Source of the DNA: a virus
Strand: one strand, 5' to 3'
IMG/VR virus record: IMGVR_UViG_3300037313_000197
Location: 32,001 to 96,000 of that record
DNA: 64,000 nt
The translations under genes were made by a program, and so were the position numbers. The notes beneath the pieces are model-generated. The model searched no databases. It had not been told where the DNA came from and saw nothing but the letters and a program-made list of their open reading frames with translations. Of this stretch, positions 1-64,000 are shown piece after piece; position 1 is the first letter of the stretch, and the number at the start of each line of letters is the position of its first letter.

Positions 1-8
1 TAATGACA

Positions 9-1649
9 TTACGAGGTAGTTCTCCCGTCACCCTTAGCATTTCTGCCTTCGCCCTTACTATCTGTAGCACCGGCAGTACGCTGTTGGTCACGCGTCTTGT
101 TTCCAGTAGACTTAGCCTTTTGGTCCGCCTGCTGCTGTGGCTTTAGGTCAACAACCTTATCTCCACCCTTTAGACCCGGCATACCGGCGCGAGCGCGAAC
201 CTCGTTAGGCGTTAGAACCTGCATGCGCAAGTAACGCTCATCGATCTGACTCTGAGTGTCCTCATCGGAAAGAGCAAGTTCATTCAACTTGAACTTGAAT
301 GCATCGGTCTTTGTCTTGACAACACGGTTGAACTTCTTCTCAAAAATCTTCTGTTCTGGACGGCAGACGCTTTCCTTGAAGGTCTTGTCTGCATCACGAG
401 CAGCAGCCAGAGAAACGCCATCTACCAAAGATGCCTTTGACATGGGAGTTCTGTGAGCCATGAAAATAGATGACCAGTTGATCTTGTGATAGTTACCGAA
501 TGAAGAGTCCTGCGTACCGGCCTCGACTGGCTTCATTTCGAATGACACCTTTTCGTCTTGACGATCTGGTGGCAGCGGAACGAACAGGGTACGGTGGTTG
601 TTTCCACGTAGACCTGTTTCGAAGAATTCAACGATCTGCTCCTGAGCCTGAGCACCCAACTTTCCACCCTTAACAACAACTACATAGCGAGGCACAGCCT
701 TGTTTTCGAAGTAGTCTAGGTTGAAGCGTGCAGCAAACTCGTTACCGGCCACCGCCTGAGCAGCAGCAATAACGTCAGGAATTCCATAGTATGAGTTAGT
801 TGGACTGTACTTCTTGAAGTGGATTACCTCATTTGGAGCGCTGTCATCGCCAACAGGGTCGCTGGTGTCAGTACCAAAATGCTTGAAGAAACGAACCTTG
901 TTGGTTCCGGTAATCTGAACAAATCCATCACGCAGTCTGCGAACACGCATAGAGGTTGAAGGAATGTGACCTATATAGCCTACCTCTCCATTGGCCTTGC
1001 GCCCAATCTCCATGTAAGCGTTACCTGTTGATTCGTAATCAATGTAGATATTACGTAGCGTCTCTAGGAAATCGTCTTCTTGGTGGCAGTCATCCAGCCA
1101 ATCAAACATCTGCTGGCGCATCTTGCGCAACTTCTTGTTCAACTTCTGACGCTTATCATCAGTTGTCGCCTGCTCTAGCAAGTCCTGAGTGTCTGGGGAA
1201 TCAAGGAAGTCATAGCCAAGACCTACGATGTTGGCTACCTTTACGTTGATAGCAGCAAAGTTAGCATCGTTGGCGGTGTAAAGCATTGCAAGATAGTCTA
1301 GGTTCTCGGGTGGCTGCATTACATCTAGCAACTTATAGCCAGTAAAATAGTTTGATTCTGGATCGATCTTCTTACTACCGGCCCCGTCTGCTCCCTCGTG
1401 AACCTTCTGGAAAGCACGGTATGCACGCTTCTTTGCGGTAGCAGAAAGTCCATCCATTGTCTTAAAGACTTCTGCATCCTGTGCAAATGGATCGGTGACC
1501 TTGCCCTTTACAGTGCCGCCACTGCTATAGCCGACTCTTACTCTGCTATCTACATAGTCATCGTCAATTACTCTGCCGCGAGGGTCTTCCTCTGCTACTT
1601 GACTAAAGCGCTGACCTGCAACTCTTCTCGTTCTCTTGGTATCAGCCAT
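9..1649 (-). CDS. Phage portal protein (HK97/PBSX-like)
   Basis: Portal motifs (NAYMEI, HIPSTSMRV, SYYGIP, FNLDYFENKAVP, LTPNEVRARAG); start trimmed to MADTKR, overlapping the upstream stop. Confidence 0.92.
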   Translation of the reverse strand: MADTKRTRRVAGQRFSQVAEEDPRGRVIDDDYVDSRVRVGYSSGGTVKGKVTDPFAQDAEVFKTMDGLSATAKKRAYRAFQKVHEGADGAGSKKIDPESNYFTGYKLLDVMQPPENLDYLAMLYTANDANFAAINVKVANIVGLGYDFLDSPDTQDLLEQATTDDKRQKLNKKLRKMRQQMFDWLDDCHQEDDFLETLRNIYIDYESTGNAYMEIGRKANGEVGYIGHIPSTSMRVRRLRDGFVQITGTNKVRFFKHFGTDTSDPVGDDSAPNEVIHFKKYSPTNSYYGIPDVIAAAQAVAGNEFAARFNLDYFENKAVPRYVVVVKGGKLGAQAQEQIVEFFETGLRGNNHRTLFVPLPPDRQDEKVSFEMKPVEAGTQDSSFGNYHKINWSSIFMAHRTPMSKASLVDGVSLAAARDADKTFKESVCRPEQKIFEKKFNRVVKTKTDAFKFKLNELALSDEDTQSQIDERYLRMQVLTPNEVRARAGMPGLKGGDKVVDLKPQQQADQKAKSTGNKTRDQQRTAGATDSKGEGRNAKGDGRTTS

Positions 1650-1998
1650 TTTCCTTCTTCTTTGCCTCCTTGTAATCGTCAATCAAGGAGCCCAAATCGT
1701 ACTTGTCTGGGACTAGGCCATCGCGCATGCGAGCGTTCTGCTCTTCCCATTCTGAGTCCGTAACAGGACGTGCGCCATCGATATAACGAGGACGACCGCC
1801 AACAGGCATCCCATTGTCTCTTAGAATCTGGTGGGCTACCTCACGCAAAGCAAGAATCTTTCGTGCGTCACCCTTCTTAGCGAATACACGTAGATATTCG
1901 TATTCATCATTAACGATGGCGTTACCGTTGGTGTCCTCCCAGATGTAGGCACCATAACCAATCTCATCTACAACCTGTGATCTAACCTTGTTTTCCAT
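1642..1998 (-). CDS. Hypothetical protein, probably leaderless
   Basis: 118-aa ORF abutting the portal; TGA-TACAAT lies 7 nt before the ATG. Confidence 0.75.
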   Translation of the reverse strand: MENKVRSQVVDEIGYGAYIWEDTNGNAIVNDEYEYLRVFAKKGDARKILALREVAHQILRDNGMPVGGRPRYIDGARPVTDSEWEEQNARMRDGLVPDKYDLGSLIDDYKEAKKKENG

Positions 1999-2055
1999 AG
2001 TTAGAATTGTATCATCGATTCAACTTATTGGAAAATATTAGACACGGGATGGACA

Positions 2056-3810
2056 TTATTGCTGTGGAAGTGTTGCCCAATCGGCCACAGTGAATACATA
2101 TGGGTTCACTGGTTCGGCAAATGTAACTGTGCCAACTTCTGTCACTGGCATAGTTGGGACTGTTGAATAGTTGGCGAACAACTGAGCAGCCTGAGAAGCA
2201 GTTAGAACAGTCGGGTAGTTGGCAATTAGAGCATAATCCGCTAGTTGACTTGCAGTAGCCAAGTTGATAGCGGTGTTGAATGCAGAAGCAAAGACGAATA
2301 CGATGTGCTGATCTTCGAACTTGTTTGCAGTTACCGGGGAAGTTGCTATCTGTCCATTGATATATACTGCCGATGCACCGGCCCATGCCCACTGTCCCGT
2401 TGATTCATTTAGCCATAGAAACGCTGTTCCGCCATAAGGACGAGTATCAAAAATAATACCTCCACCAGAGCCAGAGCCAGAAACAACACCCTTTGGGTTA
2501 ACCCAGAATTCAAGAGTCTGGATGCTGACAGGTGATGGGTCGGTATCCTGTGGCATGGTGATTGTTCCTCCGTATGCATGAATACCGGCCCTTAGGTTCC
2601 TTTCAATTGGTTGATTCTCTGCCAGCGATGTTGTGATATTGCCACTGATAGTAAACTTCCTAGAATCATTTCCCATTGTGTAGATGTAGTTATCTGCATA
2701 GGTTGTGATGGTCATGTTCTTTACTTCGGAGATATCATTTACTACCCCGCCAGTGAATGTAATCTTAACAAGAAGAATCTTGCCAGATGGATTAAGCCCT
2801 TGACTGGTTGGTACCAATTCGCCGTTCGAAACGGAAGCCCATGTCGTTCCACCGTCAAGGGACGTTTGTACAGTGTATGACCCATTGCCATTCCACTCGA
2901 TCTTAATGCCAGACATAGATGTAACGTCTGGGTTGTCAATAGGGTACTGACCGATCCATACACCGGCCTTAGATGCGCCTGTGTCCTGCGCTGCGAGAGG
3001 AATCAATTCTCCCGAGGTATATGACACGTCCGTAAAAGATACGCCTGCCCATGAGTCGGATGAGTTGAATACCTTCTGTTGGGAAATTCGTCTGTCTGTT
3101 CCGTCCCTAAGTACTCCACCGTATGAGCCCACATTGACTGACATGGGGACAACATCTACCATGGCCCCGTACTGTCGCTGGATTTGCTCTTCTCTTAGAG
3201 CCCAAGGATACGATGCTGGAACATCGATAATTACCTTGTCACTTGCTCCTGTTCCCTTACCGGCGTACAGTGTGCCGTCACCAGAAGAGGTATTGAATCC
3301 AGATTCCGGGTAGCCAGAAGGAACATCTGTGGTAACCACAAGTTCACCGTTAACGAACAACTTGATAGAAGTTGGCATGTAAACAGCGTGAATCAGGAAT
3401 GCATCTGGAAAGTCATCGTATTCCCACTTTGCTTCTACCGTGCCCGCACCATATATAACTCTAAAGATTACATAATCCTTTGAAATTACGATTCCATCTA
3501 GAGGCGATGATCCGAGATGCGAAAGGAGCCCAACTTCCTGAACCACAGAGGAAGATAAGGCTGCAATTGCCAAGGTGAAAGGTCTGAACTCGTTTCCAGT
3601 GACAAAGTTCTTGTCACTGAATCCATATGACAAAGTGCCAGCAGAGCCGACTACCGCCGACTTACTTGATCCTGCAACAATAGGTGCAGAGAATTTGCTA
3701 ACGGTGCCAGTGCTCGTTCCACTTGGCAAAGCAATGTCCGTGTATGCCGTTCCGACATTCTTGTACAGATTGGAAGGAATGTCTCTTAGGGCATAGTCAA
3801 TAAAGTTCAT
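2056..3810 (-). CDS. Minor structural/tail protein with LamG (concanavalin-like) domains
   Basis: Beta-rich, G/S/T-rich; TLEFWVNP...IIFDTR...HIVFVF pattern; start at MNFID just after a terminator and TGC-TATACT. Confidence 0.65.
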   Translation of the reverse strand: MNFIDYALRDIPSNLYKNVGTAYTDIALPSGTSTGTVSKFSAPIVAGSSKSAVVGSAGTLSYGFSDKNFVTGNEFRPFTLAIAALSSSVVQEVGLLSHLGSSPLDGIVISKDYVIFRVIYGAGTVEAKWEYDDFPDAFLIHAVYMPTSIKLFVNGELVVTTDVPSGYPESGFNTSSGDGTLYAGKGTGASDKVIIDVPASYPWALREEQIQRQYGAMVDVVPMSVNVGSYGGVLRDGTDRRISQQKVFNSSDSWAGVSFTDVSYTSGELIPLAAQDTGASKAGVWIGQYPIDNPDVTSMSGIKIEWNGNGSYTVQTSLDGGTTWASVSNGELVPTSQGLNPSGKILLVKITFTGGVVNDISEVKNMTITTYADNYIYTMGNDSRKFTISGNITTSLAENQPIERNLRAGIHAYGGTITMPQDTDPSPVSIQTLEFWVNPKGVVSGSGSGGGIIFDTRPYGGTAFLWLNESTGQWAWAGASAVYINGQIATSPVTANKFEDQHIVFVFASAFNTAINLATASQLADYALIANYPTVLTASQAAQLFANYSTVPTMPVTEVGTVTFAEPVNPYVFTVADWATLPQQ

Positions 3811-3830
3811 GCTGAAAGTATAGCAGATAT

Positions 3831-3860
3831 GACAAAGCCCCGGCGAACCGGGGCTTTGTC
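3831..3860 (-). terminator. Intrinsic terminator after the endolysin
   Basis: GACAAAGCCCCGG-TTCG-CCGGGGCTTTGTC perfect 13-bp stem. Confidence 0.85.
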
Positions 3861-3997
3861 TGTAACCAATAAACCAACCTAAGGATAGCGAATCCATTCT
3901 GCACTAAAAGGCGTAATCTGGACTTCGCCACTGCCAATGAAGTTCTACCACGAACTCCGACTCTCTTAGTTTAGTCCTATTGAGTTTTGTTGTCAAG

Positions 3998-5173
3998 TCA
4001 GCGGATTGACTTAAATCCAAGGTACTTTAGAAGGCCCGGACCCGGCTCAGTGGCATCCTTTGTCCATCCACCCTTAGGCTGACTTCTTACAAGCCAATTG
4101 TAATGAATCTTGGTCAAGTCCGCTGTTGCCTTTCCGTATACCCCGTCCGCTACCTGAGAACGGTTAATGCCCCACTTCTTTGCCCATGCTTCACGAGTTG
4201 TGGCGGCTGCCTTGTTCCATAGCGCTGCCTGATAACGTGCAACATCGTTTGATCTTTCAGAGCCAACCTTTAGACGTGATCTATAGATAGCATCTGATAG
4301 ATTAACAGTGATTAGGCCAGTATCAATTCTTACCGGCGCTGGTGCAGGCTTAGGAGCAGGAACCTTAATAACCTTCGCTCTGAAAGTCAGATACGCCTTG
4401 TCAGTAACCGGTCCCCAAACTCCATCTGCTGTAACGCCAAGGATTCTCTGAATGTCTACAACCTTGTTCTTCACACATGCAGCGGTTGCCGGACCCCAGA
4501 TACCATCCTGATATGCTCCAACATACTTTTGAACCAACTTTTTGTCAGTTACAGAAACAGAATTGAACCATGTAGCACCGCGCTGACTTGCCGCCTTGAT
4601 CCTCCACATTGCACCATCTGTCCATGATCCCCAAACTCCATCGGCAGTCAATCCAACTTCCTTCTGGATCAACTGAACCTTTACGTAGTCAGAAACCGCA
4701 GCACCGATGTTTAGGATGGACTGCTTCCACTTCTCAAACGTAGTGTTGATGACTCCACTGATTCTTAGGTTAGAAACTAGACCATCTCTACCGGCGAGGT
4801 ATGAGTTAATCTGGTTTGCAGCAATCCTTGGAAGACCCTGTGTACCGATAACAATAATGTGAACATGGTAGTTGTTTGCCCATGGACGGAACCACGCTGC
4901 TCCACCGCGCTCACGACAAATCTTTTCCAGCAACTTATATCCATCGGTATTTCTACGTGCTGGATCGGCTGGCTTAAGGTCTAGAGCACCCGGACCATCG
5001 TGGGTACCCGCAGAAGCGCTCACAGTCTTATTGTAAGAGCCCTGAATAATAACCACGCCTCCCGGCATAGCCTTGTTTACTTCATCGAAGTAGAGAGCCG
5101 TACGAACGTCTAGCGTCCAGCCCTGTCGCTTGGTGACCTCTAGTGTCACTCCATTGAATGTGATTGTTGCCAT
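3998..5173 (-). CDS. Endolysin: M15-like Zn peptidase plus peptidoglycan-binding repeats
   Basis: SAGTHDGPGALD and HVH metal motifs; repeated DG(V/I)WG PGBD-like repeats. Confidence 0.85.
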   Translation of the reverse strand: MATITFNGVTLEVTKRQGWTLDVRTALYFDEVNKAMPGGVVIIQGSYNKTVSASAGTHDGPGALDLKPADPARRNTDGYKLLEKICRERGGAAWFRPWANNYHVHIIVIGTQGLPRIAANQINSYLAGRDGLVSNLRISGVINTTFEKWKQSILNIGAAVSDYVKVQLIQKEVGLTADGVWGSWTDGAMWRIKAASQRGATWFNSVSVTDKKLVQKYVGAYQDGIWGPATAACVKNKVVDIQRILGVTADGVWGPVTDKAYLTFRAKVIKVPAPKPAPAPVRIDTGLITVNLSDAIYRSRLKVGSERSNDVARYQAALWNKAAATTREAWAKKWGINRSQVADGVYGKATADLTKIHYNWLVRSQPKGGWTKDATEPGPGLLKYLGFKSIR

Positions 5174-5224
5174 AACTTTAGTATAACACCCTCCTTTGTT
5201 AAATTATTGCATATTTAGAGGGTA

Positions 5225-5257
5225 AAGCAAAAGCGCCCCCGAAGGAGCGCTTTGCTT
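5225..5257 (-). terminator. Terminator after RNR
   Basis: AAGCAAAGCGC...GCGCTTTTGCTT hairpin (one bulge) with TTCG in the loop, at the RNR stop. Confidence 0.7.
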
Positions 5258-7175
5258 ACTTAATTAGATCAACTACGTCGCACACCCCTGCTGTGCACGC
5301 AAGAGTTTGTGATCCGGTTGTGGTGTCCTCAGCCTCATAAACAGGAAGCCATTCCCATTCTAGAACCTCTGGCATTTCTGCCTTTGCTGCTAGATATGTT
5401 GCTTCATCTACAGTCTGGAATGGGGCCTGCTTGTAAACGTGATCCGTGTGAGGAAGGAAGGAAATTCCAGTAATAAGATCAAAGTGTTCGAACACCCAAT
5501 TTCCTACCTCTTCCCACTCCTCTTCCTTCACTGAAACAGTAACCGATGGAGAGTGCTCTGTCCAATACATCTTGAAGTCAAGCCAGTTCTCCAACTGCTC
5601 AATTGCATTCTGGTCGTTTCTCGTGATAGCACCCTCGGGAGCCTTGAATGGGAACGAGAAGACAACTGCCTTTGGATTCATAACGTCTTGCTCCATTGGA
5701 ACACCGGCGTCCTCCATGAATCGAGCAATAGGATCGTTCTTGTCACAACGAACGGTACGAATGTAGAAATCGTCATGCCATGCGTGCATTCCAGAGGAGG
5801 TATTCGTTAGGGTGGAAACGGTACCTGACGGCTTTACTGTAGTAATTGCCGCTGCTGGGTTAATGCCTAGTCGGCGTGCTTCCTTCTTATTCGTAGCAAC
5901 TGCAACCTTCTTAAGTTCAGTAAGCCACTTCTTACGCTCGTCACGACCAGAACGACCATTCAGAACGGGATGGCCCATCTGACCAGTCATCGAAACACCA
6001 AGTAGGCGCTCCTCTTCTGCGTTCTTCTTCCACTCATCACGAAGATATGGGAAGTTGACTAGCGTTGACTGCCATGTTCCGATAAGAGTTGCCCAGCGAA
6101 CCTTTTCCTTCAAATCCTCTAGGGTATCTGTGTCACGAACGATAATCTCTGTTAGGTTACAGAATCCCATAGAACGGAGAAGAATCTCTGCACAAGGGTT
6201 TGTTCCCATAATCTGAGAGGCATCACGGCGCTCTGGAACGTGTGCACGTGCACCGGCCAGATTGAAGATTCCACGCTCGCCCGAACCAGAAGCAACTAGC
6301 GCTGCCCACTCACGGTCAAACTCAGAACGGCTAGGCTTTGAGTTATAAACTGCTGAGTTGTTGGAAAGTGCGCGGTGCGGATAGTCATTCCACCATTCAC
6401 CGGACTTTGCATCACGGATATCTTCATCAGTTAGAGAAGAAAGAGAAATCAAAGCGGAGCGACGAACACCACCTACAACAACTACCGAGCCGATCTTGCA
6501 CATAGTATCGTGAACTTCAATAGGCTTTAGTTTACGCCCACGTGCACCCGCGACCATAGCCACTGTGAACTCAAACAGTTCATTCAAAGGCTCGGGTCCA
6601 GACGAACGTCCACCGAATGTCTTTAGTCGTGCACCCTCTGGACGAAGTTGGCGCAAGTCCCACTTTGGTAGTTCGCCACGGAATAGGCTTTCGATCAACT
6701 CACGATATGCTCGTGCCCAACCTTCCTTGGAGTCCTCAACAACAATTACCTTGTCTACCGGCGTAATCTCGGCGGGTACTTCTGGTAGATAACGTACGTG
6801 CTTCTTCTCAGCGCTAAAGCCTAGGCCGGTACCGCACATAAGAATGTACAAAGCCTCATCAAAAGCACGAAGGTCATCTACAGCGATGAAGGAGCAGTTA
6901 TAACCTGCAACGTTGCTACGCTCTAGCGCCTCCCCCGAGGTCATAATCGCACGCATTGACGGCATTATCTCGTGGTTCAAAATCTTGTTTACTAGTTCGC
7001 CCTTCATCTCGGGGGCCAGTCCTACCTTTGGCGCGAAGAAGTCCGCGTATCGGTTAACTGTCTCTTCCCATGTCTCTCGACGGTTGTACTCTGGAATCCA
7101 GCGGGCGTATCTGGACTTTGAGATAAATGACCTGAACGGGTCTGTCAGATCACCATTGTGAATAAATCCCTGCAT
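5256..7175 (-). CDS. nrdJ: Class II (B12-dependent) ribonucleotide reductase
   Basis: YNCSF, GTNPCAEI, FCNL, TVKPSGT, C-terminal CTAGVC; 639 aa; no beta subunit nearby. Confidence 0.93.
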   Translation of the reverse strand: MQGFIHNGDLTDPFRSFISKSRYARWIPEYNRRETWEETVNRYADFFAPKVGLAPEMKGELVNKILNHEIMPSMRAIMTSGEALERSNVAGYNCSFIAVDDLRAFDEALYILMCGTGLGFSAEKKHVRYLPEVPAEITPVDKVIVVEDSKEGWARAYRELIESLFRGELPKWDLRQLRPEGARLKTFGGRSSGPEPLNELFEFTVAMVAGARGRKLKPIEVHDTMCKIGSVVVVGGVRRSALISLSSLTDEDIRDAKSGEWWNDYPHRALSNNSAVYNSKPSRSEFDREWAALVASGSGERGIFNLAGARAHVPERRDASQIMGTNPCAEILLRSMGFCNLTEIIVRDTDTLEDLKEKVRWATLIGTWQSTLVNFPYLRDEWKKNAEEERLLGVSMTGQMGHPVLNGRSGRDERKKWLTELKKVAVATNKKEARRLGINPAAAITTVKPSGTVSTLTNTSSGMHAWHDDFYIRTVRCDKNDPIARFMEDAGVPMEQDVMNPKAVVFSFPFKAPEGAITRNDQNAIEQLENWLDFKMYWTEHSPSVTVSVKEEEWEEVGNWVFEHFDLITGISFLPHTDHVYKQAPFQTVDEATYLAAKAEMPEVLEWEWLPVYEAEDTTTGSQTLACTAGVCDVVDLIK

Positions 7176-7249
7176 AGGTTTGTCATGTCTCCTTCTTAAA
7201 AATTTGGTTCTTCAATCGTACACCCCGCCCCGTTCTAGGCCAGAAAGTT

Positions 7250-8242
7250 TTAACTAAATTTCTTCACGATATGGTCGAATGCCTCGGCGGTCAACTTGTC
7301 CCAATCGTACTCGTTGTGGATGAAAAAAGCGTTTCTATACGCTACACCGGCGAGCCTGTGATAGTCCTCGTCCAGACGCTTGAAACTCTCCACAAGAGAG
7401 TCGTAGTCTGGCTTGAACATCTTGCCGGGATGCTCCGCTCCGAAGGGTGAGTCTACAAGACTACTCTCCATCCTGAGTTCTGGCAAGATGAACCTTTCAT
7501 ACGGTGCCCACGCACCGGGGACGATGGTGGGAAGGCCGGTAGCCATAGCCTCTAGAGGAATAAATCCAAATCCTTCTCCCCAAGATGGATAAACAAGAGC
7601 ATGGTGACGATGCATTAGAAATACCATCTCCGCGGTGTTGTAATCGTTATAAACAGTAGTTACATTCTTGTTCAATTCATGAGGAAGACCAACAATCTGA
7701 CTATCCTTGTAAACACGAATATTAGAACGATTCCATGCCTTGATGGTCAAATGAACATCTGTTCTATCTCCAAATACGTCCTTGAAAGCATCAAAGGCCA
7801 TCTGACCACCTTTTCTAGATGCAGGTTCTCCGATATGAAGAATGCGCAAGACTTCACCACGAGTACGTCTTTGTGGAGACCATACTTTATCAATACCGTG
7901 TTCGTAGGTACACAAAGGCTTTTCTACACCGGCCTGCTTATACCAATACTTAATCAAAGGAGAGGTAGTCCATACCTCATCACAGTTATTGTTAAAGGCT
8001 TCTAACCAACCATCTCTTAGTTCTGTAGATTCCCAAGGGGTGTACTGAATATGATAAGCAAGAGGATTAGACCATTCACTAAAGTCAGGCATACACATAG
8101 CGATTTCTACAGGAGCATCCCTGTCCTTGAAATAAACCTCGTGACCTAATCTCTGCAAAGAGGTAACGATGTTATATCCAGCAACTCCATAACCTGTGTT
8201 TAGGTTAAGATTACCTGGGTTTGTACTAAAACTAATTCTCAT
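7250..8242 (-). CDS. Glycosyltransferase, GT-B / family 4
   Basis: YPSWGEGFGFIPLEAMATGLP signature; start trimmed to MRISF. Confidence 0.9.
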   Translation of the reverse strand: MRISFSTNPGNLNLNTGYGVAGYNIVTSLQRLGHEVYFKDRDAPVEIAMCMPDFSEWSNPLAYHIQYTPWESTELRDGWLEAFNNNCDEVWTTSPLIKYWYKQAGVEKPLCTYEHGIDKVWSPQRRTRGEVLRILHIGEPASRKGGQMAFDAFKDVFGDRTDVHLTIKAWNRSNIRVYKDSQIVGLPHELNKNVTTVYNDYNTAEMVFLMHRHHALVYPSWGEGFGFIPLEAMATGLPTIVPGAWAPYERFILPELRMESSLVDSPFGAEHPGKMFKPDYDSLVESFKRLDEDYHRLAGVAYRNAFFIHNEYDWDKLTAEAFDHIVKKFS

Positions 8243-8266
8243 ATTTCTTTGTCTCTTCCTTTTGGG

Positions 8267-8520
8267 CATAGGCGTACCCTATAAGTAAATAGCCTAGAGG
8301 TCGCTAACGCTTTTGTGCGCTTAGGAGCAGGAATAGCCATTATGTGCTCCGGTTTCCACCACGCCGGTTGTTCGAATTACCGGCCCGCCTATGATCGAGG
8401 ATATAGGAAAACCCCGACCAGAGCGGCATCTCTATATGGTCGGGGTTTTCCTGTTTCGCTTCACCTTGTCGGGTGTAAATTTGTGGAGTCCCAAGAAGTG
8501 ATGCCGCACTTCGAACTACC
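8267..8520 (-). ncRNA. Structured 5' leader / candidate cis-regulatory RNA
   Basis: Several perfect helices, a 15-bp hairpin, and complementary loops CGGCAT/ATGCCG. Confidence 0.55.
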
Positions 8521-8524
8521 TACA

Positions 8525-8585
8525 AGTATAACAGTAAGTCATGGGGAGGTCAAGTCTTGACTCTCAAAACCCTGTCCTGTAGTCT
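8525..8585. promoter_or_regulatory. Back-to-back divergent sigma70-type promoters
   Basis: Minus: TTGACC-N17-TATACT (8553-8525); plus: TTGACT-N17-TAGTCT (8557-8585). Confidence 0.75.
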
Positions 8586-8737
8586 CTCGGTGTTCGCCCA
8601 GATGGGCCGGTGAGCACGAGGTTACCGCATAAAATCTCCTAGGTCAACACTCTTGACACCGTATTTTTGAACAGATATTATAGGAGTGTGCCCGAGCATG
8701 CACTCAGAACTGCTCGTTAACCTAAGGAGTTAAATAT

Positions 8738-8917
8738 ATGTCGAAGGCTACCCTTCTTAACGTGCGCGAGGCTGCACAGTACCGTGGAATTACCGAGCGT
8801 CAGGTCCAGCGTCTTGCTTCTGCTGGTCTCTTCCCCGTTGCAGACGTGGGTGCTCGCAATGCTCTATTCTTCAAGAAGAGCGAGATTCGTTACGCCCCTG
8901 TTTCCCTAAAGGGCTGA
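8738..8917 (+). CDS. Excisionase-like HTH DNA-binding protein (59 aa, below the ORF-track cutoff)
   Basis: MSKATLLNVREAAQYRGITERQVQRLASAGLFP; AAGGAG RBS. Confidence 0.8.
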   Translation: MSKATLLNVREAAQYRGITERQVQRLASAGLFPVADVGARNALFFKKSEIRYAPVSLKG

Positions 8918-9127
8918 GTTTTGAGTGCTGGGTATCACTTCTAAAAACTGCCCATCCATCACAAGGAGGAATCATGGACAGTTATGACAGAGCAGTAGTA
9001 ATTATAGCGGTGACCTTTCTTTGGCTCATTGCTCTCATTGCCGCGCCCGGTGTCACATTCTTTTTTACCGTCCTTGTCATCATTGTTGGTGGAGCACTAA
9101 TGACTAGTGGAGGCGGTGATGGAAGAA

Positions 9128-9349
9128 ATGGCAGAAGATAATCTGTTCATAACATTCCATAGATACAAGAGACTTGTAGAGGATGGAAAGGCCAGAGCCA
9201 TTCGGTGTCCAAATGATAATAGCGTTGTAATTATTGGACATGATGACGGAGAACTGAGACTAGTTTGCTACGTTTGCAATATTCGCGTAACACCCGGCCT
9301 TTCTCTTATTCAGCAGGTTCAGGCGGTAGTTAAGGAGCACTATCTCTAA
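9128..9349 (+). CDS. Hypothetical Zn-ribbon protein
   Basis: CPND...CYVC. Confidence 0.65.
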   Translation: MAEDNLFITFHRYKRLVEDGKARAIRCPNDNSVVIIGHDDGELRLVCYVCNIRVTPGLSLIQQVQAVVKEHYL

Positions 9350-9439
9350 TGTTCTATTGGATTTCACGATTCTTTGACCATGTTTCCAATATTTTATATC
9401 CAAACGATATTACAGATGAGTTCTGGGATAAGGACGAAA

Positions 9440-9619
9440 ATGATGCTGAATGAACTGCTAGAGCGTCTAGAAAAGGCTCGTTTTGCCCTAATCAAGTTGA
9501 AGAGCGAGGCTGCTCTTTATAACGAGTCAGAGGAAACAAGATTGGCCGGTAAGTTAGAGGGAGTCTCCCTTGCCATTTCATACTTAAGAGAGTACGAAAG
9601 ATTTAATGACGGAAATTGA
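9440..9619 (+). CDS. Hypothetical protein
   Basis: ORF in a tight operon, overlapping the thyX start. Confidence 0.6.
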   Translation: MMLNELLERLEKARFALIKLKSEAALYNESEETRLAGKLEGVSLAISYLREYERFNDGN

Positions 9620-10280
9620 ATTTGTAACTAAGCCTAGCGCCACACTTGTTCAAACAAATGCAAGTGACGAAATGGTTGCTATGGCAGCATGGGTTTCTTT
9701 TGACAGGGACTCAGAAGAAAGACTGGAAGACAAGGACCGAATGAATGGCCTTATTAACTTCCTAATGCGTGAGAAGCATATGAGTCCATTTGAGCATGGC
9801 TCATTTACTTTTAAGATTGATTGTCCAATCTTTGTGGCTCGTGAATTCCACCGCCACCGCACTATGGCATATAACGAGGTATCCGGCAGATATACGGAAA
9901 TGAAGCCTCGTTTCTATAGTCCATCACTAGATAGGCCGATGGTGCAGAAGGGCAAGGCTGGACAGTATTACTTTGAGCCTGAGGCAGACCTAGCATGGAA
10001 GGCTCAAACGGCTATTGGAAATGCGACACTTACAGCATGGCGTGAATACCAAAATATGCTAAAGGCCGGTGTTGCCAAGGAAGTTGCCCGCATGGCTCTT
10101 CCCAATAACCTCATGACTCAGTTCTATGCTACGGTAAATCCTCGTAATCTAATGCACTTCCTTGGGTTGCGTACCTCTGAGCAGGCCTTGTATGAGATTA
10201 GACTTGTTGCAGAGTACATGGAGAAGCATCTTGAAGAGGCTATGCCATTGACCTATAATGCTTGGAAGGTAAACTCATGA
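9606..10280 (+). CDS. thyX: Flavin-dependent thymidylate synthase
   Basis: HMSPFEH and RHRTMAYNEVSGR (RHRx7SxR) motifs. Confidence 0.96.
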   Translation: MTEIEFVTKPSATLVQTNASDEMVAMAAWVSFDRDSEERLEDKDRMNGLINFLMREKHMSPFEHGSFTFKIDCPIFVAREFHRHRTMAYNEVSGRYTEMKPRFYSPSLDRPMVQKGKAGQYYFEPEADLAWKAQTAIGNATLTAWREYQNMLKAGVAKEVARMALPNNLMTQFYATVNPRNLMHFLGLRTSEQALYEIRLVAEYMEKHLEEAMPLTYNAWKVNS

Positions 10281-10486
10281 GTGTCAGAGTAACAATGGAT
10301 AAGCGTGCGGTTACCAATAATGTAACGTATTGGGAAGACACTGAGCACTTTACGTATTCCTTCCAGTTCGACAAGCAGACCGGTACCGGCCAGATTCTAA
10401 AGTTTGACAAAGAAGGTAGACGCTACCTAGTCGCTCTTTACCCGCCCCATCTGCTAGCAGAGATTGTAGCAATTGATGAGAATTGA
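10277..10486 (+). CDS. Hypothetical protein
   Basis: Translationally coupled ORF. Confidence 0.65.
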   Translation: MSVRVTMDKRAVTNNVTYWEDTEHFTYSFQFDKQTGTGQILKFDKEGRRYLVALYPPHLLAEIVAIDEN

Positions 10487-10751
10487 AGAAGGCGAACTGA
10501 ACTGGATTCAGAGAAACTTTAGGTATGCAGCAGTAAATGAACTAATGCCCAACCTAATTACCGCACATATCACTGATGTGTGGCGAAAGGAATCCTATGA
10601 GATTACTGCGTTTTTTGTTATTGACGGAGTATCCTACAGGGCCGATGCAGAAATAGCGTATGAAGGTATCGACAGCGCGGAGGGTCTGCAAAAGGCGATC
10701 CTAATTCTGCTCGGTACAATGATGAACGATTTTAAGGAGAATAAGAAGTGA
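10473..10751 (+). CDS. Hypothetical protein
   Basis: Coupled ORF. Confidence 0.65.
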   Translation: MMRIEEGELNWIQRNFRYAAVNELMPNLITAHITDVWRKESYEITAFFVIDGVSYRADAEIAYEGIDSAEGLQKAILILLGTMMNDFKENKK

Positions 10752-10948
10752 GTGAAGAAAAGGTTGAGCCTCTAGACAGGCTTGTAGGCTCGGTACAGAG
10801 CGTTCTACAGCAGATCGTTGAGGATATTACCGAGGAAGATGCCAAGACGCGTGCAGAGCAGGCAGTTGCGGCAGTTCTACAGAGTGGTTACAAGATCACA
10901 GAGCCAGAGGCTCAGTTGGAGTTTGGTTTTACACCTGACGAAGAGTGA
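10748..10948 (+). CDS. Hypothetical protein
   Basis: GTGA overlap, AGGAG RBS. Confidence 0.7.
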   Translation: MSEEKVEPLDRLVGSVQSVLQQIVEDITEEDAKTRAEQAVAAVLQSGYKITEPEAQLEFGFTPDEE

Positions 10949-11005
10949 TCGCGATAGGTGGTGGGTGTAGAAATATGCCCACCACCTTAGGCAATTGGAG
11001 GACAA

Positions 11006-11260
11006 ATGGTTTTACTAATTATCATACTCGCCTGTTTTGCCGGAGGATTACTCGCCTGTGCTTCATGGCTGGCTATCTCTGAGGGTGAATATATGGGTGC
11101 AATTGTCGTCTCTGTAATGGCCGGTATATTCATATGGATTACATTGTCTGTTGCAGAGGCATACCATGCAGACATTCCCGGCAAGTGTGACAAGGCTGGT
11201 GGAGTGTATGTAGACACTACTTGTATCAATAAGAACGCGGTAATTACAATTCGGCGCTAA
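11006..11260 (+). CDS. Membrane protein
   Basis: Two hydrophobic segments, GGAGG RBS; contains TTA codons. Confidence 0.7.
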   Translation: MVLLIIILACFAGGLLACASWLAISEGEYMGAIVVSVMAGIFIWITLSVAEAYHADIPGKCDKAGGVYVDTTCINKNAVITIRR

Positions 11261-11307
11261 CGCGCTATAACAGACAAGGGCCGCACCACCTACCGGCCCG
11301 GTATAGG

Positions 11308-11556
11308 ATGAATATGTCTCTAAGTAATGATATAAATAGACTGTCAATTGCATGGCGTAGTTTTAAGGCATCACTGCTTACCGGCGAAGAGTTTGTTGTA
11401 GAAAAGCGCTATGTTTGTGACATATGTAGTATGGAATCGTTTGGATTTCATAAAGGCTGCCCCGGTATTTATATGAGACAGGAGCGCCTAGTTAGTAAAT
11501 GGAGCGACACAGGAGTTTCATATATTGAAGACATATTTGCGAAATCTCGTGCTTGA
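11308..11556 (+). CDS. Hypothetical protein
   Basis: CDIC motif. Confidence 0.55.
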   Translation: MNMSLSNDINRLSIAWRSFKASLLTGEEFVVEKRYVCDICSMESFGFHKGCPGIYMRQERLVSKWSDTGVSYIEDIFAKSRA

Positions 11557-11642
11557 CCTGCTGGATATTGTCTATGCCTATCTGGGGAGAGGGTCTTGAC
11601 AACACCCCCGGCCCGGTATAGGGTGGAGGAGAAGGAGGCATC

Positions 11643-11843
11643 ATGAACAAAGACGACTACCCCCGTTCCTACGGATCAGACCACAACTATACCTGCCCGG
11701 TGTGCGGAGCAATTACCACCCAACGACAGAAACACACAGAATGGCATGAGTCCATTCAAATCATCATTGACAGCCTACAAGACACTCAGGCCGGTGTTAA
11801 CAAGATCAAACGTGCTGTTCAAGCACTAATGAATAGAGCGTAA
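11643..11843 (+). CDS. Hypothetical C2H2-like Zn-finger protein
   Basis: CPVC...HTEWH; TTGACA promoter and AGGAGG RBS upstream. Confidence 0.7.
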   Translation: MNKDDYPRSYGSDHNYTCPVCGAITTQRQKHTEWHESIQIIIDSLQDTQAGVNKIKRAVQALMNRA

Positions 11844-12082
11844 TGGAGATAATCATGGTAAATGATGGAAGTCTATTCTATGACAAGCAACTAAGCACAC
11901 AATACCCGCACTCTATCTTTCAAGTCTTTAGAGAGGCAAGGGCGGCCGGTGTTGAATATACACTCATCATTAGAAATCTACAGCCGGGTGTAGTAACACA
12001 TCGTTCAGATGTTACTTTGCCCTATGGTACCACCGAAGATGATGTTCGTACTGCTCTAATTAATAACATCAAGGCTCGATGA
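11843..12082 (+). CDS. Hypothetical protein
   Basis: TAATG coupling. Confidence 0.65.
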   Translation: MEIIMVNDGSLFYDKQLSTQYPHSIFQVFREARAAGVEYTLIIRNLQPGVVTHRSDVTLPYGTTEDDVRTALINNIKAR

Positions 12083-12444
12083 TGGGACACTATGCAAGCG
12101 AAATGGGCTATTCCTCACGCCGCGATGTGTCATGGCTAAAGTGGGGATTTAAGGGAATCAATTTTACTGACAACCTATGCTGCCCTCTGTGCTTTGCCTC
12201 AATCCCAGAGAGCGTTATCAACATGGGAGGCACGACAGATGACTACCGCCTTCCTTGGATGGAACATATCTTCTGGCATGAGGAAAGCAACAAGGACAGA
12301 AAGTTTGCCTTTTATTGGAACTTTCCTTTGAGCAAGAGTGTCACTGACAGACGAGAAGCATATATGCTTGGTGAAATGAAGCGAGCATATAAGCAGCATA
12401 AGACGCTACCGGCGCAGTTCTTGGAAGAGTGGAGACAAAAGTGA
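12079..12444 (+). CDS. Hypothetical protein
   Basis: Coupled ORF, CPLC motif. Confidence 0.65.
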   Translation: MMGHYASEMGYSSRRDVSWLKWGFKGINFTDNLCCPLCFASIPESVINMGGTTDDYRLPWMEHIFWHEESNKDRKFAFYWNFPLSKSVTDRREAYMLGEMKRAYKQHKTLPAQFLEEWRQK

Positions 12445-12620
12445 AATGTAAGCACTGTGGCGTTGAGTTAAAGAACCCCGAAAATACAAACGGTTGGCTG
12501 CACATTACCGGATTGGGTCGTTGTCAGAGTCCCGACGTAGAATATGGACATTTAGCAGAGCCAGAGGGTTCACCCTGTCGCGCTGATGGACCAAATCCGT
12601 GTTTAGGCGCGTTTCGCTGA
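12429..12620 (+). CDS. Hypothetical Cys-rich protein
   Basis: CKHC; last gene of the plus-strand operon. Confidence 0.55.
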   Translation: METKVKCKHCGVELKNPENTNGWLHITGLGRCQSPDVEYGHLAEPEGSPCRADGPNPCLGAFR

Positions 12621-12906
12621 TCTTAGTCGACCATAAAGTTCAGATTTCAAAATGTTAAAATTTATTTTTCTGTAATGATACAGCACTTCTGAGGGCCGTA
12701 GGCGCGTTAATAGTGCGCCCATAAGTCTGCGGTAGGATCGGTCCTAGAAGTCGCTTAGAATGGCGTCTAGGTACCTTAAACGGGACGCTAGCGGGAGGGT
12801 CACCCTCCCAACGTGCGAGACATACGCGAGACTAAACGCAAAGCGATAATGCATTTCATTTAGCTAATTGAATTCGTCTTTTGAATTGCAATTGCAAAAG
12901 GACAAA

Positions 12907-12943
12907 AGAAAAGGCTCGACCCTTTTGGGGTCGAGCCTTTTCT
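12907..12943. terminator. Bidirectional terminator at the convergence point
   Basis: AGAAAAGGCTCGACCC...GGGTCGAGCCTTTTCT with A/T tracts on both sides. Confidence 0.9.
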
Positions 12944-12952
12944 ATGTTGGAT

Positions 12953-13549
12953 TTAGAATCCAACCTGTGCGATTCGAATTGCGCGACGCTTTGCAATTCG
13001 GGCCGACTCGTGATTGATTGCGCCCTTCTTCACACCCTTGGGGAATGAAAGGAGAATCTTTGCAATCTGGTTAGGGTGGAGTGAGTCGATACCGACACAA
13101 ACGGGCTCGCCGTTGGCCTCGGTTGCGCGGTCCCTGTCGTTCGTGCAAAGCGTGCACGCGGCCACCATGTTACCGGGCACGTATGCGGACTCGTGAGCGG
13201 AGTACCCGCTAACCTCTACGTCCGCCCACAGTTGCGACGGAACGAGCAGAAAAGCGTTCGGGACCGTTCCGTTAGCCTCGGGCGTGGCCTCGTCACCGAT
13301 TGCCCAAAAGGTCTCGGTGCAAAAGAAACAACGTCCGTTCTGCGCTTCGATCATCGCGTCTAGGATGACGCCCATGCGCCGACCACCGAAAGCGTCACGC
13401 GTGCAGGCTGCCACTGCGAATTCGTTAGCGTCATCCGTGATGATTGCCTGAACCTGAGCCGGGGTCGCACCCTGAGCCTGCGCAATGTCAATCTTTGCGA
13501 GCAGGTCGGCGCGAGCGATTCCAGCCTCGGTGCGAGCGATGCGAGCCAT
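12953..13549 (-). CDS. HNH-like Zn-binding protein (divergent)
   Basis: QNGRCFFC ... GNMVAACTLCT; the canonical catalytic His/Asn are not obvious. Confidence 0.65.
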   Translation of the reverse strand: MARIARTEAGIARADLLAKIDIAQAQGATPAQVQAIITDDANEFAVAACTRDAFGGRRMGVILDAMIEAQNGRCFFCTETFWAIGDEATPEANGTVPNAFLLVPSQLWADVEVSGYSAHESAYVPGNMVAACTLCTNDRDRATEANGEPVCVGIDSLHPNQIAKILLSFPKGVKKGAINHESARIAKRRAIRIAQVGF

Positions 13550-13667
13550 GGTAGTTACCTTCCGTGTCGGTTCGGCCGTTCCGAACCTTGCAAGACATAC
13601 ATTACCCGTACGGGTAACTCTCGCAAGCCAAAACGGGCCAAAAACTCAAAAAAGTTTCCTGTGAAAT

Positions 13668-13710
13668 CTGTCCACAGGTTATCCCCATTGTGGATAACTT
13701 CTGTGGAAAA
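13668..13710. promoter_or_regulatory. Cluster of four DnaA-box-like 9-mers
   Basis: CTGTCCACA 13668, TTATCCCCA 13679, TGTGGATAA 13689 (perfect rc of TTATCCACA), TGTGGAAAA 13702. Confidence 0.7.
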
Positions 13711-13813
13711 CTCGTTGAGTTTTCAACTACCCTCAGGGTAATCGGGTAGTGCAACTTTCAACTACTACCGAAGGTAGTAGTGAATTGCCCTCAGGGTATA
13801 CCCCCATGCGCAA

Positions 13814-13843
13814 TTACGATGGGCCTTCCACATCACCGATTTT
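13814..13843. repeat. Bipartite motif TTACG(A/T)(A/T)GG-N9-ATCACCGA(A/T)TTT, copy 1 of 4
   Basis: Other copies at 18021-18050, 24907-24936 and 24944-24973, all with a 9-nt spacer. Confidence 0.85.
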
Positions 13844-13920
13844 TTACCCTGAGGGTTTAGGTAAAAAGCCTTTTACGATGGAAAGCAAAAAGACCCGAAT
13901 TTCTTCGGGCCTTTCGCTTT

Positions 13921-14205
13921 TCAGTGATGACGAGAGCAACAACCAAAGTTGTTTGCGAGTGCGAATTCTCCGCACCTACCCGAGACTGGACCATCTTCCG
14001 TTTCGATCCGAACCAATTCGGAACACAGAACCGGGAAAGCCTTTCGGTCAATCACAGCCCATCCGACGTGAGTGTTTGCGGGACGGAACTCTCCACCAGC
14101 CTCCACAAACAGGCTCAGGTGCTCCGAGAGCAATCCTGCTCGCCAGTTCTGGCCGTACATTCCGATGAACTCCTGCGGGTTCGTTTCCGTGGAAAGCATC
14201 TTCAT
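13921..14205 (-). CDS. Cassette gene, hypothetical
   Basis: AGGAAAG RBS; C-terminal Cys/His residues. Confidence 0.7.
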   Translation of the reverse strand: MKMLSTETNPQEFIGMYGQNWRAGLLSEHLSLFVEAGGEFRPANTHVGWAVIDRKAFPVLCSELVRIETEDGPVSGRCGEFALANNFGCCSRHH

Positions 14206-14317
14206 GGTTTCTTTCCTTCTCTGTTCTGTTTGGCTTGCTACGCTAAGCCTATTTCTACCGGCCTCCTTTGTCAATCCTTTGGATACCCTCAGGGTTATCC
14301 ATGAAAGCCCGAAGGCT

Positions 14318-14521
14318 TCACCCCTTTCCGAAGTGGCGGGTACCGTTCATGAAAACCCATGGACGCTTGTCCCACGTGTTGTTGCACGTGTAGCCGAGGA
14401 CGATGTGACCATCTCGGATCATGACCCGAGCGACCTCGTTGAGACGCTTGGCACGGTGAATGCCAATGTCGTGACGCTGGCCGCTCTTCTTGAGCCTGAT
14501 GTGTAGCGTGTAGTTGTCCAT
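14318..14521 (-). CDS. Cassette gene, paralog of 17663-17914
   Basis: NYTLH.R...GY..N...GTRHFGK. Confidence 0.75.
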   Translation of the reverse strand: MDNYTLHIRLKKSGQRHDIGIHRAKRLNEVARVMIRDGHIVLGYTCNNTWDKRPWVFMNGTRHFGKG

Positions 14522-14800
14522 AACTGAACTCTATCAAATCCTCTTGTTTTGTCAATTCAGGATTTCCCTCAGGGTAATGAGCCTGACCCCGAAGGGCCAA
14601 ACTTATCAGGCACCATGCACCTGCCCATCGTCTCCGACGTAGAGGTAAAACTCTCCGTAGGGCTTTGCAAGGTTCGTGAGGTCTTCCCCAACCTGACCCT
14701 GACAAAAAGAACACTACTTGTTTTCGCTCATGTTGTCAACGATAAAATCCCCTCAGGGTAATCGATACCCTCAGGGGAATTCGCCGGTAGGCCCGAAGGC

Positions 14801-15016
14801 CTATCTAATGATTACCTGTGTAGGAGACACTATCTCAACGCTCCTGTAGTCAACGTGATGTTGCTTCAACCACTTGACCAACAATGGATCAAGCGCCTGA
14901 GAGGTCACCACTCGGCTGCTCTTTGCAGATTGCCTGCGCCTTCTGGGCTTCTTGAAATCACCCTTTGCTGCTCTCTGCACTGTCTTTTCATGGATGGAGA
15001 CTACCTTTCTCACCAT
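14801..15016 (-). CDS. Cassette gene, basic hypothetical
   Basis: Own TTGACA promoter and downstream hairpin. Confidence 0.7.
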   Translation of the reverse strand: MVRKVVSIHEKTVQRAAKGDFKKPRRRRQSAKSSRVVTSQALDPLLVKWLKQHHVDYRSVEIVSPTQVIIR

Positions 15017-15173
15017 GGCTCATGATTACATGCCTACCGGCCCGTGTCAAGATAAATTACCCTCAGGGCAATTCCGGCTGACCCCGTAGGGCCTTACTTG
15101 TTGGATCGGTGATTCTTGATCTGCTCATATGTCCAATACAGGAGCACGAGCACGATTCCCCAGAAAATACCGG

Positions 15174-15341
15174 TCACTCGCCACCGCCCGGTAGTTGATC
15201 AAAGGACCGGTAGCCGACGTGAGCATACAGCACGTCAAGCAAGGTCTGCTTGGAGTAGCCATTGATGCTCGTGACGATTTGGAGCGTTTGCTCGGAGACA
15301 CCCAGCCGAAGGAGTTTGTCCCACATCTCGTTTTCGTTCAT
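15174..15341 (-). CDS. Cassette gene, hypothetical (55 aa)
   Basis: MNENEMWDKLLRLG..., read manually; probably leaderless. Confidence 0.6.
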   Translation of the reverse strand: MNENEMWDKLLRLGVSEQTLQIVTSINGYSKQTLLDVLYAHVGYRSFDQLPGGGE

Positions 15342-15438
15342 GAGTAAAGACTATGGTATTTCAGCCAATGCGTCAAGGCATTAATTACCCTCAGGGGAAT
15401 GGGCCGGTAAGCGAAAAGACTACCCGAAGGTAGTCTAA

Positions 15439-15633
15439 TCACTGTGCGTCATCGATTGTAAGAGTAGCCTTGGGACGCTCATCCTTGACATTGTGCCAAT
15501 TGAGAGCGAGCACCAGTGCATACCCTGCCAGAATCACAAAGGCAAAGGCAACAGCGAGTGTGAGCCATGCAAGCGCAATGTTGCTCACAGAACCACCAGC
15601 CATGGTGAGGATGAGTTCTGAAATCTTGTTCAT
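15439..15633 (-). CDS. Cassette gene, membrane protein
   Basis: Long hydrophobic segment. Confidence 0.7.
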   Translation of the reverse strand: MNKISELILTMAGGSVSNIALAWLTLAVAFAFVILAGYALVLALNWHNVKDERPKATLTIDDAQ

Positions 15634-15787
15634 GTATCCATGGTGACTGATAACTAATGTGTTGTCAAGCATTTGATACCCTCAGGGTAATAGGTACGTG
15701 CGAGAAAGCAAAACCCTCAGGGTAACAATCACATATGGGTAATCCCTCGCCACCTTTTACGATGGGAGGGATTAGACCCAGAATTCC

Positions 15788-16027
15788 TCAGACTCTCTTG
15801 TAAGCCATTTGGATGAAACGTGGTTCGGAACCACCCTCGGGCCATGAATAGACGTTGTACTGCCCTGCTGGGAAGTTTTCGTGCGCCAGCCCGAACCGGA
15901 TGACGTTTTGGACATTGGCGTAGTAGTGGAAACACTGACAGTCCGCTCCTGTGCCCAAACGCTCTCTGCCCGTTCGTGGGTCGATATAGGCTGTCAGGTA
16001 CCGACGCTTAATCGTTTTCTTTGTCAT
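15788..16027 (-). CDS. Cassette gene, hypothetical
   Basis: Own promoter, AAGGA RBS. Confidence 0.7.
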   Translation of the reverse strand: MTKKTIKRRYLTAYIDPRTGRERLGTGADCQCFHYYANVQNVIRFGLAHENFPAGQYNVYSWPEGGSEPRFIQMAYKRV

Positions 16028-16115
16028 GTCCTTAGTCTAGTTGTTTTGGCCGGTATGTCAATAGGATAATTTCCCTCAGGGTAAAACAAAAGACCCCGAA
16101 GGGCCTTCCGAATGT

Positions 16116-16364
16116 TCACTTTCTGTCCTTAGGCTCAAACTTGAAGTGACCCCAATCGTTGTAGTTGTCATCGTTCGTCACGGTGATGTTCACCGTGTAG
16201 ACCTCAAACGGGTCCACCACGTCACGCGCGATACCGGCCGCGTGTCCCGCAGTCACGATGCCTTGAATGTGCGAGTCGAGAATGAACGTAGGAGCATTCC
16301 GCGAACGCTGCCACCCATCCTCGTCCGGCATGTGAACGCTTGCCACAACCTTGTACGTAGCCAC
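16116..16364 (-). CDS. Cassette gene, hypothetical
   Basis: GTG start after GAAGGA; host-like codon usage. Confidence 0.7.
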   Translation of the reverse strand: MATYKVVASVHMPDEDGWQRSRNAPTFILDSHIQGIVTAGHAAGIARDVVDPFEVYTVNITVTNDDNYNDWGHFKFEPKDRK

Positions 16365-16604
16365 TTGTCCTTCACCCTTCGTCAGTGAGTTTCTTATTTG
16401 TATCTTTGCATCTACCGGCCATGTTGTCAAGCATAAAATACCCTCAGGGTTATACATAAACAACAGTAAGGACACCATTCGCAGGTGCCCTTACCTCTGT
16501 GCTATCTGTTCCATCTATGAACTTGACTAAAATCTACTCTTCTACCGGCCAAATGTCAAGCGACTAATAACCCTCAGGGAATAAACATAAAACCCCGAAG
16601 GGCT

Positions 16605-16805
16605 TTAGTCGTTGCTGTGCCATGGACAGGGCTCGGTAGGCTCTAGGACATTGTTACCGTCAAGATCAAAGGCAATCTCAGCGTGCTTCCATGCACGCCC
16701 GCCCTCCTGCACGTAGTCACCGCACTCCATGAAGCGGTCACCGACCTTGACGTAGCACTCTCCTGTGTCTTCGTTTGTGAAGTGCCTAACCGGACGCTGT
16801 GCCAT
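16605..16805 (-). CDS. Cassette gene, hypothetical
   Basis: AGGAGG RBS. Confidence 0.75.
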   Translation of the reverse strand: MAQRPVRHFTNEDTGECYVKVGDRFMECGDYVQEGGRAWKHAEIAFDLDGNNVLEPTEPCPWHSND

Positions 16806-16909
16806 GATTTCCTCCTGAGAACGAGTGATGGTTAAATCTAACTTCATACCGGCAAAATTGTCAACTCATAAAATACCCTCAGGGTAATTGCGTGACCCCG
16901 TAGGGCCAT

Positions 16910-17194
16910 TCAGTCCACCTTCCTCATCAGGCCAACGTAGCCTAGGCCCAGATTCCACGTGAGTACGTAGTCGCCTTCCTCCACCACCTCATCATTGACA
17001 CCCGCGCCAATGTCCTCACGTGCGTAGTGGTCGGACTCATCACCGTAGTCCCACTGAGACAGATACTCGATTGTCTCGGTGATGCTCTCAGCGGTGGCAC
17101 CGTGCGCGAGGATGCCCTCAACGTTGCAGAGTCGGTCTACTACCTCACGGCCTTCCTCATCCTGCATGAAGACAATGTTTGCGTAACGGGACAT
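16910..17194 (-). CDS. Cassette gene, acidic hypothetical
   Basis: AAGGA RBS, own promoter. Confidence 0.75.
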   Translation of the reverse strand: MSRYANIVFMQDEEGREVVDRLCNVEGILAHGATAESITETIEYLSQWDYGDESDHYAREDIGAGVNDEVVEEGDYVLTWNLGLGYVGLMRKVD

Positions 17195-17306
17195 TTTCCG
17201 TTCCTTTCTCGGTGGCTGATAAGGCAAATCTATAGGACAACAGTAAGGCGTGTCAACTCATTGTTACCCTCAGGGTATTTGGCTCGACCCCGAGGGGCCT
17301 AGCGGT

Positions 17307-17558
17307 TCACTCCTTGTTCACCAGCCAGATACCTTCTGCCATGTGCAACAGTGCCTCACGTGCCTCACGCTTGGTCGTCCCGAGGTTCCGACCCTTCTTG
17401 AAACCAGACTTGGAGGAAATGAACCACTGATAGCCGTATGAACTGTTACCGGCGTGTAGGGTCCAGTCCTCAGAGCCCTTGATACCGGCGCTCTCTGCTG
17501 CCTTCTTCAAGTAGGCGAAAGCGGCTGCAACATCACGCTTGCTGATACGCTCGGACAT
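17307..17558 (-). CDS. Cassette gene, paralog of 18633-18935
   Basis: MSERI...GNS..GY...NLG..KREA...LHMA.GI. Confidence 0.8.
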   Translation of the reverse strand: MSERISKRDVAAAFAYLKKAAESAGIKGSEDWTLHAGNSSYGYQWFISSKSGFKKGRNLGTTKREAREALLHMAEGIWLVNKE

Positions 17559-17662
17559 TTCTTCATCTCCTTGGTCTCTGCTGTTGATGAAAGCATATCA
17601 GTTAACAAGAGCGAGTCAAGCGAGTGATTTCCCTCAGGGTAATGTCACAAACCCCGAAGGGC

Positions 17663-17914
17663 CTACTTCTCCTTGCCGAAGTGCCTAGTACCGACGCGGG
17701 GGAAGTGAGAGGCTGGGGTTACGTTCCCGCTCACTGGCGCTATCGTCTCGTTGATGCTGTACCCGGTGACGATGCGACCCTGCCTGATGTGATGCTGAGA
17801 CGCGGTGTTGAGGTCACGGACACGGTCCACTTGCTCATGGATCACCGTGCCATCCTTGTCGCGGACGTGCAGCGTGTAGTTGAGGTTTGGGTAAAGGAGG
17901 CTGTTGTTCGTCAT
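17663..17914 (-). CDS. Cassette gene, paralog of 14318-14521
   Basis: Shared motifs as above. Confidence 0.75.
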   Translation of the reverse strand: MTNNSLLYPNLNYTLHVRDKDGTVIHEQVDRVRDLNTASQHHIRQGRIVTGYSINETIAPVSGNVTPASHFPRVGTRHFGKEK

Positions 17915-18090
17915 GGCAAAGAGCCTATCGGTTCCTTGCTTGGTGTCAAATCATGATTACCCTCAGGGTTTTGGATACCCTCAGGGTAACTTTCCATAAC
18001 GGGGATTTCCCTGAGGGCTTTTACGAAGGACATACGCCATCACCGAATTTCCCTGAGGGTTTACGAGTTGACCCCGAAGGGCCGGTAAGT

Positions 18091-18489
18091 TTACCGATTC
18101 TGTCGAGCCGAGCACAGAGCACAACGAGTGGTCTTCGCCTCCCAATCGTAAATCCACCTGTGCTGAGGGTGCGTGTCTTCTGGGATGACGCCCTCTCGGA
18201 ACCGGCCACACGTGAGCCTATGGAATTCCTTGGCGTCTTCGTAGTAGGACATGGACGCATTCGGGTCGAGTTTGAACAGGAGACCGATCAAGGCTCCCCA
18301 CTCGTCCCACGTAGCAGCCTTCCACTCACCCGACTGAGCCATGCGCGTAGAGGAACCGCTGAGTTGCAGTTCAAAGGCGTGGTCACGCTTCCGTGAGCCG
18401 TGCTCGGTCAGAATCTCCGGGTAGAGGTCGAGCCCTCGTGCAGCCTCCCACACGTCAGCGTACCTCAGGGTGTCGGTATGAATCCTCAT
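18091..18489 (-). CDS. Cassette gene, hypothetical
   Basis: C-terminal HPQH...CALC; AAGGA RBS. Confidence 0.75.
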   Translation of the reverse strand: MRIHTDTLRYADVWEAARGLDLYPEILTEHGSRKRDHAFELQLSGSSTRMAQSGEWKAATWDEWGALIGLLFKLDPNASMSYYEDAKEFHRLTCGRFREGVIPEDTHPQHRWIYDWEAKTTRCALCSARQNR

Positions 18490-18632
18490 TGGGGTTTCCT
18501 TCCCTTGGTTGGTAGTGCTAACACTATCAGGTTTAATAAGTTCGATCAACACCGGCCTACCCTCAGGGTAATATTCCTAGGTATGAAAGAAACCCGTTAC
18601 TCTGTGGTGAGTAACGGGTTTCTCTCGTCGTG

Positions 18633-18935
18633 CTACTTGCCTGTCGTGATCTGTCGACGGCTCCGACGCACCGGCTCCGGTGCCGGGTGAAGAGCCATGT
18701 CGATGCCCTTCGCCATGTGGAGCATGGCAGCCGTGGCCTCTCGCTTGGACCGGCCGAGGTTCTCGGTCAGGTAGCGGGTACCCTTGCGGTCGGTGATGCG
18801 GCACGTGTACCCCTCGGTGCTGTTGCCGAAGTAGAGGTTCCAGTTCTCTGCGTCCCTGACCCCCGCCTCGTCCGCAGCCTCCTTCAGCGTCTCGAAAGCC
18901 GACTTGACATCTTCGTTTGTGATGCGCTCGGACAT
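18633..18935 (-). CDS. Cassette gene, paralog of 17307-17558
   Basis: AAAGGAG RBS. Confidence 0.8.
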   Translation of the reverse strand: MSERITNEDVKSAFETLKEAADEAGVRDAENWNLYFGNSTEGYTCRITDRKGTRYLTENLGRSKREATAAMLHMAKGIDMALHPAPEPVRRSRRQITTGK

Positions 18936-19066
18936 GTATTCTCCTTTGCTCGTCTCCCCCGGTTCGGGTCTTGCTGTTCTTGGTGACATTCCAAGAGTCC
19001 CATATATCGGCGGTATGTCAAGCGGAACACAACCCTCAGGGTAATGACTTCCCCCGGAGGGGAGGC

Positions 19067-19234
19067 TTAGAGCCTGACCGTCACCGGTCTTCCTGTGTCC
19101 CTATACACAGTGACAGTGTGTTCCTTCGTGGTGACCGTAGAGACCCCGAGCCACACGTCAAGCGCCGTGAGCGCGCTGATAGCGACCCACAGAACAGCCT
19201 TCTTGATGGAGCGTGTACCCTCGTTGTCCTGCAT
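19067..19234 (-). CDS. Cassette gene, small membrane protein
   Basis: One hydrophobic helix. Confidence 0.6.
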   Translation of the reverse strand: MQDNEGTRSIKKAVLWVAISALTALDVWLGVSTVTTKEHTVTVYRDTGRPVTVRL

Positions 19235-19360
19235 GGCCGACTCACCTATACCCCTGTCTCGGAAAAACCTCACATAGAGGATCTAACTCTCATTTCGCCC
19301 ATATGTCAATAGATGAAATACCCTCAGGGTTGTGAGACTTGACCCCGAAGGGCCAGATGG

Positions 19361-19576
19361 TTAACGCTTGTTGTAGTCCTCGTGGGCACGGTCCAGACTG
19401 TTGAAGTAGTGACCCCACGACCAGTCCTTGTCCTCTACCGCCGACACTACAGCCGTCACGTATTCGAAACCAGAGTCACTAAACTGCGACTTCTTGACCC
19501 CGAAGATGACCAGACCATCATTCTTCGAACCGTAGGGACGGTGAGCGATGATCGTAAAGCCGTTGACCTTGTCCAT
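19361..19576 (-). CDS. Cassette gene, hypothetical
   Basis: GGAGG RBS; WSWGHYF motif. Confidence 0.7.
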   Translation of the reverse strand: MDKVNGFTIIAHRPYGSKNDGLVIFGVKKSQFSDSGFEYVTAVVSAVEDKDWSWGHYFNSLDRAHEDYNKR

Positions 19577-19727
19577 GGTTTCCTCCATGTTGTTCCGGTT
19601 GATATAGCCAATATTACCGGACATAAAACAGGTGTCAAGCCAAAACATAACCCTGAGGGTAACTTATACCCTAAGGGTTTATCAATTTGCAAGAAAAGCC
19701 CACCATCAGGTAGGCTCCCCTGCTTCA

Positions 19728-20228
19728 CTAGTGAGTGTAATCAACAATGACAATCTCAGCGTTAGTGTTGAAATACACATTTCCTTCATGGATATCGGTG
19801 ATATCGGTAACCTTGGAAATGCCAGCCATCATTTCTTTAACGGAAGGATCACACCAGAATTCATCCCAGCCAAATCCATACCAAAGAACATTTCCAGCAC
19901 ACGGCTCGTATTCCATAACGAGAACGTTGGAATCTGTAAAGAATTCAACGCACTTAGCAAGGCGCACCATTCCATTTGAAAGAGCAACAACTTCTGCTCC
20001 CCAAAGATGGAACTGCTCCCATTCTGTGGTGTTCTCCTGCCATAGTCCCTCAGTGTTGTGCTGCACCTTGTACACGTATCCATCAGGAGCAAGAATTGCC
20101 GTCCTATATGCACCCGCGCCCAAAAACTTCCAGCCGTCAGGGAGCGCGTAGGTGTCCGTATCCTCATCGTAGTTGCAAGGCTGGATCAGTTCCCTTGCAA
20201 GTTCTGCTGTGTTTTCGCTCGGTTTCAT
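19728..20228 (-). CDS. Minimal protein-kinase-like (PKL fold) protein
   Basis: LGAGAYR Gly loop, VYK, ENTTE, LVMEY, DIHEGN catalytic loop, IVDY. Confidence 0.75.
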   Translation of the reverse strand: MKPSENTAELARELIQPCNYDEDTDTYALPDGWKFLGAGAYRTAILAPDGYVYKVQHNTEGLWQENTTEWEQFHLWGAEVVALSNGMVRLAKCVEFFTDSNVLVMEYEPCAGNVLWYGFGWDEFWCDPSVKEMMAGISKVTDITDIHEGNVYFNTNAEIVIVDYTH

Positions 20229-20372
20229 GAGGGAATCTTGTCACATGTCCGATTTGTCTTGCAAGTCCGACACGCCCGATATTTACCCTGAGGGTAAATA
20301 AGTTTAGAAATACCCTGAGGGTATAGGAGGGTATGCCAAAATTACCCTTTCGGGTAACCTTGGGCTTGACTT

Positions 20373-20672
20373 CTACTTGCTGGTGGGGTCCAACTTCGAC
20401 CTCTCGATACCGGCCGCGTCACCGATCTTGTTCAGTTCAGCGAGCAACTTCGGACCGTTGAAGCGCTTGGCCTTGGACCAACCGTAGTTGCAGGCCATGG
20501 TTGCCTCCTGATTGCGGAGCATGCTACGACCGTGCTTCATGCGGAAGATCACGGCGTTGCGAAGCATGAGGAAGGCGTAGGTGTTGACCGACTCACGCCC
20601 GGTAATCATGAACCCTCCGTCACCCGTGGACTCGATGCCCTCGGTGGAAAGACGCTGCGGCTCGTTCGACAT
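20373..20672 (-). CDS. Cassette gene, hypothetical
   Basis: AAGGAG RBS. Confidence 0.75.
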   Translation of the reverse strand: MSNEPQRLSTEGIESTGDGGFMITGRESVNTYAFLMLRNAVIFRMKHGRSMLRNQEATMACNYGWSKAKRFNGPKLLAELNKIGDAAGIERSKLDPTSK

Positions 20673-20885
20673 TTTTCTTGCTCCTTGCTCGGTGGTTGAT
20701 ATGGATAAATCTACGCCTGTTTTGAAGAGTCGTCAAGCCCTAATTACCCGTGTGGGTAATGGCCGTTTCGGTGTTTTCCCTGAGGGTAATAATCCCCTGA
20801 GGGTAAGTGTTTACCCTTTACGATGAGATGCAAAAGAGCCAGAATTTGATAAAGGAAAAGGGCACCCTTTCGGATGCCCTTTCCT

Positions 20886-21164
20886 TTAATCCTCGTCTAT
20901 GCTTCTCTCCTGCTGATTCATCAAATCAACAATCTGAGCAGCAAAGATGGTCTGACGCAGGTAAGTCTTATTCCCCTTGTCATCGCCCTTTTCCAAATCC
21001 ATCTGCCAGAATTCCATCATGTGTTTGATTACCTTCCACATGATTGCCTGATATACATAACCACCACGCGTCATGTAATAGGCGAACTCTGCTGGCTTGA
21101 AATCGAGCCTATTGAAAACTTCAAGGAACCGACCTGCCGTGCGCTCTTCGTATGACTTTGCCAT
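20886..21164 (-). CDS. Hypothetical protein
   Basis: GGAGG RBS. Confidence 0.75.
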   Translation of the reverse strand: MAKSYEERTAGRFLEVFNRLDFKPAEFAYYMTRGGYVYQAIMWKVIKHMMEFWQMDLEKGDDKGNKTYLRQTIFAAQIVDLMNQQERSIDED

Positions 21165-21175
21165 GGAGCCTCCCT

Positions 21176-21595
21176 TTAGTTGGCTACCGGCGTGACCTTC
21201 TGAGCACCGTGGTAGGTCAAGACTACAGCATCGTTGCAGGTGTGTCCAACGAGTGAGTAGCCACAGTTCATGCAGGCACCCTTACCGTTGATCTTGTACG
21301 TCTTTCCATTGTGAGTATAGGAAAACATCTGGTCACGGTCATAGCGGTAGAAAGCGTCCGCGTACTGATTGACCTCGACCTCTTCGGTGACCGTCTTCTC
21401 AGTGTCCTTGGAAGGCTTCTTAGCGACCATCACGGTAGCCGTAGGCGCTCCCTTCGTCCGGAAGACCATACCGCCCTTCTTAGCCTCCTGAACAGCCTTC
21501 TTGGCTTCCAGAGACATGCGTCCACGTCCAGCCTTAGCAAGACCAAGGCTGATAGCGTAGTCCTTCTCAGTTCCATTGAACGGCTTCGTACTCAT
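21176..21595 (-). CDS. Protein with an N-terminal Lsr2-like DNA-binding motif
   Basis: KDYAISLGLAKAGRGRMSLEAKKAV resembles the Lsr2 RGR helix-loop-helix. Confidence 0.6.
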   Translation of the reverse strand: MSTKPFNGTEKDYAISLGLAKAGRGRMSLEAKKAVQEAKKGGMVFRTKGAPTATVMVAKKPSKDTEKTVTEEVEVNQYADAFYRYDRDQMFSYTHNGKTYKINGKGACMNCGYSLVGHTCNDAVVLTYHGAQKVTPVAN

Positions 21596-21776
21596 GTGAG
21601 TTAATGCTCCTTGCTTGGGTGGGTGATATAGCAGAGTTTATCCGGGTTCGTTGGGGAATGTCCAGATAGAATTACCCTCAGGGTTTTAATTACCCTGAGG
21701 GTTGAGGAAGGTAGTGCAAAATTTCCCTTTCGGGAAAAGTTGCTAGGCAGTTTTTTGACTTGCCTAGGTCAGTGAC

Positions 21777-22175
21777 TCACTCAGCCGACTCAGTGGCCGG
21801 AACGAGCGAGGCGAGGTCACCACGAGCGAACGCTTCCAGCACGGAGCGCTGCGGCATCCCACGCTCACCCACGCGGACACCAGCCTCACGAGCGGCCTCG
21901 CGAACCTCGCTGATGACGACGGTCTTGGAGAGCGGCGTCTTGCCACCCTTCGCGTTCGTCTTGAACGTCTTGACCTTGACCGTCTTGGGCTCGGCATAGC
22001 CGACCTCGTAACGGACGCCCCGGTTCGACTTCTCGAACTCTGCACGGATGGCCGGGTGCAGACGACCACGCTCGCCCACGCTGTAGTCCTTGGGAAGACC
22101 CTCGATCTTGGAGAGGTCAACACCCTTCGCCCAAGCACGGACGACGGACGCGGTGACGTTCTTCTTCGAAGCCAT
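21777..22175 (-). CDS. Tandem Lsr2-like DNA-binding-domain protein
   Basis: VRAWAK...VGERGRL and VREAAREAGVRVGERGMP. Confidence 0.8.
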   Translation of the reverse strand: MASKKNVTASVVRAWAKGVDLSKIEGLPKDYSVGERGRLHPAIRAEFEKSNRGVRYEVGYAEPKTVKVKTFKTNAKGGKTPLSKTVVISEVREAAREAGVRVGERGMPQRSVLEAFARGDLASLVPATESAE

Positions 22176-22452
22176 GATGTTTCTCCTTCTGTCGTGGGGA
22201 AACCTTTCCCCTTGTTGGTTGTCTCTATCTTGCCTGACTTTGGAGAGACTGTCAAGACCCTTTTACCCTTCTGGGTATTTGTTTGTCGGTCTTGATTGCT
22301 CTTCTCTGTCGCTTACAAGTACAAAGTTACGCCTCATAACAACTACTGTCAACCGTTTCTTTTCCCTGAGGGTTATATCACTACATCTAGTACCCTGAGG
22401 GTAATTTACTACTACATATACCCTGAGGGTAATCTGCCAAACCCCGAAGGGC

Positions 22453-22728
22453 TCAACCCTCATCAGGTTCGAAAGGATTGACTTTTCCGTCCTTGGAAGC
22501 CTTGCGGAAGAATTCGTTTTCACGCTCTAGGCTCTTCTCGACCTCTTCTGACTCAGTTGGGATATACCCAACCCAAGCGATAAGATCGGACATGGCGTCG
22601 GCCGGAACGATGATGGTGATTGCTGGTGAAGTGAAAGACCTTGCTTCCACGTAGAAATCTCCATCTTCACGCTTGCGGAAGAACAGAGAATTTCCATTGT
22701 TCGACTCTATCCAGAAGTCATTCATCAT
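22453..22728 (-). CDS. Cassette gene, hypothetical
   Basis: GGAGG RBS. Confidence 0.7.
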   Translation of the reverse strand: MMNDFWIESNNGNSLFFRKREDGDFYVEARSFTSPAITIIVPADAMSDLIAWVGYIPTESEEVEKSLERENEFFRKASKDGKVNPFEPDEG

Positions 22729-22976
22729 GCCTCCCAGATACCGGTCCGGAGCATCATGCGCTCTCCTGCTCGGTTGTCACGGGTACGTGGTCCACGCATA
22801 CCGAGGCCGGTACGCTCACGATTGCTCATGATCTTGGACTCGTGACGGTTGAAACGCTTTGGGCTCTGAGCCCTCTTCATGTTCTTGTTCATAAGAGGAT
22901 CATTTCATTCGTTCTTATGTCTGTCAAGAGATTTATTTCCCTGAGGGTATACCGGCTCCCCCGAAGGGGAGAACGA

Positions 22977-23288
22977 TCAGTCCTCGTTCCACTTGTAGAA
23001 TTCACGCTGCTGAGCCTTGAACCACTGCTCTGCTGCGTGCTGACTCGTTGCCTTCTGGTAATAGAGAAAACCTTGGTCGTTCTCCATGGTCGTGTACCAT
23101 GCAGGCTCGATTTGGTCGAGAGTGTCAGCCAGACCGGCATCATCCAGAACGTCAAGAAGAATGTCTCGGTCTGTGGACATGTCGATGATGGAGAAGAATC
23201 CCGTAGGAGATTCCACATTACCGTCCGACTGGTTCGCCCAGCCAGCGGAGATGATCGCCTTGAACGCGTTGTCAATGTCTCTGCTCAT
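22977..23288 (-). CDS. Cassette gene, hypothetical
   Basis: Own promoter and hairpin; start trimmed to MSRDID. Confidence 0.75.
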   Translation of the reverse strand: MSRDIDNAFKAIISAGWANQSDGNVESPTGFFSIIDMSTDRDILLDVLDDAGLADTLDQIEPAWYTTMENDQGFLYYQKATSQHAAEQWFKAQQREFYKWNED

Positions 23289-23385
23289 AACGATGAATCT
23301 ACTCCTACTAATAACGAGTGTCAAGAGGAGGTTACCCTGAGGGTATTGCCTCTGGCCTACCGGCCCATGATGGGGCGGTAGGTAT

Positions 23386-23628
23386 TCAGTTGTCTTGGCC
23401 GGTGTCGTAGGTATGAGCAGAAACCATACGTCCATGTCTGTTGACACCGTATCGAATCCACTGACCTTCCTTGAAATTCTCGATGAAGTGGTTCACCTGA
23501 GAATCACCCTCGGTACGTACCGGAGCACGTCCGTCAATGAAGTAGACCCAGAAGGTAGGATTCCCACTTGCAGAAACCCGACCTCTTTCTACTTTCTCGA
23601 TCCGTCCTGCATGGTATGTGATCTTCAT
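23386..23628 (-). CDS. Cassette gene, hypothetical
   Basis: Start MKITYH shortly after the -10, probably leaderless. Confidence 0.65.
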   Translation of the reverse strand: MKITYHAGRIEKVERGRVSASGNPTFWVYFIDGRAPVRTEGDSQVNHFIENFKEGQWIRYGVNRHGRMVSAHTYDTGQDN

Positions 23629-23725
23629 AAGACAGAATTTACAGTGATAACCGATCCGTGTCAAGAGTAAATAACCCTGAGGGTAAAGTGCTCCTGAGCC
23701 TACCGGCCCGAAGGCCGGTAGTGTG

Positions 23726-24226
23726 TCAGGCGTCTTGGAAAGACTTCCCATTGTAGAGAACCCAAGCACTGTGACACTTGCACTGGTGTCCCTTGTACTT
23801 GATAATTCCACGCTTCGTCGTACGCTGCTTGACAAGCCTGTCCATGTGAGCCACAACATTGCCCGTGACAGAACAGGTAACAACGTAGTTGGCAGTTGCC
23901 TTCTTCGCTTCCACCTGAGCGGAGTTGCTTCGCTTGGTTCGGTTGGGAGACTGACCGAGTTCGATCATCTTCCTACGCCAGACGATTCCGTGACCGTGAC
24001 CGGCACCAACAAGAGCGTGTGCAATCTCGTGCATGACCGTAGCCATGAATTCGTCCTCTTCCGAGTTCTCCGTGAGAAACTTGGAGAAAGAGAGAGTCTT
24101 GTATCGGTACTGACAAAGACCGAAACGGTGTCGTGCGTTGTCCCACTGGAACACCCATCCCTGAGAGATGAGTCCGTGGTTCCTCATGGCTGTCTCTGCG
24201 AGGCGTCGTGCCTGTGTCGTGTTCAT
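23726..24226 (-). CDS. SprT-like Zn metalloprotease
   Basis: GLCQY, TVMHEIAHALVG (HExxH), HG..W, C-terminal Cys. Confidence 0.85.
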   Translation of the reverse strand: MNTTQARRLAETAMRNHGLISQGWVFQWDNARHRFGLCQYRYKTLSFSKFLTENSEEDEFMATVMHEIAHALVGAGHGHGIVWRRKMIELGQSPNRTKRSNSAQVEAKKATANYVVTCSVTGNVVAHMDRLVKQRTTKRGIIKYKGHQCKCHSAWVLYNGKSFQDA

Positions 24227-25181
24227 GTAGACAAAGGTAGTTATTAACGGCCATGTTGTCAACGATAAATTACCCTGAGGGTAGAGGCCGGGTAAAGTGA
24301 AAGGGTCACAGGTAGCGACCCTGTAACCCTTGGAAAGAATACGTCTATCCTCTCCCTATAGAAACCTCATCCGGCTACGGACCAGACAGGGGTAGCCATG
24401 GCATCCCTTTGGGAGTTGCACCCGTTTGGCTCCTATATTCACCCTGTTGAAAGTGTCTGGTTAAAGGTGTCTTACTCTGTATTCCCTGTAAGGCTCATCC
24501 TTTGGACTGGTTACCATTGGGCCAAGTTCCTCGTCTCACTTCCAACAACACAAACACTAGTACTGAACATATGGTGTGTCAAACTCCCATTACCCTCAGG
24601 GTCGCCGGTAGAGAAATACCCTTGCGGGTATCCCCTCTCATACAGTACATATCAAGTATGCAATCAGTATGATAGGTGAAAGTATCACAAGGATGACCAT
24701 GGTATATACCACAATCACCATTCCAACAATGAAGTTGTTCACTGTGTCCTCCCATAGAGTCGGTATCTCACCCTACCACTCTACCGGCCCAACTCTTTAC
24801 CCTCAGGGTATCTTCTACTAGTAGGGAAAACCCTCAGGGTATCTTCGCCGGTGTAGAAACAACAAACCAAACATGATAATCGTTTCTACTAGTAGAAAAC
24901 ACCCTATTACGATGGAGACCCTACATCACCGAATTTGTCTCTATTACGATGGCGAGGCTAGATCACCGATTTTTAGCATTTTTGCGGCATTTTTGGCTGT
25001 TTTGAGCCTCATTTGCGTAAAAATCAGCATATTTTAGCCGTATTTAAGCCTTTTATATACTGTCGCCATATCACTTCATATTAGTGTTATCTTGACAGGC
25101 CACATTTATTTCCTTTGTCATCGACATTTAGTGAAGCATATACCTTCATTTGGGCTCAATGAAGGCTATACCTTCATCATC

Positions 25182-25421
25182 CTATCTGTCTACATGGACA
25201 TAAGGTACTAGGGTCTTTACTCTTTGTTTTCTACTAGTTGTTCTTCTAGGAGATTTTGGGAGTTTACATACCGGGCCTCTACATACCGGCGAATTTCTCT
25301 TACTTCTTCCAGTAGTTCTTGGAGAAGTTCTTCCTGAGTCTTCATCATCGTATTCTACTTCTTCGTATTCTACGTATAGGGGGATTCCATACCAAAGATT
25401 ATTGTGGCTAAGTAGTTCCAT
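25182..25421 (-). CDS. Hypothetical protein
   Basis: ORF on the coding strand. Confidence 0.5.
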   Translation of the reverse strand: MELLSHNNLWYGIPLYVEYEEVEYDDEDSGRTSPRTTGRSKRNSPVCRGPVCKLPKSPRRTTSRKQRVKTLVPYVHVDR

Positions 25422-25505
25422 ACCTACCGGCCCCTTTCTTGAAATCCCCCTAGGAGTTTAATCTCCTACTACCAGTTTACACCCGGCAGTATACGTAGGC
25501 AACTA

Positions 25506-25751
25506 TTACGAGTAGATGGATAGCACTTTAACAAGGCAGACGTAGGTGTCTCTTGTTTCATCCTGCCATACTTCTGACTCTATTACTCTTGCTGTCACTA
25601 TACCGGCCCGTGCTTCCCATGTGATGGTGTCACTGACCTGTACGAGCGCGTCAGAGAGGCAGGAGAGGACGAAAATTTCTCCCCCGTGTCTGTATGGCAG
25701 GATATTAATTACGCGCTTCTCAGGGCTGTGTGCGGTCAAATCATGATTCAT
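25506..25751 (-). CDS. Hypothetical protein
   Basis: Coupled ORF. Confidence 0.6.
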   Translation of the reverse strand: MNHDLTAHSPEKRVINILPYRHGGEIFVLSCLSDALVQVSDTITWEARAGIVTARVIESEVWQDETRDTYVCLVKVLSIYS

Positions 25752-26049
25752 ACTGGCGCTCTCCGTGCTCATCGATATAGAAGGTCACCTTGGGCTTCTT
25801 TACCCTTGGTTGACTTGACCTCTGCTGTCTTTCCCACTTCCTTTGAAGTTGCATCCTGACTACTGAATCAGCCTTCCTACCGGCCGATTCGAATGCAGTT
25901 TTCTCATCAGGTTCCAGCACCGTATCATTGAACGTCCAGAAGGGCCAAAATAGCCATGGGCGATAAACTTTCACCCTGACCCAATAGTAGTTGGAAGGGA
26001 TGGAAGGGTTGAACTTCTTAATAGAGACTCGGTAATTTCTACTCATCAC
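25741..26049 (-). CDS. Hypothetical protein
   Basis: Coupled ORF. Confidence 0.65.
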   Translation of the reverse strand: MMSRNYRVSIKKFNPSIPSNYYWVRVKVYRPWLFWPFWTFNDTVLEPDEKTAFESAGRKADSVVRMQLQRKWERQQRSSQPRVKKPKVTFYIDEHGERQYES

Positions 26050-26426
26050 TTCTCCTTGAAATCATAGGACTCGCCGGTCTCCCTGCTGACCTTGAAGGCA
26101 AACTTCTTCATCTTTTCCTGCTTGATCAGTTTGGCAATTTTAGCCTCTGCCCTCAGTCTCAACTCCCGGCGCAGTTGGAGAACTTCATTCTCTGTCATGT
26201 TGGTGAAATTAACACGATCTACTCGATGCCAAGTTGAGGGACGGAAAATAAGACCCATCGGCTCCTTGTAGTCTGCACTTAGGAATGAATACCCTTCTTG
26301 GGTGGTGAATTCCTCAATCTCGATGAGGTAGTCCTTGCCACCGCGCTTTCTATTTACGATGGAGATAGTAGCGAGAATGATTAGAATAAGGACCGCTGTC
26401 CCAATAAAGCCTACAGCAAAGGCCAT
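26046..26426 (-). CDS. Membrane-anchored hypothetical protein
   Basis: N-terminal TM segment after an AGGAG RBS. Confidence 0.7.
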   Translation of the reverse strand: MAFAVGFIGTAVLILIILATISIVNRKRGGKDYLIEIEEFTTQEGYSFLSADYKEPMGLIFRPSTWHRVDRVNFTNMTENEVLQLRRELRLRAEAKIAKLIKQEKMKKFAFKVSRETGESYDFKEK

Positions 26427-26427
26427 G

Positions 26428-27195
26428 TCACTGCTCCTTACGCTTACGAATATCTGCCTTACGACCAAACTGATACCAGCGCACCGGCCTCCACTTGTAG
26501 ACATACTGAGGGTCGTAACTGGAAATGTGGTACGGAACCTTCTGAACACGAACATACCAATTCTTACCACACATGCAGGTATAAATCGATCCGTCAGGCT
26601 CGACAACCTCATCACGATTGTTCTTAGATTCCCACTTGTCAGTGTGAGTCTTTACAGCATTGGGAAGTTCGCACTCATGCTTGGGCAGTGGTGGCATGAC
26701 AACTCCTGTCTCAGTCTCGTGGGGAACCTTAATCTCCATGTGTGGCGAAGCCAGAGGACGCTTGTAGTTTACGAATGGAGTAGGAACAACATCGGAAGGG
26801 ATGGCGATTTCCCTACCGGCCTTACCCACATCATCAGGGCCGGTAGCCTGAGGAAGACCGACAGCCTTACGAGCCTTGGCAAGTCGCTCCTTTGCCTCAC
26901 TTTCGGTGAACTTCTGCATGTAAGCCATTGTCTTCTCCACTTCAAGAGTCTTCATTTCGATTTCATCGGTGTACTTGGCAATAAGGTCTTGCTGTTTCTT
27001 TATCTCAGCGTAGTAAACTTCCTGCCTACCGGGCCGGTTGTTACGGTAGACTCTACCCTTTTCCGTCTCACCGATCAAGTCATCACATGAGTCACAGTTG
27101 TCAGTGAACTCAAAATCAAACCGACTACCGTACTCGTCCCGGTATTCGATTAGGCAGTCGTCACAGTATCCGTACTCACTCGTTGAAGAATTCAT
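26428..27195 (-). CDS. Hypothetical protein with Cys motifs and a coiled coil
   Basis: CDDC, CDSC, CMCG. Confidence 0.75.
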   Translation of the reverse strand: MNSSTSEYGYCDDCLIEYRDEYGSRFDFEFTDNCDSCDDLIGETEKGRVYRNNRPGRQEVYYAEIKKQQDLIAKYTDEIEMKTLEVEKTMAYMQKFTESEAKERLAKARKAVGLPQATGPDDVGKAGREIAIPSDVVPTPFVNYKRPLASPHMEIKVPHETETGVVMPPLPKHECELPNAVKTHTDKWESKNNRDEVVEPDGSIYTCMCGKNWYVRVQKVPYHISSYDPQYVYKWRPVRWYQFGRKADIRKRKEQ

Positions 27196-27391
27196 AGCCC
27201 TTGTCCCTCAGTGTGGAGAAAATATCGTATTCAGCATCACGGTACCCCTCAATAGTATTGAAGTTCATCACGTGCTCGTCCTGATATTGAGGACCACGAG
27301 AAAGAAGAATCTCAATGCGCAGGGCGGTATCGTCTGTAAGAACAAAGACCTTCTGATGAATATACTTTGGATGACGGTACTTGCGCATCAT
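27176..27391 (-). CDS. Hypothetical protein
   Basis: AGGAG RBS. Confidence 0.6.
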   Translation of the reverse strand: MMRKYRHPKYIHQKVFVLTDDTALRIEILLSRGPQYQDEHVMNFNTIEGYRDAEYDIFSTLRDKGYEFFNE

Positions 27392-27399
27392 GATTACTC

Positions 27400-27924
27400 C
27401 TAGTATGGTGGTAGTTCTACGTCTTTTGTCATTACCGGCCACTTCTGATTGCACAGCCTGAGGTAACCTCTAATCTCCATGAGCAGTACGCCAAGAATGT
27501 TATAACCCTTCTTGTCGCATCTCCCCCAGAACTGATCGCCCCATGTGTTGCCTTCAACCAACATAGCATCGCCGGTACCTAGAAGTCTAGCCTCTAGGTC
27601 CGGATCAGTAAACTTGTTCAGAAGAATCTCACGCATAACATCGATCTTCATAGCATCCCACATTTCTACGTCCAATCCCTTGACCTTCTTACCCTCTCTA
27701 CGGGCCTCAGAAGGCGTTTTAAGCGAGGCAATTTTAACGACGTAGGAAACCTTAGCATCCTCGCTCAAAGTCGGCATAGCCTTGTATTTAGCCGCTTGGA
27801 AGACGTGTTCAGCGGTGGGCATGGACAGTGGCTTGTCGGCGGTAGTGAAGTGCTGTGTGTGATAGTGAAAATTCGACAAGAAATAGTGTTCTCCCTTGAA
27901 CTCGGGGATTACCAAATCACTCAT
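27400..27924 (-). CDS. NADAR (YbiA/DUF1768) family N-glycosidase
   Basis: FLSNF, TAEHVFQAAK, LVEGNTWGDQFWG, NILGVLLMEIR. Confidence 0.9.
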   Translation of the reverse strand: MSDLVIPEFKGEHYFLSNFHYHTQHFTTADKPLSMPTAEHVFQAAKYKAMPTLSEDAKVSYVVKIASLKTPSEARREGKKVKGLDVEMWDAMKIDVMREILLNKFTDPDLEARLLGTGDAMLVEGNTWGDQFWGRCDKKGYNILGVLLMEIRGYLRLCNQKWPVMTKDVELPPY

Positions 27925-28180
27925 TGTCCCACCAATCAAGATCAGGCCACTTCTCCTTTAGCCACTCGTGGTCAAGGTGCTGGACACAGACGACGTGAGC
28001 AGGGTTGTAGTAAACATCTTTGATCTTGATGTTTGTAAGTCTGCCGAAGTTTTTGAACAGGTTCAGCAGTTCTCCAAGGCCCTTGCGCATTGGAAACTCG
28101 CCAACTTCGTCAATGAGTTCCTGAGTAATAGGATCGGTCGTCACTACCTCGCCGGTAGAAAGATTAAATTGGAAATACAT
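27917..28180 (-). CDS. Hypothetical protein
   Basis: Coupled ORF. Confidence 0.65.
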   Translation of the reverse strand: MYFQFNLSTGEVVTTDPITQELIDEVGEFPMRKGLGELLNLFKNFGRLTNIKIKDVYYNPAHVVCVQHLDHEWLKEKWPDLDWWDNE

Positions 28181-28391
28181 CAGTGCGAACCTCCGTTAGT
28201 TCATGCTTCTCAAATGGAAAGACAGCGCCGGTATCAAGGCGAACCATCTTGTACGTCTCATGTGATCCTACAACAACACCCTCCCTGCCGACAAGATCAG
28301 ATAGCGAACCATCATTATCATTACCGGCAGCGAGGATGCTGCGATTAACTCTAACCTTCTTCACGGGGAAATCCTTCCACATTTCATGCAT
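28164..28391 (-). CDS. Hypothetical SH3/KOW-like small protein
   Basis: LVGREGVVV...VRLD pattern. Confidence 0.55.
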   Translation of the reverse strand: MHEMWKDFPVKKVRVNRSILAAGNDNDGSLSDLVGREGVVVGSHETYKMVRLDTGAVFPFEKHELTEVRTDVFPI

Positions 28392-28555
28392 TGCATCTGA
28401 GGCACGAGGGGTCCACCACGAGTGTAATCGAAACCCTCTTCAACCATCTGTCCTGTCCATCGTAGCCTATGAGTGATGCCGGGTCTACGTGGACAACGAT
28501 TAGACTCAATGATGCTTCTCAGTCTCCGTGCCTTACCTGTGGAAATGCGTTTCAT
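28361..28555 (-). CDS. Hypothetical protein
   Basis: Coupled ORF, Cys motifs. Confidence 0.55.
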   Translation of the reverse strand: MKRISTGKARRLRSIIESNRCPRRPGITHRLRWTGQMVEEGFDYTRGGPLVPQMQCMKCGRISP

Positions 28556-29316
28556 CGAATACGTTCCTTCATTGTAGGCTGGAAGTTGATTCCCATGTTG
28601 AAGATGATGGGAAGCATATCAAACATTTGCAAGAAGTCAATAGTCTTCGACGGGTCGACATTGAACATCTTTGTCAGTTCCTCACGCACGCGCTCTGCCG
28701 ACACACCGGCCACCTTGTAGGTCATGCCGACCATGGCATTACCAGTTTCCGTCTCAATATCGAAACCTTTGGTAACAGCAAAACGCATGGCTCGGAGGAT
28801 ACGCAGAGCATCCTCTTCAAAGCGCTCACGAGGGTCACCAACGGCACGAATAATTCGGTCCTTGATATCCTGCACACCATTGAAAGGATCGATCAGGTTG
28901 CCGTACTTGTCCTTTGCAATAGCATTCATACAAAAGTCTCTGCGGGCAAGATCATCCATCAGCGTACCCGGCTCAACATGGTCAGGACGACGGCCATCTG
29001 TGTAGTCGCTTTCCTTACGAGCAAGCACAAAGTCAGCAGTGAGATTCTTCGTAAGAGGACTAGCGGTTCCGCCAATAATAGCGCTCTGTGTCTGTGGAAA
29101 TTGAGCACGAACAGTCAGGAACTCGGGAGTTTCCAAGAAAACCTTGAAACCCTGACCTTCTAGGTATAAAACCATGTATTCAAACGGAGTAAACTGATTG
29201 TGCGCGGTGTAGGCATCGATATCTGCCTGCTCTAGAACGCAAGTAAAATCAACGTCCTTTGACCTGACACCGAGCAGTTCATCGCGAACCGCACCGCCTA
29301 CCATGTAGAATTCCAT
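28552..29316 (-). CDS. cca: Short class II tRNA nucleotidyltransferase (CCA-adding enzyme)
   Basis: VGGAVRD..G...DVD, RRDF..NAIA, DPFNG, EDALR templating motif; only 254 aa. Confidence 0.92.
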   Translation of the reverse strand: MEFYMVGGAVRDELLGVRSKDVDFTCVLEQADIDAYTAHNQFTPFEYMVLYLEGQGFKVFLETPEFLTVRAQFPQTQSAIIGGTASPLTKNLTADFVLARKESDYTDGRRPDHVEPGTLMDDLARRDFCMNAIAKDKYGNLIDPFNGVQDIKDRIIRAVGDPRERFEEDALRILRAMRFAVTKGFDIETETGNAMVGMTYKVAGVSAERVREELTKMFNVDPSKTIDFLQMFDMLPIIFNMGINFQPTMKERIR

Positions 29317-29604
29317 GGTGCTCTCCTAACTCTTGTCTGTTAAGAGCAGCCTACAGAACTGCCCGGTGCCTGTCAAGACTTATTCGTCTACAGATGCCTT
29401 GGCATCCTTTAGCGTGCGATGTAGGTCACCAACACGCGTATTATTTAGGGTGAATACTCCCCACAGTGTCTTACCTGTTTCTGTGTCTTCAACCTTCATA
29501 ATACGAAGACCATTTTCATTCCAATAGTCTCCACCTTCGCGCTTCCATGCCATTCTTGATACCTCCCCTCAGAGTGGTTTATTCAAGAATAGCACGATAT
29601 TAGT

Positions 29605-29790
29605 TTAGTCTCCTAGAACCTCAGTAAGTTGGTCACGAAGCGAACGAGCAGCCTCGTTGGTCATTTGCCACACAGGCATTCCCTCATGACGAGTGGATCG
29701 CATGGCAATTCGAACATTGTCCATGTCCACTGTGTAATCCTCATTCCTAGGCCGGGTGGCGACGATGAGAAGTCCATCAACAATACGCAT
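29605..29790 (-). CDS. Hypothetical protein
   Basis: AGGAG RBS. Confidence 0.6.
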   Translation of the reverse strand: MRIVDGLLIVATRPRNEDYTVDMDNVRIAMRSTRHEGMPVWQMTNEAARSLRDQLTEVLGD

Positions 29791-29798
29791 TATTTCTC

Positions 29799-30035
29799 CT
29801 AAGCGGTCAGAATTGCCAGTTTCTTGCACGTCTCGCAGTTCATTTCAAGTGCTCGGATTTCCTCAATAGTAAGCAGAGGATGATCAGGCTCTTCCTCCCA
29901 TGACTCCACGGTCCACGATGATGTTCCCATACAAAGGGTGAAGTGTCTACCCTTCATGTTGTATGTGGAAGGCCATGTTGGATTGTGGGCCAGATGCTTT
30001 GATCCATACCGCGTCACAACTTCAATATATTTCAT
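29799..30035 (-). CDS. Hypothetical protein
   Basis: Start trimmed to MKYIEV. Confidence 0.6.
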   Translation of the reverse strand: MKYIEVVTRYGSKHLAHNPTWPSTYNMKGRHFTLCMGTSSWTVESWEEEPDHPLLTIEEIRALEMNCETCKKLAILTA

Positions 30036-30039
30036 GTCA

Positions 30040-30252
30040 TCACATCCAGTGGTCAGAGGACCAGCCGGTGTTGTCAGCGTCGTTCTTGGCATCTTTGAGA
30101 TACTTACGATATGGGCTGATTCGCTTACCGTCAAGGTCAAACGCTGCCCAATACTCATTGCTAGCACGACGAATACCGAAAGTCGTCGGTACCTTGGAGA
30201 CACGAATGCCATTGTCGTTGTAGTAATCCTTACCTTCACGAACCCATGCCAT
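30040..30252 (-). CDS. Hypothetical protein
   Basis: AAGGAG RBS, own promoter. Confidence 0.65.
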   Translation of the reverse strand: MAWVREGKDYYNDNGIRVSKVPTTFGIRRASNEYWAAFDLDGKRISPYRKYLKDAKNDADNTGWSSDHWM

Positions 30253-30347
30253 GATTACTCCTTGCTCGTTCATCTATGTCGTGAACAGTCTACACCACAC
30301 CGGGCCGGTAGGCAAGAGCATTACCTCTGCGGGTATGCCAGCACTAC

Positions 30348-30671
30348 CTACTCCTTTGTCCAGATCATGTCATTGACCCAACTGTCTACTTCTTCAATCT
30401 TGGCATCTGGGATAAACCCAACTGCCAAACGAGCAGCGTGAAGGATAGTTTTTGCAATGTCCTCTGGAATAGTTATGGATTTCTCTGCACCGCCGCCGAT
30501 CTTTAGCGTTTCTTTCGGATAGCGTTTCCAAGAAATGTAACTTCCATCCTTCTTTACGGTAATCATTTTCTTACCGATGCTGCCAATCTTTCCGATTTCA
30601 GTAGTGCGAGCGCCAGTTGCGACAATAACCTCATCACCAATTGCTAGATCTTGTCCTAGTTTGTCCTTCAT
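30348..30671 (-). CDS. Hypothetical KOW-like protein
   Basis: DKLGQDLAIGDEV pattern. Confidence 0.7.
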   Translation of the reverse strand: MKDKLGQDLAIGDEVIVATGARTTEIGKIGSIGKKMITVKKDGSYISWKRYPKETLKIGGGAEKSITIPEDIAKTILHAARLAVGFIPDAKIEEVDSWVNDMIWTKE

Positions 30672-30723
30672 GTAGTCTCCTAAAATGAGTGTGCCCCTAG
30701 CGTAGTTACTAGGGGCAACACTG

Positions 30724-31869
30724 TCAAGCCTTAATTTCCAGACGAACTGCCTCAGAATCTCCCAGATTCATCTTGAACACGTTCGTAAGATCAGCCATGG
30801 AGTCAAACTTTCGTGGCTCTACCCCAAGTTCCTCGTCAAAAACGTAGCGGTACATGGAGCGAATCTGGTAGTCATCAGGAGCAGTGAGTTCCAACTTATA
30901 GTCAATACGTCCGGGGCGAATAAGAGCCGGGTCAAGAGAATCAACGTGGTTGGTAGTAATGAAGGTGATTAGACCACGTGGAGTAGCCACACCATCTAGA
31001 GCATTCAGCAGACCAGCCAGCGTAGGCGTTTCCTTTTCGGTATTACGAGACACCGTGCTGGTGAAGATATCGATATCTTCAATCAAAAGGATGGAGTCGT
31101 TCGTAACATCACCGATAAGAGCGGACAGAGACTTGTCATTAGTTACCGCGCTCAGGTTCAGGGTATACAGGTCCATACTCAACTCATTAGCCAGAGCAAG
31201 TGTCATGCTGCTCTTTCCATTACCCGGCTCGCCATAGAGCATATAGCCACGGTGCCATGGAATACCGACCCTATCGTAATCGTCAGGGCTGTTTCGGAAG
31301 TTATCGATATCGGTAAGCAGAGCCTCCTTGACACCCTCAGGAAGAAAGACCGAACCCATGGTGCGCTTGGGAAGGTAAATGCATTCCCATCCATAGTTAC
31401 CAACGCTAAAGAGACATGTCTTATTCTCGGTCTTAGCGGCCTTCTTACGAAGATCATCGAGAAGACGCTCTAGAGCACGGATTCCCTCTTCACCACTGGA
31501 AGAGAAAGTAAGAACTTCGCGGCGGTTGATAAGACGTGCACCACCCATGGCCTCCATTGGGCTATCAGGAGAGTCCTGACCCATCGAAACAGTCAACTTG
31601 TGACCATCGATGTAAACAGGAATACCCTCCTTGGCATCGAGGTATCGAGCAATGCCATCACGATCCACGAGAAACTTATAGTTCTTTCCGGTAACTCGCT
31701 CGTTGAGCCAAGCCATCAGTTCTCCGTAACCGAAAGCATCGTCTTCCACCGTGGCGAAGTACCTGTTTCGGTTGGTGTACCAATTGTGCAGGTTTTTGCC
31801 GTGGTTATAGATTGTCATTCCAAGAGCAACACCCTTGGCGACCTTTTCGATCTTTGACTTGGCGTCCAT
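30724..31869 (-). CDS. AAA+ ATPase, BCS1-like
   Basis: RGYMLYGEPGNGKS, LLIEDID, LLNALDG, TTNH, DPALIRPGRID. Confidence 0.92.
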   Translation of the reverse strand: MDAKSKIEKVAKGVALGMTIYNHGKNLHNWYTNRNRYFATVEDDAFGYGELMAWLNERVTGKNYKFLVDRDGIARYLDAKEGIPVYIDGHKLTVSMGQDSPDSPMEAMGGARLINRREVLTFSSSGEEGIRALERLLDDLRKKAAKTENKTCLFSVGNYGWECIYLPKRTMGSVFLPEGVKEALLTDIDNFRNSPDDYDRVGIPWHRGYMLYGEPGNGKSSMTLALANELSMDLYTLNLSAVTNDKSLSALIGDVTNDSILLIEDIDIFTSTVSRNTEKETPTLAGLLNALDGVATPRGLITFITTNHVDSLDPALIRPGRIDYKLELTAPDDYQIRSMYRYVFDEELGVEPRKFDSMADLTNVFKMNLGDSEAVRLEIKA

Positions 31870-32055
31870 TAATTACCTTTCAGGGAGTATCGACGGATGG
31901 AACACAACCATACCCGCCAGAAGCCTTAACTACAAGCACACCATGCTTATTGTCACATGTGCGCTTCTCATTGCCGTAGTAGATGATTCCTCCGATAATC
32001 AGGACAATCAGAAGAACAACACCTACAGTTGCACCAAACTTTTCCATAATGTTCC

Positions 32056-32367
32056 TTACTTGATGCCGAAGAAATTGTTGGCTCCAAGACTACTGTTAAA
32101 TCCATTGGAGAAGTTTCGATTGTACCACCGGCCAATACTAACGAAAAGTACGGTCATCATAACGAAGAACATTGCGAAGCCACCACCGAAGAGCATATAA
32201 CACATACCCATCTTGGGAGTCAGGTGCTTGAATCGCGCTCTGCCGGGACTAACCTCATGCTCCCATAGTGTCATGCCCTTACGAAACTTGTTTGTGATTC
32301 GGAAAGCGAGATACCCCAGAAGCATCCATCCCGCATAGATAGCGAGGATAATCATAAGTATAGTCAT
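32056..32367 (-). CDS. Membrane protein
   Basis: Two TM segments. Confidence 0.7.
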   Translation of the reverse strand: MTILMIILAIYAGWMLLGYLAFRITNKFRKGMTLWEHEVSPGRARFKHLTPKMGMCYMLFGGGFAMFFVMMTVLFVSIGRWYNRNFSNGFNSSLGANNFFGIK

Positions 32368-32368
32368 G

Positions 32369-32608
32369 TCAGCCCTTCTTGACACGAGTCACAGAAGTAA
32401 CACGATACTTCTTGACGCTCTTGACGTTCTTCTCGACAGCAGTCGTCTGGTCAGAATCACCATATCCGATGTAATACCGACCGGGAGCAACCTGAGCCAC
32501 AACAACCTCACGGTCACCGGCAGAATCGATTGCAGAAAACATCTGGTGGACATTCTCAGCCTGATAAGGCAGACCAAGGTCAGCGAAGAAACGGCTCTGA
32601 GTGGACAT
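32369..32608 (-). CDS. Hypothetical protein
   Basis: AAGGAG RBS. Confidence 0.7.
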   Translation of the reverse strand: MSTQSRFFADLGLPYQAENVHQMFSAIDSAGDREVVVAQVAPGRYYIGYGDSDQTTAVEKNVKSVKKYRVTSVTRVKKG

Positions 32609-32653
32609 ATTTTCTCCTTCGTCGTTCGGACTTGATGATGTAACTCTACATGC

Positions 32654-32959
32654 TCAGTTAGTACGGGTCAAGCCTTCGTCCCAACCTTCTACTCTCCAAA
32701 GTGGCGAATTTATCTTCGTTCCTATGGCCGGTAGAGGAGCATCTAATGGCAAGTATGCCCAACCTCTCCACCCCGGCCCGTCAGGACCGTCAGAAAAGGC
32801 CGGTGAGCGCTCGCAAAATTGATCCCCAATGACAGACAGGTTGCCAAAAACGCAGACGCTCTTATAGGGGAACTTATTCTCCTGTCTAAGAACGAGGCTT
32901 AGAATTAGGAAAGCGGTGGCAGCAAGAGCAACCACCATAATCCTTTTAGTTAAGCGCAT
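32654..32959 (-). CDS. Secreted/membrane hypothetical protein
   Basis: N-terminal hydrophobic helix. Confidence 0.6.
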   Translation of the reverse strand: MRLTKRIMVVALAATAFLILSLVLRQENKFPYKSVCVFGNLSVIGDQFCERSPAFSDGPDGPGWRGWAYLPLDAPLPAIGTKINSPLWRVEGWDEGLTRTN

Positions 32960-33266
32960 CGACTCCCCTTCGGTCAGCGTTCAACTGCTTGAAGAAGTAA
33001 TAAGAAGCCTTGACCCACTTGGCAGGGAAGTATAGCGCGGCGGGGATAATGGCAATAGGCAGGAAAATCACTGCCACAACAAGCCATACAGCCTTGTATA
33101 CCTCATTTGCTCTGTGCGCAAGAATCTTCTTGCTAGGGTACCGGTCATCACGTTCTGATCGGTAATCTGAAACCTTAATGCAGAGATACATAATTGAAGC
33201 AACAAGGCCGAACATTCCGATAATAACCCACAAAGGAAGAAGGACATTAATAAACAAATCCCACAT
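32946..33266 (-). CDS. Membrane protein
   Basis: Two TM segments. Confidence 0.7.
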   Translation of the reverse strand: MWDLFINVLLPLWVIIGMFGLVASIMYLCIKVSDYRSERDDRYPSKKILAHRANEVYKAVWLVVAVIFLPIAIIPAALYFPAKWVKASYYFFKQLNADRRGVDALN

Positions 33267-33389
33267 GGTAACCTCACTTAGTCAGACGGTCAATGAATCG
33301 AGAAATATGATATGCCGCGAACGGCACACCGCCAAGAATTACAATGCTCGTAATACCACCAATGAGGTTATCCATGTGGGACTCCTTTA

Positions 33390-33707
33390 TCAAATATTTG
33401 AAAGTTCTGCCAATAACTTGATTCCAGTCTTAGCCTCTACCGGCCCGACTAGTTCCCCATCCTTGAAAGCAAGGACGGTAGGAACGCTCTGAATCTTGTA
33501 AGAGTCTACAAGGTCACGATCAGCCTTGTCAATGTCCACAGCAAGGAACTTAACATCGCTCATCTTTTCAGACGTAGCCTCGTAGTGAGGGAGGAATCTT
33601 TGGCAAGGGATACACCAAGAAATTGCGTGGAAATCCACAACTACTACTCCACCGGCATCTAGCGCGGTGGTCAAATCACTTACAGACGAAATCTCTGTAA
33701 CACTCAA
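33390..33707 (-). CDS. trxA: Thioredoxin
   Basis: WCIPC active site, IQSVPT cis-Pro motif. Confidence 0.92.
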   Translation of the reverse strand: MSVTEISSVSDLTTALDAGGVVVVDFHAISWCIPCQRFLPHYEATSEKMSDVKFLAVDIDKADRDLVDSYKIQSVPTVLAFKDGELVGPVEAKTGIKLLAELSNI

Positions 33708-34129
33708 ACTGCATTCACTCCCTTAAAAGAAATCTTTACATCGCCTTCGAATGCCTTGTTGATCTGCTCTTCGGCAACCTTTAGAGCACCGGCAATATCA
33801 TCAGCGCGAACTTCAATTGTAACACCGCCAGTGACCTCGGCAACAATCTTAAACTTTGTTTCGGCAGTATTCTCAGTTGTCTCGTAGTTACGCTTTTCAA
33901 CGTCATCAACGCGAGCACCTTGATAAATGCCACGGATATAAGAATTGTAGAACTTACCGGCGCTAGTAGCATTACAAATACCATTGTAAGCACCCGGATT
34001 GACATTGACATAACCAGCAAACCCGCCGTGCTTGAACTCGACGGCTAAGGTCTTGTTCTGATAATCGTAATACACCTTCTTGATAGTGCTACTGTCAGGC
34101 TCAAAACTGTAATCATATACAAACTTCAT
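33704..34129 (-). CDS. KTSC-domain protein
   Basis: SSTIKKVYYD...LAVEFK...Y.NV...ATSAGKFYNSYIRG. Confidence 0.8.
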   Translation of the reverse strand: MKFVYDYSFEPDSSTIKKVYYDYQNKTLAVEFKHGGFAGYVNVNPGAYNGICNATSAGKFYNSYIRGIYQGARVDDVEKRNYETTENTAETKFKIVAEVTGGVTIEVRADDIAGALKVAEEQINKAFEGDVKISFKGVNAV

Positions 34130-34371
34130 TACTCTCCTAGAGTACCCATGTGTACGTAGATATCGTACACTGCTTCGTTGTCATCCATCTTTGTGATAAC
34201 TAGATGACCAACGGTTAACGTACCCCCGCCGACCTCATCCAACAAAACCGTAGCCCTCTCAACGGCGGTCTTGATTTCCTCGGCGGTAGGTACCTTGTCT
34301 TCACCATCAATATTCCAAGTAAAGTCTTGCAAAAGAAATTGCAATGCGATGCTGTCGTAATCTATTTTCAT
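34129..34371 (-). CDS. Hypothetical protein
   Basis: Coupled ORF. Confidence 0.65.
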   Translation of the reverse strand: MKIDYDSIALQFLLQDFTWNIDGEDKVPTAEEIKTAVERATVLLDEVGGGTLTVGHLVITKMDDNEAVYDIYVHMGTLGE

Positions 34372-34550
34372 AGAACTGAAATCACAGCCTGACGTACTTG
34401 CTTTTCTGCATCTGCCCAATCATTTCCTACGCCATGAGCGATGATTTCATCGTCCTGTCCAGACTCGTCAAAAGCCTGAGCAACGTAGTACATGATTTCG
34501 CCCTCTAGGTCGTCTTCCCAGATTTGAGCGCGTAGTGAATAGAACTTCAT
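34368..34550 (-). CDS. Hypothetical protein
   Basis: GGAG RBS. Confidence 0.65.
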   Translation of the reverse strand: MKFYSLRAQIWEDDLEGEIMYYVAQAFDESGQDDEIIAHGVGNDWADAEKQVRQAVISVL

Positions 34551-34567
34551 TTCTCTCCCTAATTAAG

Positions 34568-34641
34568 TGGGGAGCCTAGACGTTACTGCCACGTCTTCTT
34601 CAAGGCCACAACTTGACGCATCACTTTAATGCTTTAGGCTC
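34568..34641 (-). tRNA. tRNA-His(GTG), C73+CCA, no encoded G-1, atypical T-loop GGCAGTA
   Basis: Perfect cloverleaf GAGCCTA/GCAT/TCAAG-TTGTGGC-CTTGA/GACGT. Confidence 0.85.
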
Positions 34642-34643
34642 AG

Positions 34644-34714
34644 AGGGATATACGGGAATCGAACCCGTGCGATCACCATGGCAAGGTGACATGCGGCCAC
34701 AACATCTATATCCC
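34644..34714 (-). tRNA. tRNA-Gly(GCC)
   Basis: TCACC-TTGCCAT-GGTGA, TTCGATT T-loop, U73. Confidence 0.92.
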
Positions 34715-34736
34715 ATATTCAATTATATTGAGTCTA

Positions 34737-35204
34737 TCAGTCTCTAATCACTCTGTCAACAAAGGCTACATGGTTTTTAAGGATTTCTATGGCCTGCTTC
34801 TCCCACCAATACCCGCCATATCCATCCACGTGCTCAATTGCAAATGGGAAGCCAAGGTGTATAACAGGAACTCCATTGTCACGAGCGAAGTCGATTTCAT
34901 GCTGTGTGCCAAGGCCGGTAGGAACAGCAGAAGGCGTAAGGTTAAGAAGAACATCAGACTTCTCTACCGCCACGTCATTTAGAATTTGCATTCTCTCGTT
35001 CCATGGACCCTTGAATGCCTCCCAAGGCCGGTAGACAAGAAAGTCTGCCTTTACAAACGCCCGAGATAGTTCATCTCTCCACCACCTATACGAAACAGCA
35101 AGCGGGGTATCAAAACGATCTTCCTGCCACCAGTATTCAATCGGGCCTGCAAGATACAAAACCTTTGACTGTGAATATGATTCTTTACCGTAGATGCTTT
35201 CCAT
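34737..35204 (-). CDS. Nucleoside 2-deoxyribosyltransferase / dNMP N-glycosidase-like protein
   Basis: LYLAGPI, NDVAVEKSD, GTQHEIDFA..GVPV. Confidence 0.75.
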   Translation of the reverse strand: MESIYGKESYSQSKVLYLAGPIEYWWQEDRFDTPLAVSYRWWRDELSRAFVKADFLVYRPWEAFKGPWNERMQILNDVAVEKSDVLLNLTPSAVPTGLGTQHEIDFARDNGVPVIHLGFPFAIEHVDGYGGYWWEKQAIEILKNHVAFVDRVIRD

Positions 35205-35394
35205 ACCGGGCCTTTCGTTCAATGGACTCGTATGAATCCAAAATGTAAGCGGCGGCAGAGACAAAGAGAATAACGAAGACGCTCAATAGAACAACATGTA
35301 CAGGACTTACCGGCCACAACTTAACCATTGCCTGTCCAAAGACAATTAGCAGCGGCATCGGAAGAACCTTAACCAGAGACTTTGCCCAAATCAT
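35185..35394 (-). CDS. Membrane protein
   Basis: Two TM segments. Confidence 0.6.
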   Translation of the reverse strand: MIWAKSLVKVLPMPLLIVFGQAMVKLWPVSPVHVVLLSVFVILFVSAAAYILDSYESIERKARYGKHLR

Positions 35395-35396
35395 AG

Positions 35397-35621
35397 TCAG
35401 TCCTTAAACCGAAGAACGATGGTATTGCCCTTGACACACTGCCCGCCCTTGCCCTTTTCCTGAATACCATCAGCCTTGGCACCCAGAGCCTCACACGCCT
35501 GCGTCTTGGCGGTCTCAACCCTCTGAGTCCAGTTGGGAATAGTGATGGCCGCACCAAGAATGGCGAAAACTAGCATTGTGAAAAGACCACCAACAGCAAG
35601 TCCCGATCCAAAACCCTCCAT
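35397..35621 (-). CDS. Membrane-anchored hypothetical protein
   Basis: N-terminal TM, AAGGAG RBS. Confidence 0.7.
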   Translation of the reverse strand: MEGFGSGLAVGGLFTMLVFAILGAAITIPNWTQRVETAKTQACEALGAKADGIQEKGKGGQCVKGNTIVLRFKD

Positions 35622-35630
35622 GGGAACTCC

Positions 35631-35876
35631 TTAAATATCAGCGTTTGAAGGAGACGGCTTCTCGTTCAACTTGTAAGTCGAGTCTAGCACGACCCAACCC
35701 TGATCTTCAAGAGCCTCACGATGGAACTTTCCATGGTGTCCGCAGAACAGAATATCGCTGCCACCCTTAATTGCCTGCATAAAAGCCTGTGCGCCACAAC
35801 GGTCACACCTGTCTGCCACCACCAACTCACGTTCCGGCGATGCGCTAGAAAAAGCATTAAAAGTTAAGGTAGTCAT
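35631..35876 (-). CDS. Small Zn-binding protein of actinobacterial type
   Basis: DRCDRCGAQA...LFCGHHG. Confidence 0.75.
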   Translation of the reverse strand: MTTLTFNAFSSASPERELVVADRCDRCGAQAFMQAIKGGSDILFCGHHGKFHREALEDQGWVVLDSTYKLNEKPSPSNADI

Positions 35877-35909
35877 ATTGCGACCTTCTTTCATAGTGTG
35901 TTACTTGCG

Positions 35910-35980
35910 TAGCCTATCCCGGTAACGCTCCGAGGACTCAACATTGAGAGTGTTGCGAGTTACTTCTACTCCAATAGGCC
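35910..35980 (-). tRNA. tRNA-Glu(CTC) with atypical T-loop AGCGTTA
   Basis: CAACA-CTCTCAA-TGTTG anticodon arm; 7-bp acceptor stem. Confidence 0.8.
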
Positions 35981-36017
35981 ATGAGCCGGGGCTTTTTACA
36001 CCCCGGCCTGTAGTTTA

Positions 36018-36380
36018 TCATGCAGTTGCCGGTGGCGGCAAGTTCTTCTTTAGCAACATATTAGGCGGTGGTTCAGGAAGAGACTCACCCTTAGATTCAA
36101 GAAGTCGTCGTGCCTGTTCCAATTGTACTCTCAGCAAAAGAAGTTGCTCATATGCCTCAAAGTACTTTGCCTTCCACTCGTCTAGTTCCTTTTCCACTGC
36201 CTGCATTTCCTGCTTTAGAGCAGTCAACTCCGCTCTTAGTTCATTGCGGAGGTTTGTGGCAGTGTCATCCTTATCCTTTGCCTTCTTTAGTTTCGCTTCA
36301 ATCCACTTTAGTCCTGCACCGGCGAATACGGTTCCTAGGAACGTGAGAACCGGTACTAGCCAGTCGCTAATATTAGCCAC
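36018..36380 (-). CDS. TM plus coiled-coil protein
   Basis: N-terminal TM, heptad-rich C-terminus. Confidence 0.75.
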   Translation of the reverse strand: MANISDWLVPVLTFLGTVFAGAGLKWIEAKLKKAKDKDDTATNLRNELRAELTALKQEMQAVEKELDEWKAKYFEAYEQLLLLRVQLEQARRLLESKGESLPEPPPNMLLKKNLPPPATA

Positions 36381-36789
36381 CGCGCTTTTCTCTCCTGCGG
36401 GATTCAATTATGTGAAGAACACCAGCAGTGAAGGCAAGGGCAAGGATAAGAACCCAGATGATCGGTGTAAATCCAATAGTCAATAGTCTAAGGAGCACCA
36501 TGAAGAAGAAAGCACCAAACATCAGCATGGTGCCCCAATATCTTCCCCTTGCAGAATTCCGCACTACTCCGTAGAGCCCAACTGCGCCGGTAGTCATGTA
36601 ACTCGTTCCAATTACAATATGACCAATAGAGGAGTCACTAAGAACTCCTATTGCAGTGGTGCTTCCTCCTACATACCATGGACCAGCAATGTACACGCCT
36701 GTGATTAGAAGTGCAACTGCTAGGAAGCCCTGAATCAGATACTCAGGATGAGCCTCCATCCATGTAAGGGTTTTTGACAGTCTTGACAT
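36373..36789 (-). CDS. 4-TM membrane protein (holin-like candidate), leaderless
   Basis: TTGACT-N17-TATACT-6 nt-ATG; four hydrophobic helices. Confidence 0.7.
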   Translation of the reverse strand: MSRLSKTLTWMEAHPEYLIQGFLAVALLITGVYIAGPWYVGGSTTAIGVLSDSSIGHIVIGTSYMTTGAVGLYGVVRNSARGRYWGTMLMFGAFFFMVLLRLLTIGFTPIIWVLILALAFTAGVLHIIESRRREKRGG

Positions 36790-36859
36790 ACAATAAGTAT
36801 AATCTCGATACTATCAAAAGTCAACGATTCTCAAACTTGACTAAACCTTTACTCAGGTT

Positions 36860-37087
36860 TTACACAAACTCGTGTGCAGATATTTCCTTGCCAACGTAAC
36901 GATGCCTTTTAATGTACTCAGATACCGATTCAAAGCCATTTGCTCGACCATGAAGGATAATCAAATAACGTGGCTCGCGCTTTTCCTTAACGCAGTCGTT
37001 GCACAAGTAGAGAGTGGTAGCAGTTGCCAGCCTAGACCTCTGTGGAGTTAATTCATTCTTATTCTTACCACACGCGCTGCATGTCAT
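36860..37087 (-). CDS. Hypothetical Zn-finger protein
   Basis: CSAC...CNDC. Confidence 0.7.
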   Translation of the reverse strand: MTCSACGKNKNELTPQRSRLATATTLYLCNDCVKEKREPRYLIILHGRANGFESVSEYIKRHRYVGKEISAHEFV

Positions 37088-37331
37088 TCTTACTCACTCT
37101 CATTAGATAGCAGGGAATTCCTGCATTACGGATTTTTGTAATTACTACACCGGCCCATTCACCAATGCTTGTTTGTTGTGGAGTACTGTGCTCAGCGAAG
37201 TTCTCTAGGAACAGCACCAACATTAGACATGGGTCACCATCTGGGTGTGGTATTACTGCCCAATCTACGGAGCGATACGGCGGCGGTGTAGCACGACAAA
37301 TCTCTCCAACTACGGACCTTACATAGTCCAT
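37065..37331 (-). CDS. Hypothetical protein
   Basis: AAGGT RBS, coupled. Confidence 0.6.
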   Translation of the reverse strand: MDYVRSVVGEICRATPPPYRSVDWAVIPHPDGDPCLMLVLFLENFAEHSTPQQTSIGEWAGVVITKIRNAGIPCYLMRVSKNDMQRVW

Positions 37332-37348
37332 GTTATTGAAGATATTGA

Positions 37349-37657
37349 TTACGCCAAACGCGTTCGTATTTCTTGCCATGTTTCCTCTGTCTTGTGTGAA
37401 TTTCTGTTCTTGTCTGGCTTACCAGAGCCATTCCAGTATACACCACCCCAGACCCCTTGCTGTCCATCCATTCCCGCTTCGGCGCATTGCTTCATGACTG
37501 GACAATGTAGGCACATATCATCAACCTGCTTTGCAACATTCTGACTCTTTTCATAATCCTCAAAGAATAGGTCGGGATTATCTATTCTGTTACAAAGTGC
37601 TAGGTCGTGCCAAGTGAAAGTCGTAGGGTCTAACCCCATTTGTTCAAGGAGATTCAC
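37349..37657 (-). CDS. whiB: WhiB-family Fe-S transcription regulator
   Basis: ALC...PDLFF...MCLHCPVMKQC...GVWGG. Confidence 0.93.
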   Translation of the reverse strand: MNLLEQMGLDPTTFTWHDLALCNRIDNPDLFFEDYEKSQNVAKQVDDMCLHCPVMKQCAEAGMDGQQGVWGGVYWNGSGKPDKNRNSHKTEETWQEIRTRLA

Positions 37658-37899
37658 GGGTTAACTGGAACTCTCCACATGCCTCGGTCGGTCATCTTAA
37701 TGCGCCTCACGGTTCCCCATGCTCCATTACGAAACATGCCATTCTTAACCATGTAACCACCGGGGTTTCGCTTCCAAATCACAATCTCATATCCATCCCA
37801 GAAGATATCCTTCATGGCAGGATTGAAAGAAGTAGCATTCTGCCCAACGTAGTCGTGGGCCTGATCGAAGTTAACGTGCTTGTGATTGTTGTTCTTCAT
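37654..37899 (-). CDS. Hypothetical protein
   Basis: AAAGGAG RBS. Confidence 0.7.
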   Translation of the reverse strand: MKNNNHKHVNFDQAHDYVGQNATSFNPAMKDIFWDGYEIVIWKRNPGGYMVKNGMFRNGAWGTVRRIKMTDRGMWRVPVNP

Positions 37900-37951
37900 T
37901 GTATTCTCCTTTGTGGAGTCATTCTTTAATCAACTACCGGGCGGTAGAGAG

Positions 37952-38024
37952 AGCCCCTACTGTGAATCGAACACAGATTTTGCCCGTACCAAGGGCATGT
38001 TCTAACCATTGAAACTATAGGGGC
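37952..38024 (-). tRNA. tRNA-Thr(GGT)
   Basis: TGCCC-TTGGTAC-GGGCA; TTCGATT. Confidence 0.92.
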
Positions 38025-38026
38025 GG

Positions 38027-38097
38027 GGCTGGACCGGAGAATTGAACTCCGAATAACCGCTTACGAGACGGTTGTTATACCGTTTAACTAGTCCAGC
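38027..38097 (-). tRNA. tRNA-Thr(CGT)
   Basis: ACCGT-CTCGTAA-GCGGT; TTCAATT. Confidence 0.9.
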
Positions 38098-38142
38098 ACT
38101 TCTTAAAGTTTAACAGGCTTAATTTCTCCTGTCAATAGGAAG

Positions 38143-38168
38143 GCCGGGTATTTTTCAATACCCGGCCA
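38143..38168 (-). terminator. Terminator hairpin
   Basis: GGCCGGGTATT-N4-AATACCCGGCC. Confidence 0.75.
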
Positions 38169-38189
38169 ACCCTTAAAACTCAATTACGA

Positions 38190-38462
38190 TCACGCGAATG
38201 GGTCGTAATCTGCTGCGCGGGTGAAGTCAGTCTGGGTGTCATCCGTGCTAATCTCACGTGCGCGGCGGTGAGCAAGAGTCTCAACATCGTCACGTGACTC
38301 GTAGTTGTCCATTGCTGCTGCGTAGCCAATGTAGGAAACGTCTGCAACGTTGGCTGCTGCTGCACGGTCCTTAGCGTCCTGAGCAACGTCAGTTGCACCG
38401 GGAACTACATATAGGTTCGCAACAACTTCGCTTGCTGTCTGTACTGTGTCTAGGTATGCCAT
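38190..38462 (-). CDS. Ala/Asp-rich hypothetical protein in its own transcription unit
   Basis: TTGACA-N18-TATACT, AAGGAGG RBS, downstream terminator. Confidence 0.75.
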   Translation of the reverse strand: MAYLDTVQTASEVVANLYVVPGATDVAQDAKDRAAAANVADVSYIGYAAAMDNYESRDDVETLAHRRAREISTDDTQTDFTRAADYDPFA

Positions 38463-38528
38463 AAGGTAAAACACCTCCTTCTTATAGAAGTATAACACAG
38501 GTGTTTTCCTAATGTCAAATAGTGGACA

Positions 38529-38855
38529 TTACCTTCTGCTGGTATTTGCAAAGGTGATCTGCTGCATCATAACTGATGCTGCCTTTACATATTGATTCTT
38601 CACCAGACTAGACGTTTCTACCTTGCTGTAATTCTCAAACAGTTCGTTGAACTTGTCAAGAGCCATACCACAACAGTGGATACACCATCCGGCGTTTCCG
38701 TCACTGCCATAAAATACACGCTGGTTGGATACCCCCGGAATTCCCGCGTACTTCTCAGAGGTCTTAGCGCCGCATACAGCAGTGATTCTCTTGTTGCTGT
38801 CCGTAGGGACTAGCCACTTCTGCCAGTCCCTACGGATATGCATATTTGCGATCAA
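38529..38855 (-). CDS. Hypothetical protein
   Basis: VCG...WCIHC. Confidence 0.6.
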   Translation of the reverse strand: MIANMHIRRDWQKWLVPTDSNKRITAVCGAKTSEKYAGIPGVSNQRVFYGSDGNAGWCIHCCGMALDKFNELFENYSKVETSSLVKNQYVKAASVMMQQITFANTSRR

Positions 38856-39079
38856 GACTTTGAACTACTACTCGACGTAGCAACCGGGACCAGAAGGCTA
38901 ATGAGAGCGACAACAAGGAAAGTTGCCTGCCAACCGAGCGACGGAATAGCGGGAATGTGCGAGTGAACAGCACCAAGCAGAAGCATGGTCGGCCAGAAAA
39001 GAACCAGTGCGCGAAGGAAGGCAGCACCGATAGCAATAAGTGGAGCGGCAATCAGGCCAAGTAGAACAACTGCAAACAT
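38852..39079 (-). CDS. Membrane protein
   Basis: Hydrophobic throughout. Confidence 0.75.
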   Translation of the reverse strand: MFAVVLLGLIAAPLIAIGAAFLRALVLFWPTMLLLGAVHSHIPAIPSLGWQATFLVVALISLLVPVATSSSSSKS

Positions 39080-39110
39080 GTTTTCTCCTAAGTTTAGTTT
39101 GGGTTTTGCG

Positions 39111-39183
39111 TATCCCCTATCGGATTCGAACCGATACTTTGCAGGGTTTAAATCTGCTGCCTCTGCCGTTGGGCTAAGGGGAC
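39111..39183 (-). tRNA. tRNA-Leu(TAA) with a short variable loop
   Basis: GCAGA-TTTAAAC-CCTGC, TTCGAAT, A73; 73 nt. Confidence 0.85.
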
Positions 39184-39230
39184 TTAATACGGGTCCATTC
39201 TATCCCGCGTTATAGGAGAAAGTCAATTGC

Positions 39231-40172
39231 TCAGAATGTCCACGAGTCTACGTCATCGCCGTAGTCCCACGAATCCCACGAATCATAATCATCGTCGTCA
39301 TCGTCCTCGTCATCTTCCCAATCGTTTACCGCAGCAATTACCGAGAAGAAAGCATTACCGGCAGTGTCAATAACACCGTCACGGTGGCGACCATTGTAAG
39401 AAGCGCTCTCGATCTTCTCACCCTCACCGATAATCTCATATCGGCAGACACGAACCTTCTCCCAATGAGAGTCGGTAGGAACGCTCACAACGTCACGTGG
39501 GTTAACACGAACGTGAAGCAGTGCCTCTCCACGAAGGAAGTTGGATGCGTAGTTGTGGCTTGCCACGTGAAGACCAGCCGAACATGCCTGAGCAGGATCG
39601 AAAGCAACCTCAGAGCGAGGCATTGTAACAATGTCTCCAACCTTCTGAGGAATCTGGCCCTCGTGCTTAACGCCATTTACCCAAGCGACACCAGAGGCAT
39701 GCGACTTGTACCCGTCATCCTTACGGTAAACCGACTTGTAGGCAACGATGTTACCCTCGTCGTCAATCGCAAAGTCGTGACGAGACAGCCATTCGTACAA
39801 CTGCTCACGTGAGTGCTGCTCTGGGTTCTGCTGAACCTTCTCCATGAAAGCGACAAGTGGCTTCCAGTCCTCAACACCTTCATCAAGGAATCGGACAATC
39901 TGCTTGGTAAGAGCATTGTCCACAGGGTCACCATCAAAGAGGATAGTTCCACCCTGCACCGCGACACGCTCAGTGATCGCCTTGAAGTTATTCTCAACAG
40001 CCTTGGCCGGTGAGAAAAGATCGGCTAGACCATCAGCGTCATTGGAAATGACCTTCTGTACAATCTTGTGCCAATTTGGGTTGTCGCTATTAGCGACGTA
40101 CATTTCACCATCGAGAACGACAGTGATATTCTGCTGGTCTTCGCTTCCGACCAGATTATACTTAATCGCCAT
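39231..40172 (-). CDS. rIIB: rIIB-like protein
   Basis: LYEWL...IDDEGNIVAYK, G.IV.MPRS.V, CSAGLHV, VRVNPRDVVSVP. Confidence 0.88.
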   Translation of the reverse strand: MAIKYNLVGSEDQQNITVVLDGEMYVANSDNPNWHKIVQKVISNDADGLADLFSPAKAVENNFKAITERVAVQGGTILFDGDPVDNALTKQIVRFLDEGVEDWKPLVAFMEKVQQNPEQHSREQLYEWLSRHDFAIDDEGNIVAYKSVYRKDDGYKSHASGVAWVNGVKHEGQIPQKVGDIVTMPRSEVAFDPAQACSAGLHVASHNYASNFLRGEALLHVRVNPRDVVSVPTDSHWEKVRVCRYEIIGEGEKIESASYNGRHRDGVIDTAGNAFFSVIAAVNDWEDDEDDDDDDYDSWDSWDYGDDVDSWTF

Positions 40173-42199
40173 TAGTTAGTTCCCTTTCGATTGGCGTAAA
40201 CTGCATTCATGTATTCCACGACTGCATCAGGACGCTCGTTCCAGACAGTCGGAGAGAGCATCGGGTAATCCTTAATGAAGTCCCTGTTAGCAGCGGCAGG
40301 ACGTGCCTTCTTAACAGCATCTTCAAACTCCGAATGATTCACCGCGAACCCAGCATTTTCGGGCCTCGTTAGAACCATACGTGCAATACTAGCGTACTCC
40401 TTGTCATCGAGCATGTCAAGCCTCTTAAGGACAGTTCCAGAGAATGCATTGATACCGAGAGAGGCAGCCCTAACACTTCTGTTCACATAGTAGTGCTCAA
40501 AGTACGCCGCGTCTAGTTTCTCAAAGTCTCGCTTAGCAACATTCTTTTCATAAGTTGCTCGGAACAAGTACCATTCCTTAGCGTCAGGAAAGTCCTTCTT
40601 CAACTTTGCGTGACGGTTAGCATTATCCTGAATCATGGTGTACTCAGGCATATGCTTAGCGATATCCTTGATGTGCTCTCGGCTTGGCTTGTGAGCATCA
40701 CGCGCACCGGTCCAGTAAATGATCTTCTCATTATCCTTTACCGGGCGAAGAACGAATCCACCTGCGGCGCTGTCCCAGCAGTGATACTTACCGGCGACCT
40801 TTGGAGCAACACTAATGTTTGGCTCGCGGGTGCTGGAAAGAATATCAGACCACTTGGCAATCTGGTGCGCCTCAGCATCAAAGATGTGCTGGTTGGTGAT
40901 TTCATCAAGATCAGTGAGATACACCTGAGTGTAATAGTGGTTACCCCTTGTAGCCCACTTCTTGATTTCGTAGATGTATTCCTTGATACGCTCCTTGTTT
41001 GCAGTAGAAATGGTCTTCTTTGCTGCATATCCGGTGACAATAATGTAGTTCTTATTGATTACCTCACTGTAGTTCAAGGAGTATCCAGCACGCACCGGGC
41101 GGTAGGTTCCCTCAAAGTCCCAGCGAAGGAACTCAGCGTAGACAGGATTGCCCCTAGAATCGTGTCTACGGTCATCAACAATGCCAAAGTTGGAAAGTTC
41201 CATACCATTCCACTTAACACTGTTACCAAGCCACGTGTAAGCATTGCGAAGGGTCTTAGACTTCTCAAAAGCCTCATGATAGTCCTTGGCACCGGCAATG
41301 GACTGCTCGACGTGCTCACGAATCCTCTTCTGGTATTCGTTACGCAGATTCACCACCGCGCTCTTCGTAACACCATTGTAGATAAGGCCCTCACGAGAAG
41401 GCGTAAAGGTAACCTCATCACGACCATTCATTTCAACATAGCAGGCCACCTTACGACGGTCCCTGCCAGAAATGCTGTAGTTCTGCATGTCCACAGGATA
41501 GGCCACATTGCCCATGACAATTACATCGTATGAGAGGTTGTCATCGAAAAAGATACGGTCTGTAAGAGCCTCACGCTTCTTTACAGGGTCAACTCCATTG
41601 AGCACCACCGTGCCCTTCTGCCAGAACGAGAAGAAGACCTTTGCCTTGTTATCAAATGAGTTACCGGGCTTGACAGGAATCTTAATAGTCACACCATTGG
41701 CCTCAGTGGTAGGGCCGGTGTGAACAATCTCCATAACACCGCTACCGTCCTCATCACGAGAAACGCTAACTAGAGTCTTGACACCATCCTTGATACCGGC
41801 GACGGTGAACTGATTGGTGTAACCAAGAGCAGCCTTTGCACCGATACCCATAGAGCCGTTCGTGGTCTTCTGCTGGCGCTTGGTAGACTCACCGTACTGA
41901 GAATAAATCTCACGAATGGTACGCTCGTCCATCCCAACACCAAAGTCCTGCACCGTGAAATACGGATCAAGAGCAGAGGGAGTAGTCACACGGATTGGCG
42001 TGCTCGTGTTGCCTGCATCAATGTGGCTGTCACGAGCGTTCGTGCTGTATTCACGAATACATGCCAACTCAGGGTCGGAGTAGAGGTCAGTTAGAAGGCT
42101 CATCAGATGCACCGTGGCATCTGCACTAATCTTCATCTTAACCTTGTCACCGCCGAGGTTATTATCAACAGTGAAGGTGTTCTTATTATTGGGAATCAA
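40172..42199 (-). CDS. rIIA: rIIA-like protein (GHKL ATPase N-terminus)
   Basis: IREYSTNARDSH, FTVQDFGVGM, YGESTK, GSMGIGAK; adjacent to rIIB. Confidence 0.9.
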   Translation of the reverse strand: MIPNNKNTFTVDNNLGGDKVKMKISADATVHLMSLLTDLYSDPELACIREYSTNARDSHIDAGNTSTPIRVTTPSALDPYFTVQDFGVGMDERTIREIYSQYGESTKRQQKTTNGSMGIGAKAALGYTNQFTVAGIKDGVKTLVSVSRDEDGSGVMEIVHTGPTTEANGVTIKIPVKPGNSFDNKAKVFFSFWQKGTVVLNGVDPVKKREALTDRIFFDDNLSYDVIVMGNVAYPVDMQNYSISGRDRRKVACYVEMNGRDEVTFTPSREGLIYNGVTKSAVVNLRNEYQKRIREHVEQSIAGAKDYHEAFEKSKTLRNAYTWLGNSVKWNGMELSNFGIVDDRRHDSRGNPVYAEFLRWDFEGTYRPVRAGYSLNYSEVINKNYIIVTGYAAKKTISTANKERIKEYIYEIKKWATRGNHYYTQVYLTDLDEITNQHIFDAEAHQIAKWSDILSSTREPNISVAPKVAGKYHCWDSAAGGFVLRPVKDNEKIIYWTGARDAHKPSREHIKDIAKHMPEYTMIQDNANRHAKLKKDFPDAKEWYLFRATYEKNVAKRDFEKLDAAYFEHYYVNRSVRAASLGINAFSGTVLKRLDMLDDKEYASIARMVLTRPENAGFAVNHSEFEDAVKKARPAAANRDFIKDYPMLSPTVWNERPDAVVEYMNAVYANRKGTN

Positions 42200-42210
42200 C
42201 GTTACTCCTA

Positions 42211-42627
42211 TTACTTAACTAGAGTGCCGGTATTGATAATGTAAATGGTGTCCTCAGACTTAGCACCAAAGAAGGTCCAGAAGTTGCTAGGTGCGACATA
42301 CCTTTGAAGAGTTACTGTCTTATCCATACCGGAGACTGTCTCAACTCGATATGGTGAGTCTGCCCCATCAGGGTCAGTGGCAACAGCATACTTCTTGCCG
42401 TTGTAGGTCCATGTGTATGCTGAGGTATTATTGATTACATCTAGATTCACATGAACATTCTTTTGGGTTTCTAGGGTGATTCGGTCGGTGCTGGAAAGTG
42501 TAACAAGTGCTCCACCTATCACACACCCCAAGAGTGCAGAGATAAAGAAAGCAATTAGTCCCTCTTCTCCACCAGCAAAGAAGAAGGTAAGAATGCCAAT
42601 CGCAATAGCAAGGATGATCCAGAACAT
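42211..42627 (-). CDS. Membrane protein
   Basis: Two N-terminal TM segments. Confidence 0.7.
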   Translation of the reverse strand: MFWIILAIAIGILTFFFAGGEEGLIAFFISALLGCVIGGALVTLSSTDRITLETQKNVHVNLDVINNTSAYTWTYNGKKYAVATDPDGADSPYRVETVSGMDKTVTLQRYVAPSNFWTFFGAKSEDTIYIINTGTLVK

Positions 42628-42708
42628 GGTTGTTCCTCTCGTCGTTTGTGGCGTTTTATGTAGCGTAACAGACGGCGGGTGAGCCGTCAAGACTCACCCG
42701 CCTATCTA

Positions 42709-43500
42709 TTAGAGGTAATTGTACCGAGGCATCTTCCAAGGAAGTTGCTTAAACTCGTCGGTATCGATATCGAGAATACCGGCCGCGTTTCGGTCACCCT
42801 CCATGTTCAAACCATAAACCTGAGTATATGGTCCGTCCTCACCAGAGAATGGCTTTGCATGGTCCAACTTCCAGTCATACCACGTGTGCATGTGCCCATG
42901 GAAGTGCATCTTTGGCTTAACTCGGTCAAGCACCCAATCGATCTTCTTACGATTGGCACGGCTGTCCTCGTCAGGCTTTAGACGGTCCTTCCATACGGTA
43001 CGGTCAGAACAGTCGTGGGTAAAGAAGTAGTCGATTTCCTTACCGGCAGCGTTCTGAACAGCGGTGTACATTTGCTCATTAGTAATGGCTTCCTGCCACC
43101 ACCACGACTCACCGGGCGTGCGGTATGCCTTGTCGATGCTCACAGCGCCACCCAGACCTAGGAACCTTTTACCGCCCCACTTCCAGACACACCCACGAGG
43201 AATGTAAAGGATGTTAGATCGTACGTAAACATGACCGTTGGTAGAGCGAGGGTTCAACTTTTCCCAAGACTCGATAAGGTCATAGTCTTCGTGGTTACCG
43301 CCAACAAAGAGAATACGACGGTTAACCTTCATCAAAGCAGCATTCATTTCGTCAAGATAGACGATGCCGCTATAACCGGGCCAAACCCCCATGTCCCCAA
43401 GTTGAATGATGAGTTCACAGTTTTCCTCAACTGCCTGCTCAATACGCTTTAGGGCAACTTGAAGGTTTCCATGTAGATCACCCTGAATTAGAAGTTTCAT
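42709..43500 (-). CDS. Calcineurin-like metallophosphoesterase
   Basis: GDLHG, GDMG, GGNHE, THD, HGHMH. Confidence 0.92.
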   Translation of the reverse strand: MKLLIQGDLHGNLQVALKRIEQAVEENCELIIQLGDMGVWPGYSGIVYLDEMNAALMKVNRRILFVGGNHEDYDLIESWEKLNPRSTNGHVYVRSNILYIPRGCVWKWGGKRFLGLGGAVSIDKAYRTPGESWWWQEAITNEQMYTAVQNAAGKEIDYFFTHDCSDRTVWKDRLKPDEDSRANRKKIDWVLDRVKPKMHFHGHMHTWYDWKLDHAKPFSGEDGPYTQVYGLNMEGDRNAAGILDIDTDEFKQLPWKMPRYNYL

Positions 43501-43502
43501 GA

Positions 43503-43685
43503 TTACCCAACCTTAAATCGTAGGCCCTTGTCACTAGAGCAAATGGTTGAAACGCTCATACGCTCCAAGAACTCGTCTTCATCGATGGGAGTATCCCATG
43601 AAGGAGAGTCTACACCACGCCACCCGTCAGGGTCAAGAATGACTACCTTATGAATTCTGCACCAATCCTCAGGACGACGCTTCAT
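43503..43685 (-). CDS. Hypothetical protein
   Basis: ILDPDGWR motif; AGGAG RBS. Confidence 0.65.
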   Translation of the reverse strand: MKRRPEDWCRIHKVVILDPDGWRGVDSPSWDTPIDEDEFLERMSVSTICSSDKGLRFKVG

Positions 43686-43832
43686 TGGACTTGCTCCTAT
43701 TCTTACAGGCTCGTCGGTTATAACAAACATAGACTTCAACAGTTGAATAATCGAAAGGATAACCTCGTCCAGTGTGGCGGTATAGAATTTGAAGTCTACT
43801 CTTTCGATCAGTACCACAAAGAGCGCACTTCA

Positions 43833-44012
43833 TTACTTCTCCTTGTTGTGGTACTTATTGATAAGATGATTGACGTAGCAGTCTTCGCACACATCTACCC
43901 CGTCGATCTTGGGATTGTGCTTAACATAGTCAGCGGTGTAGACAGTGCCGGTGTCGCAGTGAGGACACCGCTTAACCTTCTTGTCCTGATTCTTTAGCAT
44001 TCCCTTACGCAT
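43833..44012 (-). CDS. Hypothetical Zn-finger protein
   Basis: CPHC...CEDC. Confidence 0.6.
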   Translation of the reverse strand: MRKGMLKNQDKKVKRCPHCDTGTVYTADYVKHNPKIDGVDVCEDCYVNHLINKYHNKEK

Positions 44013-44013
44013 T

Positions 44014-44289
44014 TCAGCCTCCGAAGTCGAAACTAAAAATGTGCCAGTATTCATCAGGCACATTCGGTGCAAAGCCCCGCCTGTACTTCAATCTTTGAAG
44101 CATCTGTTGCGGTGTCTCTGAGCCGTTGTAGTACCCAACACTAACACGGTCATACTCTGCACCACAACCGGGCCGTCCACTATCTGGACTGTACTCCCAA
44201 ACAGTATTGTGATGAGTCTCGTGCGGGTTAGCACCTTGCTTACAGTCAGAGCAGCGTGATGATGAACTTCCAACTTCTAAAGTTGCCAT
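44014..44289 (-). CDS. Hypothetical protein
   Basis: CSDC; TAATG coupling. Confidence 0.65.
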   Translation of the reverse strand: MATLEVGSSSSRCSDCKQGANPHETHHNTVWEYSPDSGRPGCGAEYDRVSVGYYNGSETPQQMLQRLKYRRGFAPNVPDEYWHIFSFDFGG

Positions 44290-44501
44290 TACTTGCGCTT
44301 TCTCTTGCGTTGCTTATCTGCCTTAATGTTTACATCATCTAGCATTTCGGCAATTTCCTTCTCGCCTTCCGGCGTCCTGTCACCACCAGAGCAGTGAAGC
44401 AGGATAGCCATGAAAAGCGCTTCTCCGGTATATTCATTACCGAACTTATCCCTAGCAAATGCCTTGGCGGCGACAGATGAGAATGAATTAGTATTCTTCA
44501 T
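44289..44501 (-). CDS. Hypothetical protein
   Basis: AAGGAG RBS. Confidence 0.7.
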   Translation of the reverse strand: MKNTNSFSSVAAKAFARDKFGNEYTGEALFMAILLHCSGGDRTPEGEKEIAEMLDDVNIKADKQRKRKRK

Positions 44502-44523
44502 ATCTGTCTCCTTATAGATTAAT

Positions 44524-44562
44524 ACACCGGGCCTTCCCGTGAGAAAGAAAGCCCGGTGTATC
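44524..44562. terminator. Terminator hairpin
   Basis: TACACCGGGC...GCCCGGTGTA. Confidence 0.7.
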
Positions 44563-44571
44563 TAAAGTGTA

Positions 44572-44943
44572 TCAGTTAGCCTCAGACTTTGCAACCCACT
44601 TGGGAATGTTGATGCTAACAGCCTCTTGCACATTATAGTCGTAGAAGTGCTCTCCATCCCACGAGTCGTACCGACCATTTGCGATCCATGTCTTACCAAG
44701 AGTCTCAAAAACTACGTACATAGATTCCTTATGACGGTCGTTGTAGGAGGAAAAGGTACTGCGCTCCACAATCCTCACCGGCTCACCGTCGAACTTGACA
44801 GCATTTCCATCCCACAGAAGGAAAGCCAGTTCGCCGGTAGAGAGGATTGGGTCACAAACGTCTCTATAAGAAGGGCTCTGATATGTAATTGTAAAGTGTC
44901 CAGCCTTTACAGCCTCATCGAGAATGCTCATACCTTCACCCAC
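44572..44943 (-). CDS. YxSWD-motif paralog 3
   Basis: GRYDSWDG. Confidence 0.75.
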   Translation of the reverse strand: MGEGMSILDEAVKAGHFTITYQSPSYRDVCDPILSTGELAFLLWDGNAVKFDGEPVRIVERSTFSSYNDRHKESMYVVFETLGKTWIANGRYDSWDGEHFYDYNVQEAVSINIPKWVAKSEAN

Positions 44944-45368
44944 TGAATAACCTTAACCTCCTTGGGCTTAACCTCAAAGAGTTCTGCGTCATCCCAATGA
45001 ACACCATCCCACGAAGCGTAGTAGGCATCCAACTTATAAGTCTTACCATCTACCTCATAGATGTGGTAATACCCATCGCCCTGACCCTCACCGCCGAACT
45101 GGTCGAGTTCCTTGACGAAATGCTTCTGACCATCGTGCTCAAAGGTGTAGCCATTTGCAACAGGATTGCCATAAAGAGCATCGGTGACCTCGCCCCACTT
45201 AACCGTATCATACTCGGTGAGAAAATCTTCTAACTTAGGAGCCTCGGGGCGCTTGTAATGACGGTACTTCTTCTCATACTCATCATACTTGCCGTTTTCA
45301 AGGCACTCATTGTGGTAATCAGTTGCTACAGTCAGTGCAGCAAAAATTAGAACATCCTGTGCATTCAT
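44928..45368 (-). CDS. YxSWD-motif paralog 2
   Basis: AYYASWDG. Confidence 0.75.
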   Translation of the reverse strand: MNAQDVLIFAALTVATDYHNECLENGKYDEYEKKYRHYKRPEAPKLEDFLTEYDTVKWGEVTDALYGNPVANGYTFEHDGQKHFVKELDQFGGEGQGDGYYHIYEVDGKTYKLDAYYASWDGVHWDDAELFEVKPKEVKVIQWVKV

Positions 45369-45742
45369 CGTGCCCTCCATCGTGTCTCGGTGTGCTCGTA
45401 GGACTCAGCCTCTTGCCAGTCGCCCTCCCAATAATCAGAATCCCAAGAAGAGTACCGGCCAAAACGAACAAAGTTCTCGGAGTTACCTTCAAGATCGGTG
45501 AACTTGATAACCTGATAAATCTCCCCGCCGTCGTGACGGATACCACCGTTTGCGACATACTCAAACTTGCCGACATTCTCGATAACAAGAGTCTTGCGCT
45601 CTTCGGTAAGCATGTACTCTACACCCTCACCGTCGTAGTCCTCATCCACCGGCTCAAAGGTGCCGTCCCATCCCTGCTGAAAACGAGGATTGTCCTCATA
45701 GTAATCAGAGAGAAGATTATAAACTTCGACTGCCTTAATCAT
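45365..45742 (-). CDS. YxSWD-motif paralog 1
   Basis: GRYSSWDS. Confidence 0.75.
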   Translation of the reverse strand: MIKAVEVYNLLSDYYEDNPRFQQGWDGTFEPVDEDYDGEGVEYMLTEERKTLVIENVGKFEYVANGGIRHDGGEIYQVIKFTDLEGNSENFVRFGRYSSWDSDYWEGDWQEAESYEHTETRWRAR

Positions 45743-46515
45743 AGAAGAATTAGCCTTTCCTTATTGTCCTTATGGACCTGAACATAATCGACCTCGGGAA
45801 CAACCAAATCCTTTAGATTCAGCGCCGCGAAGAGTGCCCACTTACCCTTCCAGAAAGAGGTAATGGTCTGCTGCAATGCCCATCGGTAGGCAAATACAGG
45901 GTTTTCCTTATAGTCGCTTGGGATAATCTTACGCTCTAGAGCAGTAGCGTATACTTCCTCACGAACTAGACGCAACTTATCAGTATGAGTCATCTGCTCA
46001 AACTTCGTCCAATCCACCGCGACTTCCTCACCATCTACAAGAATTACCTCAAAGAGAGGCTTATCGTAATAGGCAACCGAAGCGTGGATAGAATCGTGCT
46101 CGTACTTTCGATCAACAGCAGCAGTAAAGAAGTTCTCTGCCTTAGCACCGCGAGGCAGACGAGCACGCTTGACACCGTAGTGCTCAACCCAGATCGGGTA
46201 TAGAATATCATAAAGGGGCCGATGGAACTCTACACCTTTCTCCTGAAAGAAGATAGCATCCTTTGCGTGCTTGACCCAGCGGTTGTCCCAGAACAGGTGA
46301 GAAACCTTAATGGTGTACAACTCACGAGCCGACGCATACTTGGGGTAATCCCACGTGTAGTTCTCTAGGGCCGGGTGGTAGAAAGTCTCAATCCTCTTGC
46401 CAAGACAATCCTTTGGCATCTTCTCATCTGTGAAGTAATCGTAATCCTTTGGCTCACGGTTCAGATCAGGAAACCAAATCTTCGCTGCTGCACTGCCGAT
46501 AAGGCGAGGCTCCAT
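45739..46515 (-). CDS. Putative nucleotidyltransferase-like protein
   Basis: LIGSAA...PKDYD (hGS..DxD pol-beta-like motif). Confidence 0.6.
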   Translation of the reverse strand: MEPRLIGSAAAKIWFPDLNREPKDYDYFTDEKMPKDCLGKRIETFYHPALENYTWDYPKYASARELYTIKVSHLFWDNRWVKHAKDAIFFQEKGVEFHRPLYDILYPIWVEHYGVKRARLPRGAKAENFFTAAVDRKYEHDSIHASVAYYDKPLFEVILVDGEEVAVDWTKFEQMTHTDKLRLVREEVYATALERKIIPSDYKENPVFAYRWALQQTITSFWKGKWALFAALNLKDLVVPEVDYVQVHKDNKERLILL

Positions 46516-46523
46516 GGACACTC

Positions 46524-46775
46524 CTAAATCTTGACGAATTGAATGTTGATAATATCGATTACTACATAGCACCCAGCACACCATCCGGTAGTGTTGCCTT
46601 CAAAGATCAATTCTTCTCGGATGCGAATATTGTCCTCTGCGCAATCGCCACAGTTAAAATGTGCTATGTCATGATGACGCCACATGTACTCTGCCGGTGC
46701 CTCGCACCATTGACAGACTAGTTCAAAGTCCATCATTTGATCAAGGTCAGCGACAGGAAGGGTATCTAATTTCAT
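46524..46775 (-). CDS. Hypothetical Zn-finger protein
   Basis: CQWC, CGDC, CAGC. Confidence 0.65.
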   Translation of the reverse strand: MKLDTLPVADLDQMMDFELVCQWCEAPAEYMWRHHDIAHFNCGDCAEDNIRIREELIFEGNTTGWCAGCYVVIDIINIQFVKI

Positions 46776-46839
46776 TGTTCTTCCTGTTCTCGTAGGTATG
46801 TAGAGTCTACTCGTCTACCGGGCCGGGTGTCAATGAAAA

Positions 46840-47178
46840 TTACCCTGTAGGGTTAAGTCTACGCATATGTGTTCTAACTGCACGGCAGTTGGCACATACC
46901 AACTCACATTTTTCAATTTCAGCGAGTACCGTTGCCAACCCTTTGCTTCTCATAAGGTCAGCAATGTGCCCATCCTTGTTATCAGCAATGTGATCGAATT
47001 GCATAACGTAGTATGGATACGATTGCTTACAATCAGTACATGGATTGTCCTTTAGTGCATTTACCGTGGCAATCATTGCTTTTCGGTACTGCCGACTTCC
47101 GTTCTTGTACTTTTCTTTGTTTTCCTTATAATGCTTTGCTGCGTAAGCCTTTCTGGCTTCTGGATCTTTATATGGCAT
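46840..47178 (-). CDS. HNH endonuclease
   Basis: PCTDC...MQFDH...KCELVCANC. Confidence 0.85.
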   Translation of the reverse strand: MPYKDPEARKAYAAKHYKENKEKYKNGSRQYRKAMIATVNALKDNPCTDCKQSYPYYVMQFDHIADNKDGHIADLMRSKGLATVLAEIEKCELVCANCRAVRTHMRRLNPTG

Positions 47179-47357
47179 GATAATAGCATTATATCAAGGG
47201 TCAAACAACAAAGCAAGTTTGATCCCTATCGGCATTTGTAGAAAGCCCTTATGCTGCTCTAGTCTTTCTACCGCTTGACTTACTAGTGACTGGACTAACT
47301 GCATCGTGAACGCCACAGCATAGCATCGCTCGGGAATGGTCCGTCAAGCCTTGTTTA

Positions 47358-47678
47358 TTACTTGATCCTGTCTAGAATTGCCGAGATATCACTTCTAATT
47401 TCTGCTTCCGGCCTACCGTAGTAGTCCCTTTCAGTAACCATGTAGTTCAACCTCTTCTTCAATTCAGACTTCTTGTATGGTCCATCAAGGTCATTGATAT
47501 CTCTAAAGTCTTCAAAGGGCGAAGGACATGAGCATCCTGAGTCGTTTCCGATCCAGTATTCTCCACGCTTGCTCTTCCAGACTGCCGTGATATCAAATTC
47601 ATATGATTCTTCATACCAATCGAACTCTCCGATTGTTTCCAATCCGAAGTCCTCAGGATTGTAATAGATATTGCTCAT
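47358..47678 (-). CDS. Hypothetical protein
   Basis: DSGCSCPSPFE motif; AGGAG RBS. Confidence 0.75.
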   Translation of the reverse strand: MSNIYYNPEDFGLETIGEFDWYEESYEFDITAVWKSKRGEYWIGNDSGCSCPSPFEDFRDINDLDGPYKKSELKKRLNYMVTERDYYGRPEAEIRSDISAILDRIK

Positions 47679-47736
47679 TTTGTTTCTCCTTTTCTAGTGG
47701 TTATAGCAAACCCAAAGTTAGATATTAGAGAAACAG

Positions 47737-47819
47737 TACCGGCCACGAGACTTGAACTCGTACGTCCTTTCGGACACTAGGTTTTGAATCTAGCGTGTCT
47801 GCCATTCCACCACACCGGC
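47737..47819 (-). tRNA. tRNA-Leu(CAA)
   Basis: CTAGA-TTCAAAA-CCTAG, long variable arm. Confidence 0.9.
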
Positions 47820-47940
47820 AAGTATCGGGACCACAGATTAAGACAACCACTGTAGGAAGGAAGTCTAGATCGATGGTCCCTCTTGATTTTCGGATGGTTA
47901 GGTGAACCTACAGGATGCCTAACTTACCTAGAATCAATTG

Positions 47941-48021
47941 TACCCGACAAGGGATTCGAACCCTCACGCCTTGCGGCACCGGAACCTAAATCCGGCGTGT
48001 CTACCATTTCACCAATCGGGC
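47941..48021 (-). tRNA. tRNA-Leu(TAG)
   Basis: CCGGA-TTTAGGT-TCCGG, long variable arm. Confidence 0.93.
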
Positions 48022-48211
48022 ATGCCCCTTTATTTACACAGGAGTTGGGGTCTTCCTGCTCTTGCTCATTAAGTCTACATCACTACCGGCTATGTGTCAA
48101 GATAACTTACCGCACTCAATACACTGCGCTTTTTCCTCGGTAATTTTGGTCCAAACGTGGTCGCATTCATCCTCGTCTTCTAACCACTCTACCATCAACT
48201 CAAACAACTGT

Positions 48212-48445
48212 CTACCCCTTGTCAATCCAATAGTTAACGTCAAAGACACGCTCAGTCAGGAATGGGTGATACCTATGGTGTCTCCACTTATACTTACCGC
48301 GTTCCATTTCATGATAGTCCTTATAGATTTCAAGAAACTCTAGGCGCTCGTCAGTATCTCCATTGGGTCGAGAGAAAAGAACAACATAATCATTGTTCCA
48401 TGCTGCTGCCTGCTCGATAGCACGGTCAATATGGATTTGTCTCAC
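48212..48445 (-). CDS. Hypothetical protein
   Basis: GGAGG RBS, coupled. Confidence 0.65.
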   Translation of the reverse strand: MRQIHIDRAIEQAAAWNNDYVVLFSRPNGDTDERLEFLEIYKDYHEMERGKYKWRHHRYHPFLTERVFDVNYWIDKG

Positions 48446-48646
48446 TTAGACCTCCACAAGAGTGTCAGCAGAAAGATAGGTATAAGCACGCTTGCCTAGC
48501 GGACGCTTTACCTCAACTACCGGCCTGCCTGACCTGTCCTGCTTCTTCTTGCCAACAACGAGCCTAGAAACGGTCAGAGAGTCCTCTGAAAATTCAGTGT
48601 GGATGATCTTCTGTCCTGTATTAAGTGAGCCAATCTGAGCCTTCAT
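48446..48646 (-). CDS. Hypothetical protein
   Basis: AGGAGG RBS. Confidence 0.7.
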   Translation of the reverse strand: MKAQIGSLNTGQKIIHTEFSEDSLTVSRLVVGKKKQDRSGRPVVEVKRPLGKRAYTYLSADTLVEV

Positions 48647-48915
48647 GATGCCTCCTGTGGAGCGGGGTGGGAAGATGAACTTTACAGATGTTAAAACGAT
48701 GTGTCAAGAGGCTTGTAGGGAGAGTTCAAGTCCTCATCATTAATGACTAGAATATACTCTATAGCAGTTCTCCATCAAAGTAAATGCTGTGGATATTTTT
48801 GCTACCAACAAATGCGATCTTCTTAGGCTCATACACCTTTGACTTCACCGGCTGACCGATGAAATACCCAAGCATATGCTCTTCATCACCTAGATGAAAA
48901 CCCTTGATAATATAC

Positions 48916-49257
48916 TCAGCCAAAGTAACCCATCCTTAGTTGTTGTCGCCAAGAATGCTGCTTGGCATTCTCTCTAGAATTGACCGGAAAGTCAGTGAAA
49001 TCTTCCGGCCTTAACTGTCGCCCTAGTCTATCCTCTAGACAACCGATACACAAGAGCCCGTAAACTTCGTTATTGATGGTGACACTATTCCAAATGTAGT
49101 CATGAACCATGTAATATTCATCAAACTCTCTTTGGTGCATTTCACAGTCCATACACAGATGGGACGAGTGCATATCACAATACTCGTCCCAATCTATAAA
49201 TTCATCGTCATCATCGACTTTGATAGTGCAACCGCATTCCATTACCGCCCGGCCCAT
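48916..49257 (-). CDS. Cys/His-rich hypothetical protein
   Basis: CMDC...LCIGCLEDRLGR. Confidence 0.7.
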   Translation of the reverse strand: MGRAVMECGCTIKVDDDDEFIDWDEYCDMHSSHLCMDCEMHQREFDEYYMVHDYIWNSVTINNEVYGLLCIGCLEDRLGRQLRPEDFTDFPVNSRENAKQHSWRQQLRMGYFG

Positions 49258-49277
49258 TTTAATCTCCTAATTATGGG

Positions 49278-49363
49278 CGGTGGGCAGAGGACTTGCACCC
49301 CAGAGTTATTAACTCCTAGCCGTCTAGCAAACGGTACCAGTGCGCTTGTCTGGTTTACCCACC
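49278..49363 (-). tRNA. tRNA-Ser(GCT), T-loop TGCAAGT
   Basis: CCGT-TTGCTAG-ACGG, long variable arm, G73. Confidence 0.8.
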
Positions 49364-49379
49364 AATACCCATAATTATA

Positions 49380-49838
49380 TCAGGAGATTTTAATTGTCTC
49401 AACATGGATACCTTCAAGAATCTCAAAGTATCCAGCCCATGGAATGTCGTAAGACTTGCCCTTGTATTCAAAGTTAAATGGAACGACTGCTCTACGATCA
49501 TATGAGTGATCGTACTTCTTGAATTCATCACGAAGATCATAAGCATCCTGCTCGTCATCAAATGCGTCTGCAAGATAGACCTGACCATCGTCATGTCCAA
49601 AGGTGTCGCCGGTAGAGTAACGAACAACTACCACGTAGACCTCATCAGAATCATCATCTACTTCAACAGTAAGTGAATCATTCCAATAGTAATGCTTCTC
49701 ATCGGCCTTGTCATTTACAACTACTGCACGATAACCGCTAATATCCAATGCGGTATTCGGCCTGTCCCAACTATCATCAGGATCAGCCTCAGTTGTCTCA
49801 TAGACGAAAGTGTCTACTTCGATCCTAACGTTCTTCAT
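49380..49838 (-). CDS. Acidic hypothetical protein
   Basis: AGGAG RBS; YSTGDTFG. Confidence 0.75.
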   Translation of the reverse strand: MKNVRIEVDTFVYETTEADPDDSWDRPNTALDISGYRAVVVNDKADEKHYYWNDSLTVEVDDDSDEVYVVVVRYSTGDTFGHDDGQVYLADAFDDEQDAYDLRDEFKKYDHSYDRRAVVPFNFEYKGKSYDIPWAGYFEILEGIHVETIKIS

Positions 49839-49848
49839 TTAACTCCTA

Positions 49849-50088
49849 TCAGAAAAGGTGAACGTAAAGCACACCGTTATAGTCGAGTCCGTCGCCGGTA
49901 TCAACCTGCTGAGTAACTAGGTTCGAATAAGGCTCGTAACCATGCTCGTCCTCGTAAACCTTTAGAATGGCAGAAGCCTCTAGCATCACGTTAGAGAGCG
50001 ACTTGGAATCAATATTCCAGACCTCGACCGTCTCATTCTCACAGAGTCGAGACTTAATGTCAAATTCAGTAGCAAGATCATCGTGCAT
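49849..50088 (-). CDS. Hypothetical protein
   Basis: AAGGAG RBS. Confidence 0.7.
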   Translation of the reverse strand: MHDDLATEFDIKSRLCENETVEVWNIDSKSLSNVMLEASAILKVYEDEHGYEPYSNLVTQQVDTGDGLDYNGVLYVHLF

Positions 50089-50118
50089 TTTTACTCCTTG
50101 GTTGGTTGGTTAAAACTG

Positions 50119-50191
50119 CTGCCCTGTCAGGAGTCGAACCTGCGTAGATAGATTCAAAGTCTATTTGGGGAACCCACACCCCGGCAAGGCA
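50119..50191 (-). tRNA. tRNA-Gln(TTG)
   Basis: ATAGA-CTTTGAA-TCTAT, U1-A72, G73. Confidence 0.88.
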
Positions 50192-50195
50192 AAGA

Positions 50196-50540
50196 TTACA
50201 ACTTTGTACCACCATCGTAAGGAACGGCAAGTCCCTTAGAAAGCAGTTCTGCATTAATTGAAACCCCATTTGATTCGATATATACGAGATAACGCCCGTA
50301 CTTATCTGCCTTCTGAGGCTTGAAGGTTTGAATTTGCACCAGATTACCTACCGGCGCTAGAGACTCATCAAACATTCTTGCTTCGTTATATCCTGCCTGC
50401 CCACGTTCGGGGGTGTCAAGACCGATAAGTCTGAGTCTCATTTCGTGATAAATCTTAAAGCCAAGGTCAACCATAAGATCAACTGTATCTCCGTCAACCC
50501 ACTTGACAACCTTGGCGTTATATACGTAATTAATATCCAT
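50196..50540 (-). CDS. Thermonuclease (SNase-like), leaderless
   Basis: VDGDTV, RLIGLDTPE, DKYGRYL, NAELL..GLA. Confidence 0.9.
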   Translation of the reverse strand: MDINYVYNAKVVKWVDGDTVDLMVDLGFKIYHEMRLRLIGLDTPERGQAGYNEARMFDESLAPVGNLVQIQTFKPQKADKYGRYLVYIESNGVSINAELLSKGLAVPYDGGTKL

Positions 50541-50559
50541 GTATTTAGTTTATCATACG

Positions 50560-50631
50560 TGCACCCAACCGGATTCGAACCGGTGACTAGTCGATTATAA
50601 GCCGACCGTTCTGCCACTGAACTATGAGTGC
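50560..50631 (-). tRNA. tRNA-Ile(TAT)
   Basis: GTCGG-CTTATAA-TCGAC, TTCGAAT, A73. Confidence 0.88.
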
Positions 50632-50759
50632 ATGCGGTAGGCCGCTAAACCTACCTAGAATCTGTCTGCCTCGGAAGCCCACCGGCCTGTCGTGGGTTTT
50701 ATGGAACCTTACACCGCTACCAGACTGCTACATTAAGTTAGGAGTTAGGAGATTCTTTG

Positions 50760-50830
50760 AGCCTCTTGTCAGAATCGAACTGACGGCACGACGTTACAAA
50801 GGTCGGGCTTTACCATTAAGCGAAAGAGGC
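50760..50830 (-). tRNA. tRNA-Thr(TGT)
   Basis: CGACC-TTTGTAA-CGTCG, TTCGATT. Confidence 0.88.
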
Positions 50831-50909
50831 AGGTGCGGGGAGGTAAAGGTGTCCTAAACCCGAGCCACCAGTCTCGTAGACTGAACCCGCTTGTGGTCTA
50901 TTTGTTTAT

Positions 50910-51653
50910 TTAGTTTAACACATCAGACTCTAGAAGGTCAAGCATTCCATTGTCTGTTTCCATCTTCCACACCCGGCGCTTTGCATTGGTGCTTTCAATA
51001 CGGTTAGTAGCCCTATTGTAGTACTCAAATGGAAGGTCACGTGCCTCGCTGTAGAAGTATCGGCCATTGAAGAACGGGTCAGGAATCGGAAGAACATCAG
51101 GGTTCTTCTCTCGGATCATGTCGAGCATATCAGCCTTGTTCTTGCCTTGCAACTCCTTGTGACTGAACATCGACTGAGCCTGCATGGAAATAGCATTCCT
51201 ATTTGCATCGGCCTTGCGCCAGAGGAAGTAGTCGAGCACGTCCTCACGCTTCGTCAGACGGATCACACGAGCGTCGAAAACGGCTGGCTTTTTACCGGCG
51301 TGCGCGTGGTGTGCGTTGAAAAATCCGGTAAAGGTAGAGGCGCTTACAGACACGATCTTTTCCACCTTGCCACCAAACCATCCCTGCTCATGCTCACGCT
51401 CATCAATGAGAAGCGAAATCTCATCAGACTGAGTGTAGGCAAACTTAACAGGAATATCAGAGTTGCGGCAAGTGTCATAAACAGCATTGTTCATAGCGCT
51501 GTGAAGCATACCATCAAAAGGCTTAACTAGGCCCTTGGTGTAGGTGTGGAAAGCCTTACCGTCAAGTCGGACGATCAGCCAACCGTCAGGCAGGATGCTG
51601 GAAGAATGCATCCTCTCAATAGCCTTGAACTTATCTCCAAGTTCAGTGTGCAT
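50910..51653 (-). CDS. thg1: tRNA(His) guanylyltransferase, Thg1-like
   Basis: VRLDGKAFH, KPFD, TQSDEISL, FDARV, YFLWR..DA.RN. Confidence 0.93.
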   Translation of the reverse strand: MHTELGDKFKAIERMHSSSILPDGWLIVRLDGKAFHTYTKGLVKPFDGMLHSAMNNAVYDTCRNSDIPVKFAYTQSDEISLLIDEREHEQGWFGGKVEKIVSVSASTFTGFFNAHHAHAGKKPAVFDARVIRLTKREDVLDYFLWRKADANRNAISMQAQSMFSHKELQGKNKADMLDMIREKNPDVLPIPDPFFNGRYFYSEARDLPFEYYNRATNRIESTNAKRRVWKMETDNGMLDLLESDVLN

Positions 51654-51663
51654 TAGTTACTCC

Positions 51664-53112
51664 TTACGTTACTGCTGACCATGTACCGGGCGATCCGCTA
51701 GCAGTGCAGACCCAGAACTTTGTATTTGAATTGGTGTTTGTGTTGACAACATAGTCACCCTTACGCCATACACCACTTGTCGGTGCTCCGGTACTTTCTG
51801 TAAGGTTCTTACATTGCCACTTGCGAACATTGGCAAGATCAGCACCCGCGCCGATCTTTCTGTCGAACGTCCAGCCAGTGAAGTCTACACCATTGAGCAG
51901 CCAGTTGTGAACAGTCGATCCGGTTGAACCTCCACCGCCGAATGCCCATCCTCCTGTTGTGCCCTTAGCCAAACTTCCTCTGAACTCAACATTTGAAGAT
52001 GTGCCCCTAGCAGCGTCCTTGATGATTCCCCAAGATGCGTTGCTATGGTTCTTAATGTTTAGATCGAGTAGACCATTGTTTGCAGTATAAATTACACAAC
52101 CGTGGCCGGTGCAGGTATTGATGAAGCCTGAGATTTTGAAATTATACACTTCTGCATTGTAACCAAGGGACAGTCCTGCACCCCCGACGTTAGTTACTCC
52201 CATGCTTCTAATTGTTACATTCTTAGAGTCATCAATCGACACACCCGAAGAAATACCAATTCCATTGCAGTCAAGTGAGGCGATATGAACATTGGTCGCG
52301 CCTCTCACGATGACACAGGCTGAACCAGACCTAACATCAGTCTCCTTGGTAATGACTGCTCTGTCAATAGTAACGTCAGAGATTTGTCTACCGGCGACTG
52401 AGTAGATGCCTAGACCTCCACCACCGGCTGACGTACATACCAATTCCTTGACCACAACATTGCTTACTGAATCACCAGCAACATCATTAGGCTCAATGTC
52501 AAAACCCGAAGGCATTGCAATAGCGCCGGTAGCAGTATCACCTTGGTGACCAGTCTTTACAGAATTAATCCTGCGGAATCTGAAAATCGATCCCTTGATG
52601 ATAGAAACAGCATTCCTGCCAGTGTGAGAATCTGATATGGAGTTCACTGTGTCAATGTACACGCCTGAGGTATTGTTGGTAGAACCACCGGCGATGTAAA
52701 TACTATCGCCTGCTGGGTTCTTGCTGTTCAGGGTGGTTACTGTGAAGTTTGTGCAATTGTCAAGACGAATATCATGCTTTGCCTCATCCACCGGCCAAAG
52801 CGTACCGCCGACAGCAAACTTATTATTCATTACGTTACCGTCAGTATTGATCGTATCAATGACTGTATCAGTACAGTTAACAAAGGCAATGATCGACTGT
52901 CTTGGCGAATTGTCTCTACGCTTGATAGTTCCGATAAAGTGCATGCGGAAACCGGTCTTGCCATTAACTACAAGACCGTCCGCTCTGAACTCACCGGCAG
53001 GAACCAGAATCTTGCTATTGTTATTAATAGCAGTTTGGATTGCCGCTGTGTTGTCAGCGCCGGGGGTAACACCCAAAGAGGCTAGGCTTACGTAATCTGA
53101 ATAATCTGTCAT
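51664..53112 (-). CDS. Right-handed beta-helix (pectate-lyase-like / tailspike-like) protein
   Basis: DNTAAIQTAIN...ILVPAG start, N/G/S/T-rich repeats, C-terminal WVCTASGSPGTW. Confidence 0.75.
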   Translation of the reverse strand: MTDYSDYVSLASLGVTPGADNTAAIQTAINNNSKILVPAGEFRADGLVVNGKTGFRMHFIGTIKRRDNSPRQSIIAFVNCTDTVIDTINTDGNVMNNKFAVGGTLWPVDEAKHDIRLDNCTNFTVTTLNSKNPAGDSIYIAGGSTNNTSGVYIDTVNSISDSHTGRNAVSIIKGSIFRFRRINSVKTGHQGDTATGAIAMPSGFDIEPNDVAGDSVSNVVVKELVCTSAGGGGLGIYSVAGRQISDVTIDRAVITKETDVRSGSACVIVRGATNVHIASLDCNGIGISSGVSIDDSKNVTIRSMGVTNVGGAGLSLGYNAEVYNFKISGFINTCTGHGCVIYTANNGLLDLNIKNHSNASWGIIKDAARGTSSNVEFRGSLAKGTTGGWAFGGGGSTGSTVHNWLLNGVDFTGWTFDRKIGAGADLANVRKWQCKNLTESTGAPTSGVWRKGDYVVNTNTNSNTKFWVCTASGSPGTWSAVT

Positions 53113-53113
53113 A

Positions 53114-53482
53114 TCAACTCTTACAAGGATTTGCCTTGACGTACCCGATGAACGTTCCCTTATCAGTAATTACATCAAAGAGCACCTGAGTGTTAGCGTT
53201 CTGGATAGTTCCTACCGTAATAGTATTGTTAGATGGATCGACTACATTTGGTGTCCAGTCTGTTGCTGGGAATCCATTGATATTTACACCAAGTACATTG
53301 TGCGTACCGGTCAGAGTCAGATAAAGGCGATAGTCGGCAGCCTGACGCTGAGCAGGCAACTTACATGACTTATCGGTATCCAGACCTTCTGTTACAGAAG
53401 CGGCAACAGCAGGAGCGGCGGTAGCAATCAAAACTGCTGGCACTGTCCATGCAGCACCCTTTACTACTGTTCTACGCTCCAT
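53114..53482 (-). CDS. Secreted protein with a twin-arginine-type signal
   Basis: MERRTVVKGAAWTVPAVLIATAAPAVAAS. Confidence 0.75.
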   Translation of the reverse strand: MERRTVVKGAAWTVPAVLIATAAPAVAASVTEGLDTDKSCKLPAQRQAADYRLYLTLTGTHNVLGVNINGFPATDWTPNVVDPSNNTITVGTIQNANTQVLFDVITDKGTFIGYVKANPCKS

Positions 53483-53509
53483 GATTTATCCTTTGGTTGT
53501 TTGGTTAAG

Positions 53510-53585
53510 TGGAGGTCTCGGGAGGGTTTGAACCTCCGTCCCCACGCCTTCCCGGCATGGTATTTTCCCTTAATACTACAAGACC
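53510..53585 (-). tRNA. Atypical tRNA with CCA and a 5-nt anticodon loop (GGGAA); identity unclear
   Basis: Intact acceptor, D and T arms (TTCAAAC), U73-CCA; no U33. Confidence 0.65.
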
Positions 53586-53586
53586 A

Positions 53587-53662
53587 TGGTGCGCCGGGGA
53601 AGACTTGAACTTCCATTCTCTCCTAGTAAAAGGAGCGGTGTTAGACTTACACCCACCGGCAC
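53587..53662 (-). tRNA. tRNA-Val(TAC)-like with CCA and a 6-nt anticodon loop
   Basis: CTCCT-TTTACT-AGGAG; A73-CCA; TTCAAGT. Confidence 0.7.
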
Positions 53663-53753
53663 TTATCGTAATCCTACACGATACCGTTCCACATCTCAGC
53701 ATTACCTGTCATGGCCGTATCTGCCTTATCATCGCCCACCCTCGGATTACAAG

Positions 53754-53828
53754 TGGTGCGGAATGCTACGCCTCGCAACGTAACGCTAACGGTCCCGGTG
53801 ACCGCCGTGCTCACTACACTAATTCCAC
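53754..53828 (-). ncRNA. tRNA-like cloverleaf with CCA and non-canonical loops
   Basis: GTGGAAT/ATTCCGC-A-CCA; GCGGT-CACCGGG-ACCGT; 6-bp T-stem with 8-nt loop TTGCGAGG. Confidence 0.6.
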
Positions 53829-53829
53829 G

Positions 53830-53903
53830 CTCCCCCGGCAGGATTCGAACCTGCAACCCTCTGATTAACAGTCAGATGCAACTACCAATTGTGCTACGGG
53901 GGA
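53830..53903 (-). tRNA. tRNA-Asn(GTT)
   Basis: TCTGA-CTGTTAA-TCAGA, TTCGAAT, G73. Confidence 0.95.
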
Positions 53904-54231
53904 ATATAAGGGACTGGTTAACACGGCCATTTATCCCTTGTTTAAAGTGCGTTCCGAATTTACACTTAGTTCTCTTCGTTTCGTATGTTACCGGCAATCC
54001 ATTATCCGGCGTTTATTTGTGTCTTATAAGCATACAGACTGTGACAGCGCTTGTCAAGTCTGCTTGTTTGGGCGAAGTCTTTCTTCAATGTTATCGTTCA
54101 TGATCTTCTCAGATGCTTCGTCATGACCTTCGCCACGTAATTCTCTTAATGCCCATTCAAGCGATAGTTCTCGTCCTCTTAGCATACCAATGTACCAAGA
54201 GTCCTCATCAACTACCCGGCGATTCGTATTA

Positions 54232-54453
54232 TTAGCGATTCCCTCTAGGTGCTTGCGAACGAACTTCGCCTGACTTTCGATCTTCTCTTCGGGGGTCAAC
54301 CTTTTTCTTTTCCTTCTTGGGTGGGAGAGCGAGGACAACCAAGTGTCCCGGTTCCTCAATACGCACAAGGCGTCCAAGAAACTCGTACTCTTCCTTCAAT
54401 CTGTTCACTTGTTCGGGGGTACCGTGGAAGTGATAATTTCTTGCCTTAGCCAT
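54232..54453 (-). CDS. Basic hypothetical protein
   Basis: AAAGG RBS. Confidence 0.65.
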   Translation of the reverse strand: MAKARNYHFHGTPEQVNRLKEEYEFLGRLVRIEEPGHLVVLALPPKKEKKKVDPRREDRKSGEVRSQAPRGNR

Positions 54454-54462
54454 TGTGGCCTT

Positions 54463-54696
54463 TCATTTAGTCGGCTTTAGAACCTTGCCATTGTCAAAGT
54501 CGATTGCAAATGCTGATACACCAGTTAGGAACTCCTGAATGCGTGGTGCATGGGCGTTCCAGATAATCTCTTCATTCAACTTGGCCTTGATCTGACTTGC
54601 TGCTGCTGCATGTACAAAATACACTACACCGCGCAATTCAATTGCTGCGAACGCATTATCACTAAAGATTAACTCGTCCTGTCGTACATCTGCCAT
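54463..54696 (-). CDS. Hypothetical protein
   Basis: AAAGGTG RBS. Confidence 0.7.
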   Translation of the reverse strand: MADVRQDELIFSDNAFAAIELRGVVYFVHAAAASQIKAKLNEEIIWNAHAPRIQEFLTGVSAFAIDFDNGKVLKPTK

Positions 54697-54823
54697 TGTT
54701 CACCTTTCGTTAATAACCAACTGGTCAGCCACTCGCATCCCACCCGTTTGTTCCAGTTAGGCATTCTTGTTGCCATACTTGTGCTGGTCACCGGCCTAAG
54801 CCTTGTCCGCTGTGTTAGTTAAG

Positions 54824-55126
54824 TGGAGCCGGGAGGATTTGAACCTCCGTCTTACTACCGTCCGCATAGTTCCGTCTTACAGTCATAGTGCTTTAAGATA
54901 TCACCCATCTGCGCCAGCGAACTGGACCACCTTCAACTTTGGCAGAGTTGACAACTGTACTACTGAAAACTCTAACTTGGTTAATAAGGTGTTAGAGAAC
55001 CCCATCCTGAACTAAATCAGGCTGCTAGAGCGTAGTCTGCATTTATTGTTTTTGGACGTTTTAGTGATCCGTCCAATCACGACTGAGAACCATGTTTAGT
55101 TGTAGTAATCGAAACCTGTCGGCCCC
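54824..55126 (-). ncRNA. ssrA: tmRNA, tag (A)ADYALAA
   Basis: 5' GGGGCCGACAGGTTTCGA; 3' GGAGGTTCAAATCCTCCCGGCTCCA; G3-U70; resume context ATAAAT-GCA; tag ORF 55040-55017. Confidence 0.95.
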
Positions 55127-55147
55127 TTGTTCCTCTAGATTAGCACC

Positions 55148-55507
55148 CTAGAGGGCCGGTGTCAAGACTGCCTGAAACAGCATAAAAATCATCGGAACGT
55201 AGAACAGAACACTAATGACCAGATCACGTCTCGTTGTCCTGAGTCCACCATACGCCTCAATCTCATGGATGGCAATGCCGAAGTTGATTGCAGAAAAAAG
55301 TACAATAGCAATGGTCGGTAGAATCCATCCTACCGTAACCACAAGCCAAATGTACAGAGGTAGAACAAAGATAACAAAACCAAGGAAAAGGTGACCGGCA
55401 TTAGTATCCTTGCTCACTACCGGCCTCCACAGGTTATCCTTCAACTTGTTGAAGGACTGTGCCCATGAAAAGAGGACAAAGGCGGTAAAAACAATAACAG
55501 CAGTCAT
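55148..55507 (-). CDS. Membrane protein
   Basis: Four TM segments, AAGGAG RBS. Confidence 0.75.
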   Translation of the reverse strand: MTAVIVFTAFVLFSWAQSFNKLKDNLWRPVVSKDTNAGHLFLGFVIFVLPLYIWLVVTVGWILPTIAIVLFSAINFGIAIHEIEAYGGLRTTRRDLVISVLFYVPMIFMLFQAVLTPAL

Positions 55508-55509
55508 GT

Positions 55510-55764
55510 TTACTCCTTGGCGTTGAGTTGAGCGCTGAGGTAGTCACGCAGTTCTGTAACTGCTTCCCTAGTGAGGTTAGCATACAGGTGACTGGTCTCG
55601 CTGCCCCTCTTCATATCAACATCAAATACGAACTCATCAGGACTAATCTCACCGATATTCTTTACCCAAAGTGAGTAGGTCGATCCATCTTCTGATTCCA
55701 AAGTAAGACTATAGTCGTCTTCTCCATCGACCTTCTTGTCAAAGGTATACTTATAGAGTGGCAT
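55510..55764 (-). CDS. Hypothetical protein
   Basis: AAGGAG RBS. Confidence 0.75.
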   Translation of the reverse strand: MPLYKYTFDKKVDGEDDYSLTLESEDGSTYSLWVKNIGEISPDEFVFDVDMKRGSETSHLYANLTREAVTELRDYLSAQLNAKE

Positions 55765-55792
55765 ATTTACTCCTTATTAGTTTCTTATAAAG

Positions 55793-55871
55793 CCCGCGAT
55801 GAGGGATTCGAACCAAACACATCACCGGTGGCTGCGCAACCCCGGCATTTTACCAATTAAACTAATCGCGG
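55793..55871 (-). ncRNA. tRNA-like RNA with an extended anticodon hairpin and a broken T-stem
   Basis: CCGCGAT/ATCGCGG acceptor, canonical D-loop and TTCGAAT; 23-nt anticodon hairpin. Confidence 0.6.
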
Positions 55872-55874
55872 AAG

Positions 55875-55967
55875 CGGATACGGTCTGCCCCTCATGACTC
55901 AGACATTACCATTAACTAGTATTACAGGTAGTTTTATTTTCTTGCGGAATTCTTAAACTACGTATCC
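55875..55967 (-). ncRNA. tRNA-like RNA closed by a 7-bp acceptor-type stem
   Basis: GGATACG/CGTATCC; arms TAGTTT/AAACTA and GTCTG/CAGAC stacked on the acceptor. Confidence 0.5.
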
Positions 55968-56003
55968 TAATGAAATCCACACTTGCAAATGCTTCATTCA
56001 CTG

Positions 56004-56077
56004 TGTCTCTAGTAGGATTCGAACCTACAAGTCTTTGGTTTAGGAAACCACTGCATTATCCGTTATGCTATAGAGAC
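56004..56077 (-). tRNA. tRNA-Arg(CCT)
   Basis: TGGT-TTCCTAA-ACCA, TTCGAAT. Confidence 0.92.
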
Positions 56078-56170
56078 TGGTGGGGTCGGAACATTGCGCA
56101 ATTCCTGTCACCAAAAGCAGTATCTAGGCTTAATGTACACTTGGCTTCGACTTACTTTCGACTCAACCCC
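56078..56170 (-). ncRNA. tRNA-like RNA with CCA and an elongated anticodon-position arm
   Basis: GGGGTTG/CGACCCC-A-CCA; D-like TCGA/TCGA. Confidence 0.6.
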
Positions 56171-56172
56171 CG

Positions 56173-64000: not shown

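Follow-up and report, generated by a model that had tools for sequence, protein, structure and literature searches.

Why does a bacteriophage keep, among its ordinary tRNA genes, RNAs that have the shape of tRNA and an anticodon arm that seems unable to read a codon? Phage tRNA clusters are now viewed as part of an arms race over host immunity that targets tRNA, and we know of no explanation for the non-decoding look-alikes in such clusters since the T4 and T5 RNAs. The question is raised here by a soil phage genome of 126,890 bp with direct terminal repeats (IMG/VR record), bases 32001-96000 of which form the window, that is, the whole 64,000-nt stretch of DNA that was analysed and whose numbering is used below. 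An initial annotation of this stretch described three CCA-ended tRNA bodies with non-decoding anticodon loops, here designated A, B and C, and regarded them as maintained rather than decayed.

The phage carries 35 tRNAs and one tmRNA as called by ARAGORN, and a protein encoded next to its portal gene matches Streptomyces phages of the BE cluster only, at approximately 25% identity. Published BE phages have genomes of about 130 kb, long terminal repeats, 43-48 tRNAs and a tmRNA (PMC5764925), and by sequence comparison the phage under study is a distant relative of this group. Together, the BE-cluster protein match and the presence of an ORF with a TAT-type signal, common in actinobacteria, make an actinobacterial host likely. 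The tRNA region further contains genes for the maintenance of tRNA ends, namely a Thg1-like gene, Pth2, Pnkp and an Rnl1-like ligase, as well as a gene of the PolyA_pol/CCA-adding type; a FemAB-family tRNA-dependent transferase was not found in the phage. Among the canonical tRNAs already encoded by the phage is a tRNA-Val(UAC) with the loop UUUACAC.

Loops as unusual as those described could in principle stem from faulty assembly, and a check of the underlying sequence had been advised for this locus. A separate assembly by Logan of run X1, a DNA run and the one public run that contains this sequence, yields a contig of 126,785 nt (107x) that is identical to the window across 53300-54100; since this run is possibly the window's own source, the Logan assembly is not counted as independent data. 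An assembly slip behind the odd loops is unlikely.

The elements form part of a gapless array on the minus strand, in which a promoter-like site is followed by tRNA-Asn, C, a spacer RNA designated X, B and A, and then by the mRNA of an operon whose last gene is the Thg1-like one:

54029..54057, minus strand: promoter-like site with TTGACA and TATGCT set 17 nt apart, lying about 120 nt upstream of tRNA-Asn; a consensus match only
53829..53903, minus strand: tRNA-Asn(GUU), without encoded CCA (ARAGORN; Rfam, 65.1 bits)
53754..53828, minus strand: element C, 75 nt, folded as a four-way junction; ARAGORN and Rfam make no call
53663..53753, minus strand: element X, a 91-nt spacer RNA, from folding, with the closing stem UUGUAAUCC/GGAUUACGA
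53587..53662, minus strand: element B, a 76-nt cloverleaf (ARAGORN; Rfam, 39.5 bits; fold z = -3.6)
53510..53585, minus strand: element A, a 76-nt cloverleaf (ARAGORN; Rfam, 36.2 bits; fold)
53114..53509, minus strand: CA-rich leader (UUAACCAA.CAACCAAAGG), which is conserved, and an ORF of 122 aa whose product has a TAT-type signal (MERRTVVKGAAW); together the unit's first mRNA
50910..51653, minus strand: gene for a Thg1-like tRNA-His guanylyltransferase (PHROG 4717, E = 5e-63; PF04446), downstream in the same orientation

The promoter-like site is probably the start of the transcription unit, and no terminator-like site was found between it and the ORF. Within the array, tRNA-Asn ends in G73-C with G+1 of element C directly next, one nucleotide (U) separates the CCA of B from the start of A, and A ends 27 nt ahead of the start codon of the 122-aa ORF. 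No Pfam or PHROG family was matched by this ORF or by the ORFs adjacent to the elements, and no Pfam family by the ORFs that overlap the elements on either strand.

Elements A and B both exceed the cut-off of the Rfam tRNA model (RF00005, 29 bits), in each case by an alignment that skips the anticodon loop. ARAGORN labels A as 'tRNA-Ser(gga)' with the loop CGGGAAG, in which position 33 is G, and at minimum energy it folds with an anticodon stem of 7 bp closed by the pentaloop GGGAA, without U33, just as first described. The rest of A consists of a perfect 7-bp acceptor stem, an encoded U73-CCA, and a T loop (UUCAAAC) and D-loop GG that are both canonical; its folding z-score is weak, about -1.9, and its body, with the anticodon GGA, is without the long arm required by bacterial tRNA-Ser. 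Element B is likewise borne out as a clean cloverleaf with the 6-nt loop UUUACU, within which ARAGORN reports a two-base anticodon. Its acceptor stem, GUGCCGG/CCGGCGC, is perfect over 7 bp and is followed by an encoded A73-CCA; it has a canonical T loop, and GG is missing from the D loop.

Element C, whose position, stems and loop CACCGGG are as originally reported, is tRNA-like in outline only. A perfect 7-bp acceptor stem (GUGGAAU/AUUCCGC) followed by an encoded A73-CCA is joined to a D stem of 4 bp and to an anticodon arm that has either the loop CACCGGG with A33 or, once C32 and G38 pair, a 7-bp stem and the pentaloop ACCGG. The 6-bp T-stem of the earlier description is indeed paired, but the fold extends it to 8 bp capped by GCGA. 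Neither the D-loop GG nor the T-loop consensus is present, the folding z-score is weak (about -2.0), and no tRNA was called by ARAGORN or by Rfam, even at E<=10 on 481 bases. Element X begins with CUUG straight after the CCA of C and is not tRNA-like. No match of the elements to any Rfam family besides tRNA was found.

How far these RNAs depart from tRNA is most readily seen in the anticodon arm. A canonical loop has 7 nt, U33 and unpaired positions 32 and 38, and none of A, B and C has such a loop; conservation of the anticodon loop between orthologs, a further trait of canonical tRNAs, is not seen between B and its counterpart in a related phage, designated B'; and the enlarged loop of 8-9 nt found in frameshift-suppressor and quadruplet tRNAs is not present, the loops here measuring 5-7 nt. 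Because of these anticodon loops, A, B and C lie outside the canonical tRNA family in a functional sense. A C32-G38 pair together with a purine instead of U at position 33 occurs in three of the four mimics (A, C and B'), and neither of these states is seen in any of the 63 canonical tRNAs from the two phages. Since their anticodon arms are sealed or shortened by C32-G38 pairs, purine 33 or loops of 5-6 nt, A, B and C are, on the folding models, genuine tRNA-shaped RNA genes incapable of decoding. Two simpler identities were considered and rejected: the elements are not close copies of canonical tRNAs of the genome, to which their best identity is 0.62-0.64, and none of them stands in for a missing tRNA-His, which is found elsewhere in the genome.

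It had also been remarked that most normal tRNAs of this phage lack an encoded CCA, and this holds for 27 of the other 33 ARAGORN calls, with CCA encoded in the remaining 6. As an argument for maintenance the encoded CCA carries part of the way: it is enriched among the elements (3/3 versus 6/33; Fisher p = 0.012), but B' ends in ACAA and six ordinary tRNAs carry CCA. A genome-wide scan for a 7-bp closure followed by NCCA returned approximately one match per kb per strand, which is too noisy for statistics.

Evidence on maintenance comes from G001, the sole relative for which DNA is available, an IMG/VR record of 131,350 bp whose Thg1 is 56% identical; the covariation described for each element thus rests on two sequences, one from the window phage and one from G001. 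Common to both phages is the gene order Arg(CCU), tmRNA, promoter, Asn, elements, ORF with the MERRTVVKGAAW signal, Thg1-like gene, Thr, Ile and Gln, and in G001 the Thg1 gene comes directly after the ORF homolog. Upstream of its tRNA-Asn, G001 has TTGACA-17-TACAAT at the matching place, again a consensus match only. The junction between tRNA-Asn and C (GGAGC|GUGGA) is identical in the two phages, and the junctions between C and X and between X and B are also conserved. A counterpart of A is absent from G001, where B' runs into the CA-rich leader that follows A in the window phage and the start codon stands 32 nt after the last element.

B' is a full cloverleaf with a non-decoding loop and no encoded CCA. 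Its pairs were compared with those of B by explicit position, a MAFFT alignment having disagreed with the structure, and by this two-sequence count 21 of 21 pairs are intact: 8 are unchanged, 3 are changed on one side and 10 are compensatory, 7 of the compensatory changes falling in the D and anticodon arms. Identity is concentrated in the acceptor stem, where 6 of 7 pairs are identical, compared with 2 of the 14 pairs that make up the D, anticodon and T stems (p = 0.003); U8-G9 and A73 are unchanged as well, whereas the loops differ in both length and sequence (UUUACU in B, CAUUUGG in B'). The T loop of B', UGUAAGU, is non-canonical, its D-loop GG is also missing, and it gave no match in the Rfam tRNA search at E<=5; given the T loop and the lack of an Rfam call, B' possibly does not share the tRNA elbow.

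Where the window phage has the 75-nt element C, the relative has C', a 37-nt hairpin of 12 pairs that starts with GUGGA and ends with UCCGC-ACCA (z = -5.6). The first 5 acceptor pairs, the ACCA and the following CUUG are identical between C and C', and pairs 6 and 7 are compensatory. The next RNA, X', is 70 nt long and keeps the CUUG start, with a closing stem of different sequence (UGGUAAC/GUUACCA). All four of B, B', C and C' begin with GUG and end with CGC-A, with a U2.G71 wobble, such that an acceptor end composed of G1-C72, U2.G71, G3-C70 and A73 is common to B and C in both phages. The GUG start is found in no canonical tRNA of the window phage.

The syntenic canonical tRNAs of the two phages are 63-100% identical, the calls for His, Asp and Trp differ, and the anticodon is kept in all 19 of the syntenic canonical pairs compared. 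Ordinary pairs also favour the acceptor stem, with 61% of pairs identical there versus 49%, and the pattern seen in B, a steady acceptor and a fast body, lies within the range of ordinary pairs such as Arg(CCU) and Cys.

Searches for additional relatives were extensive and led back to the same lineage. Protein searches delineated a Thg1-like clade at 54-79% identity (P0002, 79%; P0003-P0012, 54-60%), whereas scans of viral contigs yielded no relative with single proteins, G001 alone above 50% identity with Thg1 alignments, and G001 only with two clade-specific small proteins. The B acceptor pattern, run against viral contigs, gave chance matches in GC-rich coding DNA and no cloverleaf, and a pattern spanning the junction of Asn and C through to CCA gave G001 and 19 chance matches. 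A metagenome scan with the signal-peptide pattern of the ORF returned the G001 lineage twice, together with 48 actinobacterial TAT-type signals unrelated to it; of the two copies, L094 is 99.3% identical to G001 with 0 differences over the 385 nt around the elements. Neither of the two scans of genome contigs found a relative. Among GenBank phages, blastn and tblastn turned up nothing related to A, B, C or the neighbouring ORF, and in a blastn search of 53400-54000 against 50,697 phage records the tRNA-Asn part alone was matched. Streptomyces phage Genie2 was considered as a carrier and set aside: it has tRNA-Asn and tRNA-Arg(CCU), but the region is non-syntenic and no such elements are annotated in it.

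In the comparison with this one relative, B is matched by a cloverleaf kept through compensatory changes and C only by an acceptor-type hairpin with ACCA. For B and C this supports the view that the elements are maintained and have not decayed, given the intact and compensatory pairs of the former and the near-unchanged acceptor ends of both; it does not extend to A, which has no counterpart in G001. Taken together, the sequence comparisons suggest that the elements are probably maintained non-decoding mimics.

Bacterial RNase P recognizes the stack formed by the acceptor and T stems, accepts minihelices composed of these two stems, and uses the RCCA end. Consistent with the last of these, dependence of the RNase P RNA on RCCA has been documented (PMC12710915). 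By analogy with such substrates, processing of the elements by RNase P appears reasonably likely; recognition of the acceptor/T stack and of RCCA implies a putative cut at each G+1, which would free the elements, would leave tRNA-Asn as G73-C74 for completion of its CCA, and would detach the tRNA part of the transcript from the downstream mRNA. The freed, CCA-ended mimics could then work through their acceptor end and tRNA shape, most likely as decoys or rival substrates of proteins acting on tRNA acceptor ends. Candidate targets would be either host defences by which the CCA end is altered or cleaved, or enzymes of the phage itself that repair such ends. Processing alone would call for no fixed acceptor sequence and, in B, for neither a D arm nor an anticodon arm; an added function is therefore favoured. 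As a whole, this account, in which maintained non-decoding mimics are released by RNase P and act via their acceptor end, is the best explanation we can offer, and it is offered tentatively, at somewhat less than even confidence; the putative decoy role by itself is possible but doubtful.

Several effectors of the relevant type have been described. Cas12a3 acts on the acceptor/CCA end and can also cleave a simple hairpin that carries CCA at its 3' end (PMC12851939), MenT acts on the same end in actinobacteria (PMC10435456, PMC11541572), as does the toxSAS FaRel2 (10.1101/2024.07.05.602228). A decoy for an effector of the CCA end is plausible by analogy and would fit the phage's investment in tRNA-end repair. 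The most specific version of this proposal holds that B, C and perhaps A are fixed-acceptor decoys soaking up a host effector, be it a nucleotidyltransferase of the MenT/AbiEii type, a toxSAS pyrophosphokinase or a tail nuclease of the Cas12a3 type, with the sealed arms serving to avoid the ribosome and anticodon nucleases; in such detail it is improbable. The initial annotation had suggested decoys for anticodon nucleases, which fit poorly because the loops resemble no target anticodon loop, and decoys for enzymes of the acceptor end fit better. It had also suggested uncharged-tRNA sensors and frameshift-prone decoders; both sensing and frameshift decoding need codon-anticodon contact, and the loops therefore argue against these roles.

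Of the competing explanations, the one that survives best is that the elements are processing punctuation only, cis-acting modules at which RNase P, together with RNase Z or an exonuclease, delimits tRNA-Asn on its 3' side and the downstream mRNA on its 5' side, with no later role. The gapless array, with a G+1 directly behind the G73-C of tRNA-Asn, is what such modules would look like, as are the reduction of C' to a 12-pair hairpin with ACCA, a minimal type of RNase P substrate, and the position of the last element, 27 nt (window phage) or 32 nt (G001) from the start codon and before a conserved leader; other stem-closed RNAs between tRNAs in this genome point in the same direction. However, RNase P needs no D or anticodon arm, yet B keeps both by way of 7 compensatory changes, the shared and specific acceptor with U2.G71 exceeds any requirement for pairing, and three to four consecutive modules exceed the need of one cut. 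Punctuation as the sole role is thus possible, and we consider it unlikely.

Rather improbable is a second explanation, that the elements, above all A, are decaying or recently disabled tRNAs, neutral relics of tRNA turnover. A is missing from G001 and departs from a working tRNA solely in its anticodon loop, and turnover between the two phages is quick, as the range of identities and the differing His, Asp and Trp calls attest. Moreover, odd anticodon loops occur in 5 of 78 ARAGORN calls (about 6%) at other Thg1-bearing phage loci, a frequency compatible with widespread decay and equally with widespread mimicry. Against decay, there are 0 broken pairs in the stems of A, B, C and B', and all pairs of B and B' are kept though 13 have changed; three mimics (A, C and B') show C32-G38 with purine 33, a loop state absent from the 63 canonical tRNAs; and none of A, B and C closely copies a canonical tRNA of this genome. 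Neutral decay does not explain the intact stems after so much change, nor the sealing of the loop three times.

A third explanation, also raised in the initial annotation, casts the elements as aminoacyl carriers for a non-ribosomal reaction, charged via the acceptor end by a synthetase blind to the anticodon and barred from the ribosome by the sealed loop. The acceptor end that B and C have in common in the two phages resembles a set of identity elements, and the absence of the D-loop GG from B, B' and C and of the T-loop consensus from B' and C would suit such carriers. On the other hand, with no G3.U70, long variable arm or G-1, the elements correspond to no known anticodon-independent identity set, no FemAB-type transferase was found in the phage, and the adjacent ORFs are without a family match, all of which renders this reading very improbable. 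Finally, it is hardly credible that the unusual loops still decode, for example with B reading doublets or shifting frame, or in tRNAs resistant to anticodon nucleases, for while loop-altered phage tRNAs that still decode do escape host nucleases (PMC10264068, PMC11464382) and B shares UAC with the tRNA-Val loop, the loop of B is conserved neither in length nor in sequence in B', positions 32 and 38 can pair and U33 is missing in A, C and B', a canonical tRNA-Val(UAC) is already present, and the body of A (GGA) is without the long arm of tRNA-Ser.

The comparison of the two phages points to the acceptor end, rather than the anticodon, as the conserved part of these RNAs, with a bare hairpin and ACCA as the extreme. 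Should this prove true in more relatives, the elements would represent RNA mimics aimed at enzymes of the tRNA 3' end, a recently described class of defence effectors, and if the decoy reading is true they would constitute a new kind of RNA-based counter-defence that complements the protein toolkit for tRNA-end repair. If they are processing signals only, they would be an example of how punctuation works in a phage operon that mixes tRNAs and mRNAs.

Among known systems, the nearest kind, by description alone, is found in the stable RNAs of T4 and T5. RNAC and RNAD of T4 (species 1 and 2) and the tRNA-like stable RNAs of T5 are non-decoding, are encoded in tRNA clusters, are cotranscribed with tRNAs and have tRNA-like ends, and they share with A, B and C the setting within a co-oriented tRNA cluster, abutting tRNAs. 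Among the differences, both A and B form complete cloverleaves above the Rfam tRNA threshold, and we know of no sealed pentaloop anticodon arms and no shared GUG...CGC-A end from T4 or T5. The minihelices used with RNase P and the CCA-adding enzyme are a second point of reference: C', with its 12 pairs and ACCA, is alike, and the elements keep a 7-bp acceptor and an end of the RCCA/NCCA type. Minihelices are laboratory substrates, however, whereas the elements are natural genes, and B keeps arms that RNase P does not need.

Also tRNA-shaped and non-decoding are YrlA/Y RNA (RF02553) and mascRNA (RF01684), the latter of which RNase P and RNase Z release before CCA is added. The RF02553 model made no match at E<=1 over 30000-64000 or at E<=10 over 53480-53960, and the mascRNA model scored 13.2 bits, which is chance level; furthermore, YrlA is without the free acceptor/CCA end that is the most conserved part here, and the elements are without the Ro60-binding stem. 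The staphylococcal tRNA-Gly used in cell-wall synthesis functions off the ribosome and lacks the D-loop GG and the T-loop consensus, as do B' and C, but it keeps a UCC anticodon for GlyRS, and in the phage described here no Fem-type transferase was found. Phage tRNAs that evade nucleases (PMC10264068), including T5 tRNA-Lys versus PARIS (PMC11464382) and those involved in retron evasion (PMC11555353), resemble the elements in their location in a cluster, the RNA-repair genes nearby and a deviant loop. Such tRNAs retain a loop of 7 nt in which the anticodon is readable, and they rescue translation, whereas the loops of the elements are of 5-6 nt or without U33 and are not conserved between the two phages. 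Whichever reading holds, A should not be annotated as tRNA-Ser(GGA), nor B as a tRNA of undetermined type.

Between the phage of the window (G000) and its relative G001, an IMG/VR virus record, syntenic tRNAs are 63% to 100% identical, with tRNA-Gly(GCC) at 100% and tRNA-Ser(UGA) at 99%, and this range suggests that tRNA genes have been mosaically exchanged. Across the whole genomes, ARAGORN called no tRNA-Asp in G000 and no tRNA-Trp in G001. The tRNA-Asn(GUU) of the window phage, at 75 nt, shares only 63% identity with its G001 namesake (L003:9182-9270), which is 89 nt long because its D stem is extended and an additional arm is present.

The tRNA-His-like gene and the genes that act on tRNA ends are as follows:
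34568-34641, minus strand: tRNA-His(GUG)-like gene, absent from the ARAGORN calls
28846-29310 (minus strand), 56647-56988, 57517-58407, 58886-60151 and 50910-51653: tRNA-end maintenance genes (PolyA_pol/CCA-adding-type, Pth2, Pnkp, Rnl1-like ligase and Thg1-like, in that order)
58404-58883 and 59997-60455: two HNH endonuclease ORFs among the maintenance genes

The tRNA-His(GUG)-like gene has a perfect acceptor stem, a canonical UUGUGGC loop and a C73-CCA end, together with an odd T loop, GGCAGUA. Position -1 is U rather than G, as it likewise is in the tRNA-His of G001. Both phages encode a Thg1-like enzyme, and the missing G-1 could in each case be added by that enzyme. In the window phage the Thg1-like gene belongs to a maintenance set that also comprises a PolyA_pol/CCA-adding-type gene, Pth2, Pnkp and an Rnl1-like ligase, and that is accompanied by a tmRNA.

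In and around the array of non-decoding, CCA-ended tRNA-like elements (A, B and C) lie:
53663-53753, minus strand: spacer RNA X, between C and B (G001 counterpart, L003:9308-9377)
53114-53482, minus strand: first ORF downstream of the array, with TAT-type signal MERRTVVKGAAW
55793-56252, minus strand: four further tRNA-like elements, closed by acceptor stems and flanking tRNA-Arg(CCU)
54823-55126, minus strand: tmRNA (G001 tmRNA, L003:8028-8387)

Both phages keep the CUUG start and the closing stem of X, whereas the stem sequence differs (UUGUAAUCC/GGAUUACGA in the window phage versus UGGUAAC/GUUACCA in G001) and the two interiors could not be aligned. The ORF had no family match in Pfam or PHROG; its TAT-type signal, unusual in a phage protein, recurs in many unrelated actinobacterial metagenome genes and offers a clue to the phage host.

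Central arms are rebuilt in the four elements around tRNA-Arg(CCU), one of which (55793-55871, minus strand) scores 36.3 bits with the Rfam tRNA model and lacks an ARAGORN call, while another (56078-56170, minus strand) ends in ACCA. On the minus strand, the hexamer CCGGGA occurs in both the A loop and the C loop (53540-53556 and 53786-53802), and A shares AUGCCGGG with element 55793-55871 (53540-53556 and 55830-55850); such sharing could reflect chance or a common protein-binding motif. The tmRNA tag peptides are very unlike, ADYALAA in the window phage versus a 29-residue tag in G001.
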